Virus record (IMG/VR): IMGVR_UViG_3300031851_002880
Span: 1 to 64,000 of that record
Length of the DNA stretch: 64,000 bases
Origin: a virus
Lineage: Duplodnaviria; Caudoviricetes
Reading direction: 5' to 3' (one strand)
Of the stretch, positions 1 through 64,000 are shown piece by piece. A program made the translations under genes and the position numbers. The notes beneath the pieces were generated by a model. The model did not search any database. It was given only the letters and a program-made list of their open reading frames with translations, and was not told the DNA's origin. The first letter of the stretch is position 1. Every line of letters begins with the position of its first letter.

Positions 1-2
1 CA

Positions 3-698
3 CTAAACCATAGCGTTACAGGTATTGATCAAAAAGACAATATTGATTTACTAACTTGTCAATTTTCAGATGATCAATACGATTTAGTTATTCACTTAGC
101 AGGCAAAAGCGGAGTACGTGAAAGTTTTAAAGACCCTGCAGGTTATTGGAATAACAACGTAGAAGCAAGTAGACGTTTATTTGAACGTTATGACGATACA
201 CGCATACTATATGCGAGCAGTTCGAGTGCTTACGAGCCCGATTTGAACCCTTACGCCGCAAGTAAGTATGTGTTAGAAGAACTTGCTGAACGTTATCCTG
301 ATACGTTAGGTATGCGTTTTCACACAGTGTATAGTCACAACTGTCCAAGAGAAACTATGTTCTTTAATAGATTAAGAAACGGTACACTTGAATACACAAC
401 ACCGCATTATAGAGATTTTATACATTTATTTGATCTAATCGATGCAATACTAATTCTTATCGAAAATCCTCATGTAAACGGGATAGTTGATATTGGTACT
501 GGACTGCCAGTAAAGGTCCAAACACTTGCACCAGAGTTGCCTGTTCGTCTAAATACCCCAGGTGAACGGCAATTTACTTGTGCAAATACAGAAAAAATGT
601 CAGCACTTGGCTTTAAACCTAAATACTCGGTAGAAAAGTTCTTGACAAATGATGATAAAGACAATATAATAAACATTACTAATGGAGAAAAAGTATGA
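3..698 (+). CDS. NAD-dependent epimerase/dehydratase (extended SDR), 5'-truncated by window edge
   Basis: Frame of ORF 243..698 is open back to position 3 (…DLVIHLAGKSGVRES…ILYASSSSAY…NPYAASK); VIHLAG, YASSSS and the YxxxK catalytic motif, then MRFHTVY and RDFIH, are typical of nucleotide-sugar epimerases. Confidence 0.88.
   Translation, partial: LNHSVTGIDQKDNIDLLTCQFSDDQYDLVIHLAGKSGVRESFKDPAGYWNNNVEASRRLFERYDDTRILYASSSSAYEPDLNPYAASKYVLEELAERYPDTLGMRFHTVYSHNCPRETMFFNRLRNGTLEYTTPHYRDFIHLFDLIDAILILIENPHVNGIVDIGTGLPVKVQTLAPELPVRLNTPGERQFTCANTEKMSALGFKPKYSVEKFLTNDDKDNIINITNGEKV
642..670 (+). promoter_or_regulatory. sigma70-type promoter
   Basis: TTGACA (642-647), 17 nt spacer, TATAAT (665-670); GGAG RBS before ATG 695. 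Confidence 0.8.
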
Positions 699-1438
699 AA
701 GACATCTTACAAGACATCGTTGCACACACACATTCGCTAGGTTTTCTTAATCTAGTTAAAGTGACCAATGATGAAAACAGTACAATTGAATCAATGGCAG
801 ACGACAGAAGTGTTGTTATGAACGGCAGTACTAATAGTGTGGTACCAGAGTTTGATAAGAGTACATTTGGTATGCCTAACTTAGATAAACTAAAAATGCA
901 TCTAAGCAATCCTGAATATAAGAAGGATGCAAAGATTGACGTTGTTAAAGCAGAGCGTAATGGCGAAACTATTCCAACACACATTCACTTTGAGAACGAA
1001 GCAGGCGACTTTCAAAATGATTATCGCTTTATGAATAAAGCAATTATCGAAGAAAAGCTAAAGACTGTAAAGTTTAAAGGTGCTAACTGGAATGTAGCAA
1101 TTAAGCCAAGTGTAATAAGCATCGGTCGTATGAAACTTATGGCAGCGGCACACTCAGAAGAACCAACATTTAATGTAAAAACTGTAGAAACAGGTGGTGC
1201 AACTGATCTTGTGTTTAGTTTTGGTGACCACAGTACACACGCAGGCGAGTTTGTGTTCGAAGCAAACGTTGAAGGTATACTAGCACACACATGGAGTTGG
1301 CCAGTAGCACAAGTACAAGCAGTACTTAACCTAGAAGGCGAAGTTGAAATGAGTATTAGTGATCAAGGTGCTATGAAAATTAGTGTAAACTCAGGTATGG
1401 CAACATACGATTACATCCTTCCAGCACAGAGCAAGTAA
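695..1438 (+). CDS. putative DNA polymerase sliding clamp (gp45/PCNA-like)
   Basis: 247 aa two-domain clamp size; C-terminal 'GAMKISVNSGMATYDYILP' resembles the PCNA/gp45 terminal strands; replication-type context. Confidence 0.6.
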   Translation: MKDILQDIVAHTHSLGFLNLVKVTNDENSTIESMADDRSVVMNGSTNSVVPEFDKSTFGMPNLDKLKMHLSNPEYKKDAKIDVVKAERNGETIPTHIHFENEAGDFQNDYRFMNKAIIEEKLKTVKFKGANWNVAIKPSVISIGRMKLMAAAHSEEPTFNVKTVETGGATDLVFSFGDHSTHAGEFVFEANVEGILAHTWSWPVAQVQAVLNLEGEVEMSISDQGAMKISVNSGMATYDYILPAQSK

Positions 1439-3063
1439 TGAATACAGACTTAACTACAGCACAAAATGATTATGCACATTTCTTGCCTGCACTTAGTGGC
1501 TTCTATGCTACATATGTAGGCAAGCAACGTTTCGATGAATATGTAGAAAAGTCACGTATTCCTAATAACTGGAACAACGGTATTGAAAGTTTAAACTACT
1601 TAAATGCACAAGAAGGACAGTTCCAATACAAATGGAGTCTATACTCAGCAGGACATGCTGACTTAGATACAACTAAGGTTGTGCCTAAAGAAGACATGGT
1701 GCGTAACAGAGATAGAGAAAACACTTGGTTACTAGGTGATTCAGGTGGTTTCCAAATTGGTAAAGGTGTTTGGGAAGGCGATTGGAAAGATCCTAATTGC
1801 CCTAAAGCACAAAAGAAACGTGACGGTGTGTTACGTTGGATGGATGCTTATATGGACTACGGAATGATACTTGATATTCCGGCGTGGGTGGCACGTTCAC
1901 CTGAAGGTGCAAAAGCAACAGGTGTTAGTACATATCAAGAAGCAGTAGAAGCAACACGCATCAACAATGACTACTGGATGAAGCATAGAACAGGTGCTTG
2001 TAAATTACTAAATGTTTTGCAAGGTGAAACCTTTGATGATGCGGAAGACTGGTATGAGCAAATGAAAGACTATTGCGATCCAGTTAAATATCCTGACAGA
2101 CACTTTAATGGGTGGTCAATGGGTGGACAAAACATGTGTGATGTTGAACTCCTGCTTAAACGCATTGTTACTATACATTATGACGGACTACTCCAAAGCG
2201 GCTTACACGATGTAATGCACTTCTTAGGAACTAGTAAATTAGAGTGGGCTACATTGCTTACAGACGTACAGAGAGCTGTACGTAAGCACTATAACCCAAC
2301 GTTTATGGTTACATTTGATTGTGCATCACCTTTCCTTGCTACAGCAAACGGACAAGTTTATACATCTAATGAAACTCCAGATAACGGCAAATGGACTTAT
2401 CGAATGGTTCCAAGCGTTGACGAACTAAAGTATGCAACAGATACTAGAACGTTTAAAGATGCTACAACCCAAGACGGTATTTTTAAAGTGTTTGAAGATA
2501 GTCCACTAACTGACGGTTTGTTGGTAAACGATATTTGTACATATGCTAAAGGTGATCGTAATAAGATTGGTGTGCCTAAGGTAAGTGCAGGCGAGGTTGA
2601 GCTTGATAAGAATGATCAACCTGTATTAGACGACAATGATAATCCCGTTGTACGCAAGAAGGACTCTACAAGCTGGGATAGCTTTAGTTATGCTATACAG
2701 ATGGGTCATAACGTATGGACACACGTAAATGCTGTACAAGAAGCTAATAGGCAGTATGATGCCGGTGTTACTCCTAAGATGTTAAAAGGTGATAAGTTTC
2801 AAGTAAGAACAATACGTGATATGATTAATGAAGTATTCGAACAGCCTAGTAAAGAAGAGTCTCTAGAGTTAATTGAACTGTACAGACCATATTGGATGCA
2901 AGTGCCTGGTACAAGAGGTGCAATTGGTAAGAAAACTATATCTGCTAAACCTTTTTTCAACAAACTATTTGATGAACCTGGTGCCGTTGAAGATAATATT
3001 GAATTAGATGAAACCAAGTTGGAGGACCTAGAAGATGAGCAACTACACGGAGCAACACGATAA
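1438..3063 (+). CDS. dpdA: TGT-fold DNA guanine transglycosylase (DpdA-like)
   Basis: LGDSGGFQ, ILDIP, NVLQG, HFLG and VTFDCASP motifs of the tRNA-guanine transglycosylase fold; adjacent folE/queE/T-fold genes. Confidence 0.82.
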   Translation: MNTDLTTAQNDYAHFLPALSGFYATYVGKQRFDEYVEKSRIPNNWNNGIESLNYLNAQEGQFQYKWSLYSAGHADLDTTKVVPKEDMVRNRDRENTWLLGDSGGFQIGKGVWEGDWKDPNCPKAQKKRDGVLRWMDAYMDYGMILDIPAWVARSPEGAKATGVSTYQEAVEATRINNDYWMKHRTGACKLLNVLQGETFDDAEDWYEQMKDYCDPVKYPDRHFNGWSMGGQNMCDVELLLKRIVTIHYDGLLQSGLHDVMHFLGTSKLEWATLLTDVQRAVRKHYNPTFMVTFDCASPFLATANGQVYTSNETPDNGKWTYRMVPSVDELKYATDTRTFKDATTQDGIFKVFEDSPLTDGLLVNDICTYAKGDRNKIGVPKVSAGEVELDKNDQPVLDDNDNPVVRKKDSTSWDSFSYAIQMGHNVWTHVNAVQEANRQYDAGVTPKMLKGDKFQVRTIRDMINEVFEQPSKEESLELIELYRPYWMQVPGTRGAIGKKTISAKPFFNKLFDEPGAVEDNIELDETKLEDLEDEQLHGATR

Positions 3064-3238
3064 AATTGCTGTACATTTACAAGAGTTATATGTAAAGCAC
3101 AGAACACTTGACGAAGAAATAAAAGTGTTGTATAATAAGTTTGAACCTGAACACATACTTAATAGAATGAAAACTCAAAAACTTTGGCTTAAAGACGAAA
3201 TACATAGATTAGAAACACAATTAAAGGCACTAGGATGA
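3035..3238 (+). CDS. DUF465/YdcH-like small coiled-coil protein
   Basis: H-x2-LDEEI…MKTQKLWLKDEI pattern characteristic of DUF465. Confidence 0.75.
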   Translation: MSNYTEQHDKIAVHLQELYVKHRTLDEEIKVLYNKFEPEHILNRMKTQKLWLKDEIHRLETQLKALG

Positions 3239-3816
3239 CGTTAAAGTTAACCGGACTAAAGAACATAATTGAACCTGGAACTATTATTCCTATGGAAGAA
3301 CGTAATGGTAATATTGGTAGATGGGCAGAAGATAAGCTCGAGAGCTTGGGATGGACAGTAAACAGAGAAAAAGGTATTGACTTGCCAGAAGTTGGCGCTG
3401 AACTAAAAACACGTAAATGGGGTAGTACTAGCGGACACACAGTAGGCGCAATGTTACCACAAGATATCCTACATACTCAATGGCACAAAAGTAATGTCCA
3501 TGATAAAGTACAACATCAACTGAGAATATATCATAAAGTAAATGAGCTTACAGGTGATAATGTTGTTGTAAGCGCACAGTTGTATGACTTTACTAGCGAT
3601 GTCATACAAAAAAAGTTAGAGCAAGCATGGCAACATTGTCGAGGTGTTCTTCACCAAGGTGATTTGTTTGACTATATTCGTGGCGTAGATAAATGGGCTT
3701 ACTTAGAAATGCAACCCAATGGTTATTATCAGTTCCGTATTCAACCAGGTATTATGAAGAAGATGGAACATATAGCACATGCAACTAGATCAAAATTATT
3801 TGACTTTGGAGACTAA
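3235..3816 (+). CDS. MutH/Sau3AI-like PD-(D/E)xK endonuclease
   Basis: GNIGRWAE…IDLPEVGAELKT aligns by eye with the MutH/Sau3AI-family G-x2-G-x3-E…D-x4-G-x-ELKT catalytic core. Confidence 0.6.
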   Translation: MTLKLTGLKNIIEPGTIIPMEERNGNIGRWAEDKLESLGWTVNREKGIDLPEVGAELKTRKWGSTSGHTVGAMLPQDILHTQWHKSNVHDKVQHQLRIYHKVNELTGDNVVVSAQLYDFTSDVIQKKLEQAWQHCRGVLHQGDLFDYIRGVDKWAYLEMQPNGYYQFRIQPGIMKKMEHIAHATRSKLFDFGD

Positions 3817-3817
3817 C

Positions 3818-4339
3818 ATGAAACGTGATTACGAAAGTGGTGTAAGTGATACACCAATATTCTTTACAGGCGTAGAAGTTGAAAAGACTCCTGCGTTTGG
3901 AATGAAGACATTGTTTGTTACAGGTATACAAGACTACAACGAAGTAATGAAGTACTATGAACAAGAACAATGCGAACATATCTTCTTTGGTGCTAATCAT
4001 TCATATAATCCTAAGACCGCAGATGAGTTTGACGATTGGGATATAGCAATCAAGGCGTATGTAAAAGAAGGCATACTATGTAGTTTAGACATTCCAAGTA
4101 CTGTTAATTTAGAATGGTTTATGGAAGGTGGACTAATAGAGTATGAAAACTTCATTCCACAAATACGTGTTGTATTACCTTATATTAAACAGTGGAACTA
4201 TAACACAATGGTTAAGATCGATGACAAAGATTTTAAAGCAAGTAATCCAGGTGTTTGGTGCCATAGCCTACATGACTTAATGGATCGAAATAAATTTACT
4301 GATTGGGGCAAATATGGCCTTGACAAAGTTATTAAATGA
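3818..4339 (+). CDS. conserved hypothetical protein in the 7-deazaguanine cluster
   Basis: ATG 3818 after GGAG RBS; 173 aa; GVEVEKTPAFG…HIFFGANHS…IKIDD-like…NPGVW; function not recognised. Confidence 0.75.
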   Translation: MKRDYESGVSDTPIFFTGVEVEKTPAFGMKTLFVTGIQDYNEVMKYYEQEQCEHIFFGANHSYNPKTADEFDDWDIAIKAYVKEGILCSLDIPSTVNLEWFMEGGLIEYENFIPQIRVVLPYIKQWNYNTMVKIDDKDFKASNPGVWCHSLHDLMDRNKFTDWGKYGLDKVIK

Positions 4340-4348
4340 AAGTATACT
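4320..4348 (+). promoter_or_regulatory. sigma70-type promoter (likely leaderless transcript)
   Basis: TTGACA (4320-4325), 17 nt, TATACT (4343-4348); ATG 4355 follows 6 nt later. Confidence 0.7.
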
Positions 4349-4354
4349 AGTAAT

Positions 4355-4825
4355 ATGACACAACACGAATCGTATCATAATTATATGGGACGCAGAATGA
4401 GAGAAGAAGACGCAAAAATGGCAGTAGAAACATCTATGAATAAAGCAGAACGTAGTATTTGGGTAACCTTTAATAAAGAAGGTGTACATATGTACCCTGG
4501 CGCAGATACTGATCCTAAACTAGCAACAGGCGACTGGGATGATGTATCATTCTTAGGCATTCCGCATCGTCATATCTTTCACTTTCGTGTTCGCATTGAA
4601 GTATTCCACAACGATCGCGACATTGAATTCATTCAGTTTAAACGCTGGATGCAACGACTCTATGACGTCGAAGGCGTACTAGAGCTTAACCACAAGAGCT
4701 GTGAGATGATTGCAGATGACTTGTACAAAGAAATTTCTGTGAAGTACCCCAGCCGCTTTGTAGAAATCAGCGTAGCTGAAGACAATGAAAATGGCTGTTC
4801 AATTTACTATCCTAAATCACAATAA
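4355..4825 (+). CDS. QueD-like T-fold protein with HRH motif (candidate DpdL-type CDG decarboxylase)
   Basis: FLGIPHRHIFHFRV…DIEFIQFK…SCEMIA…VEISVAED follows the 6-pyruvoyl-tetrahydropterin synthase/QueD layout, but has LxxxHRHxF in place of CxxxHGH. Confidence 0.72.
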   Translation: MTQHESYHNYMGRRMREEDAKMAVETSMNKAERSIWVTFNKEGVHMYPGADTDPKLATGDWDDVSFLGIPHRHIFHFRVRIEVFHNDRDIEFIQFKRWMQRLYDVEGVLELNHKSCEMIADDLYKEISVKYPSRFVEISVAEDNENGCSIYYPKSQ

Positions 4826-4838
4826 AGGAAACTATGAA

Positions 4839-5051
4839 ATGGCAATCGAATTTAATCGTAATGCATATACTAAGGTATTTAACGACTTGGATGCATATCG
4901 TGATTATTGTCGCTTTGAAGGTAAAGTCTATAACGAAAAGGCTTTGTACAAAAAGGATGATCCTAACTGGATCGCATACGAAAAATGGCGTAATTATATT
5001 AGGATGAAAGCCCGTAACGCAGGGCGTAATTTTAACAATCGGAGAAATTAA
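4839..5051 (+). CDS. hypothetical protein
   Basis: ATG 4839 preceded by AAGGA; 70 aa; fills the gap between neighbours. Confidence 0.7.
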   Translation: MAIEFNRNAYTKVFNDLDAYRDYCRFEGKVYNEKALYKKDDPNWIAYEKWRNYIRMKARNAGRNFNNRRN

Positions 5052-6110
5052 ATGACTATCTATGTTGTAGATATCGAAGCAGTTGACACACGCTATACTA
5101 AGCAATGGAAAGAACATCTTCCTAAACAACTACGTCGATCTACAAATAATGATGTTATTGTTATCAGTGGTGGAGAAGTACCTCAGGCAACTACGCCTGG
5201 GGCTTTTCTAAATTTTGCAGGAACAAATAATTATAAATCACAACAGATGTTAGAAATTAGCAGAATGTTTGCTAATGGAGAAATTAAAGATAATGATTAT
5301 TTTTTGTATACTGATGCTTGGAACCCTACAGTTATTCAACTACGCTATATGGCAGAACTATTGGGTGTTGACATTTGTATTGGTGGCATGTGGCATGCTG
5401 GTAGTTATGATCCGCAAGACTTTTTAGGCAGACTCATAGGTGACAAGCCTTGGGTTAGACATGCTGAAATGTCAATGTATGAATGTTATGATGATAACTT
5501 CTTTGCAAGTGACTTCCACATTGATATGTTTACGGAAGTATTTGATGAGGACTATGCAGTTGATTGGGATAGAGTACATCGTGTAGGTTGGCCTATGGAG
5601 TACCTAAAGGATAGCTTAACTAGCTACAAAGGTATGGAAAAACGAGATCTTATTCTCTTTCCGCATCGTGTTGCTCCTGAAAAACAAGTTGAGATCTTTA
5701 GAGATCTTGCAATGCGTTTACCACAATACGAGTTTGTTGTTTGTCAAGAACAACAACTGAGCAAGAACGAATACCATAACTTGCTAGGTGAAGCTAAACT
5801 TGTGTTTAGTGCTAACTTACAAGAAACATTAGGTATTAGTTGGTACGAAGGTGCATTAGTTGATGCTATTCCTATGGTACCTGACAGACTAAGCTATAGT
5901 GAAATGGCATTACCGGAGTTTAAATATCCAAGTGCGTGGACTGAAGACTATGATGCTTACTTGCACAACAAAGATAAATTAGTTGCACAAATTATAAACT
6001 ATATGGAAAACTTTGATGACTTGCAGGTTTCCTTAGAGAAACAACGCACTAAATTAAACAAAGACTTCTTTAACGGTAAAGAGTTATACGGAGTAATTGC
6101 AGATGAATGA
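5052..6110 (+). CDS. GT-B fold (GT4-like) glycosyltransferase
   Basis: FPHRVAPEKQ and QETLGISWYEG (E-x7-E) donor-binding motifs; 352 aa. Confidence 0.8.
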   Translation: MTIYVVDIEAVDTRYTKQWKEHLPKQLRRSTNNDVIVISGGEVPQATTPGAFLNFAGTNNYKSQQMLEISRMFANGEIKDNDYFLYTDAWNPTVIQLRYMAELLGVDICIGGMWHAGSYDPQDFLGRLIGDKPWVRHAEMSMYECYDDNFFASDFHIDMFTEVFDEDYAVDWDRVHRVGWPMEYLKDSLTSYKGMEKRDLILFPHRVAPEKQVEIFRDLAMRLPQYEFVVCQEQQLSKNEYHNLLGEAKLVFSANLQETLGISWYEGALVDAIPMVPDRLSYSEMALPEFKYPSAWTEDYDAYLHNKDKLVAQIINYMENFDDLQVSLEKQRTKLNKDFFNGKELYGVIADE

Positions 6111-6456
6111 TGAAGATTTTGATTATTTAAGTGACGATCAAATTACAATAACACTTGACGGGAATTATACTTTTGACGATACAGTTACTATAGACACAAG
6201 TTCATGGGATGATAGTTTTACTACTAGTCCTAGTTCAATATATTCGCCCACTGGCAATGTTAGTATCGAAGGTGAGTTAACGGTAGGTGGTGTAGATGTT
6301 ATGCAGTCTATTAAAGATATGCAACGTGTACTAGGTGTTGTAAGTAGAGATATTGAAAAAGAAGAAAAGTATGCAGGACTAAAACTTGCCGCAGAAGCAT
6401 ACGAACGTGAACTAGCAAAAATTGAAACATTTGAAACTCTAAAGGATTCAAAGTAA
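6103..6456 (+). CDS. hypothetical protein
   Basis: ATG 6103 after GGAG, overlapping the upstream stop; acidic Ser/Thr-rich N-terminus and helical C-terminus. Confidence 0.7.
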   Translation: MNDEDFDYLSDDQITITLDGNYTFDDTVTIDTSSWDDSFTTSPSSIYSPTGNVSIEGELTVGGVDVMQSIKDMQRVLGVVSRDIEKEEKYAGLKLAAEAYERELAKIETFETLKDSK

Positions 6457-6680
6457 TGTTACACACAGTTGAAGAACTAATTGAACGTTTAAGTTTAATG
6501 AAAGACAAAGCAATTGAACTACATCGTATCCGTAACCAATACAGTGAACTAAGCGGTAAACAATATGACAAAATACTTGCACAAGCAATATTAGATGATA
6601 TTCAATCAATGGCAAAACTTATTGCTGAAGATCGGCAAGGTAATGAAATTAAAACTAACATGGACGAATGGAAAAAATGA
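6456..6680 (+). CDS. hypothetical protein
   Basis: 74 aa; TAATG coupling to the upstream gene. Confidence 0.7.
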   Translation: MLHTVEELIERLSLMKDKAIELHRIRNQYSELSGKQYDKILAQAILDDIQSMAKLIAEDRQGNEIKTNMDEWKK

Positions 6681-7231
6681 TAAAAAAGCATTATTATAAT
6701 TGGCAAGATGTAGAACGTATGTGTGTCAGTATTGTAAATCAAATGTATACTGATAGTTGGAGACCTGATTATATTGTAGGCATTACCCGTGGCGGTAATG
6801 TACCTGCTACTATTATTAGTAACATGACTGGTATACGTTGTGAAGCACTTAAGGTAAGTTTACGTGACGATAACAGCGACAGCGAATCTAACTGTTGGAT
6901 GGCTGAAGATGCATTTGGTTATGTAAGTGCTGAAAATCGAATTAATGATGTTGCAGTTGATACAAACAACAGAAAAAATATTCTTATTGTAGATGATATT
7001 AATGATACTGGTGCTACATTTAACTGGATAATGAAAGACTGGAAGTCAGGTTGCTTACCTAGTAGTCACGACTGGAATGATATTTTTGGTTCAAATGTTC
7101 GTTTTGCTACACTAACAGATAACCTAGCAAGTGAATTTAATAGTAATGTTTCGTATACATGCCATGAAGTAAATAAAGCAGAAGAAGATGTATGGTTAGT
7201 ATATCCTTGGGAAGATGTAGGTACTTACTAA
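6677..7231 (+). CDS. type I phosphoribosyltransferase (xanthine/guanine PRT-like)
   Basis: IVGITRGG, ILIVDDINDTGATF PRPP-binding loop and C-terminal WLVYPWE as in Gpt-like enzymes. Confidence 0.88.
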   Translation: MIKKHYYNWQDVERMCVSIVNQMYTDSWRPDYIVGITRGGNVPATIISNMTGIRCEALKVSLRDDNSDSESNCWMAEDAFGYVSAENRINDVAVDTNNRKNILIVDDINDTGATFNWIMKDWKSGCLPSSHDWNDIFGSNVRFATLTDNLASEFNSNVSYTCHEVNKAEEDVWLVYPWEDVGTY

Positions 7232-7569
7232 TGAAGTTACCATGGTCCGACATAGTAATTGAGACTAAAGATTTAACAGTGTATAAAGACGGATTTCCTG
7301 TAACAGAAGGACACATCCTTTTTGTACCTAAAGAAGAAAGTTGGCAATCGCTAACTAAATGTTTTGAGACCGCATATAAATGGGGTTTTGATTGGGTTGA
7401 ACGTGGTTATTGTGATGCGTTCAACATAGGACAAAATGTAGGAGAGGCAGCAGGTCAGTCTGTCATGTACCCGCATGTTCATTTAATACCTCGACGTAAT
7501 GGGGATATGGAAAATCCACGTGGCGGAGTTCGTCATGTAATACCAGAGAAAGGAAACTATAATGACTAA
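7231..7569 (+). CDS. HIT family nucleotide hydrolase
   Basis: DGFPVTEGH, FNIGQNVGEAAGQSV and the histidine-triad-like YPHVHLIPRR. Confidence 0.88.
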   Translation: MKLPWSDIVIETKDLTVYKDGFPVTEGHILFVPKEESWQSLTKCFETAYKWGFDWVERGYCDAFNIGQNVGEAAGQSVMYPHVHLIPRRNGDMENPRGGVRHVIPEKGNYND

Positions 7570-7774
7570 AGCAGGAGATTTAATTATACTGGCTGCACGT
7601 AAGCAAGCAGAAGGCGAACTTGCAGTACATCAAGCAAACATTGAAGTTTATCGTACAATGCCCGCAGGCATTGGCGAACACTCAGATGTTACTGAAGCAG
7701 TAATTGAAGAATTAAATAAGATGGCTGCGGCACAAGATCGTATTGATATGATCGAAAAATATTTTAGTGCTTGA
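7562..7774 (+). CDS. hypothetical phage protein
   Basis: 70 aa helical hairpin with PAGIGEH turn; AAGGA RBS. Confidence 0.75.
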   Translation: MTKAGDLIILAARKQAEGELAVHQANIEVYRTMPAGIGEHSDVTEAVIEELNKMAAAQDRIDMIEKYFSA

Positions 7775-7799
7775 CAAAAACCTAAATACAATGTATAAT
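7771..7799 (+). promoter_or_regulatory. sigma70-type promoter for folE
   Basis: TTGACA (7771-7776), 17 nt, TATAAT (7794-7799). Confidence 0.82.
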
Positions 7800-7859
7800 A
7801 TAACTATTGTGCATTGTATTACTAACCGGCAATCCACTGCCTAAACATCGGAGAAGTGA

Positions 7860-8543
7860 ATGAGTAAAAGTGAAGAAATTAAAGCCCGCCTAGTACAGGC
7901 AAAACAACGCTATTGGGCTGGCGACAACATTAGTGGCGTGTTGCAAGAAGGTGATAAGGAAAAACTTATCAACGAAGCTACTACAGCATTTGAAAGTGTA
8001 CTAGATGCACTTGTAATTGATAGATATCAAGATCCAAACTCTAAAGGTACAGCGCATCGACTTGCTAAAATGTACTATAATGAGATTATGGCAGGACGTT
8101 ATGATCCTATTCCAACAGCAACAGCATTTCCAAATGACAGCGATGATCGTTATGAAGGTATGCTAGTAGTGCGTTCGGAACTAAAGAGTATGTGTTCACA
8201 TCACCATCAACCAGTAGCTGGTATTGCGTACATTGGTATTATTGCCGCAGACAAATTAATTGGTCTAAGCAAGTACACACGTATTGCACAATGGTGTGCT
8301 AGACGTGGAACACTACAAGAAGAACTTGCAAATGATATTGCTAGAGAGATTCAATCAGCAACTGATGCAGAACACTTAGGTGTTTACATTCAAGCAACAC
8401 ACGGTTGTTGTGAGAATCGCGGCATTATGGCACACAGTAGTTTAACACAAACTACAGTACTACGTGGTGCATTTAAAGATGACGCAGGCACAAAGAAAGA
8501 GTTCTTTGATAACATTAAACTACAACAGGAGTTCAGTTGCTAA
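7860..8543 (+). CDS. folE: GTP cyclohydrolase I
   Basis: SMCSHHHQP, IGLSKYTR, RGTLQEEL, ATHGCCENRG motifs. Confidence 0.95.
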   Translation: MSKSEEIKARLVQAKQRYWAGDNISGVLQEGDKEKLINEATTAFESVLDALVIDRYQDPNSKGTAHRLAKMYYNEIMAGRYDPIPTATAFPNDSDDRYEGMLVVRSELKSMCSHHHQPVAGIAYIGIIAADKLIGLSKYTRIAQWCARRGTLQEELANDIAREIQSATDAEHLGVYIQATHGCCENRGIMAHSSLTQTTVLRGAFKDDAGTKKEFFDNIKLQQEFSC

Positions 8544-8677
8544 TGATTGAGAAATTAATTTACGGTGCTGCCGCAGTTATTTTTATTGTAGGCATAGGAT
8601 TTTATTTACAGCATATCTGGAGTGATTGTCTTGAAGAGAATTCATTCCTAACTTGTGCAAGGATGCTAAACAAATGA
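8543..8677 (+). CDS. small single-pass membrane protein (44 aa; not in ORF track)
   Basis: MIEKLIYGAAAVIFIVGIGFYLQHIWSDCLEENSFLTCARMLNK; TAATG overlap with the folE stop and ATGA overlap with the queE start. Confidence 0.6.
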   Translation: MIEKLIYGAAAVIFIVGIGFYLQHIWSDCLEENSFLTCARMLNK

Positions 8678-9630
8678 TAGCACCAGTATTTGAAAAAGGA
8701 TATCCGTCATATGAAGCAGTTAACAGAAAGCCAGCTATGAAACTAAGATACTCAGAAGCATTTTATTCAGTACAAGGCGAAGGCAAGTTTGTAGGAGTAC
8801 CCAGTGTGTTTCTACGTACATTCGGTTGTAACTTTCGTTGCATGAATTTTGGCTTGAAGAACGAGCCAATGCGTGACGAAAAACAAAAGCAAGGCATTAT
8901 CCACAATGCTGAAGTGCAAGGTTTGCTTGATGCAGGCGTACACGAAACTACAAAAGAGTTTAACGACTTGCCTATTATACATACAGGTTGTGATACTTAT
9001 GCAAGTATCTATCCTGAGTTTAAAAAGTTTAATAGACAAGCAACTGTAGATGAAGTTGTAGAACATCTGCTTTCACTTACTCCTAACGGTAAGTGGGTAC
9101 AAGATAACGGTCAAGATGTACACTTGATCATGACAGGTGGTGAGCCGTTGTTAGCGTGGCAACGACTTTACGTAGAGCTGTTCGAACACCCACGTATGCA
9201 GGATTTAAAAAATGTTACATTTGAAACAAACACTACACAACATCTACACGACGATCTCTACGAGTATCTCAACAGGAGTGACAGAATTCAAGTCACTTGG
9301 AGTTGTTCCCCAAAACTTAGTGTTAGCGGAGAACCTTGGGAGACTGCTATTAAGCCTAGTGTTGCTCTTGAGTATACTAGGGTTTGTGATAGCGAATTGT
9401 ATCTCAAGTTTGTTGTCGCTACTGAAAGCGACTTTGCAGAGGTTAAGAGAGCTGTGGACGCTTACAGAAGTGCCGGGGTGGAATGTCCGGTATATCTTAT
9501 GCCAATGGGTGGACGCAGTGAAGAATACACCCTCAACGTTAAAGACGTTGCTGAAGCGTGTATGGCCGAAGGGTGGAGATTCACCCCAAGACTACACATT
9601 TCACTCTTCGGAAATGCGTGGGGCACTTGA
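8674..9630 (+). CDS. queE: 7-carboxy-7-deazaguanine synthase (radical SAM)
   Basis: EAFYSVQGEG…VFLRTFGCNFRC…GCDT, TGGEP, FETNT, CSPK, YLMP, RLH motifs. Confidence 0.92.
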   Translation: MIAPVFEKGYPSYEAVNRKPAMKLRYSEAFYSVQGEGKFVGVPSVFLRTFGCNFRCMNFGLKNEPMRDEKQKQGIIHNAEVQGLLDAGVHETTKEFNDLPIIHTGCDTYASIYPEFKKFNRQATVDEVVEHLLSLTPNGKWVQDNGQDVHLIMTGGEPLLAWQRLYVELFEHPRMQDLKNVTFETNTTQHLHDDLYEYLNRSDRIQVTWSCSPKLSVSGEPWETAIKPSVALEYTRVCDSELYLKFVVATESDFAEVKRAVDAYRSAGVECPVYLMPMGGRSEEYTLNVKDVAEACMAEGWRFTPRLHISLFGNAWGT

Positions 9631-9724
9631 TGCAAAGTACAAGAACAAGCAACACGAACAGGCGATGAAGGCGCCTATTAACAAACCACTCGACGTACAG
9701 TTGAGAGAAAAAGGATTATTATGA
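9614..9724 (+). CDS. small hypothetical protein (36 aa)
   Basis: C-terminal part of track ORF 9212..9724 from ATG 9614; fills the gap between queE and the next gene, with an ATGA overlap at 9721. Confidence 0.4.
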   Translation: MRGALDAKYKNKQHEQAMKAPINKPLDVQLREKGLL

Positions 9725-10137
9725 TGGGATGGTGGAATAAAAAAGTAAGAGATATCACAGGCATTACTGCTAAAGAAGAAGCTCTTGCAACAGAAGAAGC
9801 ACGTATCAAAGAAGAAGAAATGAAACTTCTTAAAAAGAAAGACCCTAAAGCATACTACACAAAGAAAAAAGAGGCTTGGGTTAATGTTCTTGATATGAAA
9901 ATTAACAAAGATAATATTCGAAACGGATTCTTTGAGCTCGATTGGAATGAATACTTTATTGAAGAACTAATGAAAAATGGATACGGTTTTGAAAATGATC
10001 CAGAAGAAGAAATTGTAGATCGTTGGTTTAAAGAGATTGTATATAACATGTTACAAGATGAAGGCATGGATACTGACCGTGGCGCAGGTTACATTAATGT
10101 TGTGCCTATTGACAAAGGAAAAAGCGAAGTAAGCTAA
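9721..10137 (+). CDS. hypothetical phage protein
   Basis: 138 aa; AAGGA RBS; GFFELDWN…EEIVDRWF. Confidence 0.78.
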   Translation: MMGWWNKKVRDITGITAKEEALATEEARIKEEEMKLLKKKDPKAYYTKKKEAWVNVLDMKINKDNIRNGFFELDWNEYFIEELMKNGYGFENDPEEEIVDRWFKEIVYNMLQDEGMDTDRGAGYINVVPIDKGKSEVS

Positions 10138-10268
10138 TGGACAAAGCTCAGCAACAAAAATTGTTTAAGCAATGGAAACAAAAGCTCAGTAATAGTAAAC
10201 TTAGCAGTAAAGATGTTATCAAAAGAGCAAAAGAATTTACACGTAAAGGAATGTCAGTTAATGATTGA
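10137..10268 (+). CDS. small basic hypothetical protein (43 aa; not in ORF track)
   Basis: MDKAQQQKLFKQWKQKLSNSKLSSKDVIKRAKEFTRKGMSVND; TAATG coupling. Confidence 0.5.
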   Translation: MDKAQQQKLFKQWKQKLSNSKLSSKDVIKRAKEFTRKGMSVND

Positions 10269-10293
10269 CAACAGCCAGATTCGGTGTTATAAT
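10265..10293 (+). promoter_or_regulatory. sigma70-type promoter with extended -10
   Basis: TTGACA (10265-10270), 17 nt, TGnTATAAT (-10 at 10288-10293). Confidence 0.82.
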
Positions 10294-10322
10294 AGTACTA
10301 TAAATTATACAAAGGCAAAACT

Positions 10323-10409
10323 ATGTTAGAAATTATAGGTATTACAATGTTAGTCTCGTTCGTACAGAGCGGTGACTTATTCTCATTATGTGTATTGGGG
10401 TGTTCATAA
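10323..10409 (+). CDS. small hydrophobic peptide (28 aa)
   Basis: MLEIIGITMLVSFVQSGDLFSLCVLGCS; AAGG RBS; stop 1 nt before the RNase H ATG. Confidence 0.4.
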   Translation: MLEIIGITMLVSFVQSGDLFSLCVLGCS

Positions 10410-10410
10410 T

Positions 10411-11397
10411 ATGGCAACTTACATACTAGTAGACACTGCTAACACATTCTTTCGTGCAAGGCATGTAGTACGTGGTGACATTGACACTAAGGTCGGTATG
10501 GCTTTTCATATTACACTTGCAGGTGTTAAGAAAGCGTGGCGTGACTTTAAAGCAGATCATGTTGTGTTTTGTTTAGAAGGTCGTAGCTGGCGTAAAGACT
10601 TTTATGAGCCTTACAAGCGTAACAGGCAAGTTTCACGTGACGCACTTACTCCTGCACAACAAGAAGAAGATACTGTGTTTTGGGAGTGCTTCGATGAGTT
10701 TAAGGACTTTGTATCAACTAAGACTAACTGTACTGTTATGCGTCATCCGCAACTAGAAGCTGATGATCTTATTGCTGGTTGGGTACAATCACACCCTAAC
10801 GACAATCACGTTATTATTAGTACTGACGGTGACTTTGCACAACTTATTGCACCTAACTGTACACAGTACAATGGTATACAAGACGTTACAATTACACATG
10901 AAGGTTACTTTGATAAGAATGGCAATCCTGTAATTGACAAGAAGACTAAAGAAGCTAAGCCTGCACCTGTGCCTGAATTTATGTTGTTTGAAAAGTGTAT
11001 GCGTGGCGACACTAGTGACAACGTGTTTAGTGCTTATCCTGGTGTACGCAAGAAAGGCACTAAGAACAAAGTTGGCCTTATTGAAGCATTTGAAGACAAA
11101 GAGTCTAAAGGCTACAACTGGAATAACATGATGCTACAGCGTTGGGTAGATCACGAAGGTGCAGAGCATCGTGTACTAGATGACTATCAACGTAATGTTA
11201 CACTATGTGACTTAACTGCACAACCTGCAGACATTAGAGAGATAATTAATAATACGATTGCAGAGAATGCTAAGCCTAAAGAAGTATCACAAGTAGGCAT
11301 GAGACTTATGAAGTTTTGTGCTAAGTGGGATATGCAACGCATTGCGGACCAGGCAGCAACCTTTGCAGAACCCTTACAAGCGAGGTACCCACTATGA
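10411..11397 (+). CDS. rnh: T4-type RNase H / 5'-3' flap exonuclease
   Basis: LVDTAN, YKRNR, LEADDLIA, STDGDF, RGDTSDNV…PGV motifs of the FEN/PIN 5' nuclease family. Confidence 0.9.
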   Translation: MATYILVDTANTFFRARHVVRGDIDTKVGMAFHITLAGVKKAWRDFKADHVVFCLEGRSWRKDFYEPYKRNRQVSRDALTPAQQEEDTVFWECFDEFKDFVSTKTNCTVMRHPQLEADDLIAGWVQSHPNDNHVIISTDGDFAQLIAPNCTQYNGIQDVTITHEGYFDKNGNPVIDKKTKEAKPAPVPEFMLFEKCMRGDTSDNVFSAYPGVRKKGTKNKVGLIEAFEDKESKGYNWNNMMLQRWVDHEGAEHRVLDDYQRNVTLCDLTAQPADIREIINNTIAENAKPKEVSQVGMRLMKFCAKWDMQRIADQAATFAEPLQARYPL

Positions 11398-11870
11398 GTT
11401 TAAAAGCAAAAGAAATCCTTAAGAATAGATTTTGGATTGTAGAAGAAAATGAAGTAAAGGTTGGAACACTAAGTATTTCTGAAGATAAGTTTATGTTAAG
11501 TAGTGCAGAAGGTGTTAAGTTTTTTGACAACGAAAGACAACTAAAAAAGAACCTTGGAAATATGTTGTTCGAGGCACAAACAGAAATTAAAATTCCAGAA
11601 TCAGCAGATAAGATTGTAAGTAACTTTCCTACAAGCTGTACACCTTATAATAGTATGTTTGATGTTAAGCGCAAACTACCATTGTTTACAAAGAGTGTAA
11701 AGAGCAAAAGTTTGTACTGTGCAGGATACTATACAATACATTTTGATAAAGGTTGGGTTAAAAGTTTTTGTCCAAAGTTAATTACAATTGAACGTTACGA
11801 CTTCCGTGGACCGTTTAAAACTGAGCTTGAAATGAAACAGGAACTTAGTCGTGTCAACAGAACCTCTTAA
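11394..11870 (+). CDS. hypothetical protein
   Basis: ATG 11394 with ATGA overlap and GAGG RBS; 158 aa. Confidence 0.75.
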   Translation: MSLKAKEILKNRFWIVEENEVKVGTLSISEDKFMLSSAEGVKFFDNERQLKKNLGNMLFEAQTEIKIPESADKIVSNFPTSCTPYNSMFDVKRKLPLFTKSVKSKSLYCAGYYTIHFDKGWVKSFCPKLITIERYDFRGPFKTELEMKQELSRVNRTS

Positions 11871-12096
11871 TACAATAGCAATACAGCAATTTTTGCAAGC
11901 TGTAAAGAATGCCGATAATGGTAGAGCAAAAGAACTGCGTCTTGAGATTCAAACTGCAAAAAATTTAGCATACACTCTTGGTATAGTAATGACAAGGCTT
12001 GAAGGCGATCTAGAAAAGTTTGTACAAGAATATGCTCACAAGGCAGAAGAAGAAGTTATTAATGTTACTATGGATGGTGGTGATTTAAGTACGTAG
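11851..12096 (+). CDS. hypothetical protein
   Basis: 81 aa, GTG start, AGGA RBS. Confidence 0.7.
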   Translation: MSTEPLNTIAIQQFLQAVKNADNGRAKELRLEIQTAKNLAYTLGIVMTRLEGDLEKFVQEYAHKAEEEVINVTMDGGDLST

Positions 12097-12146
12097 ATAA
12101 CTTAAAAGAGATAAATATATGCGTAGTTAATTAAAGGATTGCGCAT

Positions 12147-12434
12147 ATGAGCAGACCAAAGCCAAATGTATTATTAGAATTTACAAACAATAAAACTTAT
12201 AGAAGCGAGCAAGTACTGCAAGCTGAAGGAATCTGGGCAGTGTTCTTCAAAAAAGAACCATTTAATCTAAAGAGTTCAAACATGCTTACAAACTATCCCG
12301 GACCTAAATATAAGAAAGTGTCATTTTCAAATCCAGGACATGCACACAATCTTGCTAAGAAACTAAATGACATGTTTAGATGTAACGATTTTGAAGTTTA
12401 TAAATTATCTAATGGTACAAAAGTAAACGAATAA
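12147..12434 (+). CDS. hypothetical protein
   Basis: 95 aa; AAGGA RBS; preceded by ATAAATA at 12111-12117. Confidence 0.78.
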   Translation: MSRPKPNVLLEFTNNKTYRSEQVLQAEGIWAVFFKKEPFNLKSSNMLTNYPGPKYKKVSFSNPGHAHNLAKKLNDMFRCNDFEVYKLSNGTKVNE

Positions 12435-12437
12435 GCT

Positions 12438-12818
12438 GTGGGTTGGAAAGAAACATATACAAAAATCTTTCTAAAAGAATTAGGCAAAAGTTATAACGAC
12501 TTAGCAGTAAAAGAATTTATGCCGCTTTGGTGGCAAAACAATAGAAGCAAAAACACAGGCGGATTAAGACTTACTGAAGCAGGGTTTGATATCTTAACTG
12601 AAATAGATTTAGCAACTTACGACATACCTTATCCTCGAGATATGCCACTTACGACACAAGTTATTATCTTTTTAGATCAATTTATTGATTGTCCGTATTA
12701 TCTTACTAACCGTAGTATTACAGTAACCAACGAAAAGAAAGCAGTCGAACTAACTCTTTTTGCAGGAGATTTACGCAAGTACGGACTTACAAAAGCAATG
12801 ACACGTTCACAAAAATGA
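12438..12818 (+). CDS. hypothetical protein
   Basis: 126 aa; GGLRLTEAG. Confidence 0.75.
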   Translation: MGWKETYTKIFLKELGKSYNDLAVKEFMPLWWQNNRSKNTGGLRLTEAGFDILTEIDLATYDIPYPRDMPLTTQVIIFLDQFIDCPYYLTNRSITVTNEKKAVELTLFAGDLRKYGLTKAMTRSQK

Positions 12819-13465
12819 TTAATTATATTGAAGATTGTAAATTACTTATTACTCAGTTTGATGCTTTTAGCTTTCAAACGATTAAGAAAGATATCGAAAA
12901 TATCAAGACGAAAATTAAAGAACATGAACTAGTAGGTGATGTGTTAGTTAATTTTCAAAGAAGTGTAATAGGTGATATAGAATATCACAATTTACCACTA
13001 AGCGAAAATATAATTAAGAAAAAAGTTCTAGAGTTAATAGAACTCCATGAAAAAAAATATAATTACCTAGCACGTATGTATAACTTTACAACTGCTATTC
13101 CAGCAAGTATTCCTGATTTTGAATTTGAACGTATCTGGGTGAACTTTCAAAAACCAAACGGGTTTGTTCCTTTGCATCAACATAGCGGGCTTTATAGTTT
13201 TGTAATTTGGGTTGACATACCTTACACACTAAAGCAAGATAAAATACTAGAATCAGAAGATCACAGAGTAGGTACATTTGAATTTGTTTACACAGATTTT
13301 TTAGGGAAACTTACATCGCAGGTTCTACCTGTAGACAAAACTTGGCAAGGTAGCATTGCAGTATTCCCAGCAGAATTGCATCATCAAGTTTATCCTTATT
13401 ATGATAGCAACGAGTATCGTATATCTATTTCAGGAAATTTAAAATTATCTTTAAATAGTGGTTGA
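12815..13465 (+). CDS. 2OG-Fe(II) oxygenase-like protein (TIGR02466-like)
   Basis: WVNFQ…PLHQH…SFVIW…FPAELHHQVYP…RISISGN jelly-roll motifs. Confidence 0.8.
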   Translation: MINYIEDCKLLITQFDAFSFQTIKKDIENIKTKIKEHELVGDVLVNFQRSVIGDIEYHNLPLSENIIKKKVLELIELHEKKYNYLARMYNFTTAIPASIPDFEFERIWVNFQKPNGFVPLHQHSGLYSFVIWVDIPYTLKQDKILESEDHRVGTFEFVYTDFLGKLTSQVLPVDKTWQGSIAVFPAELHHQVYPYYDSNEYRISISGNLKLSLNSG

Positions 13466-13489
13466 CATTTGCTGTAATTAGTGTATACT
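13462..13489 (+). promoter_or_regulatory. sigma70-type promoter
   Basis: TTGACA (13462-13467), 16 nt, TATACT (13484-13489); GAGGA RBS before ATG 13539. Confidence 0.7.
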
Positions 13490-13538
13490 ATATATATAAG
13501 TTAGAAATTAGCACTGATAACATAAGAGGAATACAGCA

Positions 13539-14630
13539 ATGGAAGCAACAGCACTACGTACAGTTACACCGAACGGCGCAAAGAAAAGCATTTTGCGAGC
13601 GTTCCGTAAGAAACGTCCTATCTTTTTATGGGGACCTCCAGGTATTGGTAAGTCTGACATTGTAGGACAGATTACCAAAAAATCATTATCCAACTCACAT
13701 TTGATTGATATTCGTTTATCACTATGGGAACCTACAGACATTAAAGGTATTCCGTACTTTGATAGCAACTCAGGTACAATGGTTTGGGCACCACCTGCAG
13801 AACTTCCAACAGAAGAGTTTGCGGCACAATTTGATCATGTCGTACTGTTCTTAGACGAAATGAATTCGGCGGCGCCAGCAGTACAAGCGGCAGCATACCA
13901 ATTAATTCTTAATCGTCGTGTAGGGCAATACAAGCTACCAGACAACGTTCTTATTGTTGCGGCTGGTAACCGTGAAGCTGACAAAGGTGTTACATATCGT
14001 ATGCCTGCTCCGTTAGCAAATCGTTTTGTACACTTAGAACTTGCAGTTGACTTTGGTGACTGGTTTGAGTGGGCAGTAGACAACAGACAACACCAAGATG
14101 TTGTTGGTTACTTACAGTTTAGTAAGAAAGATTTATACGATTTCGATCCTCGTTCACCGAGTCGTTCTTTTGCAACACCACGTAGTTGGTCGTTTGTTTC
14201 AGAATTGCTTGATGATAACGAAGACGAGACAACCACTACCGACTTGGTAAGTGGATCGGTTGGTGAAGGATTGGCTGTCAAATTTATGGCGCACCGTAAA
14301 GTTGCGTCGAGCATGCCTAATCCAACTGATATCCTAGCAGGCAAAGTTAAGGAGTTACAGACCAAAGAAATCAGTGCAATGTATTCCCTTACTGTTTCTC
14401 TTTGCTATGAGTTAAAAGAAGCATCAGACAAAGGTGATAAAAAGTTTGATGACAAAGTTAACAACTTCCTGCGCTTTTCAATGGATAACTTTGATACTGA
14501 ATTAGTTGTTATGGGCATTAAGCTCGCACTAACACAGTATTCATTGCCCATTGATCCAGACGAAGTGGAGTGCTTTGATGAATTCCACGATCGTTACGGA
14601 AAGTATATTAAGGCTGCACAAGAGGCTTAA
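13539..14630 (+). CDS. MoxR-like AAA+ ATPase
   Basis: Walker A GPPGIGKS, Walker B LFLDE, AAGNR sensor, LANRF arginine finger, TPRSW. Confidence 0.9.
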   Translation: MEATALRTVTPNGAKKSILRAFRKKRPIFLWGPPGIGKSDIVGQITKKSLSNSHLIDIRLSLWEPTDIKGIPYFDSNSGTMVWAPPAELPTEEFAAQFDHVVLFLDEMNSAAPAVQAAAYQLILNRRVGQYKLPDNVLIVAAGNREADKGVTYRMPAPLANRFVHLELAVDFGDWFEWAVDNRQHQDVVGYLQFSKKDLYDFDPRSPSRSFATPRSWSFVSELLDDNEDETTTTDLVSGSVGEGLAVKFMAHRKVASSMPNPTDILAGKVKELQTKEISAMYSLTVSLCYELKEASDKGDKKFDDKVNNFLRFSMDNFDTELVVMGIKLALTQYSLPIDPDEVECFDEFHDRYGKYIKAAQEA

Positions 14631-14637
14631 GATACAA

Positions 14638-14673
14638 AACGGACGGGTTCTTTTGAGCTCGTCCGTTCCTTTT
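14638..14673 (+). terminator. rho-independent terminator
   Basis: Stem AACGGACGGGTTC / GAGCTCGTCCGTT (13 bp with G-U pairs), TTTT loop, CCTTTT tail, 8 nt after the ATPase stop. Confidence 0.7.
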
Positions 14674-14693
14674 GAACAATCAAGGATATCAAA

Positions 14694-15521
14694 ATGAAAA
14701 AGATTTCACTTATCGCATTAATTATTGCATCTAGTCTAATGTCAGCGTGTGTTGCTGGTAGTGGCGCAATGCCAATAACAAGATATAACAGCGAACCTAA
14801 GACAATTAGTCATACAAAAAATTATGCTTTTGTAATGTCTAAAGACGTTGTTCGAGCAGGAACAAAAAGTCAGCGTTTTGAACTCAGACAAGGCGACTGC
14901 GCCGGAGATACTAAATGGAACGATTGTAAACAGGATAGAAGCCGTACTGAAAGGTTTACACAAATTGATGAAATTATGCCTTATGCTAATCAAGTTGTGT
15001 GGGTTGGATATAGTATGTTCATACCAAAAGATTTTGTAGGCATTTCACCTGCAAACACAATGATAGGACAAGTTAAATTAACTGGAGTAAGTTCTCCAAT
15101 ATGGAATATGTATGCAACTAACGGACGACTTCGGTTTGTAGCTAATGCTACTCAACAGAGTTGTTATGTTGGTAATTTAAGTAAGTTAAAAGGTAAGTGG
15201 ACTGATATCCAAATAGGCACTGATCTTGGAATGAAACGGAGTGAAGGATCATTAGACGGTAAGTTTGCTGAAGTTTGGATTAATAACGAAAAGCAGACAA
15301 CTTGTAGTCATATTTTGCGCCCTGTTATGCATCAACATCATTTTAATAAGAGTAAGAATAAACAGTTACATTTTGCTTGGGGAATTTATAACTCATTTAT
15401 AAGCCGTTGGACTATGACTAACCCAAACATTCCAACTCAAGTATTGTATTACGATGAAATTAGGATTGGTAAATCTAAACAAGACGTTGATGTTAATTTA
15501 GCGCAAAAGGCAGTAGATTAA
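14694..15521 (+). CDS. secreted/lipoprotein polysaccharide lyase-like (heparin lyase I/PL-like beta-jelly roll)
   Basis: Signal peptide ending LMSAC; VRAGTKSQRFELRQGDC…DRSRTE, YSMFIP, GKWTDI, EVWIN, WGIYNS, LYYDEI motifs. Confidence 0.68.
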   Translation: MKKISLIALIIASSLMSACVAGSGAMPITRYNSEPKTISHTKNYAFVMSKDVVRAGTKSQRFELRQGDCAGDTKWNDCKQDRSRTERFTQIDEIMPYANQVVWVGYSMFIPKDFVGISPANTMIGQVKLTGVSSPIWNMYATNGRLRFVANATQQSCYVGNLSKLKGKWTDIQIGTDLGMKRSEGSLDGKFAEVWINNEKQTTCSHILRPVMHQHHFNKSKNKQLHFAWGIYNSFISRWTMTNPNIPTQVLYYDEIRIGKSKQDVDVNLAQKAVD

Positions 15522-15523
15522 GG

Positions 15524-15551
15524 TTGACAAACTTGTTAAATATGCTATAAT
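15524..15551 (+). promoter_or_regulatory. sigma70-type promoter with extended -10
   Basis: TTGACA (15524-15529), 16 nt, TGnTATAAT (-10 at 15546-15551). Confidence 0.75.
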
Positions 15552-15575
15552 GTATATATAAATTGATAGAAGGGT

Positions 15576-16901
15576 ATGACTATGTTCGATGCAGATGTAC
15601 TATATAATGTAGAAGGCAAAAAACACTGGACACCAGATCCAGACATTACTCCACAGCAACTAGAAGATATGCGTGTAGAAGTACTTGACCGCATTATTGT
15701 TGCACGTATTGGACTACTATTACGTCATCCTTTCTTTGGTAATATGGCAACACGTTTGCGTATTTTGGCAGCAGATGACTGGTGTCCTACAGCCGCAGTA
15801 GACGGTCGTAACTTATACTTCAATACACAGTTCTTTAATGCAATGTCAAACAAAGAAGTTGAGTTTGTTATTGCACACGAAATTCTACACTGTGTATTTG
15901 ATCACTTAGGTCGTAGAGGTGATCGTAACCCGCAAATTTATAATATTGCCGCAGACTATATTGTAAACAATACGCTAGTACGTGACCGTATTGGTGAAAT
16001 GGTTAAAATTGTAGACTGCTTTCAAGACTTTAAATACGAAGGTTGGACTTCAGAAGAAGTATATGATGACATATATGAACAAGCAAAACAGAACGGACAA
16101 GACTTTTTAGATCAACTTGGAGAAATGCTAGACGAACATCTTGAGTGGGATGAAGACGGCGAAGGAAGTTCTCCAGGCGAAGAAGGCGAAGACGGACAAG
16201 GTAACGCTGTATCAAAGAAACGTCCTAAGTACTCTAAAGAAGAAATAAAGCAGATTAAAGACGAGATTAAAGAAAACATGATCTCGGCAGCACAGAGTGC
16301 AGGCGCAGGTAATACACCTGCAGGTGTTGCACGTATGATCAAAGAGCTTACAGAGCCTAAGATGAACTGGCGTGAACTATTACAACAGCAGATCCAAAGC
16401 ACTATTAGAAACGACTTTACATTTAGTCGTCCATCACGTAAGGGCTGGCACACTGGTGCTATATTACCTGGTATGGATTATGATGAAACTATCGACTTGT
16501 GTATTTGTATTGATATGTCAGGTTCAATTGGCGATGTGCAAGGACGTGACTTTCTAAGTGAAATACAAGGTATTATGGATCAATACAAAGACTACAAAAT
16601 TAAACTGTGGTGCTTTGATACACGAGTGTATAACGAACAAGACTTTAGTGCTGATGGTGGCGAATCATTAAATGACTATGAAATTATGGGCGGTGGCGGC
16701 ACCGACTTTATGGTTAATTGGACATACATGAAAGAAAATGACATTCAACCTAAAAAGTTCATTATGTTTACAGATGGCTATGCTTGGGATAGCTGGGGCG
16801 AAGAAGACTACTGTGATACAATTTTTCTTATTCATAGCAATCGTGACAAAGGATTACAGGCGCCGTTTGGTATGACCGTGCATTACGACGAGGCTGTTTA
16901 G
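15576..16901 (+). CDS. DUF2201-type metallopeptidase + vWA domain protein (MoxR partner)
   Basis: HEILH zincin motif, acidic linker, MIDAS DMSGS, GGGTDF, FTDG. Confidence 0.87.
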   Translation: MTMFDADVLYNVEGKKHWTPDPDITPQQLEDMRVEVLDRIIVARIGLLLRHPFFGNMATRLRILAADDWCPTAAVDGRNLYFNTQFFNAMSNKEVEFVIAHEILHCVFDHLGRRGDRNPQIYNIAADYIVNNTLVRDRIGEMVKIVDCFQDFKYEGWTSEEVYDDIYEQAKQNGQDFLDQLGEMLDEHLEWDEDGEGSSPGEEGEDGQGNAVSKKRPKYSKEEIKQIKDEIKENMISAAQSAGAGNTPAGVARMIKELTEPKMNWRELLQQQIQSTIRNDFTFSRPSRKGWHTGAILPGMDYDETIDLCICIDMSGSIGDVQGRDFLSEIQGIMDQYKDYKIKLWCFDTRVYNEQDFSADGGESLNDYEIMGGGGTDFMVNWTYMKENDIQPKKFIMFTDGYAWDSWGEEDYCDTIFLIHSNRDKGLQAPFGMTVHYDEAV

Positions 16902-17173
16902 TGTTAAAAGAACCAAACTATTTAAATTTACTTGAGAAAAGACAAGTAACATTCTTGCCAGAACACTTCGAACAAGTTCATCTTCCGTTTAAATACAATA
17001 TAGTTAAGAGCGTTGAGAAATGGATACGCTTTAATTTAAAGGGAAGATTTTATATTGATCAAACGGTGCACTGTAAGGATAATACAATAGAGTCTGCTTT
17101 ACATTTAGGATTTGAAGACACTAAAGAAATGAGTTATTTCATGTTAGCGTGTCCACATTTGAAATACAAATAA
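16901..17173 (+). CDS. hypothetical protein
   Basis: 90 aa; GTG start coupled to the upstream stop. Confidence 0.65.
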   Translation: MLKEPNYLNLLEKRQVTFLPEHFEQVHLPFKYNIVKSVEKWIRFNLKGRFYIDQTVHCKDNTIESALHLGFEDTKEMSYFMLACPHLKYK

Positions 17174-17209
17174 ATAAAGTGCGCATATATATTATATAGG
17201 AGTTAATAA

Positions 17210-17446
17210 ATGAGCGAAGAAGTTAAAGAAGAAGCACAAATTGATCCGCAAGCAACAGCAATGCCTGAAGCATCTGCGCCTGATCTTACTGTGCAGGATT
17301 TAAATGCGTTAAAGGCTATCATCGATGTTGCTAGTCAACGTGGTGCATTTAAGCCAAACGAGATGGTTACAGTAGGCAATGCCTATAATAAGCTAGAAAC
17401 ATTCTTAGCGGCTGTAGCAAAACAACAACCACCAGAAGGAGCATAA
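17210..17446 (+). CDS. hypothetical protein
   Basis: 78 aa; AGGAG RBS; IIDVASQRGAF. Confidence 0.78.
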   Translation: MSEEVKEEAQIDPQATAMPEASAPDLTVQDLNALKAIIDVASQRGAFKPNEMVTVGNAYNKLETFLAAVAKQQPPEGA

Positions 17447-17447
17447 A

Positions 17448-18038
17448 ATGGCTAGAAAACATCTTGGTCGTATGATCAAAAGTAAAAAAAGAGTTATCGT
17501 TGCATATCGTGTTGTTCCAGAAGAAGCAGATAATTGTATTGTTGTAAATACAGAAACATTAGATGCAGGCGAACATGATACACTAATGAATCTAGTTGAA
17601 AGCGAAGGCGGACAGAACGAAAACGATTTAGCAAGTTTAATGATGCGTACTAGTTTACCTGACGGACGTAACATGTTAACTGGATTTCATACTACAGGCA
17701 AACTAATGAAGATGCCAACTAATGAAATTGAGATGTTACCAGATTCAAAAACTACTATTCCGTTAAACGAACTTAACGAAATAATTGCACAACAGCTCGG
17801 AGTAACTGTAGAAGACCTAGCAGTGAAAGGCGATATCAAAAAACCAGCAGTAACACAAACTGAAACAACACCTGTCGAGGCAGCGCCAACATTAGACGTA
17901 ATAACTGATGAAGATTTGGCTGCTAAATACCGTAGTGACGCAGATAGACTTTTTAAAGAAGCAAAAAGTCTAAGGGAGCAAGCAGAAGAGTTAGCACCTA
18001 CTAAGCGCAAGACGAGTAAGACAGCAGAAAGTGCCTAA
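17448..18038 (+). CDS. hypothetical protein
   Basis: 196 aa; AGGAG RBS; C-terminal coiled coil. Confidence 0.78.
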   Translation: MARKHLGRMIKSKKRVIVAYRVVPEEADNCIVVNTETLDAGEHDTLMNLVESEGGQNENDLASLMMRTSLPDGRNMLTGFHTTGKLMKMPTNEIEMLPDSKTTIPLNELNEIIAQQLGVTVEDLAVKGDIKKPAVTQTETTPVEAAPTLDVITDEDLAAKYRSDADRLFKEAKSLREQAEELAPTKRKTSKTAESA

Positions 18039-18357
18039 GAAGAAGAAAAATAACAAACTTCCTCCGGATGTAGTTGATCATTGGCCTGATGTATTTGATG
18101 AGATAGAGATTAAAGCTGTACCAATTGAATATATTCAGGCAGTAATGATACACTTCCATACCGGTAAAGTATGGGAGATAAACATTGATCAAAGTAAAGT
18201 AACGGATCAAGGTTCTGACGCTTTAGAGCAAAGCATTGAAGATCTAATTGAAGAATACGATGAAGAAATATCAAGTGTTGACTTTAGATTAGATACTGCA
18301 AAAGTTAAAAAAGATATACAAAGGCGTACTAAGTATTTTATGAAGCTACGAAAGTAA
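18031..18357 (+). CDS. hypothetical protein
   Basis: 108 aa; overlaps the upstream stop. Confidence 0.72.
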   Translation: MPKKKKNNKLPPDVVDHWPDVFDEIEIKAVPIEYIQAVMIHFHTGKVWEINIDQSKVTDQGSDALEQSIEDLIEEYDEEISSVDFRLDTAKVKKDIQRRTKYFMKLRK

Positions 18358-18380
18358 CTTCTTGCTTTAAGCAAAAAAGC

Positions 18381-18387
18381 ATAAATA
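18381..18387 (+). promoter_or_regulatory. possible T4-like late promoter (ATAAATA)
   Basis: ATAAATA in the intergenic gap ~30 nt before the fibre gene; the same heptamer is at 12111 and 17170 ahead of other genes. Confidence 0.4.
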
Positions 18388-18417
18388 CTTGTAACTAAGT
18401 ATCCGGGAGTTATAAGA

Positions 18418-19959
18418 ATGGGTTTACGTTTAAGACGAGGTACCAATGCAAATCGCCTACTGTTTATACCAGTAGAAGGCGAATTACTATATGTTACAGA
18501 CCACACCACAGCGAATGTCAGTGCGCTTTGGGTAGGTGACGGAATCACACTAGGCGGTGTTCCAGTAGATACAGACACTGACCTTAATACACAATTAGAT
18601 TTAGCAACGCAATCAATAGCTAATTTAGGCGATGTAAACGTAGGTGTAGACAGTACTGTTGCTGAAAATGGTGACTTCCTTGGATACGTTGAAGCAAGCG
18701 GTGACTGGAACCCTATGAAGCCTACAATTGGCGGCGCAGGTGATGTTAATGCAAGTGGTATATTAGATGGTGAAGTTTTAACTTGGAACTTTGTAGGACA
18801 AGACTTTAGAAATACTGCAATGGCACTTAACTTACTTGCTGATGTTGATATAACTTCAACTCCACCAACAGCAGGACAAGTTCTTAAGTGGGACTCGGGC
18901 GATAGTAAATTTAAACCAGCAGACGACACAGATACAACATTAGTACTTTCCGGATTAAGTATTGGTGATTTAGGAGATGTTAATCTCCAAGCAGACGGTA
19001 GTACTCAACCAGAACACGGTGATGTAATAGTTTTTGATAGTGTATCAAATACATTTGTTCTAGGACAAAACAATTCAAGTATAAACCAGTTAACTGATGT
19101 TAACTTAGATGGTATTAATCAATTTGATTATTTGGTATGGACTGGTACAAGATTTGATGCATTTGCAAATCCGCTACTTACTGAAGGTGCAATACAAAAA
19201 GACACAGAAGGTACACATACAGGTGCCGTTGAAGGTACAACTGTAAACGCTTCGGCTGGCTTTGCTGGTAATTTAAATGGTAATGCAGATGGCGATCATA
19301 CAGGAACATTTACAGGTCCTATTACAGCAACTGGTACACTAAACGGAACAGTCAACGGAACAGTTATAGGTGCTATTACAGCAACTGGTACATTAGACGG
19401 TGATCTAACAGGTAGTGTGTTTGGTGACGACAGTACATTACTTGTAGATGGCATAAACAATAACATTACCGGTTTAGTAGTTGGTAAAGTTGATACTGGC
19501 GAAACAATAGATATAACATTAGATCAAACATTAGACGGTAATGACGGTCTTGTTCTAAATATGCATCGAGGCACTGAGGCTGTTAAGCTGGAGCCAAATA
19601 ATTTTGATAGATCATTTATTAAATGGGCTGCATGGAATGGTTCTGCATTTGCTGATACCGCTTTAATCGGTGGGTACCATAAAACAGGCGGTGGCGGATA
19701 TTTAGCTATCACACCGACAGAAGCTGACGGATCACTATTTACTACTGCAATTGAGATGGACGGAGTAGATGGTACTATAGTAATAAACACTACTGATAAA
19801 GTTACTTCTAATGCTCCTATTGAGACTACTAAATATCTTAGAGTTGGTTCATATGCTACAGGAGCATTACCAGGAACAGCAGCAGGTACTATAGCTTTTG
19901 ATTCGACTACAAATACGTTTAAAGGCTATAACGGAACAGGTTGGCAGACCCTAGGTTAA
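18418..19959 (+). CDS. tail fibre / virion fibre-like protein
   Basis: N-terminal LRLRRGT…EGELLYVTD…LWVGDG (Mtd/hyaluronidase-like anchor); repeated L-x-DV…G-x-VL-x-W units; Gly/Thr-rich beta repeats; C-terminal GTIAFDSTTNTFKGYNG. Confidence 0.8.
   Translation: MGLRLRRGTNANRLLFIPVEGELLYVTDHTTANVSALWVGDGITLGGVPVDTDTDLNTQLDLATQSIANLGDVNVGVDSTVAENGDFLGYVEASGDWNPMKPTIGGAGDVNASGILDGEVLTWNFVGQDFRNTAMALNLLADVDITSTPPTAGQVLKWDSGDSKFKPADDTDTTLVLSGLSIGDLGDVNLQADGSTQPEHGDVIVFDSVSNTFVLGQNNSSINQLTDVNLDGINQFDYLVWTGTRFDAFANPLLTEGAIQKDTEGTHTGAVEGTTVNASAGFAGNLNGNADGDHTGTFTGPITATGTLNGTVNGTVIGAITATGTLDGDLTGSVFGDDSTLLVDGINNNITGLVVGKVDTGETIDITLDQTLDGNDGLVLNMHRGTEAVKLEPNNFDRSFIKWAAWNGSAFADTALIGGYHKTGGGGYLAITPTEADGSLFTTAIEMDGVDGTIVINTTDKVTSNAPIETTKYLRVGSYATGALPGTAAGTIAFDSTTNTFKGYNGTGWQTLG
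19315..19395 (+). repeat. 27-nt imperfect direct repeat within fibre gene
   Basis: GGTCCTATTACAGCAACTGGTACACTA (19315-19341) and GGTGCTATTACAGCAACTGGTACATTA (19369-19395), encoding G-x-ITATGTL twice. Confidence 0.75.
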
Positions 19960-20484
19960 TATTTCCCAAACATTTTGAGTAGTATAAAATATATTAGCAT
20001 TAGCTTCGATTAGTTTACATAGTCCAGCTGGTGCTAATATTTTAGCAACAAAATCATTCATACGAACACTTCCAGAATCTCCAGATACATTAGTTGTAAA
20101 GATAAGTTTTTTTGCACCACGTTTTCTTGCATGAGCTATTTGGTAAGGTAATATAAATCCCCAATTAAAGTCGTTTTTCATAACTCTAAAATCGCCTGGT
20201 GCTCTTGCTCTGTATTCTTTTAGTGTAGCAGTACGTACCATAAGACGCCAACAATCTTTTTCATATGCATCGTAACTATGACAGCCGCTAATACTTACTA
20301 TTTTATCGTCTGTATATGTATACCACCAAGCCTCGTTGCCCCAGCGTCCGATTTTCATTGCATCAATAGACTTGTTATTTTCCATACCTTGCGCCTTACA
20401 CTGGCCAGCAAAGGTAAATAATTTACTAGGAATACTATTAATGTTTAATTCTTTAATCTCAAAATCTGTAATACGTGATAGCAT
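19951..20484 (-). CDS. GNAT-fold-like hypothetical protein
   Basis: WWYTYTDDKIVSISGC…RTATLKEYR…IAHARKRGAKKLIFTTN resembles GNAT motifs A/B; start uncertain (20505, 20484 or 20385). Confidence 0.5.
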   Translation of the reverse strand: MLSRITDFEIKELNINSIPSKLFTFAGQCKAQGMENNKSIDAMKIGRWGNEAWWYTYTDDKIVSISGCHSYDAYEKDCWRLMVRTATLKEYRARAPGDFRVMKNDFNWGFILPYQIAHARKRGAKKLIFTTNVSGDSGSVRMNDFVAKILAPAGLCKLIEANANIFYTTQNVWEILT

Positions 20485-21157
20485 ACACATACTTATACCC
20501 AACAAGGTAGTACGAGACGACTTATTGATCCTAATAAGTCACGGTAGTGGAGGCATAGGTGGAGCAGAATGGAATGCTGCCGAGTTCTTTTTAAAGAATG
20601 GTTATAAAGTAGGTCTATTAGATTATTTTTCAAAATGGAATATAAGTAATCTTTCTTGGTGTGACTCTAAGCGTCTTAAAGATAATCATAGTGTATCGTT
20701 TAATACAATGTTTACAGACATTTCCTTTCCAAACGAAAAGATTATACACATAGGGTTTAGCTTAGGTGGATATCTTGGTCTATTAAATAGTGAAAAATTT
20801 TATAAAAACTTCTGTTTTTACCCTGGGATATTAGGGTATCTTAATCAAAAAAACTTTGATAATACAACTGTTATTATTGCCGAGAATGATAACTGGTGTA
20901 CGTTTGATAACACGTTTGATAACACATGGATTGCTAAAGATTGCTATCATGGATTTATGATACCTAATAAAGATAGAGATATAACTATAGCAAAATATAA
21001 TTTTCCTGCAACAATGACACGCGAACAGTATCTAAAGTTAATACCTAATCATGACTATCTAAAAAGTGTATATGGATACACTAACGAAATAATTAGGTTG
21101 CAATCTAACAAAAAGTGTAGTATAATATATTTAAACAAGATACTGGAATCACTATGA
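20441..21157 (+). CDS. alpha/beta hydrolase (dienelactone hydrolase-like)
   Basis: ATG 20441 after AGGA; HGSGG oxyanion loop, GFSLGG nucleophile elbow, FYP, END, YHGF. Confidence 0.75.
   Translation: MFNSLISKSVIRDSIHILIPNKVVRDDLLILISHGSGGIGGAEWNAAEFFLKNGYKVGLLDYFSKWNISNLSWCDSKRLKDNHSVSFNTMFTDISFPNEKIIHIGFSLGGYLGLLNSEKFYKNFCFYPGILGYLNQKNFDNTTVIIAENDNWCTFDNTFDNTWIAKDCYHGFMIPNKDRDITIAKYNFPATMTREQYLKLIPNHDYLKSVYGYTNEIIRLQSNKKCSIIYLNKILESL
21098..21126 (+). promoter_or_regulatory. sigma70-type promoter
   Basis: TTGCAA (21098-21103), 17 nt, TATAAT (21121-21126), upstream of ATG 21154. Confidence 0.6.
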
Positions 21158-22464
21158 ATATTATTATCCTATCACATGAGCGAAGTCTTAATAAAGCAGA
21201 GGGATTATTAAATGCGTTAAGTAATCACAATGTACACATAGTAATGGACCAAGTAGCTAGTAAAGAAGACAAACCATATATTAAACTTGCAAATAACATT
21301 ATTGTATCTAAAGGGTTTAATATAATTGATATTATTAGTAATATAAAGCATTGTGATAAAATATGGTGTGTAAGTGAAAACTTACTACCATTACAAAGTC
21401 AATTAGAAAGTCATTACGGTATTGATAACTTAAATCCGTTTGCAGCCGAAGTGCTTAGTAACAAGCAACGACTAGATGATTATTGTAGGTTAATTGGACT
21501 TGGTGAATTTGTACCAGCTAGTGTTACACCAACATTCCATAGTCAGCTAGATATTTTTAAAAACAAACAATTGTTTACTAAACCGGACATTGGTACTGGT
21601 AGTAATCCTAGTTTTTTTGGCAATGAACTTAATGTAGAATATCGTCGATGGAACAACAAACATCATTTTTTACAAAATCTTAAAGATAAAAATAAACACA
21701 ACGACTTCTTTTCATCTAATAAAAAAGGTATACATACACAACGGTTTAATTATCAACCTTGTAAAATTATGGTACAAGAATATTTTTGGAGTGAAGAACC
21801 TAGTTTAATTCCTGTGGGAGTTGTACGTAATGGTATTGTAAACAACTTATGTTATCTTAAGACAACTAAAGTTAAGTACGGCGAACAGCTAGATGCAAAT
21901 AAGAATCCTGTGGAGTTACATAGTAATAGTCGAACAAGTGACATTGCAAAAGATCTTGCTGTGTGGATTGTTGCAAACAACGAAATTGATGCAGACCGGC
22001 ATAATAAAATGCAACACTTTTTGCAAACACTCATTACTAATTTACAAATTAAAGATTTAATCTTTGCAGGTCCAGACTTTCATGTAAATAATGACAAACT
22101 AATTGCAATTGACTTTAACCCTCGACCTGGGCAATTTATGAATATACTTGATAAAGTTAATGATTATAAAATATTTGAGAACATTATTGCTAACAAAGAA
22201 GTAACTATCGATAATCAATTATTGTGGGGGTGTAGTATGTTAAAGCCTGGAACAATTACTGAGTTGTCTGGTGTTAACAAAATTAACAAATACTTAAATG
22301 CAGAAAATACAGAACTTGCAACAGGCATGATTATTCCTAATTTTCAAAACTTGCAAAACAAAGCATTTAACGTTAATTTAAATATTGTTGGAAAGAATGA
22401 GCAAGAGTTGTTCAACAAGTATAAACAAGTCAATCAACTCTTGCAAAATTGTATTACTTACTAA
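21154..22464 (+). CDS. ATP-grasp domain protein
   Basis: LSNK…VP, FTKPDIGTGS, IMVQEY, DF…AIDFNPRPG are the ATP-grasp lid/catalytic motifs. Confidence 0.72.
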   Translation: MNIIILSHERSLNKAEGLLNALSNHNVHIVMDQVASKEDKPYIKLANNIIVSKGFNIIDIISNIKHCDKIWCVSENLLPLQSQLESHYGIDNLNPFAAEVLSNKQRLDDYCRLIGLGEFVPASVTPTFHSQLDIFKNKQLFTKPDIGTGSNPSFFGNELNVEYRRWNNKHHFLQNLKDKNKHNDFFSSNKKGIHTQRFNYQPCKIMVQEYFWSEEPSLIPVGVVRNGIVNNLCYLKTTKVKYGEQLDANKNPVELHSNSRTSDIAKDLAVWIVANNEIDADRHNKMQHFLQTLITNLQIKDLIFAGPDFHVNNDKLIAIDFNPRPGQFMNILDKVNDYKIFENIIANKEVTIDNQLLWGCSMLKPGTITELSGVNKINKYLNAENTELATGMIIPNFQNLQNKAFNVNLNIVGKNEQELFNKYKQVNQLLQNCITY

Positions 22465-23227
22465 AGTTAATTACTGCTTCTTCAAACATAAAAACGTTTG
22501 CACCAGTCCCACCAACATAGGTTACTGTACCACCAAACTTGTCGTTCCACTCAGCAGTGTTGCTTAATGTACCTACAAGTGTACGTAAACTATCTGTAGT
22601 TGCTGTATCAGCATCAACAGTTACAATTGCATCTACAAAGCGGAAACCTAGTTCGCCGTCTGCACTAAATGCAATACATGATGTTGCACTATCTTCTTCA
22701 ATAGCACCTTGACGTGTTGTAATAGTAAACACTGTATCAGCATCACCTGCAATGTAGCCTTTTGTTGTACTACCGCTGCCGCCGAATGGTACAACGATAA
22801 AGTTAATATCTTTTTGAATTCCTAGCACTGTCAAAAACTTTGCCACTGGTTCACTTCCCCATGTAGCAATCTTTACATCTTGTCCAGCCATTGCATCTAA
22901 GTTAGCAAACTGTCTCGAACACATCATTGTTTCATATGTCATTAACGCAACTAAGTTATCTGCGTCAATTGCTGGACTTTGCATATCTGCATCGCCGGGC
23001 CATTCACTTGACCATACTGTAAGTACTGGAGTACTTGCGCCGTCAATATATGAATATGCTGTAACTGGATTGTTAGCTTGGACAAAGTCATGCTCAACTT
23101 CTTGTCCAATTGTCGTTAACACTTGTCTAAATGCTCCTTCTTCGGAACCTGGGTTAACGATGGTAATTTCTGCGTGAGCAGATGTGGCAATAAAAATTGC
23201 CGCTAGTGTTGTGATTAGTTTATTCAT
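22454..23227 (-). CDS. TctC/Bug-like periplasmic substrate-binding protein
   Basis: Signal peptide (…TSAHA); IVVPFGGSGSTTKGYIAGDAD resembles the Bug/TctC VP(Y/F)xG…GxxD motif; directly downstream of tctA. Confidence 0.62.
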   Translation of the reverse strand: MNKLITTLAAIFIATSAHAEITIVNPGSEEGAFRQVLTTIGQEVEHDFVQANNPVTAYSYIDGASTPVLTVWSSEWPGDADMQSPAIDADNLVALMTYETMMCSRQFANLDAMAGQDVKIATWGSEPVAKFLTVLGIQKDINFIVVPFGGSGSTTKGYIAGDADTVFTITTRQGAIEEDSATSCIAFSADGELGFRFVDAIVTVDADTATTDSLRTLVGTLSNTAEWNDKFGGTVTYVGGTGANVFMFEEAVINFSK

Positions 23228-23236
23228 TTTTTTCTC

Positions 23237-24529
23237 CTAAGATAAAATCACTAAAGTCCGTATAAGACTTTCATAAAATAAATCGCTAAGAAAGAATCCG
23301 TATATAACAGGACTCGTATCCCAGCGTCTAAGTGTATATCCTAGTACCGATAAACACAGTATGCATACTAACATCCAAACATGAATTGGAAATATTGCAA
23401 TACTTACTGCACTAATGGTAGTTAGTATAAAGGCATTAACATAGTTTTTATAAGACTTATAAAAATATGCAATGTTACCTAACAAATTAAAACCATACCA
23501 ACTTAGGAATAAACAAAACACTGTAACAAAAGGTACAATGTAAATTATGTTTTTAAGTTTGTCTACTGTGTTATCCACACTAAACTGAAACCCGTTTTCC
23601 AACATCAAATAGTAAATTAATACTTCACTACCTGTAATCGGTATAGCCAAGATAAGCAAAGGAAGCAATGAACTTAATGCGCCACTATTGTTCGCTGCCT
23701 CTGCGGCCGCTATGCTTTTCAGTATAGGCATACGAAAGAATCGTTTAACTATATTGGCACTAGCATAACTGCCAAGGATATTTGTTACACCAGGAATAAG
23801 ACCGCACCAAAAACCTATAAAACTTCCTATAAGCGTTGGAATTGCTGTTCCTTTTCCTACTGCATACTTACTTATACGTTTAGGGGTGTCTACATTTAAA
23901 TTATGAACCTTTGCAAGTTCAGGTACAATGTATAGACCAATCATTATACTTGCAAACGGAATACCTAATGCAAGATAACTATTACCAAACGTAAGAAAAC
24001 TATCGAATGTTATCGAATCTATTCCTACTTTAGCAAGAACACCACCTAGTAAGAATAGTAGTAGAGTTGCTATTTTGTTTTGCTTTGTTAAAAACGTAAT
24101 CATTAATATAGCAACTGCAATTATAATTGTTTGTATAATACTGTTATAGAACTTAAATAGATCTAAGACACGTGGTAATGCTAATATAAACACGGTTACA
24201 GCAAACATAACACCTACTGTACTGCTGATTGCGTTACTACTAACTGCTACACTGCCAAAGCCTTTTCTAAATAGTCTATGCCCGTGTTTTGCTGTGCTTA
24301 TAGCAGTAGCATCTCCCGGAATACCGTATAAGATTGCTGTAACGCTGTTTGTGTAGTTCGATGTAATAAGGACGCTTACGTAGTACATCATTATGTTAAC
24401 CGGTGCTGTTGACGCTAATAGAGGGTATAGCAACGCTGTTGCAATGAAAGGTCCTGCGCCTGGAATAATACCAAACACTGTTCCACTAACAATACCTATT
24501 ACTGCCCACAATATTAGTTCTTCAATCAT
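23237..24529 (-). CDS. tctA: tripartite tricarboxylate transporter large permease
   Basis: Multi-pass hydrophobic protein; GIIPG, AILYGIPG, GLIPG and AAAEAANN TctA signatures. Confidence 0.85.
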   Translation of the reverse strand: MIEELILWAVIGIVSGTVFGIIPGAGPFIATALLYPLLASTAPVNIMMYYVSVLITSNYTNSVTAILYGIPGDATAISTAKHGHRLFRKGFGSVAVSSNAISSTVGVMFAVTVFILALPRVLDLFKFYNSIIQTIIIAVAILMITFLTKQNKIATLLLFLLGGVLAKVGIDSITFDSFLTFGNSYLALGIPFASIMIGLYIVPELAKVHNLNVDTPKRISKYAVGKGTAIPTLIGSFIGFWCGLIPGVTNILGSYASANIVKRFFRMPILKSIAAAEAANNSGALSSLLPLLILAIPITGSEVLIYYLMLENGFQFSVDNTVDKLKNIIYIVPFVTVFCLFLSWYGFNLLGNIAYFYKSYKNYVNAFILTTISAVSIAIFPIHVWMLVCILCLSVLGYTLRRWDTSPVIYGFFLSDLFYESLIRTLVILS

Positions 24530-25466
24530 ATTTTTCTACACTTCTATTAAGTTGAGTGTTAGGAGTAATCATATCTTTATCGTTATTTTTTATTTTTTTG
24601 CAATACTGTTTGCACACACTTGGACAAGTATTATAGTCTGTCAAGTAATTATTAAATGAATTAAAATAGTTTTCAAAGTTAATTATACTATTATCTTTAA
24701 TATTAATCGGTGACCAAAATCCTTCTTCTTTATTATTATCTGCCCACCAACAGCAAGGATAGTAATTGCCAAAAGCATCTATGTAATGCATATCTCCAGT
24801 CTTGCAGAAAGGACTAAGTGCTTCTTCATACTCTACTTTGGTGTTTGTAAACCATTCAGGATTGTCATACGATTTTATAATAGTTAACTTAGGATCTAAG
24901 AACCTTGTACGTTGTATCCTAAATTTATCAATACCAATTTTTTTTGCTAGATTTTTTGCTTCTTCTACTTGATGATAATTGTGTTCGAACACAATATACT
25001 TCCATTCTATTTTACACTTGCGTTTCTTTTTTGCAATCAGCTTAAACAGTTCTTGGATCTTATTCCAATTACTATTAACCCGGTATAAATGGTTAGTGTC
25101 TTGTAGGCCATCAATACTTAATGTAATCTGAGAATTACTAGGCCATGTATCTAATACACGCTCCCAAAATGGCAAACTTTGCATACCGTTAGTAGTTACA
25201 TTTATATTCTGGGCGGCAAAAAAATGTTCACTAATATCATGAAACTGTGGATGATAAACTGGATCGCCTAAGTTACCCTGAAAGAAAATATACTTAATTT
25301 CAGGAATTGTTTTTTTAGGAAAGAAGTCCTTTAAATGATCAATGTCGATGTCTAGCTTAGGATCTTTTACCATTGTATTGTAATGAATTGTCCGTAGACA
25401 CGCCGGGCATGCCAATGGACAGCGCCGAGTTAATTCTAAATGCCATCCTACGTTATAATTAACCAT
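24522..25466 (-). CDS. radical SAM protein with C-terminal twitch/SPASM-like domain
   Basis: ELTRRCPLACPAC; GNLGDP; SIDG…TNHLYR; YPCC; CPSVC. Confidence 0.9.
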   Translation of the reverse strand: MVNYNVGWHLELTRRCPLACPACLRTIHYNTMVKDPKLDIDIDHLKDFFPKKTIPEIKYIFFQGNLGDPVYHPQFHDISEHFFAAQNINVTTNGMQSLPFWERVLDTWPSNSQITLSIDGLQDTNHLYRVNSNWNKIQELFKLIAKKKRKCKIEWKYIVFEHNYHQVEEAKNLAKKIGIDKFRIQRTRFLDPKLTIIKSYDNPEWFTNTKVEYEEALSPFCKTGDMHYIDAFGNYYPCCWWADNNKEEGFWSPINIKDNSIINFENYFNSFNNYLTDYNTCPSVCKQYCKKIKNNDKDMITPNTQLNRSVEKYD

Positions 25467-26121
25467 TAATAAGTTTTCTGTACTTGTCTGTTTGCTTTCC
25501 AGTAATCTTTAATATATTACGGGGCCATGGACCTGTGTTTGCTGTACTATGTGGAATGTTTGCCCAGTCAAACCAAATGATGTCCCCTGCTCTCCAAGGC
25601 GGTACGTAAGTATTGCCAAACTGTATAATGTGTCCTGGTGCCCAATCTTCTAGCATTACAAACACTCTGCCCCATTCATCGTCTGTGGCTCTACTACTAG
25701 TTTGGTCTGTGCGTTCTTTACGCAATCCAGTAAGACTGTCAATGTGTAAGTGTAGCATCATCCCTGTATGTTGCGTTTGTACATTAGTTTGTGCATTAGC
25801 AAGACCGATTTCTTCTGCAATGCTATGTAGTATAGGAGTTTCTTGTGTAGTTATCCACTGTCTGTATACAACATAGTCTAAAGGAATGCCCCAGTCTTTA
25901 CATAATAGTTCTTCATAATCGTAATTAAAACTATCGCCTTCAGGTGCTACCGGTGATGGCCAATAAAAGTCATATTGATTTGCATTTGCAATAGGTATTT
26001 CATCTTTCCAAGAAGGATACATGTTGGCTATTGTCTTAAAGCTCTTACCATGATCACTTTCACGAAATGGATTAAAGTCGTAGTTACTTTGCTCTACTGT
26101 TACTTCCCATCTGTTTTTCAT
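25459..26121 (-). CDS. 2OG-Fe(II) oxygenase/cupin-like protein
   Basis: HLHID…RVFVML…HSTAN…PR facial-triad-like pattern. Confidence 0.6.
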   Translation of the reverse strand: MKNRWEVTVEQSNYDFNPFRESDHGKSFKTIANMYPSWKDEIPIANANQYDFYWPSPVAPEGDSFNYDYEELLCKDWGIPLDYVVYRQWITTQETPILHSIAEEIGLANAQTNVQTQHTGMMLHLHIDSLTGLRKERTDQTSSRATDDEWGRVFVMLEDWAPGHIIQFGNTYVPPWRAGDIIWFDWANIPHSTANTGPWPRNILKITGKQTDKYRKLING

Positions 26122-26738
26122 AATGCGTCTCTCAATTCTTTACACCAAGTGTTGACTTCTTGTATATTTGTTATATTGTAATCCGACTTTTGTTTTATAG
26201 GCAGACGTCCGTTGACTTTATAATTTTTTATATCATCGTAATACAAAATTTGTTCTATATTTGTAAAATAATTGTTTTTCATATCATTATATTTTACTAT
26301 TTCGTCTGCTATTTCATTAAAACACGATTTAGGATAATTAAATTCTACAGTTTCTAGTTCTTGAGGTTTCCATACTGCCCATTTGTTTGTTTGTTTAGCA
26401 ACACCCCAGCTAATTACTTGTTCAAATATATTATTTCTTTCAATAAGTGTTACTGGTTTATCTTTGACATATTTCCAAAATAAATCATCTACTTGAGCAC
26501 TCATTGTAACCTTAACTATACTATTTTGATTTAACCATTTTAATCTTCGTTGTGTTTCTTTTTTTATAATATCCGGCGTTAAATTAGCAATACCAAGTTC
26601 TACACGCCAATCATAACCTGGTGTAAATGTTTCGCCTTGTTTTTGCACTATAGGCAACGGATCATAAGCATATTCATTTAGAAACCAATTATAATAAAAT
26701 GTTGTACCACTACGACTTGGACCGATTAGAATTTTCAT
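26118..26738 (-). CDS. sulfotransferase-like protein (Stf0-like)
   Basis: GPSRSGTT PAPS-binding loop; LIERNNIFEQVISW 3'-phosphate motif; LYYDD. Confidence 0.7.
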   Translation of the reverse strand: MKILIGPSRSGTTFYYNWFLNEYAYDPLPIVQKQGETFTPGYDWRVELGIANLTPDIIKKETQRRLKWLNQNSIVKVTMSAQVDDLFWKYVKDKPVTLIERNNIFEQVISWGVAKQTNKWAVWKPQELETVEFNYPKSCFNEIADEIVKYNDMKNNYFTNIEQILYYDDIKNYKVNGRLPIKQKSDYNITNIQEVNTWCKELRDAL

Positions 26739-27645
26739 GACTCATCTCCATAAATAATCTCCACATAGGAGGTCTATATAAGTTGCAATGATCGTAATCT
26801 ATTTTGTCAACTGACAACCCGACATGTTTTGCAAGTGTACTTGTTCCGTGTTCTGTAATGTTAAAGTACCATGTGTACTTCCATTCTCTATCACAAAAAA
26901 AGTATGCTGAATTCTTTTGGGCATCATCTAAATCACCATGTAACCAAGTATGTGCGTGTATTGCATCAGGTTGGAATAGTTTGTAATAGTTATGATTATG
27001 GCTCCACAGTAACAATCCGTCTGGTGCTAAACATTCTTTTAATTTTTTCATGTTACGATATTGTTCATCATAAGTATACCAATTCATACTGCCAAAACAA
27101 ATAACAACGTCCCAAGTTTGTCCTTTAGGATCAAAGTCTGATTGCTTACACATAATGTCTGCTTCGGTCCTATATGGATCAACGCCAGTAACATTGTTTA
27201 AATGTTTTTTGTATTCGTTTACACCACAGCCCATATCAAGTATAGTTAAGTCTGGGCGTTCTTTTTGCATTGCTTGTAGTCTGTCTACAAGTGCTTGTCC
27301 TCGTATGTTCCACTTATTTGCAATAGGCTTGTGTTCAACATCTAATACTTCGCCAACTACACCTGTGGTGCTTGTACCGTTTTCACCTACGAAGTAGTTG
27401 TGTTGATATTGCTTGTCAATTTCTTTTACAAAGTCGCCCATAGTTTTTCCATACCATTGATCAATTTGACCAAGATGAATTGGATGATGTGTATCTCTAA
27501 CTTGCATTGAAAATTCTTGTTCACAAGCATCTATAAATTCTTGTGTAAAAGGTAGTTGACTAATAACAGATTCCGGAGCAATGTTCCAACCGAACATTTC
27601 TTCAACCTTATTCCATATTAGTTTATTAAGTGGATTATTATACAT
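26710..27645 (-). CDS. class I SAM-dependent methyltransferase with N-terminal ACP-like domain
   Basis: ILDMGCG, GVDP, WDVVICFGS, LAPDG; the N-terminal ~80 aa follow the acyl-carrier-protein helix pattern. Confidence 0.75.
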   Translation of the reverse strand: MYNNPLNKLIWNKVEEMFGWNIAPESVISQLPFTQEFIDACEQEFSMQVRDTHHPIHLGQIDQWYGKTMGDFVKEIDKQYQHNYFVGENGTSTTGVVGEVLDVEHKPIANKWNIRGQALVDRLQAMQKERPDLTILDMGCGVNEYKKHLNNVTGVDPYRTEADIMCKQSDFDPKGQTWDVVICFGSMNWYTYDEQYRNMKKLKECLAPDGLLLWSHNHNYYKLFQPDAIHAHTWLHGDLDDAQKNSAYFFCDREWKYTWYFNITEHGTSTLAKHVGLSVDKIDYDHCNLYRPPMWRLFMEMSHENSNRSKS

Positions 27646-28399
27646 TTTCGTAATAGTACCTTTCTATATGATCGATGCCTGCTTTTTTCCTAAATTCTTC
27701 TGTAAATATACCTTCGATCTTTAATCCAAAATTCCAATAAGGTAAACTTTCATGACTTCCGTGCCAATTCTGATGATTAAAGAAACCACTCATAGATTGT
27801 GCCTTATGTAGATTTTTTTCATCGTCCATAACGTACATTGTTTGTTCTGGATCCCAATTAATCCAGGCAAATTCTTGCCTATGAGGATAGCATTCGTCCA
27901 CAAGGTCGCAATCTCTGTGATAATTATTAGGTGCATTAGGACGTCTAATCAGTACAGCAAGTCGACCAATTTTTTCAAACACAGGTCCTTTTAAGGATTC
28001 TACCCACGCTTTATAATCATCCCACTCTTTAGGCAAATCTTTACGCCATGTTATGTTATCCCAAACTTCGGCAGGTGTTTCTATACTATCATATACTATA
28101 GGAGAATTATTTTTTGAATCTGGCAAATAACCTTCATCATCTGTTAACATTAAAACATAATAACTACAACGTGCCTTGCTCAATACTTCTATACTCCATG
28201 GATTATCGTGATGATATCCATTATTCTTTGCCCAATTTAAATCTTTGACACTGTTACCGTATTGATCTATTTGTCTTCCGTATACACCCCATCTAACTAA
28301 ATCATAACTTTCTGCTAAGGCAGGAAGTGGATCTGGCATAGTATCTAAGGGCAGTAAATGATCAAAAGATACTACCCATTCATTATTAATTGTTAACAT
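27638..28399 (-). CDS. 2OG-Fe(II) oxygenase-like protein
   Basis: ATG 28399 after GGAGG; YHRD…FFNHQNWHG…GLKIEG. Confidence 0.55.
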   Translation of the reverse strand: MLTINNEWVVSFDHLLPLDTMPDPLPALAESYDLVRWGVYGRQIDQYGNSVKDLNWAKNNGYHHDNPWSIEVLSKARCSYYVLMLTDDEGYLPDSKNNSPIVYDSIETPAEVWDNITWRKDLPKEWDDYKAWVESLKGPVFEKIGRLAVLIRRPNAPNNYHRDCDLVDECYPHRQEFAWINWDPEQTMYVMDDEKNLHKAQSMSGFFNHQNWHGSHESLPYWNFGLKIEGIFTEEFRKKAGIDHIERYYYENV

Positions 28400-30197
28400 G
28401 TATTTCCTCCATTTTCCATCTATCATCAAATCTTCCAGCAATGTAGATAGTATTATAATAATCTTCTTTATCTGTTTCTCTAGAATCGGAAAATGTCCAA
28501 TTACCAGGTGCATAATTTTCTACCTGATATTCTATTTTTTGACTTGTTCCTTTCCACATTGAGTAATAATCAATATCGATAAGTTCATGATATTGAGGGA
28601 AGCGTTCTTTCAAAACATCATGTATATTGTTCTTCAAATAATTAATATGTGATATTGCATATTCAGGAAAGAAATAAAGCGGATCACTCATTATATTCCA
28701 TCCATAATGGGTTTGGTTTTTGATTGCACTAAAATAATGATCTTTGCATTCTTGTTTGTGTTCATTAAACCAAGTTTTTGTTTGTAGGAATTTGTAACTT
28801 TCGTTTATCAAGGTAGATCTTTTTTCAATTCCTAGTGTGTGCAATGTGTTACAAGTATTTTGTAAAATGCCATAAAAATATATCGGCTTATAAAAACTTT
28901 TTACTAAAAACAAACTTTCAAAAACATCATCTTCAGACATACTGCTTGTTGAAGTACAAATATTATCTGTAAATTTATCACCGTGATAGTGTTTTGTAAA
29001 TCCTCGTATATTAGCCCAGTTTATTTCAAATTTTTCATTATATTCATTGCTACTAAATTCTGCATTGTTTAACTTACTGAGTTGATTTATTTGAAACTTG
29101 TTAAAGGTATGCGGCAAGTCAATTAGTTCTTCCATACCGCCTTTAAAATTAGCGTATGTATCTCCTGGCATTGGAAAAACTAATTCTGTATACACAGCAA
29201 TGTCTGATTCATTCATATCCTTGATAATATCACTCATTTCCTGTAATGTAAATGCATTAGTACGTTTTACATTATCAAGAGTTTGCTGATTTAAACTTTG
29301 TAAACTTAAACCAAATATACTATCTAGACCACCGTGTATAAGTTTCTTTGCACAACGTAGGACTCTATCACCCCTTGCCTTACTCCAGGTAGGCAAAAAC
29401 TTACCTTTCCAATTATGTTTCTTTTTTAGATCAATTAAAGCATCAACAATTTCTTCATCTCTATCGAAGATGCCAAAGTTTGCATCAGCTACATCAATTA
29501 CTGTCACTCCATTTTTTACAATCCATTCTAATTCATCAAGAACACGGTGCATACCAAATTTCTTTACTTTTGCATATGCTGTGCTGCCTATATCACAAAA
29601 TGTGCAACTGTAAGGACATCCTCTGTTACTCTCAAATACACATCTAACAGTACGTGTTTCATCACGTTTGTTTTCTACTAAGTTGCCGAAAAACCCATTT
29701 AGATATGGACTAGGTACTTCTTCTAAATTAATAGTGTTACGCTTGCGATTGTAAAAATCTTTTGTTATAATACCCTCAACTTCTAAAAAATCCTTGGTTT
29801 GTAAATTTGTTTTAAGCACATCAACTAATACTTCTTCTCCATAATACGGAATTAGTATATCGACATGATTGTGCTGTTGCATCCATTCTACAGAATACTT
29901 AGGTTCAGGACCTCCTACAATAACAAGACATTGAGGATATTTGTTTTTTATTTCTTTTAAGGCAATATTTGTACGTTCCCAATTCCAAATATAACAGCTA
30001 CATAATATAACATCAGGATCAACTATTTCATCTATAACAGTTTCTGCATCTTCGTTTTCCCAAAATGTTTTTACCATTTTATAAGAATTGTTTATAGATT
30101 CAAATTGTTGGGCATAACTCCACAGTGTACCAATTGCTTGTGGCAAGGTAGCACTAGGATACCAATTAGATAATTGAATTGCGTATACATTATTCAT
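28386..30197 (-). CDS. cobalamin-binding radical SAM protein (class B methyltransferase-like)
   Basis: N-terminal B12-binding Rossmann (PDVILCSCYIWN…IVGGPEP…GE), PSPYL, ESNRGCPYSCTFC, DANFG, PGDT. Confidence 0.9.
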   Translation of the reverse strand: MNNVYAIQLSNWYPSATLPQAIGTLWSYAQQFESINNSYKMVKTFWENEDAETVIDEIVDPDVILCSCYIWNWERTNIALKEIKNKYPQCLVIVGGPEPKYSVEWMQQHNHVDILIPYYGEEVLVDVLKTNLQTKDFLEVEGIITKDFYNRKRNTINLEEVPSPYLNGFFGNLVENKRDETRTVRCVFESNRGCPYSCTFCDIGSTAYAKVKKFGMHRVLDELEWIVKNGVTVIDVADANFGIFDRDEEIVDALIDLKKKHNWKGKFLPTWSKARGDRVLRCAKKLIHGGLDSIFGLSLQSLNQQTLDNVKRTNAFTLQEMSDIIKDMNESDIAVYTELVFPMPGDTYANFKGGMEELIDLPHTFNKFQINQLSKLNNAEFSSNEYNEKFEINWANIRGFTKHYHGDKFTDNICTSTSSMSEDDVFESLFLVKSFYKPIYFYGILQNTCNTLHTLGIEKRSTLINESYKFLQTKTWFNEHKQECKDHYFSAIKNQTHYGWNIMSDPLYFFPEYAISHINYLKNNIHDVLKERFPQYHELIDIDYYSMWKGTSQKIEYQVENYAPGNWTFSDSRETDKEDYYNTIYIAGRFDDRWKMEEIHVNN

Positions 30198-30726
30198 ACT
30201 TAAAGTTCTCTGTGTTTGTCCAAATAGTATTGTTGTCAATTTTTTTAAATAAGTTATCTGTCCAGTCAAATAAATCCATCATTAATACCCAACGAGGTGC
30301 AGTATCTTCACGTTTGCGTGGCACTGCATGTAACATACGTGTGTTGAATATAGTTGGCTTGTCCATTGTAAATTGTTCTACAGGATGATTAAATTGGTCA
30401 TAATAATATTGCGGACTATTACTAAAGTCTCCTAGTAACGGAATTCCAAAATTTCCCCATTTACGATGATCAATATGATTAACTAATCCACCAGGCTTTA
30501 CACTACTCAAAAAGAAACTAGGACGTTTAAATTCTGCATTTAATCCTTGATATATTTCATCTAATATAGGAAATTGTTCTATACTAATAGAAAGTTCTTG
30601 TACATTCCATTCTAACCCATTCTGGTCATAACCGTCTTTCCATTCAGTTGCTTTTGCATAATCAATAATATCATTAAAGACAGATGGATCATATTGTAAA
30701 TTTAATTTTCGGTGATACCAATTCAT
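30190..30726 (-). CDS. 2OG-Fe(II) oxygenase-like protein
   Basis: HID…FNT…HAV…R pattern. Confidence 0.62.
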   Translation of the reverse strand: MNWYHRKLNLQYDPSVFNDIIDYAKATEWKDGYDQNGLEWNVQELSISIEQFPILDEIYQGLNAEFKRPSFFLSSVKPGGLVNHIDHRKWGNFGIPLLGDFSNSPQYYYDQFNHPVEQFTMDKPTIFNTRMLHAVPRKREDTAPRWVLMMDLFDWTDNLFKKIDNNTIWTNTENFKYE

Positions 30727-31364
30727 TATTTCAACCTATACTGATTAATGATTGTTTCGAATAACTCTTCGTCAAACTTTAAACACATTACAATCATTAT
30801 ACAATCATCTTTCATACTAAACACACTATGGCGTTTACTAGCATTAAACCAATGTAGACTTCCATTCTTTACTTCCATTAACTTATCTTCATACAAAAAC
30901 TTCATTGTATACTTAGATGAGTTATTAACAAAACCAATTAGTCTAGTATCATCATAATTATAATCTAATTTATTAATATCGTAATGTTCAGGAAAATATC
31001 CGCCAGCATTTAATTTTAAGAAATGACAACGCCCGAGCCAAGGCTTCCAAGGCTCAATTACTTTTTGTAGTGTAGGCATTGTTTCATACACGCTTGTATA
31101 TGTTTTAATATCTTGGTTTGTAATTTCTACATTATTATCTTTGTTATATTCATACAAACTATCTAAGTCTGGAATACCACTAAGTCCACCATCTAAACTA
31201 GTAATACTAAGCCCCCAACGATTATTAGGCTTTCTTACGTTGTATGGTTTCCAGTCATTATTATATGGCTTTAATTCTTCCATTATTTTGTTTGAATTAA
31301 ACGACTCCATTTCGAGCCAATCGCCCATTGTGTGCAATCGGTTGTATGCTATATCGTACTTCAT
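30726..31364 (-). CDS. 2OG-Fe(II) oxygenase (Asp/Asn beta-hydroxylase-like)
   Basis: GRCHFLKL…GGYFPEHYD…WFN…HSVF. Confidence 0.68.
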   Translation of the reverse strand: MKYDIAYNRLHTMGDWLEMESFNSNKIMEELKPYNNDWKPYNVRKPNNRWGLSITSLDGGLSGIPDLDSLYEYNKDNNVEITNQDIKTYTSVYETMPTLQKVIEPWKPWLGRCHFLKLNAGGYFPEHYDINKLDYNYDDTRLIGFVNNSSKYTMKFLYEDKLMEVKNGSLHWFNASKRHSVFSMKDDCIMIVMCLKFDEELFETIINQYRLK

Positions 31365-32005
31365 ATAAACTTTACCAATTTATTCTTGTCATTAACTTCC
31401 CAGTTAATAAGTGTTCCATCAGCAATACCTTGTAGGATATCTTCATACGAATGATGTCGCCAACAGCAACTTAATATTGCCCTATCAGGATCGCTTGTGT
31501 TTTGTACTCCATGTACTTTACTGCCTTTAAATAACCAAGGAGCAAATTCATTTGTAGAATTGCTGTGTGCATATTCCATATTAAATATATGTGTTTCTCT
31601 ATCGAAGTCATCATAAAAAGTTTGAGGACTTGTATCACCAAACTCGCCTCTAACTGCAAAGTTTAAAATTGCAAGTCTATTACGATCCTGATGCGGAGGC
31701 ACTCCGCCAATTGGTGTTGCTGTATACAACATTGTGTCTGGCATGATAGGCACGTTAAATAATTCTGCCAGTTCTTGATGAAACTGTGTCCATACATAGT
31801 TCTTACATTCTAGCCGTGGGTTGTTTTCATATGCTTCATGTACTGTCCAACGAACATGTCCACAATCAAATATGTACCAGTCATCTTGCTCAATACTATT
31901 AAGATGTTTTTCGACAAATGTACGATCGTACCATAGAGTTGGTAGTTCTACAGCATATTCACTTGTCTTGTCCTGTAGCGTCAACTGTGTCTCTCGCTTC
32001 ATCAT
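31361..32005 (-). CDS. 2OG-Fe(II) oxygenase-like protein
   Basis: GVPPHQD…LNF…HGV…RAILS. Confidence 0.62.
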   Translation of the reverse strand: MMKRETQLTLQDKTSEYAVELPTLWYDRTFVEKHLNSIEQDDWYIFDCGHVRWTVHEAYENNPRLECKNYVWTQFHQELAELFNVPIMPDTMLYTATPIGGVPPHQDRNRLAILNFAVRGEFGDTSPQTFYDDFDRETHIFNMEYAHSNSTNEFAPWLFKGSKVHGVQNTSDPDRAILSCCWRHHSYEDILQGIADGTLINWEVNDKNKLVKFI

Positions 32006-32528
32006 TCCACCTTTCATATGTTTGTTTAATACTTTCTAAATATTGCATCATACTATCTGCATCGCTTACTTGAAAACATGTCATTGGGTTATGTGTAAAA
32101 TCTTCATACTTTACAATTTTACAAATTAAGTTATCAATAATCATTGCGTATCTATGACTACGATACTTTCCTAATCCTTCTTTAGTCATATCTTCAAGCA
32201 TACCGATTGCTTCAGCCCATTCACCGGCTGGGTCTGGTAATGCTTGTATATTACTAATGCCTTCTCGTTTTAACCAAGCACGTTGTACATATGTATCATC
32301 GACACTTGTTACCCATACTTCGTCAATGCCTAAGTCTTGTATTTGTTTGTAGCAAAATTCATATGTACGTAATTGACTTGCCGCATACTCTACTAGGAAC
32401 GGGCCTGGCACTGCAAATAATAATATCTTTTTGTTTGCAAATAATTCATGCGTGTCTAACCATTTAGTATGAGGTCCTACTTTATGTAGAGTTTTTACAT
32501 TTGGAATTTGATCAGCGATGCGTATCAT
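31959..32528 (-). CDS. peroxiredoxin (Prx5/redoxin)-like protein lacking the peroxidatic Cys
   Basis: ELFANKKILLFAVPG, GIDEV…SVDD…AW, LPD…IGM, RS-x-RYAMIID, VSDADSM match Prx5, but PGAFTPTC is replaced by PGPFLVEY. Confidence 0.75.
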   Translation of the reverse strand: MIRIADQIPNVKTLHKVGPHTKWLDTHELFANKKILLFAVPGPFLVEYAASQLRTYEFCYKQIQDLGIDEVWVTSVDDTYVQRAWLKREGISNIQALPDPAGEWAEAIGMLEDMTKEGLGKYRSHRYAMIIDNLICKIVKYEDFTHNPMTCFQVSDADSMMQYLESIKQTYERWNDEARDTVDATGQDK

Positions 32529-34365
32529 GTTCTACTACCTTGTGTTTTAAAAAGCATCGTTTGCTTTTTCTACCATACCAAAATATATGTTTAGCATGGT
32601 CTTCTAAATCTTTATACTGTTTTGTTTCTACTTCAACAGTAATATTAGCTTTGTCTAATACACTAGTTGCAAAAAACTTAGGCCAATTATAATTAAATTT
32701 TAATGAAGTTACTGTCTTATTATGAGTATCGAGCATTAACTTATTATAGCACAATACTTCAGAAATGTCAACCCCCCATTGATTATATACAATATTTATA
32801 ATTTCATCATGTACCAATTGTATATGGTTGTATAGCATTGCTGCTGTAGCACCATTGTCTTGAAAATGAAAGTCACCGGCTACTGGACGTCCCCAAGTTT
32901 CTTGCTCAAATAGACTTCGCCGCACACTTCCTGTATGCTTTAAGTATTCATTATGTAATACTCCTACACCATCTTTACTGTGTTCAAACAAAACTTTGTA
33001 GTATTCAATTAAAGGAACACCAATTGTTCTATTTAAAAATTCAGCAGCTAGTTGACTCGCTCCGTGGTAATGATGAGGTATTACAATACCCTTTGCAAAA
33101 AAGTATGCATCAATCCATTCTTCGCTAGTCATTGTATTACTACTGTAACAAATATAATCTATTTCGCCATCTGAGTCCTTAGGGTAAACGTTGCCGCCTG
33201 CTGGAGCCTGTGTTGGAGTATATTGAAGTCCGTACTTTTCTTTATAGTCCTTGTTAGCAAATGGCGTGTTAGGTACAATGCTTAACGGATGAACAGTAAG
33301 AGCATGGTCACTGCCTAACTCAAGTATTTTTCCTATGCCGCTTATCCAACTATTAAAAGTTTCTTCAGGCAAACCTAATATAAGTTCACAGTAGTTTTCA
33401 ATATTATTTTTATTATATGTTTGAACTGTTTTTTCTAAATCAATATTTGCAATATTAGTACGCTTAATAGCATCGAGTGTTTTAGGATTCATACTTTGTA
33501 AAGCAATAGTCATACCTCGATTAATTTTTGCTTCGTGATTTAAGATGCGTCCTAATTCTAAAATACGATCCGGCTGTTGCTTTGCTGTTGCGTAATCTAT
33601 GTTCCTAGGATATCCTGTAGCATTTTTATTCTTTGCTAGATGCTGTATAAATTGTATGTCACGTTCGAATATTCCAAGATTGCTATCTGCAAAATATAAA
33701 AATTCTATTTTATTATTGCTTACCCAGTCTAGTTCACTTAGTACACGGTCATGATTAAATTTTGCAATCTTGTTATAATACAATGCTTCTTGGTCACAGA
33801 ACGTACAACGATAAGGGCATCCGCGGTTAGTTTCAATAATAGCACTATATTGTTTATTAGGCTTCATAAGGCTATTCATTAGCCCGCTTAAATACGGACT
33901 AGGAATATCTTCTATAAGTTTATCTGGCTTAGGTGCTGTGTAACTATCTACAGTCATTATACCAGGCGCTGTTAAATTACCTTTAAGTAATTCTGCAAAT
34001 ATGCGTTCGCCTGCGTATGTAACAATTACATCACAGATATCTCTGTTTTGTTTAAGCCAAGACTGTCTGTAAGGAACTTGTGGACCTCCCATAACAATCA
34101 TACAATTAGGATATTTTTGTTTTATTGCCCTAGCAAGTTCTTGACTAACAGTCCAGTTCCATACATATGTGCTTAGTGCTACTACGTCTGGATCTATAAT
34201 TTGTTCTACGTAGTTTTCAACAGTGTCACGTTCAAATAATATACTTCCTAATTCCCAGCCATCTACATTTGCATTGCAGTATTCCCAAACATACGCAACA
34301 CTGAGAGGTAGAAATGTTGCTTCCGCAATAACATTATTGATCTGTGTTAGGTATATCTTTTTCAT
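32512..34365 (-). CDS. cobalamin-binding radical SAM protein (paralog of 28386..30197)
   Basis: PDVVALSTYVWN…MGGPQ…GE, PSPYL, ETNRGCPYRCTFC, DSNLG, ELILGLPEET. Confidence 0.9.
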   Translation of the reverse strand: MKKIYLTQINNVIAEATFLPLSVAYVWEYCNANVDGWELGSILFERDTVENYVEQIIDPDVVALSTYVWNWTVSQELARAIKQKYPNCMIVMGGPQVPYRQSWLKQNRDICDVIVTYAGERIFAELLKGNLTAPGIMTVDSYTAPKPDKLIEDIPSPYLSGLMNSLMKPNKQYSAIIETNRGCPYRCTFCDQEALYYNKIAKFNHDRVLSELDWVSNNKIEFLYFADSNLGIFERDIQFIQHLAKNKNATGYPRNIDYATAKQQPDRILELGRILNHEAKINRGMTIALQSMNPKTLDAIKRTNIANIDLEKTVQTYNKNNIENYCELILGLPEETFNSWISGIGKILELGSDHALTVHPLSIVPNTPFANKDYKEKYGLQYTPTQAPAGGNVYPKDSDGEIDYICYSSNTMTSEEWIDAYFFAKGIVIPHHYHGASQLAAEFLNRTIGVPLIEYYKVLFEHSKDGVGVLHNEYLKHTGSVRRSLFEQETWGRPVAGDFHFQDNGATAAMLYNHIQLVHDEIINIVYNQWGVDISEVLCYNKLMLDTHNKTVTSLKFNYNWPKFFATSVLDKANITVEVETKQYKDLEDHAKHIFWYGRKSKRCFLKHKVVEHDTHR

Positions 34366-35473
34366 ATTTTCTCTTAGGAATCTTTGAGTCGGCACTACTT
34401 ACGCAACTTTTAGTAATACAAGTTTTAGGTGTCTTAAACAGTTCAAAACCTGTTTCGATGTTGCCAAGCGGTGCATCATGACAAGAATAACTCCTTTTTA
34501 TCGAACCGTCAGGCTCGCGTATTATAAGTCCGCTGTAACCGGCATTGCAAGCCCATCCTTCAAAATTGTTGAAATTAAAGGCATTAAAGCGTTCTGCTTG
34601 GTCCATATACCACTTTTTACCTTTAGAGTCTTTTAACTCTACTTGCATATGCCAAGGAATACTTGTATCTAATTTTCCCTCTACTCCTTGAGGTATTTGG
34701 AAGTTTGGCTTCGGACGCTCTGTCCATATCCTTTTGTTTTCTGTGTATGCCCGCTGTGGCATTCCGTTCCACAACCGCTCCAAGTCTTCTGGTTTGTAAC
34801 CTTCAACAATTTTAGAAGCAGTAGGGTCTGATTGTGGTTTAAGAGTAACGTTGATACCTTGTTCGTGAAAGAACAATGCATTCTCCCAATCACGTTCAAA
34901 CCATTCTGGTACCATAACTTGATTAATTGTAACTTGTACATCATGCTCCTGACAGAAGATTAACTTATCTGCAAAGTCCTGCATCTTCTCTTTACTGTTT
35001 ACGTGTTCTGTGTGCAGACTTGCTGTAATACTTGCTCTATGAAATGGCTTTACTGCTTCAACATACTTTTCAAACCAAGCCATATTGCGACTACAGTTTG
35101 ACGTCATGTGTACACTGGTATAGTTAGTGTTGTCTACGTCATCAGCCAGATGCTGTAGAATGTCCAAGTACCCAGGATGAAAAGTAGGCTCACCGCCACT
35201 AAGACTAAAATGATAACTATTAAATCCGTTTTCACGTGCCTGTCGCTTTATTTCGTCGATTGTTTTGAGACATAGTTCTGTAGGTCTATGATCTTTGCGG
35301 TCGCTTCTTGCGTAGGGCCAACAGTAACTACATTTGTAGTTACAGAATCTTCCAAGCAGCCAGCTGACAGTAAACAAGTCTCTATATAAGAGTGTCCTTT
35401 GTCCGACGCTAACAATGTCGTCAAACGGGATCTTTGTAAAGTCATAATTGCTCCATTTTAAATCTTCACTCAT
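34334..35473 (-). CDS. radical SAM protein with C-terminal Cys-rich domain
   Basis: SWLLGRFCNYKCSYC; SGGEPT; WACNAG…SC…C…C. Confidence 0.9.
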   Translation of the reverse strand: MSEDLKWSNYDFTKIPFDDIVSVGQRTLLYRDLFTVSWLLGRFCNYKCSYCWPYARSDRKDHRPTELCLKTIDEIKRQARENGFNSYHFSLSGGEPTFHPGYLDILQHLADDVDNTNYTSVHMTSNCSRNMAWFEKYVEAVKPFHRASITASLHTEHVNSKEKMQDFADKLIFCQEHDVQVTINQVMVPEWFERDWENALFFHEQGINVTLKPQSDPTASKIVEGYKPEDLERLWNGMPQRAYTENKRIWTERPKPNFQIPQGVEGKLDTSIPWHMQVELKDSKGKKWYMDQAERFNAFNFNNFEGWACNAGYSGLIIREPDGSIKRSYSCHDAPLGNIETGFELFKTPKTCITKSCVSSADSKIPKRKYEKDIPNTDQ

Positions 35474-35479
35474 GACTAC

Positions 35480-35507
35480 ATTATAACACCTTTTAAAAAA
35501 TAATCAA
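35480..35507 (-). promoter_or_regulatory. sigma70-type promoter, extended -10, likely leaderless
   Basis: Minus strand TTGATT, 16 nt, TGnTATAAT; ATG at 35473 follows 6 nt after the -10. Confidence 0.6.
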
Positions 35508-35510
35508 CCT

Positions 35511-36185
35511 TTAAATATATCGGCCAAAACCCCAAAATCTTTCTTTACAAAACCAACAGTTGTCGCAATGGGAACTAAAGTCCGTAGTAAAGTCTTCACA
35601 ACTTCTAGTCAACGGAAATAATGTTTCCATAACTCCAAGTGTTTCGTATAGTTCTGCTACGCCTTTTTTGTCTATGTTTGTTAAGTGTTTCCAAGAATAA
35701 TTATTAAGCACAGGAAAATTCTTTCCATTTCTATTATCGCACGGTCCGTTAATTAGGTTACCCTTTTCGTTTCTAAAAGTATCTATTATATCTAAGGGTG
35801 GATTAGCAGTAATACCAGAATAATTTTTTTGTATGTTTTCTTTGTCAGAGGCTTCCTTGAACAATTTCGTTTGTGCATTTATATAATCATCGTTAGTATT
35901 CATTACGTCTACATTGTTTATATAATGTTTTCCAAAAATATGTTCTCCAAAAGTATCTTTATAAAAATTTATTATACGGGGAGCAAACACTCCTTGATAA
36001 GGTTTCTTAGGATGATTAGTAGTTAATGGAATAATCTTGATATCAGGTCTTTCTTCAGCTACATATTTAGATAGCATGTACCCAACAATAGCACTGTCAG
36101 CGCCGCCGGATATTTTTAAAGATACTACCTTTACGTCATTAGGTTCTTCAATATTAATATCTTGTTGACTATTTTTAAATATCAT
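35511..36185 (-). CDS. QueC-like adenine nucleotide alpha-hydrolase
   Basis: ISGGADSA PP-loop; LTRSC…HCDNCWFCKER Zn site as in QueC. Confidence 0.75.
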   Translation of the reverse strand: MIFKNSQQDINIEEPNDVKVVSLKISGGADSAIVGYMLSKYVAEERPDIKIIPLTTNHPKKPYQGVFAPRIINFYKDTFGEHIFGKHYINNVDVMNTNDDYINAQTKLFKEASDKENIQKNYSGITANPPLDIIDTFRNEKGNLINGPCDNRNGKNFPVLNNYSWKHLTNIDKKGVAELYETLGVMETLFPLTRSCEDFTTDFSSHCDNCWFCKERFWGFGRYI

Positions 36186-37123
36186 AACTGTTCCTTTATA
36201 AATTTATCACGTTTGTTTTCTTTACATACTTGCTCGCAACGTGGTATTCTATTATCCGATGTCCAACTTTCTTTAATGTCTGTCCAAACTTTTCCGTTAA
36301 TTGCTTGCTCAACACTTACATTTGTTAAATTAATATCTGACATATAATTCTGTTGTTCTAATATATCTTCAAATTTATCTTTGTGTTTTCTGCTAACTGG
36401 ATATTCTAACATTTTTGCATTAAGATGACAACAGGGTATTACATTACCCATGTGATTTACAAAAATACGTTTTTGATTAGCATACTTGCAACTAATGCAA
36501 TTAGACTCTTGTGTTTCAACTTTTTTATGTTTTACTCCGCCTGTGTCTTTTCTATGACTAATAATAGTTTTAAATTCTTTAAAGCCTTCTTGCTTTGCTT
36601 TTTCCCTTGCTTCTTCTAGTTGATGTTCATTATGCTCAAAACTAATAAACTGCCAGTTTGCTTTTCCGCCAGCAGCAATAAATGCTCTATAATTTTGTTC
36701 TACTTTTTTAAAACTAGAACCTTCTCTGTATACTTCTGACAGTTCGTCACTGCCGTCAATTCCCCAAACAACTTTGTGATTACTAGGAAGTATACCTGCT
36801 AGTTCAGTCCACCATTTTGTAGTCCGTAAACTTCCATTAGTAGCAATGTTAATATGGCAGTTCCAATCAGCAAAGTGTTTTATAATTTCATGAAATTGTG
36901 GATGACTACACGGCTCATCAACACTACCACAAAAATTAATAATTTTGATATTAGGAAACATTTCTTTTTGAAATCTCTCTTTAATAGTGTCGAGATCTAA
37001 ATAAGTTTTGTTTAATATGTCATCGGCATAATCAGACAATACACGAAAACAGCCTTTGCATTTTATATTACAAAAACTTGTAAGTTCTATATCAATCCAT
37101 TCTAATGTATCAGTTGTCCACAT
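36182..37123 (-). CDS. radical SAM protein with C-terminal twitch domain
   Basis: ELTSFCNIKCKGC; GSVDEP; GIDG; WQFISFEHNEHQ; IPCC; RCEQVC. Confidence 0.9.
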   Translation of the reverse strand: MWTTDTLEWIDIELTSFCNIKCKGCFRVLSDYADDILNKTYLDLDTIKERFQKEMFPNIKIINFCGSVDEPCSHPQFHEIIKHFADWNCHINIATNGSLRTTKWWTELAGILPSNHKVVWGIDGSDELSEVYREGSSFKKVEQNYRAFIAAGGKANWQFISFEHNEHQLEEAREKAKQEGFKEFKTIISHRKDTGGVKHKKVETQESNCISCKYANQKRIFVNHMGNVIPCCHLNAKMLEYPVSRKHKDKFEDILEQQNYMSDINLTNVSVEQAINGKVWTDIKESWTSDNRIPRCEQVCKENKRDKFIKEQL

Positions 37124-38199
37124 TATTCAAAACACCACGGTATAATTTTTTTGCTGTCAGTGCCTCTTGCACTATCTAACTCTAGTAAATATTGTTGCAT
37201 CTTAAGATTTAGTTGTTCATTAAATTTATAATCAGAATAAAACTTTCTTAGTTCAGGCACTTTAGTTTGTTCTAGGACACGTTCAACTATATGCGGCTTT
37301 AGTGCATTTACTTGTAATTGATTAGGCCTAGTTAATTTATGAATATCGTATTTTCCGTTCCACTTTTTTTGAATATTGTTAACTAATGTATCAATATTAG
37401 GTAAGTTCATTGCTTGTACAGTAATATTAAAAAATAATTTCTCGCAATTTAAGTCAACAAGTTCTTGCGTATTTTTTAAGAATTCGTCGTGTTTAGTTGG
37501 AAAACGTATAAGATCGTTAACATCACTCCAACCATCGCAACTGATACTAAATTCTAGGTGATTAAATTTAGATAATATTTCTAAAAACTTTGGAGTATTA
37601 CTTACTCCGTTAGTTTGAATACATAAAATAGTATTATTACGATTCCACTCATGCTTAGATAAATTCTTAATAAATTTCTGTACATCTTTCATATAAAAAG
37701 GTTCGCCGCCAGCAATGTAAATAGATATAGCTTTGTCTATACAATTTTCATATATCCAATCCCAATCAATTTCGTCTCTTGCTTTTCGATTGTCTTCATT
37801 TAAAACTTTGCCATTGTATTTTTTAAAGATGTCAATATCTTCATACCATTTACTACTGTTCCAAGGAGTACACATTGCACACTTTAAATTGCAAAGACTG
37901 CCGGGTCGTATGTCCCAGTGAGTAATTCCTGTGTTGCCTCTTTCAAGGCTAATTATACGTTTGCTAGATTTTCCTGATGATTCTTTTAAAATGCAATCTA
38001 TACACTCAGGACGTTTCCAGTCTCCTTTAAATCCTTCTTTAATTTTATTAATTGCTGGATTATCTATTAAATCTTCAATGTTAGGAACTGTTCCGCTTTT
38101 GTGCTTGTCTTTATACAAGCAACACGGAGATACTATATAACCGCTTGAATGTCTTTCAACGTATAAACTAGTTGTACCTTCTAAACAATTATATGTCAC
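37123..38199 (-). CDS. radical SAM protein with N-terminal twitch/SPASM-like domain
   Basis: N-terminal C…PCC…ECIDC; CNLKCAMC…SSKW; AGGEP. Confidence 0.9.
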   Translation of the reverse strand: MTYNCLEGTTSLYVERHSSGYIVSPCCLYKDKHKSGTVPNIEDLIDNPAINKIKEGFKGDWKRPECIDCILKESSGKSSKRIISLERGNTGITHWDIRPGSLCNLKCAMCTPWNSSKWYEDIDIFKKYNGKVLNEDNRKARDEIDWDWIYENCIDKAISIYIAGGEPFYMKDVQKFIKNLSKHEWNRNNTILCIQTNGVSNTPKFLEILSKFNHLEFSISCDGWSDVNDLIRFPTKHDEFLKNTQELVDLNCEKLFFNITVQAMNLPNIDTLVNNIQKKWNGKYDIHKLTRPNQLQVNALKPHIVERVLEQTKVPELRKFYSDYKFNEQLNLKMQQYLLELDSARGTDSKKIIPWCFE

Positions 38200-39361
38200 T
38201 TAGAACTCCTACATCAATATGTTCTGTAACTACTTCTTTATAGCGTTCGCTGTACATACTTTTTGGTGCGCACAATCCACACCCGCATGTTTGTTTAGGA
38301 CATATTATAGTAGTCATTTTTTTATTTTCTAATTTATTTCTTAAATCTTTAAGTATAATATTACCTTGGCTTAGTTTGCCAATAGCACCTCTTGTACCGT
38401 CAAATTTTGCTTGGCATGTTTGATGGTGAAATACTTGATCAGTTTGTTGTTCAATATGTAAGAAGAACCAGTTTACACTACAACTCCATCCTTTGAAATC
38501 TCTTTTGTTAACAAACTGACTAGTAATAGATTCAGTCTTATTGCTTAAACACATATTACGCATACCGCAACAAGGACGTCCAATAGTCATTCCTAATTTA
38601 TCAGATTCGCTTTTCTTTTCGCCTGCTGCACTTAATACTTTTGATACTTCTTTTTCTTTGTTTAACTTTTTAGTATTATTGTTCCAATAGTTTTTCATGT
38701 AGTCTAATTGTTCAGGTGAATACTTATGTGCAAAAGATGGCTTGCTATCTGCTTCTTCGCCTATAACTCTAGGAACATATTTTACATCGTTCTCTTGTAG
38801 GAATTCACACAAGTCTTTACACTCGTCAAAATGTTGTGCATGAAACATAACATTAACATTAATCCTAAAGTTACCGTTATCTTCAGCTTTTTTAAACTGT
38901 AGTATTCTGTCTCTAACTTGATCTTTTAATTTTTGATTACTTTCGGCATGATAACTTACTGTAACATGTGATAAATTATCAATAACAGCTTGTGCCATTT
39001 TTTGACTCATTGCACCATTAGTAGTAAGTGTCAATGCATTTTGCCATCTGTCTTTGTACTTTTCATCATATGCTTCTTTTAGATATTTTACAAAAGGAAT
39101 GAAGTTAGGATTTACAGTAGGCTCACCGCCTGTGAAACTAATACTAGCACGATCTTCTTTTCTATATTGCATATACAAGTCAATGTAACTGTAAACAAAA
39201 TTTACACTACTTTTTAGTTCATCGAGACTAGCATGAGGACTAAAATTATCATGCCTAGTTACAGGACAATATGTGCAGTCGTAATTACACCGTCTGCCTA
39301 AATCCCAAGTAATTTGAAATACTTTACCCGATAGTAAATTTATTGTATCAAAGTCCATCAA
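38189..39361 (-). CDS. radical SAM protein with Cys-rich C-terminus
   Basis: TWDLGRRCNYDCTYC; TGGEPT; GRPCCG…WSC…TC…CPKQTCGCGLC. Confidence 0.9.
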   Translation of the reverse strand: MMDFDTINLLSGKVFQITWDLGRRCNYDCTYCPVTRHDNFSPHASLDELKSSVNFVYSYIDLYMQYRKEDRASISFTGGEPTVNPNFIPFVKYLKEAYDEKYKDRWQNALTLTTNGAMSQKMAQAVIDNLSHVTVSYHAESNQKLKDQVRDRILQFKKAEDNGNFRINVNVMFHAQHFDECKDLCEFLQENDVKYVPRVIGEEADSKPSFAHKYSPEQLDYMKNYWNNNTKKLNKEKEVSKVLSAAGEKKSESDKLGMTIGRPCCGMRNMCLSNKTESITSQFVNKRDFKGWSCSVNWFFLHIEQQTDQVFHHQTCQAKFDGTRGAIGKLSQGNIILKDLRNKLENKKMTTIICPKQTCGCGLCAPKSMYSERYKEVVTEHIDVGVLSDI

Positions 39362-40754
39362 ATATATCTTTCATCTCAGGAAATGTTTCTTCAAATGTTA
39401 TACCACGCTGTGTGTCACATCTACTAAGGAATTCTTTCATCTCTGGAAGTCGTTGGCTCCAATCTTCACTTTCCATAAAGTTAAGGATGCCATTTAATCT
39501 TTTGATACCATATTCAGCTTGCATAAAGTCTTCTTTAGTAATCTTACCTTTATGCCAACTTGGAACTCCAAGTTCCCAGTTTTCTTCCCACCATGGATAC
39601 CATGCTTCGTATTTTGCTCTACATTTTTCTTTAAAGTCTGCAGGCAAGCTCTTTACATTTAAATGTGCTGGCCAGTATACAAAGTGCTGACTAATGCCGC
39701 CTGCACCAAATGGCCACATGTTAATTTTCTTAAACTTCTGCTCCAACTTCCATTGTATAAAGTCTGGCAAGTAGTATACGTTTAGTGCTTGCACTGCACA
39801 CGCAATAGTTACTTCAACATTATCACTTGTTTCATTATCTAATCTATGAAACGTGTTTACTTGGTTTTTCCAATTGCTAGGATAACGAATGTAGTCATTC
39901 ATTTCTTTAATGCTGTCTATACTATAATGGAAACGTACTAATTTAAATTCTTTCCATAGGTCAAATAAATCATCGCGCCATTCAACTCCGTTTGAATTAT
40001 AACGTAGTTCTAAGTCTTTAGCGTAGCCCATTTTGATTGCGTGTTCAAGTATTTCATAGTGTTCTTCAATAATAAGACTTTCGCCGCCTGCAAAATAAAT
40101 TTGCTGCATACTAGGCATTTGTTCATAGAACTGTTTCCAAAATGTAGGATTCTGTTTATGCCAATTATAACTACTACCGTTAGTGCTGCCTTTGTTATCC
40201 CACTGCATAATTTCTTTGAGACTTTTGTTTTCAACAGCAGGAAAGATTGCTTTCCAGTCTTTGATCCAACCTGAGCTGTCATGTGGACTACACATAACAC
40301 ATGCTAACTGACACTTAGTACCAAAGCGCAAATCAATGTATGCTAAGTTAGGAGGAACACTACCATCTTCGTTTGTTTCTTGCAATACCTTATCCACATC
40401 AACACGCTGACTCCAGTAGTGTGTTTCCCACATACGCTTGCTGCGATGTCCAGCTGCTTCTTCTTTATAACATTTTAAACAACTAGGAGGTTTCTCACCA
40501 GCTAACATTTGTTTACGTACATTCTTCATATAGTCGCTATTCCATGCTGTTTGAAAATCACTTACGTTTAAGTTGTTAGGACGTCCTTCGTCATCTTTAA
40601 GAATGCCTACTTGGCCGCCGTGTTCTTTATCATTAGTTGGACCAACTGAACTAGCGTTTGCTGTACAGCATACTCGCATACTGCCGTCTGGTCTTGTGCT
40701 TAGATGTACCCACGGTAGTAGGCAAAATGTTTCTGATGGTAATTTATTTGTCAT
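39348..40754 (-). CDS. radical SAM protein with N-terminal twitch/SPASM-like domain
   Basis: FCLLPW…RVCC…SCLKC; DLRFGTKCQLACVMC…SSGW; AGGE. Confidence 0.9.
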   Translation of the reverse strand: MTNKLPSETFCLLPWVHLSTRPDGSMRVCCTANASSVGPTNDKEHGGQVGILKDDEGRPNNLNVSDFQTAWNSDYMKNVRKQMLAGEKPPSCLKCYKEEAAGHRSKRMWETHYWSQRVDVDKVLQETNEDGSVPPNLAYIDLRFGTKCQLACVMCSPHDSSGWIKDWKAIFPAVENKSLKEIMQWDNKGSTNGSSYNWHKQNPTFWKQFYEQMPSMQQIYFAGGESLIIEEHYEILEHAIKMGYAKDLELRYNSNGVEWRDDLFDLWKEFKLVRFHYSIDSIKEMNDYIRYPSNWKNQVNTFHRLDNETSDNVEVTIACAVQALNVYYLPDFIQWKLEQKFKKINMWPFGAGGISQHFVYWPAHLNVKSLPADFKEKCRAKYEAWYPWWEENWELGVPSWHKGKITKEDFMQAEYGIKRLNGILNFMESEDWSQRLPEMKEFLSRCDTQRGITFEETFPEMKDIFDGL

Positions 40755-41742
40755 TTAGTTTCTCAAATCGGTGTGTTGCAACTTTATTTTGTTTACAATT
40801 TTCTGTGCATTTCGAAAATTTTTCGTTCATGATAGCAGTATATAAGTTACTATACCAGTCACTGTTGTAGATATCTTGTATACTATTTGATCCGTTTAAC
40901 CTGTGTTGGTTAGGACTATAAAATTTACTATAATCTTTTAGATTTTTAAATCCGAACTTAGTTCCCCACCAGCAGCAAGGAAGAACATAACCGTGGTATG
41001 TAATATATACACCATGGCCGTCTATACTTCTAGTAAGACATTTTGGTGCCATTATTGATGAAATTATCTTTGGTGTTACTTTCTTATCAATATTGTGTTT
41101 TGTTTTGCCAACATTAGGTCTAGGACTTCCTATAAACTTTACTTTAGAAAATCCTTCACTAGTTGCATAATCTTCAACTAGATGTGCTTGATGTTCATTG
41201 TGTGCAAAATATATAAATTGCCAAACTGCGTCTCCGCCGTGTGCTATGTATGTTCTATAATTTTCTTGTACTCTATCCCAAACAACATTTATCCTATAAA
41301 GATGATTAGTATCTTCAAAGCCATCAAGGCCCCATGTTACATTGAGACGGTTGTTTGATTCTGCAGATATTTGTCCTAGCTCTTTCCAAAATTCTTTATT
41401 GCGTGTTCCGCCGTTGGTAGAAATAGATATCCTAGGTTTCGTAGGAAATAGATCATCACTAGATAGAATCCACTTTACAATTTCAATTAGATCAGGATTA
41501 GTTGTTGCTTCGTCGTAGTTACCGCACATATGTATATGTGTTAAACTTGACCAAGTGTCTTTATCAAACCAACTTTTAAATTGTTCTAAACTTATGTACG
41601 TATCATTTAATGTAATAGGATACATCTCATCTTTCCACTTATCGACCTTTGACCTTGCACAAGCCGGACAAGCAGCATTACAATAGTTAGACATTTCAAT
41701 TTGAACTTTAACTTGATCTTTAACTAAAACTTTCCAACTCAT
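40744..41742 (-). CDS. radical SAM protein with C-terminal twitch domain
   Basis: EMSNYCNAACPAC; GNYDE; GLDG…TNHLYR; LPCC; KCTENC. Confidence 0.9.
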   Translation of the reverse strand: MSWKVLVKDQVKVQIEMSNYCNAACPACARSKVDKWKDEMYPITLNDTYISLEQFKSWFDKDTWSSLTHIHMCGNYDEATTNPDLIEIVKWILSSDDLFPTKPRISISTNGGTRNKEFWKELGQISAESNNRLNVTWGLDGFEDTNHLYRINVVWDRVQENYRTYIAHGGDAVWQFIYFAHNEHQAHLVEDYATSEGFSKVKFIGSPRPNVGKTKHNIDKKVTPKIISSIMAPKCLTRSIDGHGVYITYHGYVLPCCWWGTKFGFKNLKDYSKFYSPNQHRLNGSNSIQDIYNSDWYSNLYTAIMNEKFSKCTENCKQNKVATHRFEKLNDK

Positions 41743-42788
41743 TTTTGTTCTACTATTTCGTTTTGATATGCTTTATTGTATGCGCATGTTCTTATACAAC
41801 GCTCTATATGTTTATTGTGTTTAGGGTTCCAGCTTTCCTCAAGTACATTCATATAGTAAGGTTGTTGCATAACTTCTTCTATAGATTGTGTTTTTAAACT
41901 ATTCCAGCTGTCAGGATAATCACTAAGTTTTTCTGATATATTGTCTATATCTTTAAATGCGCTATCCCATAAAAAACAACACGGCCACATTTGTTGTTGT
42001 GCATTAATAAATATTTCACCTTCGTGTACATACTTACATGAAATTGTATTAATGATACTATTGTCAACTTCATTATTAGCAATTAGTTTATCTAACTTGT
42101 AAACTTCATCTTTACGTTTATGTTCGTTCTTACCTGTAGTAGTAATTACTTTTGTTTCTTTATTATTTTTCTTACCAATACGAGATATCCATTGATGATA
42201 ACTGTTACGCATTCCTGTGCGAGTAGCAAATTTAAATCCTAAACGTTTAGCATGTTGTTTTGCTATATCAAGTTCATATTCGTTATGATCAAAAACAATA
42301 AAGACCCATTGTGCTCTGTGAGTATATTCTCCAACTGTTTCACAAAATGCATTTATATTTCTTTCAAGAACACTCCATTTAGTGTTTACTCTATAAATAT
42401 GATTTGTTTCTTTATGACCGTCAATACACCATTGCACGAAAAACTTTTGACGATACTGGTTTGCTAGTTTACCTATTCTACGCCACATGTCTGCTGTACC
42501 TACAGCACCGTTTGTACTAATGCTTGCTTTTCCGCCATGTTGTAATATGTATTCTACCATATCAGCAAACTGAGGATGTATTGCTGGATCGCCTAATACA
42601 CCACAAAATTTAAATTCTTTATCTGCTATATGATTAGTAGTAGGAAATATTCTCTGCAGATCTTGCAGTGAAAAACTGTTTATTCTCAGCAAATCATTCC
42701 AAATTGTTCTAGCACAACCTGGACAGGCTGCATTGCAATCGCTGGTAATTTCTAGTTCAATTTTTTTAACATCATTAATTGTAAGCAT
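41739..42788 (-). CDS. radical SAM protein with C-terminal twitch domain
   Basis: EITSDCNAACPGC; GVLGDP; CIDG…TNHIYR; WPCC; RCIRTC. Confidence 0.9.
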   Translation of the reverse strand: MLTINDVKKIELEITSDCNAACPGCARTIWNDLLRINSFSLQDLQRIFPTTNHIADKEFKFCGVLGDPAIHPQFADMVEYILQHGGKASISTNGAVGTADMWRRIGKLANQYRQKFFVQWCIDGHKETNHIYRVNTKWSVLERNINAFCETVGEYTHRAQWVFIVFDHNEYELDIAKQHAKRLGFKFATRTGMRNSYHQWISRIGKKNNKETKVITTTGKNEHKRKDEVYKLDKLIANNEVDNSIINTISCKYVHEGEIFINAQQQMWPCCFLWDSAFKDIDNISEKLSDYPDSWNSLKTQSIEEVMQQPYYMNVLEESWNPKHNKHIERCIRTCAYNKAYQNEIVEQK

Positions 42789-42796
42789 AACTGTAC

Positions 42797-43861
42797 TTAT
42801 TTGAACTGTTCAGCAAAAGGATCAAACTCGGCACCGCATTTCATTGCACATACTTTTAACTTGCCATCACCACAACTGGGCTTTGACCAACTTTCTTGTA
42901 TTCGATCAAATGTTCCTGTAGCAAATACTGCCTCTAGGCCGTTTCGAGCATTAAGTGCTTCTTTATCAATAAAGTCCCATATCTGTTCTACTTTAGGATC
43001 CTTGTGCCACCATTTGTACATACGTCCAGCAGTCCAACAGCATGGCATTGCTAGACCCTCTGCTGTTATGAATAAGCTATTATCTTTCTTTACTTTACAA
43101 ATGATAGGGGCTGCATCATAGTAAGCGTCCATAGTACCGTACTTGTTTATAATTACATCTTGTTTGCTAAGAGCTTTATTTTGATATTTTGCATCTGGTT
43201 TTTTAAGTTCTGCTGACTTGTTACCTTTACGATCTACTGCTTGATGAGATTCTTTCTTTTTTGAATCTTGTGTAATAAAGCGTCCAGTCTTTTTCTTCAT
43301 AAACTTTTCGCAGCCCCATTCGTTAGCAAGTGCTTCCGCTTCTTCAACTTGGTGTTGATTGTGTTCAAAAATTAAAAAGTCCCAACGTGCTCTGCCACCT
43401 GCTGCAATAAACGCTCGCATGTTGCGTTCTACATTATCCCATACAACTCCTTGGCGATATAAATGATTAGTGTCACGCAAACCGTCCACACTAAATATGA
43501 CGGAGCCCATCCTTCCAAAAACTTCAGCCAGCTGTCTCCACCACTTTTCATTTTTTGCCCCTGCGTTTGTATTCATACTTAGCCACATATTAGGATTGTG
43601 TAATCTAAAATATTGAAATATTTCTAATGTGTCTTTAGCAACGATAGGATCTCCCAAGTTGCCACACATATACATTGTATCTAATTGTGCAATAAATTCT
43701 TTTGTAAAAATATTTTTGCAATCGTCTAATGATAGTTCATCTAAATTAATGTGCGGATTTAATCCTTCGCCGTTCATATTACGGTCACACATTGGACAAT
43801 TGGCTTGGCAGTTTTGTGTAACCTCAAGGTGTATTGTTTTTATATCTTCGTATCTATACAT
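42797..43861 (-). CDS. radical SAM protein with C-terminal twitch domain
   Basis: EVTQNCQANCPMC; GNLGDP; SVDG…TNHLYR; MPCC; VCAMKC. Confidence 0.9.
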   Translation of the reverse strand: MYRYEDIKTIHLEVTQNCQANCPMCDRNMNGEGLNPHINLDELSLDDCKNIFTKEFIAQLDTMYMCGNLGDPIVAKDTLEIFQYFRLHNPNMWLSMNTNAGAKNEKWWRQLAEVFGRMGSVIFSVDGLRDTNHLYRQGVVWDNVERNMRAFIAAGGRARWDFLIFEHNQHQVEEAEALANEWGCEKFMKKKTGRFITQDSKKKESHQAVDRKGNKSAELKKPDAKYQNKALSKQDVIINKYGTMDAYYDAAPIICKVKKDNSLFITAEGLAMPCCWTAGRMYKWWHKDPKVEQIWDFIDKEALNARNGLEAVFATGTFDRIQESWSKPSCGDGKLKVCAMKCGAEFDPFAEQFK

Positions 43862-44078
43862 CCATTATCAACTTTACATCTTTACCAGGACCAACTTTAC
43901 TAGGCAGGTTGCCGTACTGTTCAACATACCATTCGATTACAGCCTTGTACCAGTTTTGACTGTTATGATGTGCTACTTTATTGAACTGCCAAATATTATT
44001 ATTGGTTGCTTGCATTGTACTCAATGCCCTAGCACTCTCTGTTTGCAGTTCTCTTACACTTAGTTCATTTATATCCAA
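43854..44078 (-). CDS. hypothetical protein (74 aa)
   Basis: Overlaps both neighbours in the operon. Confidence 0.7.
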   Translation of the reverse strand: MDINELSVRELQTESARALSTMQATNNNIWQFNKVAHHNSQNWYKAVIEWYVEQYGNLPSKVGPGKDVKLIMDV

Positions 44079-44979
44079 TTAACATAAACCTCTTGTACTT
44101 GGGCAGTTCTAGTTCACCTGCATATAACGGACCTGTCATACGTGCCATGTTGCCAAACTCTTTGATGTCTTTAACACAATTAACATGTTCTTCTACTTCA
44201 TAATAATTATTACTTTGTAGAACTACTAATTTATCGTTTGGTATTAGATCATACCATTCTGAAAAGTTTTCTATGTGTTCGCAACTTGTGTTTATAATAG
44301 TATTAGGACTATCTGTAATTGGATAGCTCATTCTATTGTTTGCGTTACTCCAATACTGCCATGTATGCTCATTATAATCAATATCCATTATATCTTGTGT
44401 AATACTTTTAAATCGCCATTGATCTACAAACCAAGGCTTGTTAAATACTTCAGCAATATCTACACAGCTAGGATCAATGTCGAAAGATCTAACTTTATCT
44501 ACTTTAATGTTACTCTCAAATAACATTGTAGCTAGTGTAGCGTACCAACCTGCACACAAGAATACTGTGCCTAAATCAACCTTAAGTTTTCTAAGTTCTT
44601 TTACTAACCACAGTTTACTTTGTAATTGCCCTCTAGAAAAACAATCGTCCCAAATATTTGTTTCATTAACAAAAAAACTTTTGAATGCTGCTATAAATTG
44701 AGTGTCAGCGTAACAATCTAGGGTGGGCCAAAGTTTCCATGTATTGTCTTCTAGTACAAGTTTCCTTAAATCATCGTTGTTACACAATCTAAAGATACTA
44801 TGCAAATTTTGTTCTAGCACTGCTTTACGTAATTCTTCAATATCTCCAGATACATGATTAGGCATTAGTCTAAATATACTGCTGATATCTTGGTCAATAT
44901 ATGCTCTACGTAGATCTGCTAATTTGCTATTAGTAGGATACAGTAGTTCAAACCTATCTAATAACTCATGTGTCTTCAT
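44065..44979 (-). CDS. SAM-dependent methyltransferase-like protein
   Basis: ATG 44979 after AGGAG; FSRGQLQSK, LCAGWY, SFDID, INTSCEH, LQSN, RFMLIG Rossmann-MTase-like pattern. Confidence 0.62.
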   Translation of the reverse strand: MKTHELLDRFELLYPTNSKLADLRRAYIDQDISSIFRLMPNHVSGDIEELRKAVLEQNLHSIFRLCNNDDLRKLVLEDNTWKLWPTLDCYADTQFIAAFKSFFVNETNIWDDCFSRGQLQSKLWLVKELRKLKVDLGTVFLCAGWYATLATMLFESNIKVDKVRSFDIDPSCVDIAEVFNKPWFVDQWRFKSITQDIMDIDYNEHTWQYWSNANNRMSYPITDSPNTIINTSCEHIENFSEWYDLIPNDKLVVLQSNNYYEVEEHVNCVKDIKEFGNMARMTGPLYAGELELPKYKRFMLIGYK

Positions 44980-46603
44980 TAAACTTCTCCTGAAGCCAAT
45001 CAAAGTCATTTATTTTTTTAAGTGCTTCACTATTGCCTTGGCTTGCTGTTCCGTAAGCAGACCCTTGTCTAGCGCCTTTGATAGCCCATTCTCCGTAAGG
45101 ACGCTCTTTCCCCACTGTCGTCCAGGTAAGTAAACGGTCATCTGTTTCTTCATTCTTTTGCCTATCAATTACTTTACTAGAAAGTTTACAACATTCTCTA
45201 AATGCACCTTTCCAGGTGCTATATGGATCTGTGTTAAAATTAGTTATACAACTAATATCCGGCATTGCTTTAAACTTTTCTGATATACTAGTTGTCATAT
45301 CAGGCTTACTAGTATCCATGTTAAGCGTAAGCTCTCTTGGCAATAGCTTTACGCCGCCGTATCCGTATACTAGATCGTTTATAGGATTTATACTACGCCA
45401 TACATGTACAAAGCCTTCTTGTCCTTTATAACGGAAATCAAAACTATCTACTATTGTAGCATCGCCGTCTACAACAAAAAATAAGTCAGTAGTACACAAT
45501 TTAGCTGCTTCAATGTGTGCTTGATGTATGCCTTTGACTCCGTGTATACGTTGCGCTCTTGGAAAACGTTCTTTCAAGTTTTCCCAGTTTTCATCAGCAT
45601 TAGGTTCATTATAACTTATAAACACAATATCATAATCTTTAACTTTAGGATAACTTGCTACTGTTGCATGTTCTTTGCGCTGAGACACAAATCTATAGTC
45701 AAACTCTTTTTGTGTAATAGGATTATGTTTACTGCATAACACAATGCCATCAAAGTGATCTCCATTTAAGAACACATGATTTATTGTTCTGTCGTATTCG
45801 TTATCATGTGAAAAATACATATCAAATTTGAATGCCTTTTCAACTTGTACTCTTTCAGGTACCATCCAAAACATTTCTGTCTTGCTCATCTTTAGTGCTT
45901 TGAGATAGTCTACATATGTAACAACTTCAAACTTTTCGTATTCGCAAGGTCCACTTGCTGTTATTTCCCACTCTTTTCTGTTTACAATAAACTTGTAATC
46001 TACTTGCTTTTTGTTAAGCTGCTTATGTATTGAACATAGGAAGACACCATTATATAATTCTTTACCTTCAACACTATGCACAAACGCATGATTTTCTCGC
46101 CTATCATAACTGTTATGATGACTAAAGTAAAATCCAAGATCAAAGCTAGGATTAATTGTCAAGTTTCTGCTTACTACCCAAAATAGTTCTGTAGTAGTTT
46201 GTTCAAATGCACGTTCGTATTCTTCAAATGTGTCTACATAGAAAAAATCGTACTGCTTGGGTACACTTATTTGTATGTCAACTTCTTTTTTGTTTACAAA
46301 AAATCTATGCTGTAGTTCCTTTTCTCTTATTTCTAAACGCTTTGGAAATAAGTTAATACCATCGTAATGTTCGCCGTTTTTAAAAAGATGAACGTATTCA
46401 TTACTCCATGCATCAGGTACATAGTCAAAATCAAAATCGTCAAGTACTATTACGTCACTAGGTATGTACCAAAAGAATTTGGTAAAGGCTCTTTTTTGTG
46501 CTTGTTTAAAGCCGTCGCACTTTTTTACAGTAGGAAATTTAGATTTAAGTGTTTCATACTGTTCTGCATTTTTGTCATTTAGTTGATAGAATATATCATA
46601 CAT
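44966..46603 (-). CDS. GT-A-like glycosyltransferase with three degenerate N-terminal repeats
   Basis: C-terminal domain FISYNEPNA…HGVKGI…FFVVDGD…YGGVKL…GAFRE; three upstream FW…F-x-F…H-x-F…G-x2-L modules. Confidence 0.7.
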   Translation of the reverse strand: MYDIFYQLNDKNAEQYETLKSKFPTVKKCDGFKQAQKRAFTKFFWYIPSDVIVLDDFDFDYVPDAWSNEYVHLFKNGEHYDGINLFPKRLEIREKELQHRFFVNKKEVDIQISVPKQYDFFYVDTFEEYERAFEQTTTELFWVVSRNLTINPSFDLGFYFSHHNSYDRRENHAFVHSVEGKELYNGVFLCSIHKQLNKKQVDYKFIVNRKEWEITASGPCEYEKFEVVTYVDYLKALKMSKTEMFWMVPERVQVEKAFKFDMYFSHDNEYDRTINHVFLNGDHFDGIVLCSKHNPITQKEFDYRFVSQRKEHATVASYPKVKDYDIVFISYNEPNADENWENLKERFPRAQRIHGVKGIHQAHIEAAKLCTTDLFFVVDGDATIVDSFDFRYKGQEGFVHVWRSINPINDLVYGYGGVKLLPRELTLNMDTSKPDMTTSISEKFKAMPDISCITNFNTDPYSTWKGAFRECCKLSSKVIDRQKNEETDDRLLTWTTVGKERPYGEWAIKGARQGSAYGTASQGNSEALKKINDFDWLQEKFNEDT

Positions 46604-46608
46604 ATCTT

Positions 46609-46617
46609 ATTATAACA
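46609..46617 (-). promoter_or_regulatory. extended -10 promoter, likely leaderless
   Basis: Minus strand TGTTATAAT ends 5 nt before ATG 46603; no RBS in between. Confidence 0.5.
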
Positions 46618-46621
46618 CAGA

Positions 46622-47755
46622 TCATTTCATATGTCTAGTATTTCCGTAAGAAACATGTTGATTTGATCCTTCGTAACTGCGCCACGGATCAAATACAATA
46701 TAGTTACCTTCTGGTAACTTATCATTTTCATGTACTCTAACAACAACACTAGGAGTTTCATTTACTACCCAACCGCCTAGTTTTCTTACATAGTGTTGTA
46801 CAAGTAAACTATAACTACCGTCTACATATTCAACATCAGGTTTGTAACTATCGCTACTAAACTGTATTTTGTTTCCGTACTTTAATATTTCAATAGCCAT
46901 ATTTTTTGCTTGTATTTCTCTAGCATTCATTACACTATCAAATATGTCGTAGCCTAGATTTAGTTTATCTGCCATGTAGCGCAAAGCTATATTATCTCTT
47001 GGATGACATGCGCCGCCATCGCCCATTCCTGCTTTCATATAGCTTGGCCCCATAATACGCTGTGTACTATCACGTAATGCTCCTGTCACAACATCAACAT
47101 TAATGTTGCCTTGCTTTTGTGCAACATCTTGTACCATATTTACTAGTCCAATTTTTGTGCTAATAAAGGTATTGTAGAATACTTTGATACATTCACATTC
47201 GTCCCAAGTACCAATAACGTAGCGAGGATCATTTTCCATTATAGATTTATAAAAATCAACAAGTTGTTTTGCATCACCTGTTTCGGTACCATCTTCTGTA
47301 CCTATCATTACCATTTCAGGATTAACCATATCCCAAGCAACTGTTCCCATAGCAATCAAATAAGGATTGTATACAAAGCGTGTGTTAGTTACTAGCGGTA
47401 TAAACTCTCTACGCACTGTGCCAGGTAACACTGTGCTTATTAATACAAGTAATTGATCTTTTGTCATATGCTTGTTTGCTTCAGCAATTACTTCTTTAAC
47501 AATGTCGTATTGAAAATCTTTTGGCTCTAGATGTGCCGTTGGTGCTCTGCCATCGTAGTCTGGATCATGAGGTGTTGGTACAGCAACAAATACAATATCA
47601 GCACCATTAATTGCACCTTGGATTGTAGGGAACTGTGCTACATTATTATTGCCTCGTTTAGCAATATCATATCCAGTTACATTGTGTCCTTTTTCTGCAA
47701 TAACTTCTGCACAAGGCAGTCCAAGTTTCCCTAACCCGATAAATGCTATATTCAT
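46622..47755 (-). CDS. UDP-glucose/GDP-mannose 6-dehydrogenase family
   Basis: IGLGKLG, VAVPTP, STVLPGT, YNP, IKVFYN, GMGDGGACHPRD catalytic Cys motif. Confidence 0.9.
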   Translation of the reverse strand: MNIAFIGLGKLGLPCAEVIAEKGHNVTGYDIAKRGNNNVAQFPTIQGAINGADIVFVAVPTPHDPDYDGRAPTAHLEPKDFQYDIVKEVIAEANKHMTKDQLLVLISTVLPGTVRREFIPLVTNTRFVYNPYLIAMGTVAWDMVNPEMVMIGTEDGTETGDAKQLVDFYKSIMENDPRYVIGTWDECECIKVFYNTFISTKIGLVNMVQDVAQKQGNINVDVVTGALRDSTQRIMGPSYMKAGMGDGGACHPRDNIALRYMADKLNLGYDIFDSVMNAREIQAKNMAIEILKYGNKIQFSSDSYKPDVEYVDGSYSLLVQHYVRKLGGWVVNETPSVVVRVHENDKLPEGNYIVFDPWRSYEGSNQHVSYGNTRHMK

Positions 47756-48744
47756 TAAAATTTTACCTTATCTATAAATTGTCTATTCTTTACTGCTGCT
47801 CTCTGCAACATCTTTACATTATGTTCTAAGCGTGGCTTTAAACTAATTAATAGTTCTTTCAAATCTTTACGTTGCTTTAAGTTTTGTACTACATTACAAA
47901 TCCATTTAATTCTATCAGTATGCCATTGGTGTTTATATCCAGTGCCAAACAAATCGTCAAATGTATCAATGCCCCAACTATGGAGTATCTTATAAACGTT
48001 ATCATCACCTAGCACAACAAACGGACGCATACCTATAATAGGCTTAAACACCTTTTCACTAACAAATACATTAGTATGTATCGTAGTTTCGCTGACAATG
48101 TTGAGAAAGTGAGAATTCCAATTGCTGCGTAATCCTAAACTAGTAATATCATTTGTAATGCCGCCGGCATCACCTGCTACGCTTTCGTCACCTTCTTTAT
48201 TGACTACATCACTTTTAAGTGTTATCGGAACTTCTAGTCCATGATAGTCCCATGGATTCTCAAACTTTCCTAAACTTAGATATCCACAGTCCTGTAAACC
48301 TCTTGTTATTAAATGCTTTACTAAAAATATTCTATGCTCATGCGGCTTTCTATTTAGACACATATAAACTTTAGTAATATCATTATTTTCCATATCCATT
48401 ACATCAGCAGTTTCATACTTGTACCAGTTGTCATGTATAAAGTCTAGCCAAAAACTCCAATAATGATCTCCATCATAGTTTCCAAAGCGTACAACATTAG
48501 GATGCTTATCTATTGCTTCGTTTGCTTTTGTTCTGCATTTTCTGTTTTCCCAATCCGGACCACTATAACAAACTATTTTTTTAGGATTAGATGCAAGTAA
48601 TTCTTTAAGGTCATTGTCTTTTTCTATCCAAGTAGAATTTATAAATGAAACGCCTGGTCCACATTTTGATAATAGCTGTTGCTTAATTTTTTTGTCGTGC
48701 TGACCTATAATTGTGGTTGAGTCAAAACCTTTATCATAATGCAT
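47755..48744 (-). CDS. glycosyltransferase-like (exostosin/GT10-like GT-B C-terminal fold)
   Basis: MCLNRKPHEHR…NIVSET…SEKVFKPI…PFVV…DTF. Confidence 0.55.
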   Translation of the reverse strand: MHYDKGFDSTTIIGQHDKKIKQQLLSKCGPGVSFINSTWIEKDNDLKELLASNPKKIVCYSGPDWENRKCRTKANEAIDKHPNVVRFGNYDGDHYWSFWLDFIHDNWYKYETADVMDMENNDITKVYMCLNRKPHEHRIFLVKHLITRGLQDCGYLSLGKFENPWDYHGLEVPITLKSDVVNKEGDESVAGDAGGITNDITSLGLRSNWNSHFLNIVSETTIHTNVFVSEKVFKPIIGMRPFVVLGDDNVYKILHSWGIDTFDDLFGTGYKHQWHTDRIKWICNVVQNLKQRKDLKELLISLKPRLEHNVKMLQRAAVKNRQFIDKVKF

Positions 48745-50053
48745 GAGTATTCTCCAGCCAAGTCATTACATTTACCCACTTTTGCTTTCCTTTATGTTCA
48801 AAGAAAACATTTCGATTGTGTACACATTTGTCTTTTATGTATTGACTTCCTAATATGTGATCTTTATTGCCGTCGACAATATTTTGTACATTTCTCAAAA
48901 GCAAATCACTCCTTTGTCTTATGTCAGTAATTTTGTCATACTCCTCATCAAATAATTCAGGAAATGTTTCATATCCATAGTGACGTAGAAAGTGTAGTGT
49001 GTTTACTTGGCTTGCAACTAAGAAAGGATGAAAATTAACAATTGGCTGATAAATTTTTTCTGTTATGAAAAGTACGTCTTCTACATTTACAGGTTCGTAT
49101 GTTGTTTCTGTAACAAAAGAAAAATCACTATCTAAATAATGATGATTAATTAATGCACGTTGATTGTATCCTTGTTCTATTTCAGTTCCGTCATAATCAA
49201 TAATGTAAGGAGCATCTTGTAGGAACATGTTTAATGGCTGTTCAAGGCTTTTGTGATGTTCTTCATTTAAACAATATTTGTCAATACTTTCATACATTGC
49301 ATCAGTATGAAATCTATCTACATGAGGTTCAAAATATCTATTCAACCAACTGTAATAACTATGTCTTAGTAAATCACGTTTATAAAATTCCGCTGCAAAG
49401 AATACACGTTGATGTCTTGGATTGGCATTCTTAAATATAAACCGTTTGCTTTTTGGAGCATCGTAGTTTAGAAACGTGTCTACATCTAATGGCTTATCGT
49501 CCATTTGTGTAATTTCCATATTATACGTTGCTTCAAAACTGTCCATACCATATACGTTAATTTCACTGTAGCCTTTTCTCTTTCGCCAAGCTGCAAAATT
49601 TTTCTGTATGTTTATATCACCAAACACAAGAAAAACTTTATGTGCAGGTATTGCTAAGTCTTTAACACAGAAATCAATAATTTCCATAAACCTTGGCATA
49701 GTTAAACTAAAGCCTTCATTTGGAAACCATAATAGTAACTTTAGTTTACTATCTAAATCACGTATTAGATTCAATGGCTCTTCATCAATATGTTCAAATA
49801 CATTACGATATACAAATGCATGGTCAATCCAATCAATTTCAATATGATAGAAAGCTGGCTGTCCTACATAGTCCTTAGGAGTAGTACGCTGAACAGGTAT
49901 ATCTAGATAGTCACATACTTCTGTAATAAACTTTGGCTTTACACTCTTAAATTGATTGTACTTATATGCTTCTCTAGTACGCAACTCTTTAGGAACACCA
50001 TTTGGTATCCATTTCTCGCCAACAACTCCGGATTGGTAATACAGCGTTATCAT
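48734..50053 (-). CDS. glycosyltransferase-like (paralog of 47755 and 50853)
   Basis: NANPRHQR…FVTET…ITEKIYQPI…PFLV…GYETF…DEEYD. Confidence 0.55.
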   Translation of the reverse strand: MITLYYQSGVVGEKWIPNGVPKELRTREAYKYNQFKSVKPKFITEVCDYLDIPVQRTTPKDYVGQPAFYHIEIDWIDHAFVYRNVFEHIDEEPLNLIRDLDSKLKLLLWFPNEGFSLTMPRFMEIIDFCVKDLAIPAHKVFLVFGDINIQKNFAAWRKRKGYSEINVYGMDSFEATYNMEITQMDDKPLDVDTFLNYDAPKSKRFIFKNANPRHQRVFFAAEFYKRDLLRHSYYSWLNRYFEPHVDRFHTDAMYESIDKYCLNEEHHKSLEQPLNMFLQDAPYIIDYDGTEIEQGYNQRALINHHYLDSDFSFVTETTYEPVNVEDVLFITEKIYQPIVNFHPFLVASQVNTLHFLRHYGYETFPELFDEEYDKITDIRQRSDLLLRNVQNIVDGNKDHILGSQYIKDKCVHNRNVFFEHKGKQKWVNVMTWLENTHAL

Positions 50054-50862
50054 GTGTATGCTCCTTTAAAGTGTGGTAGCCAAAAGTTTTGTACAAAATC
50101 TTCGTGTGCTTCGTAACTAGGATGATTATCGTATCCATCGTCCCATGTGTTTAGATTATTGAGTGTATACTCTCGAAGCCCGCCGTCTTCATTGTCTGTA
50201 AACAAAAACTTATTCCAATGTATTTCATCTTGTAAAGTTACAAACTGATCAGCACACCATGTTTTGTATTCTTTTACAAATGCTCTGAATGTAGTAAATC
50301 TATATTCCCAACCTTTAAGTTCGCACATCTGTTGAACAAGCAAAATATTCGAAAGTGTTTGATGCCACATAGCATTTTGATTCCACATAAACTTTGAGTA
50401 AGATCTAAATGCATCTACATACTGTATGTCAATATCAAAGTTATTGCTCCACCTTGTTTTTTCACTAACGTTACCGCCATTCAATAACCAATAATTTCCT
50501 GTTATTTTTTGAATGTCACCGTTTGCACTTGTTAGTGCATATACTCCGGGATTCATATCGTTATTAGATTCAGTATTGTTTTGGAATAACATATCTACAT
50601 AAGGTGTTTCTGTTTCATGTAGTGGAAATTCGCTTCTAGTAGGAGAACTCCACATGATGCTTATGTCAGGCGTGAATCCTTCTCGTTCTGCTTTCAATGC
50701 ACAGTCAATTACAGCACTTGCAATAAATTTATTGCCGGCTCCGCTTTTACTTACATTCCGAGAATTGTTATAGTTAAGTAAATCACGTTGGATAACTCTT
50801 GCCCAGCTATTATGCATGTCTGTAAAGCTACATCCTCCGAATATATGAAATTTTACAGCCAT
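50050..50862 (-). CDS. SGNH/GDSL-like hydrolase or acyltransferase
   Basis: GGCSFT block I, SGAGN block II, C-terminal DNHPS…H. Confidence 0.65.
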   Translation of the reverse strand: MAVKFHIFGGCSFTDMHNSWARVIQRDLLNYNNSRNVSKSGAGNKFIASAVIDCALKAEREGFTPDISIMWSSPTRSEFPLHETETPYVDMLFQNNTESNNDMNPGVYALTSANGDIQKITGNYWLLNGGNVSEKTRWSNNFDIDIQYVDAFRSYSKFMWNQNAMWHQTLSNILLVQQMCELKGWEYRFTTFRAFVKEYKTWCADQFVTLQDEIHWNKFLFTDNEDGGLREYTLNNLNTWDDGYDNHPSYEAHEDFVQNFWLPHFKGAYT

Positions 50863-51833
50863 GTTTGTATTTCCTCATTTGATATCTTCATTTGTAAAAA
50901 TCGTTGCTGATTATACTTTAGTCTTTGTTGTATATCATTTTTATCTATTGAATCTATGCTATTAAGATATTTACTTAGACTGTGTATTGCACTGTTGAAT
51001 CTTGATACATCTTCGTGAATTGTATCGTATGTGTTGTCTAGTATATCGTCAAATGTATCATATCCTTGTTGCCTTAAGAATTCTAATAAATTAGGCTGTC
51101 CTATATACAATGCTAGATGGCAGTTTGCAATAGGCTTCCAAGTTTTTTCTGTTATAAATAATCCTCGACTAGCTTCAGGATACGTTTCAGTTACTAAACT
51201 AATACTTGTTTCTTCATATATCCATTTATTATGTAATCTATCATTTTTGTGTATCTCGCCATTTGATCTATCAACAACTAGATGACGATGGCTGTTACGC
51301 ATGTGGTCAATTTCTGGTGTATCTTTTTTGTATATTTCTTTAAATGTATCGTAGTGATAATTGTTATCAAGCTGGTTATACCTATTTAGGAAACTTACTA
51401 ATCCAGTATCATACAACCCTGTGTCGTATAACATTTGTAGGGTATAGTAACGATGCCAGTCAGGCCTTCCATTCAAGCACAAAAACTTTTTAGCAAATGT
51501 ATTTTGATTATTTGTTTGTACTCCTAATTCCTTTATATGTGTAAGATAGTCGTATGCCCAGTAATTAAAGAATATGCCTTTAGACATATTTGCGTTACAG
51601 TGAATTACTTTGCCAAAGTTGTTGAAGTAATCAATATCTATATATGCAGGATCTCCTTCAGTATGAAATATTACTAGCGGAGTATCTTTGTCATATTCTA
51701 TATTACCTTTGCCTTCTATATGCTCACATATCTGCAGATTGCCATTAAAGTCTGAATATTTTTCAATGACAGAACCTAGTCTATTAGTATCAAGACACTC
51801 AAATGTACCTTTTGCTAAAGTAATTTTTGCCAT
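50853..51833 (-). CDS. glycosyltransferase-like (paralog of 47755 and 48734)
   Basis: FLCLNGRPDWHR…LVTET…ITEKTWKPI…GYDTF…YD. Confidence 0.55.
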   Translation of the reverse strand: MAKITLAKGTFECLDTNRLGSVIEKYSDFNGNLQICEHIEGKGNIEYDKDTPLVIFHTEGDPAYIDIDYFNNFGKVIHCNANMSKGIFFNYWAYDYLTHIKELGVQTNNQNTFAKKFLCLNGRPDWHRYYTLQMLYDTGLYDTGLVSFLNRYNQLDNNYHYDTFKEIYKKDTPEIDHMRNSHRHLVVDRSNGEIHKNDRLHNKWIYEETSISLVTETYPEASRGLFITEKTWKPIANCHLALYIGQPNLLEFLRQQGYDTFDDILDNTYDTIHEDVSRFNSAIHSLSKYLNSIDSIDKNDIQQRLKYNQQRFLQMKISNEEIQTWL

Positions 51834-52672
51834 AAACTTACACTTTCAAATCCGTTTTGCGTGCCGCTAGTATTACATCCTTTACACGCTGCTAAACTAC
51901 TTCGGTTACCTTTGTCTAATTTTTTTCTAACTTCAACAAATTGTTCACTATTCCATAATTCACTAAATGCTGTATTGTTAATATTTCCAAATGGTTGTTG
52001 TTTCCTACTCCAATCGTTACAGCATAACCGGACTTGTCCGTCCCAGTCTATAAATGCTTTGTAAAATGGTAACCAACAAGGCCTAAATACAGTTTCTTCT
52101 TTTGATACTAGTCCTCCTCGGTTATTGTAATTGTATTGTTCAATCAAATCCGGACTACCAGTATCGTGATGATTTCGTATACGATAACTTATGTTACAAT
52201 CTTGCAATAGATCTTGCACTTTGTTGTACTGTTCATTGCCATCATAACAATCAACAATAAGCATACTAAGTCCTGCATCAGATAATTGTGTGTGAGTTAA
52301 TTGGCCTGACAAGAGTCTATCGCCGTTAGTAATAATTTCTGTGTAGTATACAGAAAATATCTTTATAAGTTCAAGTATCTGTGGATTGAGAGTAGGTTCG
52401 CCAAATCCTGTTATATGTATGTCGCCAGTATAATTTGCTGCTTGCAATCCTTTGACAAGATTGTTTGCTGTGTCTAATGTCATTTGTAAATTTTGATTAG
52501 GATATACCGCAGGATTACTACGTGGACAAAAACTGCACGTTCTATTACATAACTCAGTAGGATTAACTTCAACAACTCCTAAGCCTAGTAGTAAAGGATT
52601 ACCAATGTTAGCTTTTAGATATCTGTTGTTCCTATAACTAATATGGTCTTGGACATTAAAATTTTGAGACAT
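51815..52672 (-). CDS. radical SAM/SPASM domain protein
   Basis: ELCNRTCSFCPR; GFGEP; NNRGG; PCWLP…LCCND…GNI…ACKGC. Confidence 0.9.
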   Translation of the reverse strand: MSQNFNVQDHISYRNNRYLKANIGNPLLLGLGVVEVNPTELCNRTCSFCPRSNPAVYPNQNLQMTLDTANNLVKGLQAANYTGDIHITGFGEPTLNPQILELIKIFSVYYTEIITNGDRLLSGQLTHTQLSDAGLSMLIVDCYDGNEQYNKVQDLLQDCNISYRIRNHHDTGSPDLIEQYNYNNRGGLVSKEETVFRPCWLPFYKAFIDWDGQVRLCCNDWSRKQQPFGNINNTAFSELWNSEQFVEVRKKLDKGNRSSLAACKGCNTSGTQNGFESVSLWQKLL

Positions 52673-53702
52673 AACTATCAGGAATAATAAGTTTATTACT
52701 CCAATCAATTCCTTTTCGATTTGCAGGATGCTCGTTGTTTATAATCACAATACTTTTGTCTTTTGTATGTGTTACACACTTTTGCGGGTCAACAAATAAT
52801 AATAGTTCAAATATATCACCTAAGAATTCTTTTTCTATATGTATACTAATACCACTATACGCACACTTGCTTGGCAATTCTTCCATTGGTAAGTTGCATT
52901 GTAGTAAATCAAATTTATTAAATAGCCCTTTAGTACGATCAAAGAATTTAAAGTTTAACATGTCCGTATGCACTTTGCAGTCAGTTGGATTGTTTACTAC
53001 CATAGGCAAACTTCTAAACACTAAATCACTCCATTGATCTAATTTAATTTGTGTAAAGCCTTCAAAGTTTGTTGGCATAAGTTTTTCGGGCCAAGCGTCA
53101 GAACCTAAAAATTCGTATGTAAAGTCTTTGGTTGTTTTACCAGTATCTACACTGTTAACAAATAAACGTTCCTCAACTTCTGTTCTAAACAATATTGTAT
53201 CGCTACTCAGTAAACTTTTGCGCAATGTTTCTTCATCAGTTATTACAACACCTTTATCACGTAGTTCTTTAAATGCATTTTGTTCTTTATGTACAGTAAG
53301 CATTAAAGGCATTGTCTTACAATTAAGAAACTTTGCTGCTACACACCTATTGGTTCCGGGATGAACCATATATGTTCCATCGTCCATATGATTTACTGCC
53401 TTGACACTATTCTTCCATCCGGTCTGACAATAGCTTTGTACTAACCAAAGTATTTTTTCAAAATGATGTACAACTATGTTTTCACCGCCCATTGGTGTAA
53501 TTAATGCTTTAACTGAAAAATCTTCAACTACACTTTTTGCAATACTCTTATCACCATGCGGATTTTCTAACAGCCAATCATGTAATCTATCTTCGTCAAA
53601 CTTTAGCCACCAACGTAATGTCTCCATTGGTGCTTCAAATAATATTACAACGTGGTCATCAAACCAATCTTTATCAAAGAAATCTTTACCTTGAGTAGAC
53701 AT
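52656..53702 (-). CDS. hypothetical protein, possible ParB/Srx-like domain
   Basis: AGGAG RBS; LVQSY…GW…YMVHPGTNRCVAAKFL resembles the ParB/Srx G-x-x-R-x-x-A core. Confidence 0.5.
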   Translation of the reverse strand: MSTQGKDFFDKDWFDDHVVILFEAPMETLRWWLKFDEDRLHDWLLENPHGDKSIAKSVVEDFSVKALITPMGGENIVVHHFEKILWLVQSYCQTGWKNSVKAVNHMDDGTYMVHPGTNRCVAAKFLNCKTMPLMLTVHKEQNAFKELRDKGVVITDEETLRKSLLSSDTILFRTEVEERLFVNSVDTGKTTKDFTYEFLGSDAWPEKLMPTNFEGFTQIKLDQWSDLVFRSLPMVVNNPTDCKVHTDMLNFKFFDRTKGLFNKFDLLQCNLPMEELPSKCAYSGISIHIEKEFLGDIFELLLFVDPQKCVTHTKDKSIVIINNEHPANRKGIDWSNKLIIPDSYVSKF

Positions 53703-53703
53703 A

Positions 53704-54819
53704 TTACTCTCCTAATAATAGTGTGTTTAGTTCAGGAAATACTTGTGCAAAATTTTCTTCCCTGTGTTTATCTAATATATGCGTATATTTAAAGAAACTA
53801 TCAATTGCTCCGTTGCAATTAGACATTTGATCTGCAAATGGTTTGAATTTATCATTGCTAAGTTTATCTTTAATTACTTGATGTGCATGTTGAGGTATTG
53901 CTTGCACATTATAGTGCTTAGGCCCATGTAGTGCGTTTAAGAACAACCGGTCTTCAGGAAGACCAAGTGTGTTAAACCATTGTTGAAATTCTGGCAAATA
54001 TAATATATTAAAAATATTTACAGTGTGGCAAATACTTGTGTGCAAGAACGGTTGTTCATTTGCAAAACGCAGATTACTTTCAGCTTCTTTCCAAACTGCT
54101 GGATGACGTTGGTATTCAAACTGTTTGCCTGTGCCGTCAATACTAAACATAAGTTCAACCCATTTAAATTCTTTCCAAAGATCTAACATTTTTTGTGTGG
54201 GCTTTATTGTAGTATTAGTATTATAGTGTAAACTAATTTTATGTGCATGACCTCTTTCTACACACTTTTCTAATAATTCAAAATGTTTCTTAATTAATAA
54301 AGGTTCACCGCCTGTGAAATCTAGCCATTCAATATACTCAATTACTCTTTCAAGGTCACGCCAAATAGGACTATTATCTTCTATCCAGTAACTTTTAAGG
54401 TTAGGATTAAGAACTTCTCCGTATAATAATTTTTCATCTTCGGCCCATTTGAAACTGCTAAAGCTACTACATATTCTGCACTTTAAATTACACACTGTTC
54501 CTAGCTTTAGATCATAATAGATAGGCGGACCTAGTTTTCCAATCCTATGAAACATATGTTCAAAGCGTTCATTATCTGCTTGACGTTTACTACGTATACC
54601 CTGCGATTCGTTTTTCCAACATTGGTTACAACCAGCAGGTTTCTTTCCTGCTAAGAAATCTTTGCGCAATGTTTTCATTTCTTCACTAGACCAGATTTTG
54701 CTTAGACCGTCTGTGCCAAAGTGTCCTACAGGCGGGCCTTCATATAAGCAACAAGGCTTTGCATTGCCTACTGCATCAGCTTCAATATGTATCCAAGGAT
54801 TTATACAAATATCACTCAA
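53704..54819 (-). CDS. radical SAM protein with N-terminal twitch/SPASM-like domain
   Basis: CINPW…KPCC…GCNQC; DLKLGTVCNLKCRIC…SFKW; TGGEP. Confidence 0.9.
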   Translation of the reverse strand: MSDICINPWIHIEADAVGNAKPCCLYEGPPVGHFGTDGLSKIWSSEEMKTLRKDFLAGKKPAGCNQCWKNESQGIRSKRQADNERFEHMFHRIGKLGPPIYYDLKLGTVCNLKCRICSSFSSFKWAEDEKLLYGEVLNPNLKSYWIEDNSPIWRDLERVIEYIEWLDFTGGEPLLIKKHFELLEKCVERGHAHKISLHYNTNTTIKPTQKMLDLWKEFKWVELMFSIDGTGKQFEYQRHPAVWKEAESNLRFANEQPFLHTSICHTVNIFNILYLPEFQQWFNTLGLPEDRLFLNALHGPKHYNVQAIPQHAHQVIKDKLSNDKFKPFADQMSNCNGAIDSFFKYTHILDKHREENFAQVFPELNTLLLGE

Positions 54820-55513
54820 TTGCGCTCCTAACCATAGGGTATATATATTCGTCTGCTACAAGTTTGTGTCCTTGAGGTGATATATGATAACCATTGTCAA
54901 TGTAATGATTATTATCTAAAAAGTTGTGTACACTATCTTGATGTACCGGTACTGGTAGTACTTTTTCTACATCTATAGGCGTTGGTACCCACGGAAAGAA
55001 TATAATCTTGTCACCAAAGTTTTCTATATAAGATTTAAGCATATCTAGTTGACACATTAATTGTTCGGTAGCCAATGTACTAAATGTATGATTTTCGTAT
55101 AAGAATTTTGTAGTAGTGTCAATATCACTTTTCTTACTTAAACTATTAGAGTATTCACCTACAGTAATCTTGTGTGTCTTTTCTTCTGTTATTCCCCAAA
55201 GGCGTGTATGCTTGCCTTCTCGTGTCCATACTGGTTGTTCTAGATTGTCATGAAATCGGTTGTCTAGAAAATTTTTCTTACCACTAATAGATATTTGCAT
55301 TCTATCAAATGTAGTTAACTGAAACAAAACAACTTTTGGTTTATACTTTTGGTAAAGTCTATATGCTGAGTATACTGCATACGCATTGTCTATGCCGGCA
55401 TGTCCGCCATTTATAACTGTTGTTCCGCACTTGTCTTGTAGATAAGCCGAAAAAGTTTCATTTGATTCTACACCAGTACCAAACGTCCAGCTGCATCCAA
55501 TAGTAAGTATCAT
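54812..55513 (-). CDS. SGNH/GDSL-like hydrolase or acyltransferase
   Basis: IGCSWTFG, NGGHAG, DNGYHIS…GH. Confidence 0.7.
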   Translation of the reverse strand: MILTIGCSWTFGTGVESNETFSAYLQDKCGTTVINGGHAGIDNAYAVYSAYRLYQKYKPKVVLFQLTTFDRMQISISGKKNFLDNRFHDNLEQPVWTREGKHTRLWGITEEKTHKITVGEYSNSLSKKSDIDTTTKFLYENHTFSTLATEQLMCQLDMLKSYIENFGDKIIFFPWVPTPIDVEKVLPVPVHQDSVHNFLDNNHYIDNGYHISPQGHKLVADEYIYPMVRSAIE

Positions 55514-56700
55514 TTTACCAAGTCCTGTAATTCAGGAAATGTTTCTGCAAAATTTTCATTCCTAATTATGTCTACCATTTCTATGTTTTTCTTAAACTCT
55601 AGTATTAGATGAGATGTATCTGCATCATTCATAAATTTTGCAACTGATAAGAATCCACGCTCAACTCTTTCTTCGCCCCATCTCTTACACTTTTCTGCCA
55701 TATCTGTATATTTTTTAGTTAATTCTTTTTTCATGCTTGCAGGTAGTATTTGTAAACTTAGATGCTCAGGATGATGGACAATGTTAATATGAAAGTCTCT
55801 TGGGTGTCCTATAAAGTTATCTTCTAATGCCCATTCGTAGAAATCTGTCATATGAAATGCATTTTGTACACTAACTGTAAAGTTAATAAAAAAGTTTATA
55901 TCAGGTGCTTTTTGTATTATTGCTTTTCTATTAGCAACAATCTTATTCCAGTCAGTGCCTTTACGTATATATTCTGCTCTTGCGCCGTAGCCATCTATAC
56001 TTGCTCCTACATGTACGTTATCAAATCTAGGCCAAATGTCAAGAACATCAAGTTTTTTGTATCTTAACTGGCTAAGATTAGTATTATAACGAATGATAGT
56101 ATCGTACTTTTGCATTTCATCTAGTTTATTTAAGATACGGTAATGTTCTTCCATTAGTAATGGCTCGCCGCCAGCAAAATAAATATCTTCTACTTTATCA
56201 AATAACGGTTCTATTTGATTCCACATGTTAATATTTTTACCTGGGTCAGGTAAGTCATTAGGTAATTGACCCCACATCTTTTTTTGATCTTCGTACCAAC
56301 CTGTACTTAACTGTGGACCGCAACTTCTGCAACGCATATTACATATATTAGAAAATCTAAAGTCCCAGTAGTGTATACTTAAATCGTCTAAACTTCCGTC
56401 AGCATTTGTTGTTTGTAATAGATCCATATGATGTGAAAAAGTCTCATTCATATGTGTACGCAAACTTGTTCCGCCGTTTGATTCATTAATAAAGCAACGT
56501 TTACAACTTGCCGGTTGTTCATTGTTAAGAAACTGTGTACGTAGCTTTTTCATATCCTTGCCATTCCAAATTTCAGCAAGAGTATTTTCATTTAGATTAC
56601 CGACTGAATCTTCCATTGCTGTTAAGCAACAAGGATATACATCGTTGTTAGGCCATGTATGTAAATGTATCCACGGTGATATGCATTTGTTGTCAGTCAT
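55510..56700 (-). CDS. radical SAM protein with N-terminal twitch/SPASM-like domain
   Basis: CISPW…YPCC…SCKRC; DFRFSNICNMRCRSC…STGW; AGGEP. Confidence 0.9.
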   Translation of the reverse strand: MTDNKCISPWIHLHTWPNNDVYPCCLTAMEDSVGNLNENTLAEIWNGKDMKKLRTQFLNNEQPASCKRCFINESNGGTSLRTHMNETFSHHMDLLQTTNADGSLDDLSIHYWDFRFSNICNMRCRSCGPQLSTGWYEDQKKMWGQLPNDLPDPGKNINMWNQIEPLFDKVEDIYFAGGEPLLMEEHYRILNKLDEMQKYDTIIRYNTNLSQLRYKKLDVLDIWPRFDNVHVGASIDGYGARAEYIRKGTDWNKIVANRKAIIQKAPDINFFINFTVSVQNAFHMTDFYEWALEDNFIGHPRDFHINIVHHPEHLSLQILPASMKKELTKKYTDMAEKCKRWGEERVERGFLSVAKFMNDADTSHLILEFKKNIEMVDIIRNENFAETFPELQDLVK

Positions 56701-58138
56701 ATGTTGCTAGAGGCTCATCAATATTTTTTGGATCTGGCTTTAGTATCCAACCTTCTTTTTCTGCAAGTTCCATAATACTTGCATCAGTGTCTGGAATACT
56801 TTCAACCCAGTCTGTTAGTATTTTAGGAAATACACTTAGGCTTTTGTTCCTACGTACATCATATTGCTGATAGAAAGTTTTAAAGTCACGCCACAACGTA
56901 GCAGGGTTACTTGTACGCCTATGCGGAGCATCTACTGTAACTAGGTAATCTATCAAACGTTCAATACTTGCCTTTTCAAACTCGTGCCATAATTCTTTGT
57001 CTTTGTTTGCTGCATACCAAGTAGATAAATTTTTGTGGAGTTCATCTTTAATATGGTTAGGTAAAGCAAGTGGTGACTGAAAGCTAGGAAATCTCAAAAG
57101 GTTAACACTTACACTTGGCCATTTACTTCCTGTTGTTTCTTTCAATTCATATATTTGATCTAAGAAATCTGTAATACTAAACAAGCATAAACTATTAATA
57201 GTCATCATTACATGTAGATTTGCATTTGCTTCTGACAATATACGCTTTACATTGTTTAACCATTGTTCATAAACTAGCCCGTCACGTATATATTCTGCTT
57301 GAGCACCTACAGCTTCACAACTTGTATAAATTTCAAAGTTCTTAATACCATGCGACTTTTGTATAAGTTTATCTATTATATCATTCTTAGCAATTAGATT
57401 ACTATTAATTGCAAAACGCATCTTGCTATTTTGTGCTTCAAACCAATCAAACAATTTCCAAGTGTTATGGCTCATTAAAGGCTCGCCGCCTGTAATGCGT
57501 AGTTCTTCTAAACTACTGCTAAGTCCGTTTTCCCACCATTTCCAAAATGCTTGAATGTAAGGATTATCGTCATCATCTTTGTAAGGTTGTGTCCAACTGC
57601 CGTCTTGTCTAAATGCACCAGCACCATCACTTACTAAGTTTGTGTACTCGCCATTCTTTTTAATATCTTTAGCCCATGTGGTTGAGAAACTTGCATTACA
57701 ATAACTACATGCTAAGTTACACGTTCTGTCAAACGCAATTTCAAAAGTTTTGAGGTGAACATTTTCTGTGTAGTTCATATCGTATGCACGTTGTAATTCG
57801 TCGTCATCATAGATAATAGTTTTAAAGACTCTGTCACTAACAGCATCTTTTTTCATATCTTCCATTTTCCAACAATACTCACACTCACGTGGTCGTTGTC
57901 CAACTTGCATTTGCTTACGCATTTCTTTTTTGTGCTTTGTGTTGTGTATAGCAGTAAAGTCTGCTTCAACTTCTTCAAGCGGTATTTTGTGTGCCGGCGG
58001 GTGATGACAACTTGTAGTAGTGCCGCTACCTAACCATGTAGTTGCATTATACCATTTAGCACCACAGAAGCTAGGACTTTTAGCGTTAATAACTCTGTCT
58101 CTATACTCTGTTAAACTTTCGTCGGGTTTCTTAGGCAT
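56693..58138 (-). CDS. radical SAM protein with N-terminal Cys/His domain
   Basis: SFCGAKW…SCHHP…ECEYCW; CNLACSYC…STTW; TGGEP. Confidence 0.9.
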   Translation of the reverse strand: MPKKPDESLTEYRDRVINAKSPSFCGAKWYNATTWLGSGTTTSCHHPPAHKIPLEEVEADFTAIHNTKHKKEMRKQMQVGQRPRECEYCWKMEDMKKDAVSDRVFKTIIYDDDELQRAYDMNYTENVHLKTFEIAFDRTCNLACSYCNASFSTTWAKDIKKNGEYTNLVSDGAGAFRQDGSWTQPYKDDDDNPYIQAFWKWWENGLSSSLEELRITGGEPLMSHNTWKLFDWFEAQNSKMRFAINSNLIAKNDIIDKLIQKSHGIKNFEIYTSCEAVGAQAEYIRDGLVYEQWLNNVKRILSEANANLHVMMTINSLCLFSITDFLDQIYELKETTGSKWPSVSVNLLRFPSFQSPLALPNHIKDELHKNLSTWYAANKDKELWHEFEKASIERLIDYLVTVDAPHRRTSNPATLWRDFKTFYQQYDVRRNKSLSVFPKILTDWVESIPDTDASIMELAEKEGWILKPDPKNIDEPLATYD

Positions 58139-59504
58139 TCCAGTCCTCTAATATTTCTCTATATTCAGGAAACACTTTCCTAAAGTTTTTTCTTCTACGT
58201 TTATCGTATGCTTGTATGTATCTTACAAAATCCTGTCTATGTTCAATAGCTGGCTCAGAATTACGTAAATAATCACAGAACCTTTTTATTTGATCCCACT
58301 CTTCTAAATAAAGTCTAGCAAACTTATCTGGGCTATGATACTTTAACCAACTTTCACAGGTAGACTCAATTGCACTTGCATATAGTTCTCTATCCTCAGT
58401 ATCTAAGAGTGTGCATTGTAAATGCGGTGGCCACCGCATAATGTTTATGCTTAGAGGTATCCTATTATATTCAAACGCTTTGTTATACTTTTTTCTAAAG
58501 TCCATTACTACGTTAATAAATTTCTCAAATGTTGGCAATGCTAATATGTTTATAGTTGTCATCATTGCTACTGAACTGTCAGTTTGGTCTAATACTTGTT
58601 CTACGTTTGTTATCCATTGTGCATAGTCTAACCCATCACGCGAGTATTCTGCTTGCTCACCAATACTTTCTAAACTTGTGTACACATCTATTTTTTTGAC
58701 TTTACCTTTTAGTTTGTTAATTGACTCTATCAACTTTGTTATTAGTTTATCAGGAACACACAAGTTTGTGTTTATTGCTATTTCTAAATTAGGCTGTGGA
58801 TTTTCTACTAGCATGTCTAGAAGTTTCCATGTTTCTTTACTCATTGTAGGTTCGCCGCCAGTAATACGCAACACCTTTAAATGAGGTAACGCATCAGGAA
58901 ACCATTTCCAAAAGGCCTTAACGTAAGGATTTACTTCACTGTTAAGGTAAGGAAACTTTTGTGTCTTTTTGAGATAACTTAGATCATGTGATCCGTGCTT
59001 TGTAGGATAAGATCCGTTTTGCTGTATATCTTCCATCCACTTACTGCTAATTTCAGGTGAACAGTATGAACATGCAAAGTTACATGCATTAGAAAAACTT
59101 ACTTCTAAGTAACTTGGATATGTATTTTCATTAGGATTTGATTTTGCAATTTCATCAAATCTATCCCATGCCCAATAGTCGGCTGTCTTATAGTGTCTGT
59201 CACTAAAGTAATTTTTATCTAAGTCTTCTATGTTCCAACAGTAATCACACTCTTTTGGACGTTCTCCGTTCAGCATCATTTCACGCTGTTTCTTTTTGTG
59301 TTTACTATTGTGTAGTGCATGTGGATTACCCATTATTTCACTAATAGGTATTTTATGAGGAGCAGGATGGTGACAACTATGATTATATCCGTTTTGCAAG
59401 TATAATGTAGTTTGTAACCACTTAGCTGTACAGAAACTACAACTTACAGAATTTATCTGTTTCCGTTTCTGCTCAAGTAATTCGATGCGCTTTTCATTAC
59501 TCAT
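58131..59504 (-). CDS. radical SAM protein with N-terminal Cys/His domain (paralog of 56693)
   Basis: SFCTAKW…SCHHP…ECDYCW; CNFACSYC…SSKW; TGGEP. Confidence 0.9.
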   Translation of the reverse strand: MSNEKRIELLEQKRKQINSVSCSFCTAKWLQTTLYLQNGYNHSCHHPAPHKIPISEIMGNPHALHNSKHKKKQREMMLNGERPKECDYCWNIEDLDKNYFSDRHYKTADYWAWDRFDEIAKSNPNENTYPSYLEVSFSNACNFACSYCSPEISSKWMEDIQQNGSYPTKHGSHDLSYLKKTQKFPYLNSEVNPYVKAFWKWFPDALPHLKVLRITGGEPTMSKETWKLLDMLVENPQPNLEIAINTNLCVPDKLITKLIESINKLKGKVKKIDVYTSLESIGEQAEYSRDGLDYAQWITNVEQVLDQTDSSVAMMTTINILALPTFEKFINVVMDFRKKYNKAFEYNRIPLSINIMRWPPHLQCTLLDTEDRELYASAIESTCESWLKYHSPDKFARLYLEEWDQIKRFCDYLRNSEPAIEHRQDFVRYIQAYDKRRRKNFRKVFPEYREILEDWNA

Positions 59505-60427
59505 TCAGGATCAATCACAAACTGTTGCTTTGGGTTTCTACTTGGGTTTTGGTATACCGTCTTAAAGAACTTGCTCTGTTGAGCGTCTAAGGGCTCAACA
59601 GCAATAGGAATATTTAATTCTTTTATTAATTTAGTTCCGAGTTCTGTAGAATAATACTCAATGTCTTCTTGTACTAATTTACCTTTTTCTTCCCACATAG
59701 CGTTTAGATATTCAAAGTCACGCACTTGTACATAATCCCAGTCAGTACACATTGTTTGGTACAGCCCTTCTCTAGCACCGTATATAGCCCAAGCACCGTT
59801 TCGTACATCAGAACCTAGCATTAACCAAATCCATAATCTATGCAAATTCTTCCAATGACCTTTTAGAAATTGTTCTTGTGTAGGCTTTACACCTTGATCT
59901 AGTGCCATCTTAACACCTTCTCTAAATCCTGCACGCCATGCTTGTTGTGGTGTTTCGTTATTATATACATAACTGTAACAACTATTTTGTTGTATATACT
60001 TTAAGTCCCAACAAAAGTCTACTTGTGCATGTGGATTATCTGGATCTGCATTTTCGTGTGTTTTCATATCTAATACATACTGCTTTGGCCAACACTTTAG
60101 TCCGCCATTACCATACATAAGTCCATTAATAACATTTTTGCCGCACCAACTAATTACACTATGTTCCAAATCGGCGTGAGCGTCAAAGTCAATTTCTTGT
60201 ACAAGGAACTCTGGGTTAATTTGATTGTCACCATCAACTGTAATAAATCTGTCAGTTTCACTTAATTTTGCACATGCTTTGTGTGCAGCGTCACTACCTT
60301 TTACTCCATGTACACGTTTAGCCCAAGGAATCTTACTACACAAGTCCGCATAGTTCTTTTCAGCGTTAGGCTCGTCATAAGACAAATAGATTATATCATA
60401 ATCAATAACTTTAAATTTATTACTCAT
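59501..60427 (-). CDS. GT-A-like glycosyltransferase (paralog of C-terminal domain of 44966)
   Basis: YLSYDEPNA…VHGVKG…AH…FITVDGD…YGNGGLK…AGFREG. Confidence 0.7.
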   Translation of the reverse strand: MSNKFKVIDYDIIYLSYDEPNAEKNYADLCSKIPWAKRVHGVKGSDAAHKACAKLSETDRFITVDGDNQINPEFLVQEIDFDAHADLEHSVISWCGKNVINGLMYGNGGLKCWPKQYVLDMKTHENADPDNPHAQVDFCWDLKYIQQNSCYSYVYNNETPQQAWRAGFREGVKMALDQGVKPTQEQFLKGHWKNLHRLWIWLMLGSDVRNGAWAIYGAREGLYQTMCTDWDYVQVRDFEYLNAMWEEKGKLVQEDIEYYSTELGTKLIKELNIPIAVEPLDAQQSKFFKTVYQNPSRNPKQQFVIDPE

Positions 60428-61037
60428 TAATTACCTCATGCTTATATGTTTCAAAATACTTTGCAGTATAAACGCTTACAACATTATTTTTAAATTCAAA
60501 CTTTGATTCAAATGGAAAATTAAATTCATCTGTTTTAATTAAATCATTTACTGAAAGACGTAATGACCTTAATAGAATATTAGGATCGTACTTTTCTGTA
60601 ATACTAAAGAATATATTACTATTAATATTTACTGCTTCTGAATTCAAAAATTCACGCAAAGACTTACTTACTTTAATTGTCCAACTTTGTTTAATATTAT
60701 CTTGGAAAATAATTAAATCACAATCACCGTCAACAAACATAGGTACTTCATAAAGTGTATTGTATACGTGATCATTTTCAGTTTCTAAGTCGCCTCTTTC
60801 TCTAAGTGTGTATTCTTTAAGGCCAATGTCAAAAACAACTTTGTATTCATTCATTGTCTTTGTGCCAGACATGATCTCTGTTATACTATTTGCATCTACT
60901 TCAATATAAGAATTATCATCGTTACCTTTTTTGCCTACTCTAATAAGTTCTCCAGTATCTGTGTCAAATTCTACAAAAGTTTTTGTTGGTACTTGTAGCC
61001 CTTGAATCATATCTAAGAATGTATTTGTTTCAGACAT
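60420..61037 (-). CDS. hypothetical protein
   Basis: 205 aa; overlaps both neighbours. Confidence 0.75.
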   Translation of the reverse strand: MSETNTFLDMIQGLQVPTKTFVEFDTDTGELIRVGKKGNDDNSYIEVDANSITEIMSGTKTMNEYKVVFDIGLKEYTLRERGDLETENDHVYNTLYEVPMFVDGDCDLIIFQDNIKQSWTIKVSKSLREFLNSEAVNINSNIFFSITEKYDPNILLRSLRLSVNDLIKTDEFNFPFESKFEFKNNVVSVYTAKYFETYKHEVINE

Positions 61038-61875
61038 CTAATAACTCCTCGTATCTCTTTATAACAGCGCCTTCTATAAAGTCTTTTTCTGTGTAATGTA
61101 AAATACCTGTTTGTATGTGATTACCTAACTTTAAATTACAATCTTTATCCATATAAACACTGATTCTGTTTTGCCATTTGTTTATTGCTTCGTGCCAATC
61201 TTGTATTCTTGGCTTCATATGTGTAAAACTTGGAAACTTTACTCTTGTATTCGTAATTTCAGAGTCACAATCTAAAATCTTAGATACAATAGCTGCACTT
61301 ACATCAATACTACAACGCTTAGGATAATGTTCTTTAACATATTGCCCGTAGAATAATTCCCAATTATTAACTACAAGTTCTAACCAAGTATAAAACTTAT
61401 GAGAAAACTCACATTTCTTAAAGTAATGCAATCCTGAGTACAAGTTAGGCAATTCATTTGCAGTAAATGCTTTGCGATAATAATCACTAGTAACTAAATC
61501 ACCTCTATACGTGTAAACATTACTTACAAAGTACATTTCATAGTTTTCTAAAAACTTTACCCATGAGTCAATATCTTGCAACACTAACATATCTGTATCT
61601 AACACCAACGTTCTTGTATAAGGAGATACATGATATATTTTCCAGCGATTTGATATTTTCCAATTTTCTTTTTCTGCACTGTCAGTCCATGGTATTTCAA
61701 TAATGTTATCAAAAAATCTTTGATACTGTGCAGGTACTTCGTCATTAGTGATAAGACTAACAGGAATACCAGGATTAGTTTTTGCAATACTCATTGCTGT
61801 AACACATGCTTGCTGAACATAGTCGTCAACATCATTATTTTGCGCAAGCATTACAATACCAAAATTATCTTCCAT
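61030..61875 (-). CDS. GT-A (GT8-like) glycosyltransferase
   Basis: ATG 61875 after AGGAG; DYVQQA…SI…SLIT; SPY…VLDTDM DxD motif; YFKK; HMK; HY. Confidence 0.72.
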   Translation of the reverse strand: MEDNFGIVMLAQNNDVDDYVQQACVTAMSIAKTNPGIPVSLITNDEVPAQYQRFFDNIIEIPWTDSAEKENWKISNRWKIYHVSPYTRTLVLDTDMLVLQDIDSWVKFLENYEMYFVSNVYTYRGDLVTSDYYRKAFTANELPNLYSGLHYFKKCEFSHKFYTWLELVVNNWELFYGQYVKEHYPKRCSIDVSAAIVSKILDCDSEITNTRVKFPSFTHMKPRIQDWHEAINKWQNRISVYMDKDCNLKLGNHIQTGILHYTEKDFIEGAVIKRYEELLDV

Positions 61876-62722
61876 TGGATGTCTCCTTGTCAATTTGTCT
61901 TACAAGACTAAATTTATTCATTACGTGAATACTTTGTCCTCTAGTTCGAAGTGCTGTGTATTCTCCTATATGTTTTTCTTTTTCAACTAAGAAAAGCATG
62001 TTGTCATTATCTAAATCCCACAATATATCTTTATCTAAAGTGTACAATAGTTTTCCAGGCAAAGGTGTTACAAAGCCACCTTGCTGAAATCCATTCATCA
62101 TGTGTATTGCTATACTAAATGCAAAGTCATTTCTAAACATTTTGCTAGGTATTTGATAAACTCTTCTGTAGTGATCATATTCATCTTGTATATGTGCAAC
62201 TAAATCAAAAAATCTTTCGTTAATACTTGTTTTTTTGAAGTATACAACAGTAGCCCAATAAAAATCTACACTACTATCACTTACATACTTAAATTCTCTT
62301 GGATTTCTAATGTTAGATATGTCTATGCTATCTCGATATATTGAAAAGTCATTTACACTACCAAATACATTTTTAAGTAAAGAGTTAGACACTACATAAT
62401 CAGTGTCCATAAGTATTGTTTCATTATACGGAGAGAATCTGTATGCATTAAATCTATCTAAATTTTTGAAATGCGCACGTTGGCTACTCATTGCGCCATC
62501 GTTGAATGTTCTGCCGTTGTCTTTAATCCAAGGTTCAATTGGAATAACCTGATCAAATACTGCTGTATCAAATTCACGTTCTAAATAATGGATAGAATCT
62601 GTTACTAGAGTCGTTGGCACGCCTAAGTATTGCTTTACACGTTTAGCTAAGAAATATGCTTGTTTGATATAATCAATTTGATCATTATTTCTAGCAAATA
62701 ATAGTACGCCTTTGCTACTCAT
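61865..62722 (-). CDS. GT-A (GT8-like) glycosyltransferase (paralog of 61030)
   Basis: DYIKQA…TLVT; SPY…LMDTDY DxD motif; YFKK; FRNDFAFSIA; HVMNK. Confidence 0.72.
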   Translation of the reverse strand: MSSKGVLLFARNNDQIDYIKQAYFLAKRVKQYLGVPTTLVTDSIHYLEREFDTAVFDQVIPIEPWIKDNGRTFNDGAMSSQRAHFKNLDRFNAYRFSPYNETILMDTDYVVSNSLLKNVFGSVNDFSIYRDSIDISNIRNPREFKYVSDSSVDFYWATVVYFKKTSINERFFDLVAHIQDEYDHYRRVYQIPSKMFRNDFAFSIAIHMMNGFQQGGFVTPLPGKLLYTLDKDILWDLDNDNMLFLVEKEKHIGEYTALRTRGQSIHVMNKFSLVRQIDKETSNGR

Positions 62723-63065
62723 AGTCTACTAAATTTTCCACTGACCTATTTGACTTTATTTTTTCATATTCTGCAAAATAATTATTTGAAGCAGTAAAGT
62801 AAACATCTAAAATGTCGTCATAGAATGATTCTAAACTTAGAATGTTTGTAGGTATATCGTTGTCATCTGTAAGCACTGCTTCTTCAAGACCCTTTTCAAC
62901 TAATAGACCTACAAATGTAATCAGTTCTTTAGTAACAGAAAATTGACATCCGTTTGTATAGTACAATAAATCTTCAAAATATTTTTCTTTAAGTAATCTT
63001 TTTTGGTTATTCATAGTAACCATGAAGTTACTAAAGTCCAATGCTTTTTCTAGACGTTCATCCAT
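62715..63065 (-). CDS. hypothetical protein
   Basis: 116 aa; GGAG RBS; first gene after the promoter. Confidence 0.75.
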   Translation of the reverse strand: MDERLEKALDFSNFMVTMNNQKRLLKEKYFEDLLYYTNGCQFSVTKELITFVGLLVEKGLEEAVLTDDNDIPTNILSLESFYDDILDVYFTASNNYFAEYEKIKSNRSVENLVDYE

Positions 63066-63088
63066 AAGGCTCTCCGAGTTATTATAAT

Positions 63089-63117
63089 AGTATATAATAC
63101 TTTTTGGATTTTGTCAA
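63089..63117 (-). promoter_or_regulatory. sigma70-type promoter at the head of the minus-strand enzyme array
   Basis: Minus strand TTGACA (63117-63112), 17 nt, TATACT (63094-63089). Confidence 0.75.
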
Positions 63118-63128
63118 GAAGAACCTGA

Positions 63129-63998
63129 CTAGATAGTTTGTAAAATTGTACCTGTTACAGGTGAAATATCAACAGTAGTATAATCTACTTCATCTATTGT
63201 AAATGTACCAGATGGACGGAATAGTTGAACACTAGAATTTAATGTTCCAGTAACATCTTCGTCAATATCAAAGAATGGTGCTTGTGATGGAGGGCTATCA
63301 AGATCTTGGAAACGTACTCTAAATCTTATTTCAGTGTTGCTTATTTCTCTTACATAGATATCCCAGTCATTATCTACATAATCACTACCTGAATAATTAG
63401 CAAGTAAAGTGTACCCTGCACTAAGACCTATATAATTGCCTTTATTAGCTTGTATTGTTGCAGAACCTGATGTTGTTGTTGCTGATCTGCCAAAAGTAAC
63501 TATCCCAGCTGTGGATAATAACGAGCGCCAGTCATTTGTCTTTAGTCCTGAACCACCAGTTATACTAGAAAATATTCTAATCTCGCCGCCAGCATTAAAA
63601 AATCCTTGACGTTCGTTTGCGTTTTGCCAGTTTACACTAAACTCGTGTGTAAGTGTGCCGTTCCAATTTGTAAATCTTTGTCTTGATATTGTAGAACCTG
63701 TACCGTCACGTAGATCATCTAAATCGTACTGACCAGCTCCTTGAGCAAATAAGTTTGCTTCAATCTGTGTCATTAAAGATTCTAATTGTCCAAGTATAGT
63801 ATCGTCAACTATGTCAACTTGTGCTGTCGGTGTAAAGTCTGCAAGAGGATTAGTACCTGTTTGATGTACTCTAGCTGCCATAATATCAAGGTAAAGATTA
63901 AACCACTGTGTTGCTGTTATTCTATCACCACGTACTTCACGCAATCTATGAGTACCTACTGTTCCGCTTACAGCAACAGCAATTTTAGAGCTGTTATT
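63129..63998 (-). CDS. probable virion structural protein, 5'-truncated by window edge
   Basis: Frame open to the window end; ITATQW…D…HQTG…FFNAGG…W…L…DEDV-x-G; Gly/Ser/Thr-rich beta composition typical of phage structural proteins. Confidence 0.55.
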   Translation of the reverse strand, partial: NNSSKIAVAVSGTVGTHRLREVRGDRITATQWFNLYLDIMAARVHQTGTNPLADFTPTAQVDIVDDTILGQLESLMTQIEANLFAQGAGQYDLDDLRDGTGSTISRQRFTNWNGTLTHEFSVNWQNANERQGFFNAGGEIRIFSSITGGSGLKTNDWRSLLSTAGIVTFGRSATTTSGSATIQANKGNYIGLSAGYTLLANYSGSDYVDNDWDIYVREISNTEIRFRVRFQDLDSPPSQAPFFDIDEDVTGTLNSSVQLFRPSGTFTIDEVDYTTVDISPVTGTILQTI

Positions 63999-64000
63999 AA

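Follow-up and report, generated by a model that had tools for sequence, protein, structure and literature searches.

The MutH-fold nuclease gene that lies beside a DpdA-like gene in the phage DNA analysed here is an optional cassette and not a fixed part of the module for DpdA-like modification, and we consider it best explained (with a probability of about 50%) as a mobile endonuclease of the free-standing, homing type that represents a new MutH-fold family. The DNA analysed, hereafter the window, is a stretch of 64,000 nucleotides from an 87-kb record, and its relevant features are collected in Table 1. The attractive idea of a phage-borne deazaguanine restriction-modification pair, from which the work started, is thereby corrected, and a testable mobile-cassette reading is put in its place. 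Related viral loci are denoted by L numbers, L001–L018 having been selected as nuclease carriers.

The original prediction described a 193-aa PD-(D/E)xK-like protein with the motif G-x2-G-x3-E...D-x4-GAELKT, and both the open reading frame and the motif are indeed present, the latter as G25-N-I-G28-R-W-A-E32 and D49-L-P-E-V-G-A-E56-L-K58-T. The existence of 26 close homologues and of a family of 245 representative clusters at E ≤ 1e-3 (exhaustive phmmer; nearly all ~190 aa in length), together with dN/dS values of 0.32, 0.20 and 0.17 for three allele pairs, identifies it as a real gene and no chance ORF, and one that is under purifying selection. The minus strand at this locus holds just short, unsupported ORFs (40–83 aa). 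Contigs from the RNA libraries of two studies cover part of the nuclease ORF, although these were not counted as expression since DNA carry-over is possible, and a promoter/terminator scan gave nine promoter-like sites against 6.6 expected, an uninformative excess.

An AlphaFold2 (AF2) model of the nuclease, with an alignment of 25 homologues as input, reached a pLDDT of 87.8 and a pTM of 0.82. Its top Foldseek match in the PDB was MutH (2aoq_A; E 8.8e-8, probability 1.0, TMq 0.65), and all nine PDB matches at E ≤ 1e-3 were chains of MutH, Sau3AI (E 1.6e-4) or MvaI (E 7.3e-4), with BcnI at E 0.1. The likeness to MutH and Sau3AI originally suggested is therefore borne out by structure prediction, and the pattern E...D-x6-E-x-K is conserved family-wide: in an alignment of 91 family members D49 and K58 are invariant, while E32 and E56 are at least 90% conserved, a level that G28 and R60 also reach. 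The family profile had no significant match among PDB sequences, its sole match being MutH (E = 2, not significant), in which E32/D49/E56/K58 align to the MutH E...D-x6-E-x-K motif, with catalytic residues that we take to be E56/D70/E77/K79 (E. coli numbering). We infer an endonuclease of the MutH/Sau3AI/MvaI-BcnI fold that has one domain and depends on Mg2+, and which the predicted fold, the conserved catalytic residues and purifying selection suggest is very probably catalytically active.

The nuclease matched the Pfam MutH model (PF02976) with E 0.0039 and 17.5 bits, below the gathering cut-off of 23 bits; 10 of the 91 family members reached E ≤ 0.01 with this model (best 0.0011) and two weakly matched PF15515 (MvaI_BcnI). 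Its match to the NCBIfam Sau3AI model NF040973 (E 1.6e-4, 20.7 bits) likewise fell below the cut-off of 300, this model calling for two tandem MutH-like domains, a length of about 470–490 aa and at least 300 bits. PHROGs and PADLOC contained nothing matching the nuclease, and its language-model neighbours, taken as a lead only, include ~185-aa viral clusters labelled MutH/Sau3AI (score 0.90). As the thresholds for MutH (Pfam) and Sau3AI (NCBIfam) were not reached and a second Sau3AI-type domain is missing, we file the nuclease as a new, previously unannotated family inside the MutH/Sau3AI/MvaI fold.

Table 1. Features of the nuclease locus, with positions given in the window
Feature	Position	Strand	Evidence or remark
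TGT-fold protein gene, 541 aa, DpdA-like	1438..3063	+	AF2 pLDDT 66; Foldseek TGT E 1.2e-6
DUF465 gene, 67 aa, left neighbour of the nuclease	3035..3238	+	Pfam PF04325, E 7.7e-9
Laterally exchanged tract, ~870 bp	about 3060..3930		92–98% nt identity to L001/L003; 45–80% outside (flanks ~70%); sharp edges
MutH/Sau3AI-fold PD-(D/E)xK endonuclease gene (predicted), 193 aa	3235..3816	+	catalytic E32, D49, E56, K58; ORF, AF2, Foldseek, conservation, dN/dS
Left cassette border, ATGA	3235..3238	+	overlap of nuclease start and DUF465 stop; p173 start in empty alleles
Right cassette border, second ATGA	3818..3821	+	p173 start, 1 nt after the nuclease stop
p173, conserved 173-aa gene, right neighbour of the nuclease	3818..4339	+	adjoins DUF465 in cassette-less relatives
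GTP cyclohydrolase I (FolE), 7-deazaguanine cluster context	7860..8543	+	Pfam PF01227, E 5.6e-38
QueE-like radical SAM enzyme, context	8653..9630	+	NCBIfam QueE models matched, but none above cut-off (E 7e-12 to 1e-7)

The nuclease is translationally coupled to its left-hand neighbours and is the second gene after the putative dpdA, as had been noted at the outset: the DUF465 gene begins before the 541-aa gene has ended, and the nuclease ATG overlaps the DUF465 TGA. The naming of the 541-aa gene as dpdA stands in part. In its favour, the top Foldseek matches of a modest AF2 model (pLDDT 66) were all tRNA-guanine transglycosylases (TGT; probability 1.0, TMt ~0.48), a protein atlas points likewise to TGT (as a lead), and the gene lies 4.8 kb upstream of FolE, which is followed by QueE. 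Against it, the Pfam TGT model (PF01702) had no match at E ≤ 0.1 in the 541-aa protein, nor any at E ≤ 10 across the whole record, and the protein had no sequence match in Pfam, NCBIfam, PHROG or the PDB. We regard ‘DpdA-like’ as a reasonable label on the predicted fold and the gene context. The 541-aa family is very large: of the 8,000 candidates examined, more than 7,319 clusters (90% identity) reached E ≤ 1e-3, each of them annotated as ‘hypothetical’. Deposited phages with a homologue are the PA5oct-like Pseudomonas jumbo phages (33% identity), Sinorhizobium phage Phosso and Vibrio phage 2.275.O. The parts consulted of a preprint on PA5oct report that its DNA resists several G-site restriction enzymes and that it encodes QueE and PTPS homologues (PMC12191111). 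QueC was found in none of 12 related records and, since it is missing even from the known carriers of the cluster among them, is unusable as a pathway marker. In the record of the window QueD was not recognised, and QueC had just a marginal match. GATC is common in the window, as had been stated, with 167 sites across the 64 kb or 0.95 times the number expected, and no Dam-type methylase (PF02086) was detected in the 87-kb record (23% complete).

The gene order around the nuclease is shared by 16 of the 18 loci found through it, i.e. epimerase, p247, DpdA-like, DUF465, nuclease, p173, p156, p88, p352 ... PRTase, (HIT), FolE and QueE. A search with the DpdA-like protein gave 559 confirmed viral stretches, the best 80 of which were analysed, near-duplicates included. 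The DpdA-like gene and p173 were both present in 77 of these 80 loci; a member of the nuclease family lay between them in four of the 77, and the array was intact without it in the other 73. Three of the four carriers (L021, L028 and L088) are contigs that the nuclease search had turned up earlier, and the fourth, L055, encodes a family member of 179 aa that is ~28% identical. DUF465 was detected in 55 of the non-carriers; its distance to p173 is 18 nt or less in 43 of them, and the remaining 12 contain unrelated small inserts of 79–724 nt, such as the PsiE-family membrane protein and small ORFs of L034, with inserts of 79–297 nt at the same junction in other relatives. Degenerate remnants of the nuclease were absent from these small inserts (every tblastn E ≥ 0.05).

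The cassette measures 583 bp, bears an ATGA at each border and is seamless, the p173 ATG of empty alleles (e.g. L048 and L079) overlapping the DUF465 stop exactly as the nuclease ATG does in the window. Filled and empty alleles coexist in the same seawater runs: two runs of seawater DNA in which the filled allele is present gave contigs with joints from 3238 to 3818, 3202 to 3818 and 3205 to 3818. The sides of these joints match over just 28–33 nt at 90% likeness, and the simplest reading of the joints is that cassette-less relatives occur within the same samples.

The nuclease and its neighbours have discordant histories. At the amino acid level the window shares with L001 93% identity in the nuclease, 75% in the DpdA-like protein, 76% in p173 and 74% in DUF465, while the corresponding values against L013 are 49%, 89%, 82% and 46%, an inversion of the pattern that is also seen at the nucleotide level; L006 and L008 are 82% identical in the nuclease, 69% in the DpdA-like protein, 61% in p173 and 64% in DUF465. 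The tract of high nucleotide identity to L001 and L003 takes in the nuclease, the greater part of DUF465 and ~110 nt at the start of p173, and DUF465 allele types co-vary with nuclease types, so that DUF465 is partly co-exchanged. In a maximum-likelihood tree built from 74 distinct DpdA-like sequences, in which carriers are over-sampled since L001–L018 were chosen for carrying the nuclease, the 12 carriers need at least seven gains or losses, each of which is forced by starred branches. With the carrier labels shuffled, 11.4 changes were needed on average, and none of 500 shuffles was as low as seven. These sequence comparisons indicate that the cassette travels laterally among phage lineages together with short flanking DNA.

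The family also occurs at other genomic sites. A degenerate DNA motif of the catalytic segment retrieved 17 stretches from viral contigs, all 17 of which encode family members, three being contigs already seen. No DpdA-like, p173, FolE or QueE homologue was found within the locus in 13 of the 14 new family loci. In L107 the nuclease lies between p173 and p156, i.e. at another junction of the same cluster. In L015 and L016 it is placed between an AAA ATPase and DUF2201 with an HNH-like gene adjoining (immediately downstream in L015) and a DpdA-like gene ~19 kb off, and in L101 an HNH endonuclease gene stands immediately upstream. Other neighbours are MazG (L104), ClpX with an exoribonuclease-like gene (L108) and a helicase (L116), and a DNA ligase gene is found 0.9–3.9 kb away in four loci, on varying sides; a search for a partner gene conserved across these contexts found none. 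Eight further records had no DpdA-like match, although these are fragments (5–32% complete) and hence uninformative either way. Each of six records searched (87–237 kb) contained a single nuclease copy.

The nuclease family is almost confined to uncultured marine phages, in records that are 5–67% complete (CheckV). Searches of 50,697 deposited phage genomes with four family members as queries (the 193-aa nuclease and three others) returned no homologue, the window region had no DNA match among deposited phages, and the distant members P0028 and P0045 gave nothing useful as single queries for related loci. A motif scan of 185,579 prokaryote genomes, made with a narrow pattern and hence no survey, yielded two stretches, of which one, from a Paceibacterota MAG, is a weak relative (E 9e-7). 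The source of the nuclease described here is an uncultured marine giant phage.

A cassette that is dispensable, seamless, exchanged with a short flank and present at several junctions has the anatomy of the free-standing homing endonucleases found in large lytic phages, and it is on this anatomy that our preferred reading is built. The nuclease is sporadic at one site among relatives, and its history is discordant with that of its flanks apart from a short co-converted flank. In a co-infected cell the nuclease would nick or cleave the DNA of a related phage without the cassette, close to the DUF465/p173 junction, and repair by recombination with the carrier genome would introduce the cassette, along with the flank next to it, into the recipient. 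Several observations count against homing: the nuclease is present as a single copy per record, unlike the multi-copy seg and mob genes of T4; decayed copies, some of which a homing cycle predicts, were not seen at the junction; and 16 of the 18 closest relatives, with L107, sit in the DpdA cluster, so that some affinity for that cluster is possible. A variant that we hold to be distinctly improbable would combine homing and marker exclusion with modification, the enzyme cutting a G-containing target in unmodified or differently modified co-infecting relatives while the carrier's own DpdA-modified copy is immune; it would account for most copies being in the DpdA cluster and yet being optional and laterally exchanged.

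The pairing originally proposed was one of modification and restriction, in which the nuclease would cut or nick a short G-containing site in DNA without the phage 7-deazaguanine (that of the host, of a competitor or of new strands) and spare DpdA-modified DNA. The gene adjoins, and is translationally coupled within, the TGT-fold/FolE/QueE cluster, where 16 of the 18 closest homologue loci also lie, as does L107 at its different junction; a DpdA-like gene is present on the record of L015 as well, and the resistance reported in part of the PA5oct preprint (PMC12191111) concerns a phage with a 33% identical TGT-fold homologue. As GATC is not avoided in the window, a frequent cutter would moreover need protection. 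We nevertheless judge this pairing to be unlikely, as the nuclease and the DpdA-like gene are not co-inherited: 73 of the 77 related clusters among the best 80 of 559 loci do without the nuclease, its alleles swap independently of the DpdA alleles, and in 13 of the 14 further family loci neither a DpdA-like gene nor a FolE or QueE homologue is present within the locus. The modification may still serve the phage for self-protection. Sporadic occurrence, unlinked to dpdA in relatives, was what the original prediction had named beforehand as speaking against it, and with four of 77 DpdA-like loci the nuclease is indeed sporadic. The lack of a partner gene conserved across contexts argues in the same direction, as does the lack of a Dam-type methylase in the 87-kb record, although GATC frequency and Dam absence are not decisive on the role of the nuclease.

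The presence of unrelated cargo at the same junction means that ordinary recombination at an accessory hotspot could yield the observed pattern without homing, and we accordingly considered an ordinary accessory (‘moron’-type) nuclease, acting for example in host-DNA breakdown or counter-defence, that is passively shuffled by homologous recombination at an insertion hotspot. The PsiE-like gene and small ORFs of L034 and the 79–297 nt inserts at the DUF465/p173 junction fit this explanation, as do the one copy per record and the purifying selection, but we think it doubtful, since related phages have the family at no fewer than five junctions, twice with an HNH gene alongside, the exchanged tract is centred tightly on the nuclease and nucleases are classic self-mobilising cargo; none of these three points is decisive. 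That the protein is a MutH-like strand-discriminating nickase for phage mismatch repair, replication or recombination we consider highly improbable: MutH is the closest structural match and likewise has a single domain with one active site, yet the gene is dispensable in most relatives, its record has no detected Dam-type methylase, the protein has 193 aa against the 214–227 aa of the matched MutH chains, and its Pfam MutH score (17.5 bits against a cut-off of 23) is too low.

The nuclease is expected to work as a PD-(D/E)xK enzyme of the MutH/Sau3AI/MvaI type does. MutH is a monomeric nickase with a single domain and one active site, which is activated by MutL and nicks the unmethylated strand at hemimethylated GATC. 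The nuclease is like MutH (PDB 2aoq, 2aor, 2azo, 1azo) in its single domain, its predicted fold and the motif G-x2-G-x3-E...D-x6-E-x-K, but is only ~14% identical to it, is shorter, remains below the Pfam gathering score, and is phage-borne, sporadic and laterally mobile, with no Dam found in the record. The type IIE enzyme Sau3AI (PDB 4pxg, 7xm0, 2reu) matches it in fold and, weakly, through NCBIfam, although Sau3AI chains are ~465 aa long with a tandem duplicated MutH-like domain, whereas the nuclease has one domain in 193 aa and no cognate methyltransferase was identified for it. MvaI and BcnI, although small and monomeric, cleave both strands, and a single-domain member therefore need not be a nickase only. 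These two (PDB 2oaa, 2odi) share the fold clan of the nuclease but belong to bacterial restriction-modification systems with a methyltransferase, whereas the nuclease is a lone gene in phage genomes. Its compact family displays mobile-cassette behaviour in abundant marine phages while lacking a Pfam, PHROG or NCBIfam assignment above cut-off.

The gene cluster itself resembles bacterial Dpd and phage DpdA clusters (PMC6884629, PMC10516641, PMC10164549) in having a TGT-fold protein beside FolE and QueE, and the part of PMC10164549 that was consulted presents the Dpd of bacteria as a restriction-modification system. It differs in that the 541-aa protein has no Pfam TGT match and that the nuclease is optional, and in the portions covered of the DpdA literature, with supplementary cluster tables outside this scope, a MutH-like nuclease goes unmentioned and ‘MutH’ occurs 0 times. 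The 541-aa protein further points to a very large TGT-fold family (>7,300 clusters at 90% identity) that is missed by current models.

The closest parallel in behaviour is with the free-standing homing endonucleases of T4-like phages. In T4 these form multi-copy families, seg being of the GIY-YIG and mob of the HNH type. Like them, the nuclease is a lone gene between conserved genes that is sporadic, flank-discordant, transferred with a short flank and represented by filled and empty alleles; it differs in its MutH-type PD-(D/E)xK fold and its one copy per record, and homing would here be deduced from these features. In T4, endonuclease-driven gene conversion mobilizes mobE together with flanking DNA, according to the portion consulted of PMC2790892, and the portions of the literature covered by our search do not list the MutH fold among homing-endonuclease scaffolds. 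If the homing reading is true, the MutH/Sau3AI fold would join the catalytic scaffolds of free-standing homing endonucleases, and the family, with natural alleles of 28–93% identity at one site, would be a source of small, possibly nicking, sequence-specific enzymes.

Two of the enzymes of 7-deazaguanine synthesis, FolE and QueE, were both found in the window and the 87-kb record. Searches of the same sequences with standard models gave no match to PTPS/QueD at E<=1 and a single, sub-threshold match to QueC (see table). In 12 related records, one of them 237 kb in length, QueC was not detected either. By these models the encoded pathway looks incomplete, and the apparent gap would be accounted for either by highly divergent pathway enzymes or by an inserted base other than preQ0. 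A tightly conserved array of four unknown genes downstream of the MutH-fold nuclease gene, p173-p156-p88-p352, lies between the gene for the TGT-fold (DpdA-like) protein and the PRTase/HIT/FolE/QueE genes in essentially all related loci, and its members may provide steps in the modification pathway. Two related viral loci (L006 and L007) carry, shortly downstream of the nuclease gene, two copies of p173, one truncated and the other full but divergent, which are separated by about 1.9 kb.

Coordinates of the features discussed (window positions unless a related locus is named)
Feature	Position	Strand	Remark
p173, p156 (phrog_17812), p88, p352	3818-6110		unknown genes, conserved array
Hypervariable segment of TGT-fold gene	2500-3060		C-terminal third of 541-aa product
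DUF465/p173 junction inserts	L034 7735-8145		also at junctions of L030-L032, L036, L053, L057, L089-L091
Two p173 copies	L006 8602-11319		
AAA-DUF2201 interval with nuclease	L015 6682-9027		
Window equivalent of this interval	13539-16901		polysaccharide-lyase-like gene
Weak QueC-like match	35520-35684	-	E 0.003

Compared with three nuclease-carrying loci (L001, L004 and L008), nucleotide identity fell to 29-56% in the hypervariable segment of the TGT-fold gene and was 70-90% over the remainder, and in some relatives (L034 and L055) a stretch of about 30 amino acids is missing from the same third of the protein. The junction between the DUF465 gene and p173 is a general insertion hotspot: relatives without the nuclease have several small ORFs there, as well as a gene whose product belongs to the PsiE family of membrane proteins (Pfam E 2.2e-20). 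What looks like a second variable hotspot lies between the AAA ATPase and DUF2201 (metallopeptidase/VWA) genes, where the nuclease of L015 and L016 is accompanied by an HNH-like gene and one for an unknown protein of 437 aa, and the window has a polysaccharide-lyase-like gene instead.

In the window (1-64000), CGCG occurs only 7 times where a Markov model predicts 38.7 sites, a strong depletion; AGCT (0.66), GGCC (0.60) and CATG (0.73) were also low, and GATC was not reduced (0.95). The scarce palindromes may be host restriction sites that are avoided.

CheckV-based completeness figures imply genomes of roughly 350 kb. Sequence near-identical to positions 2800-4400 occurs in seawater or marine metagenome runs from many studies (2015-2025), parts of it being present in 20 runs from 18 studies (six of the runs being RNA-library), and this phage lineage is widespread in seawater.
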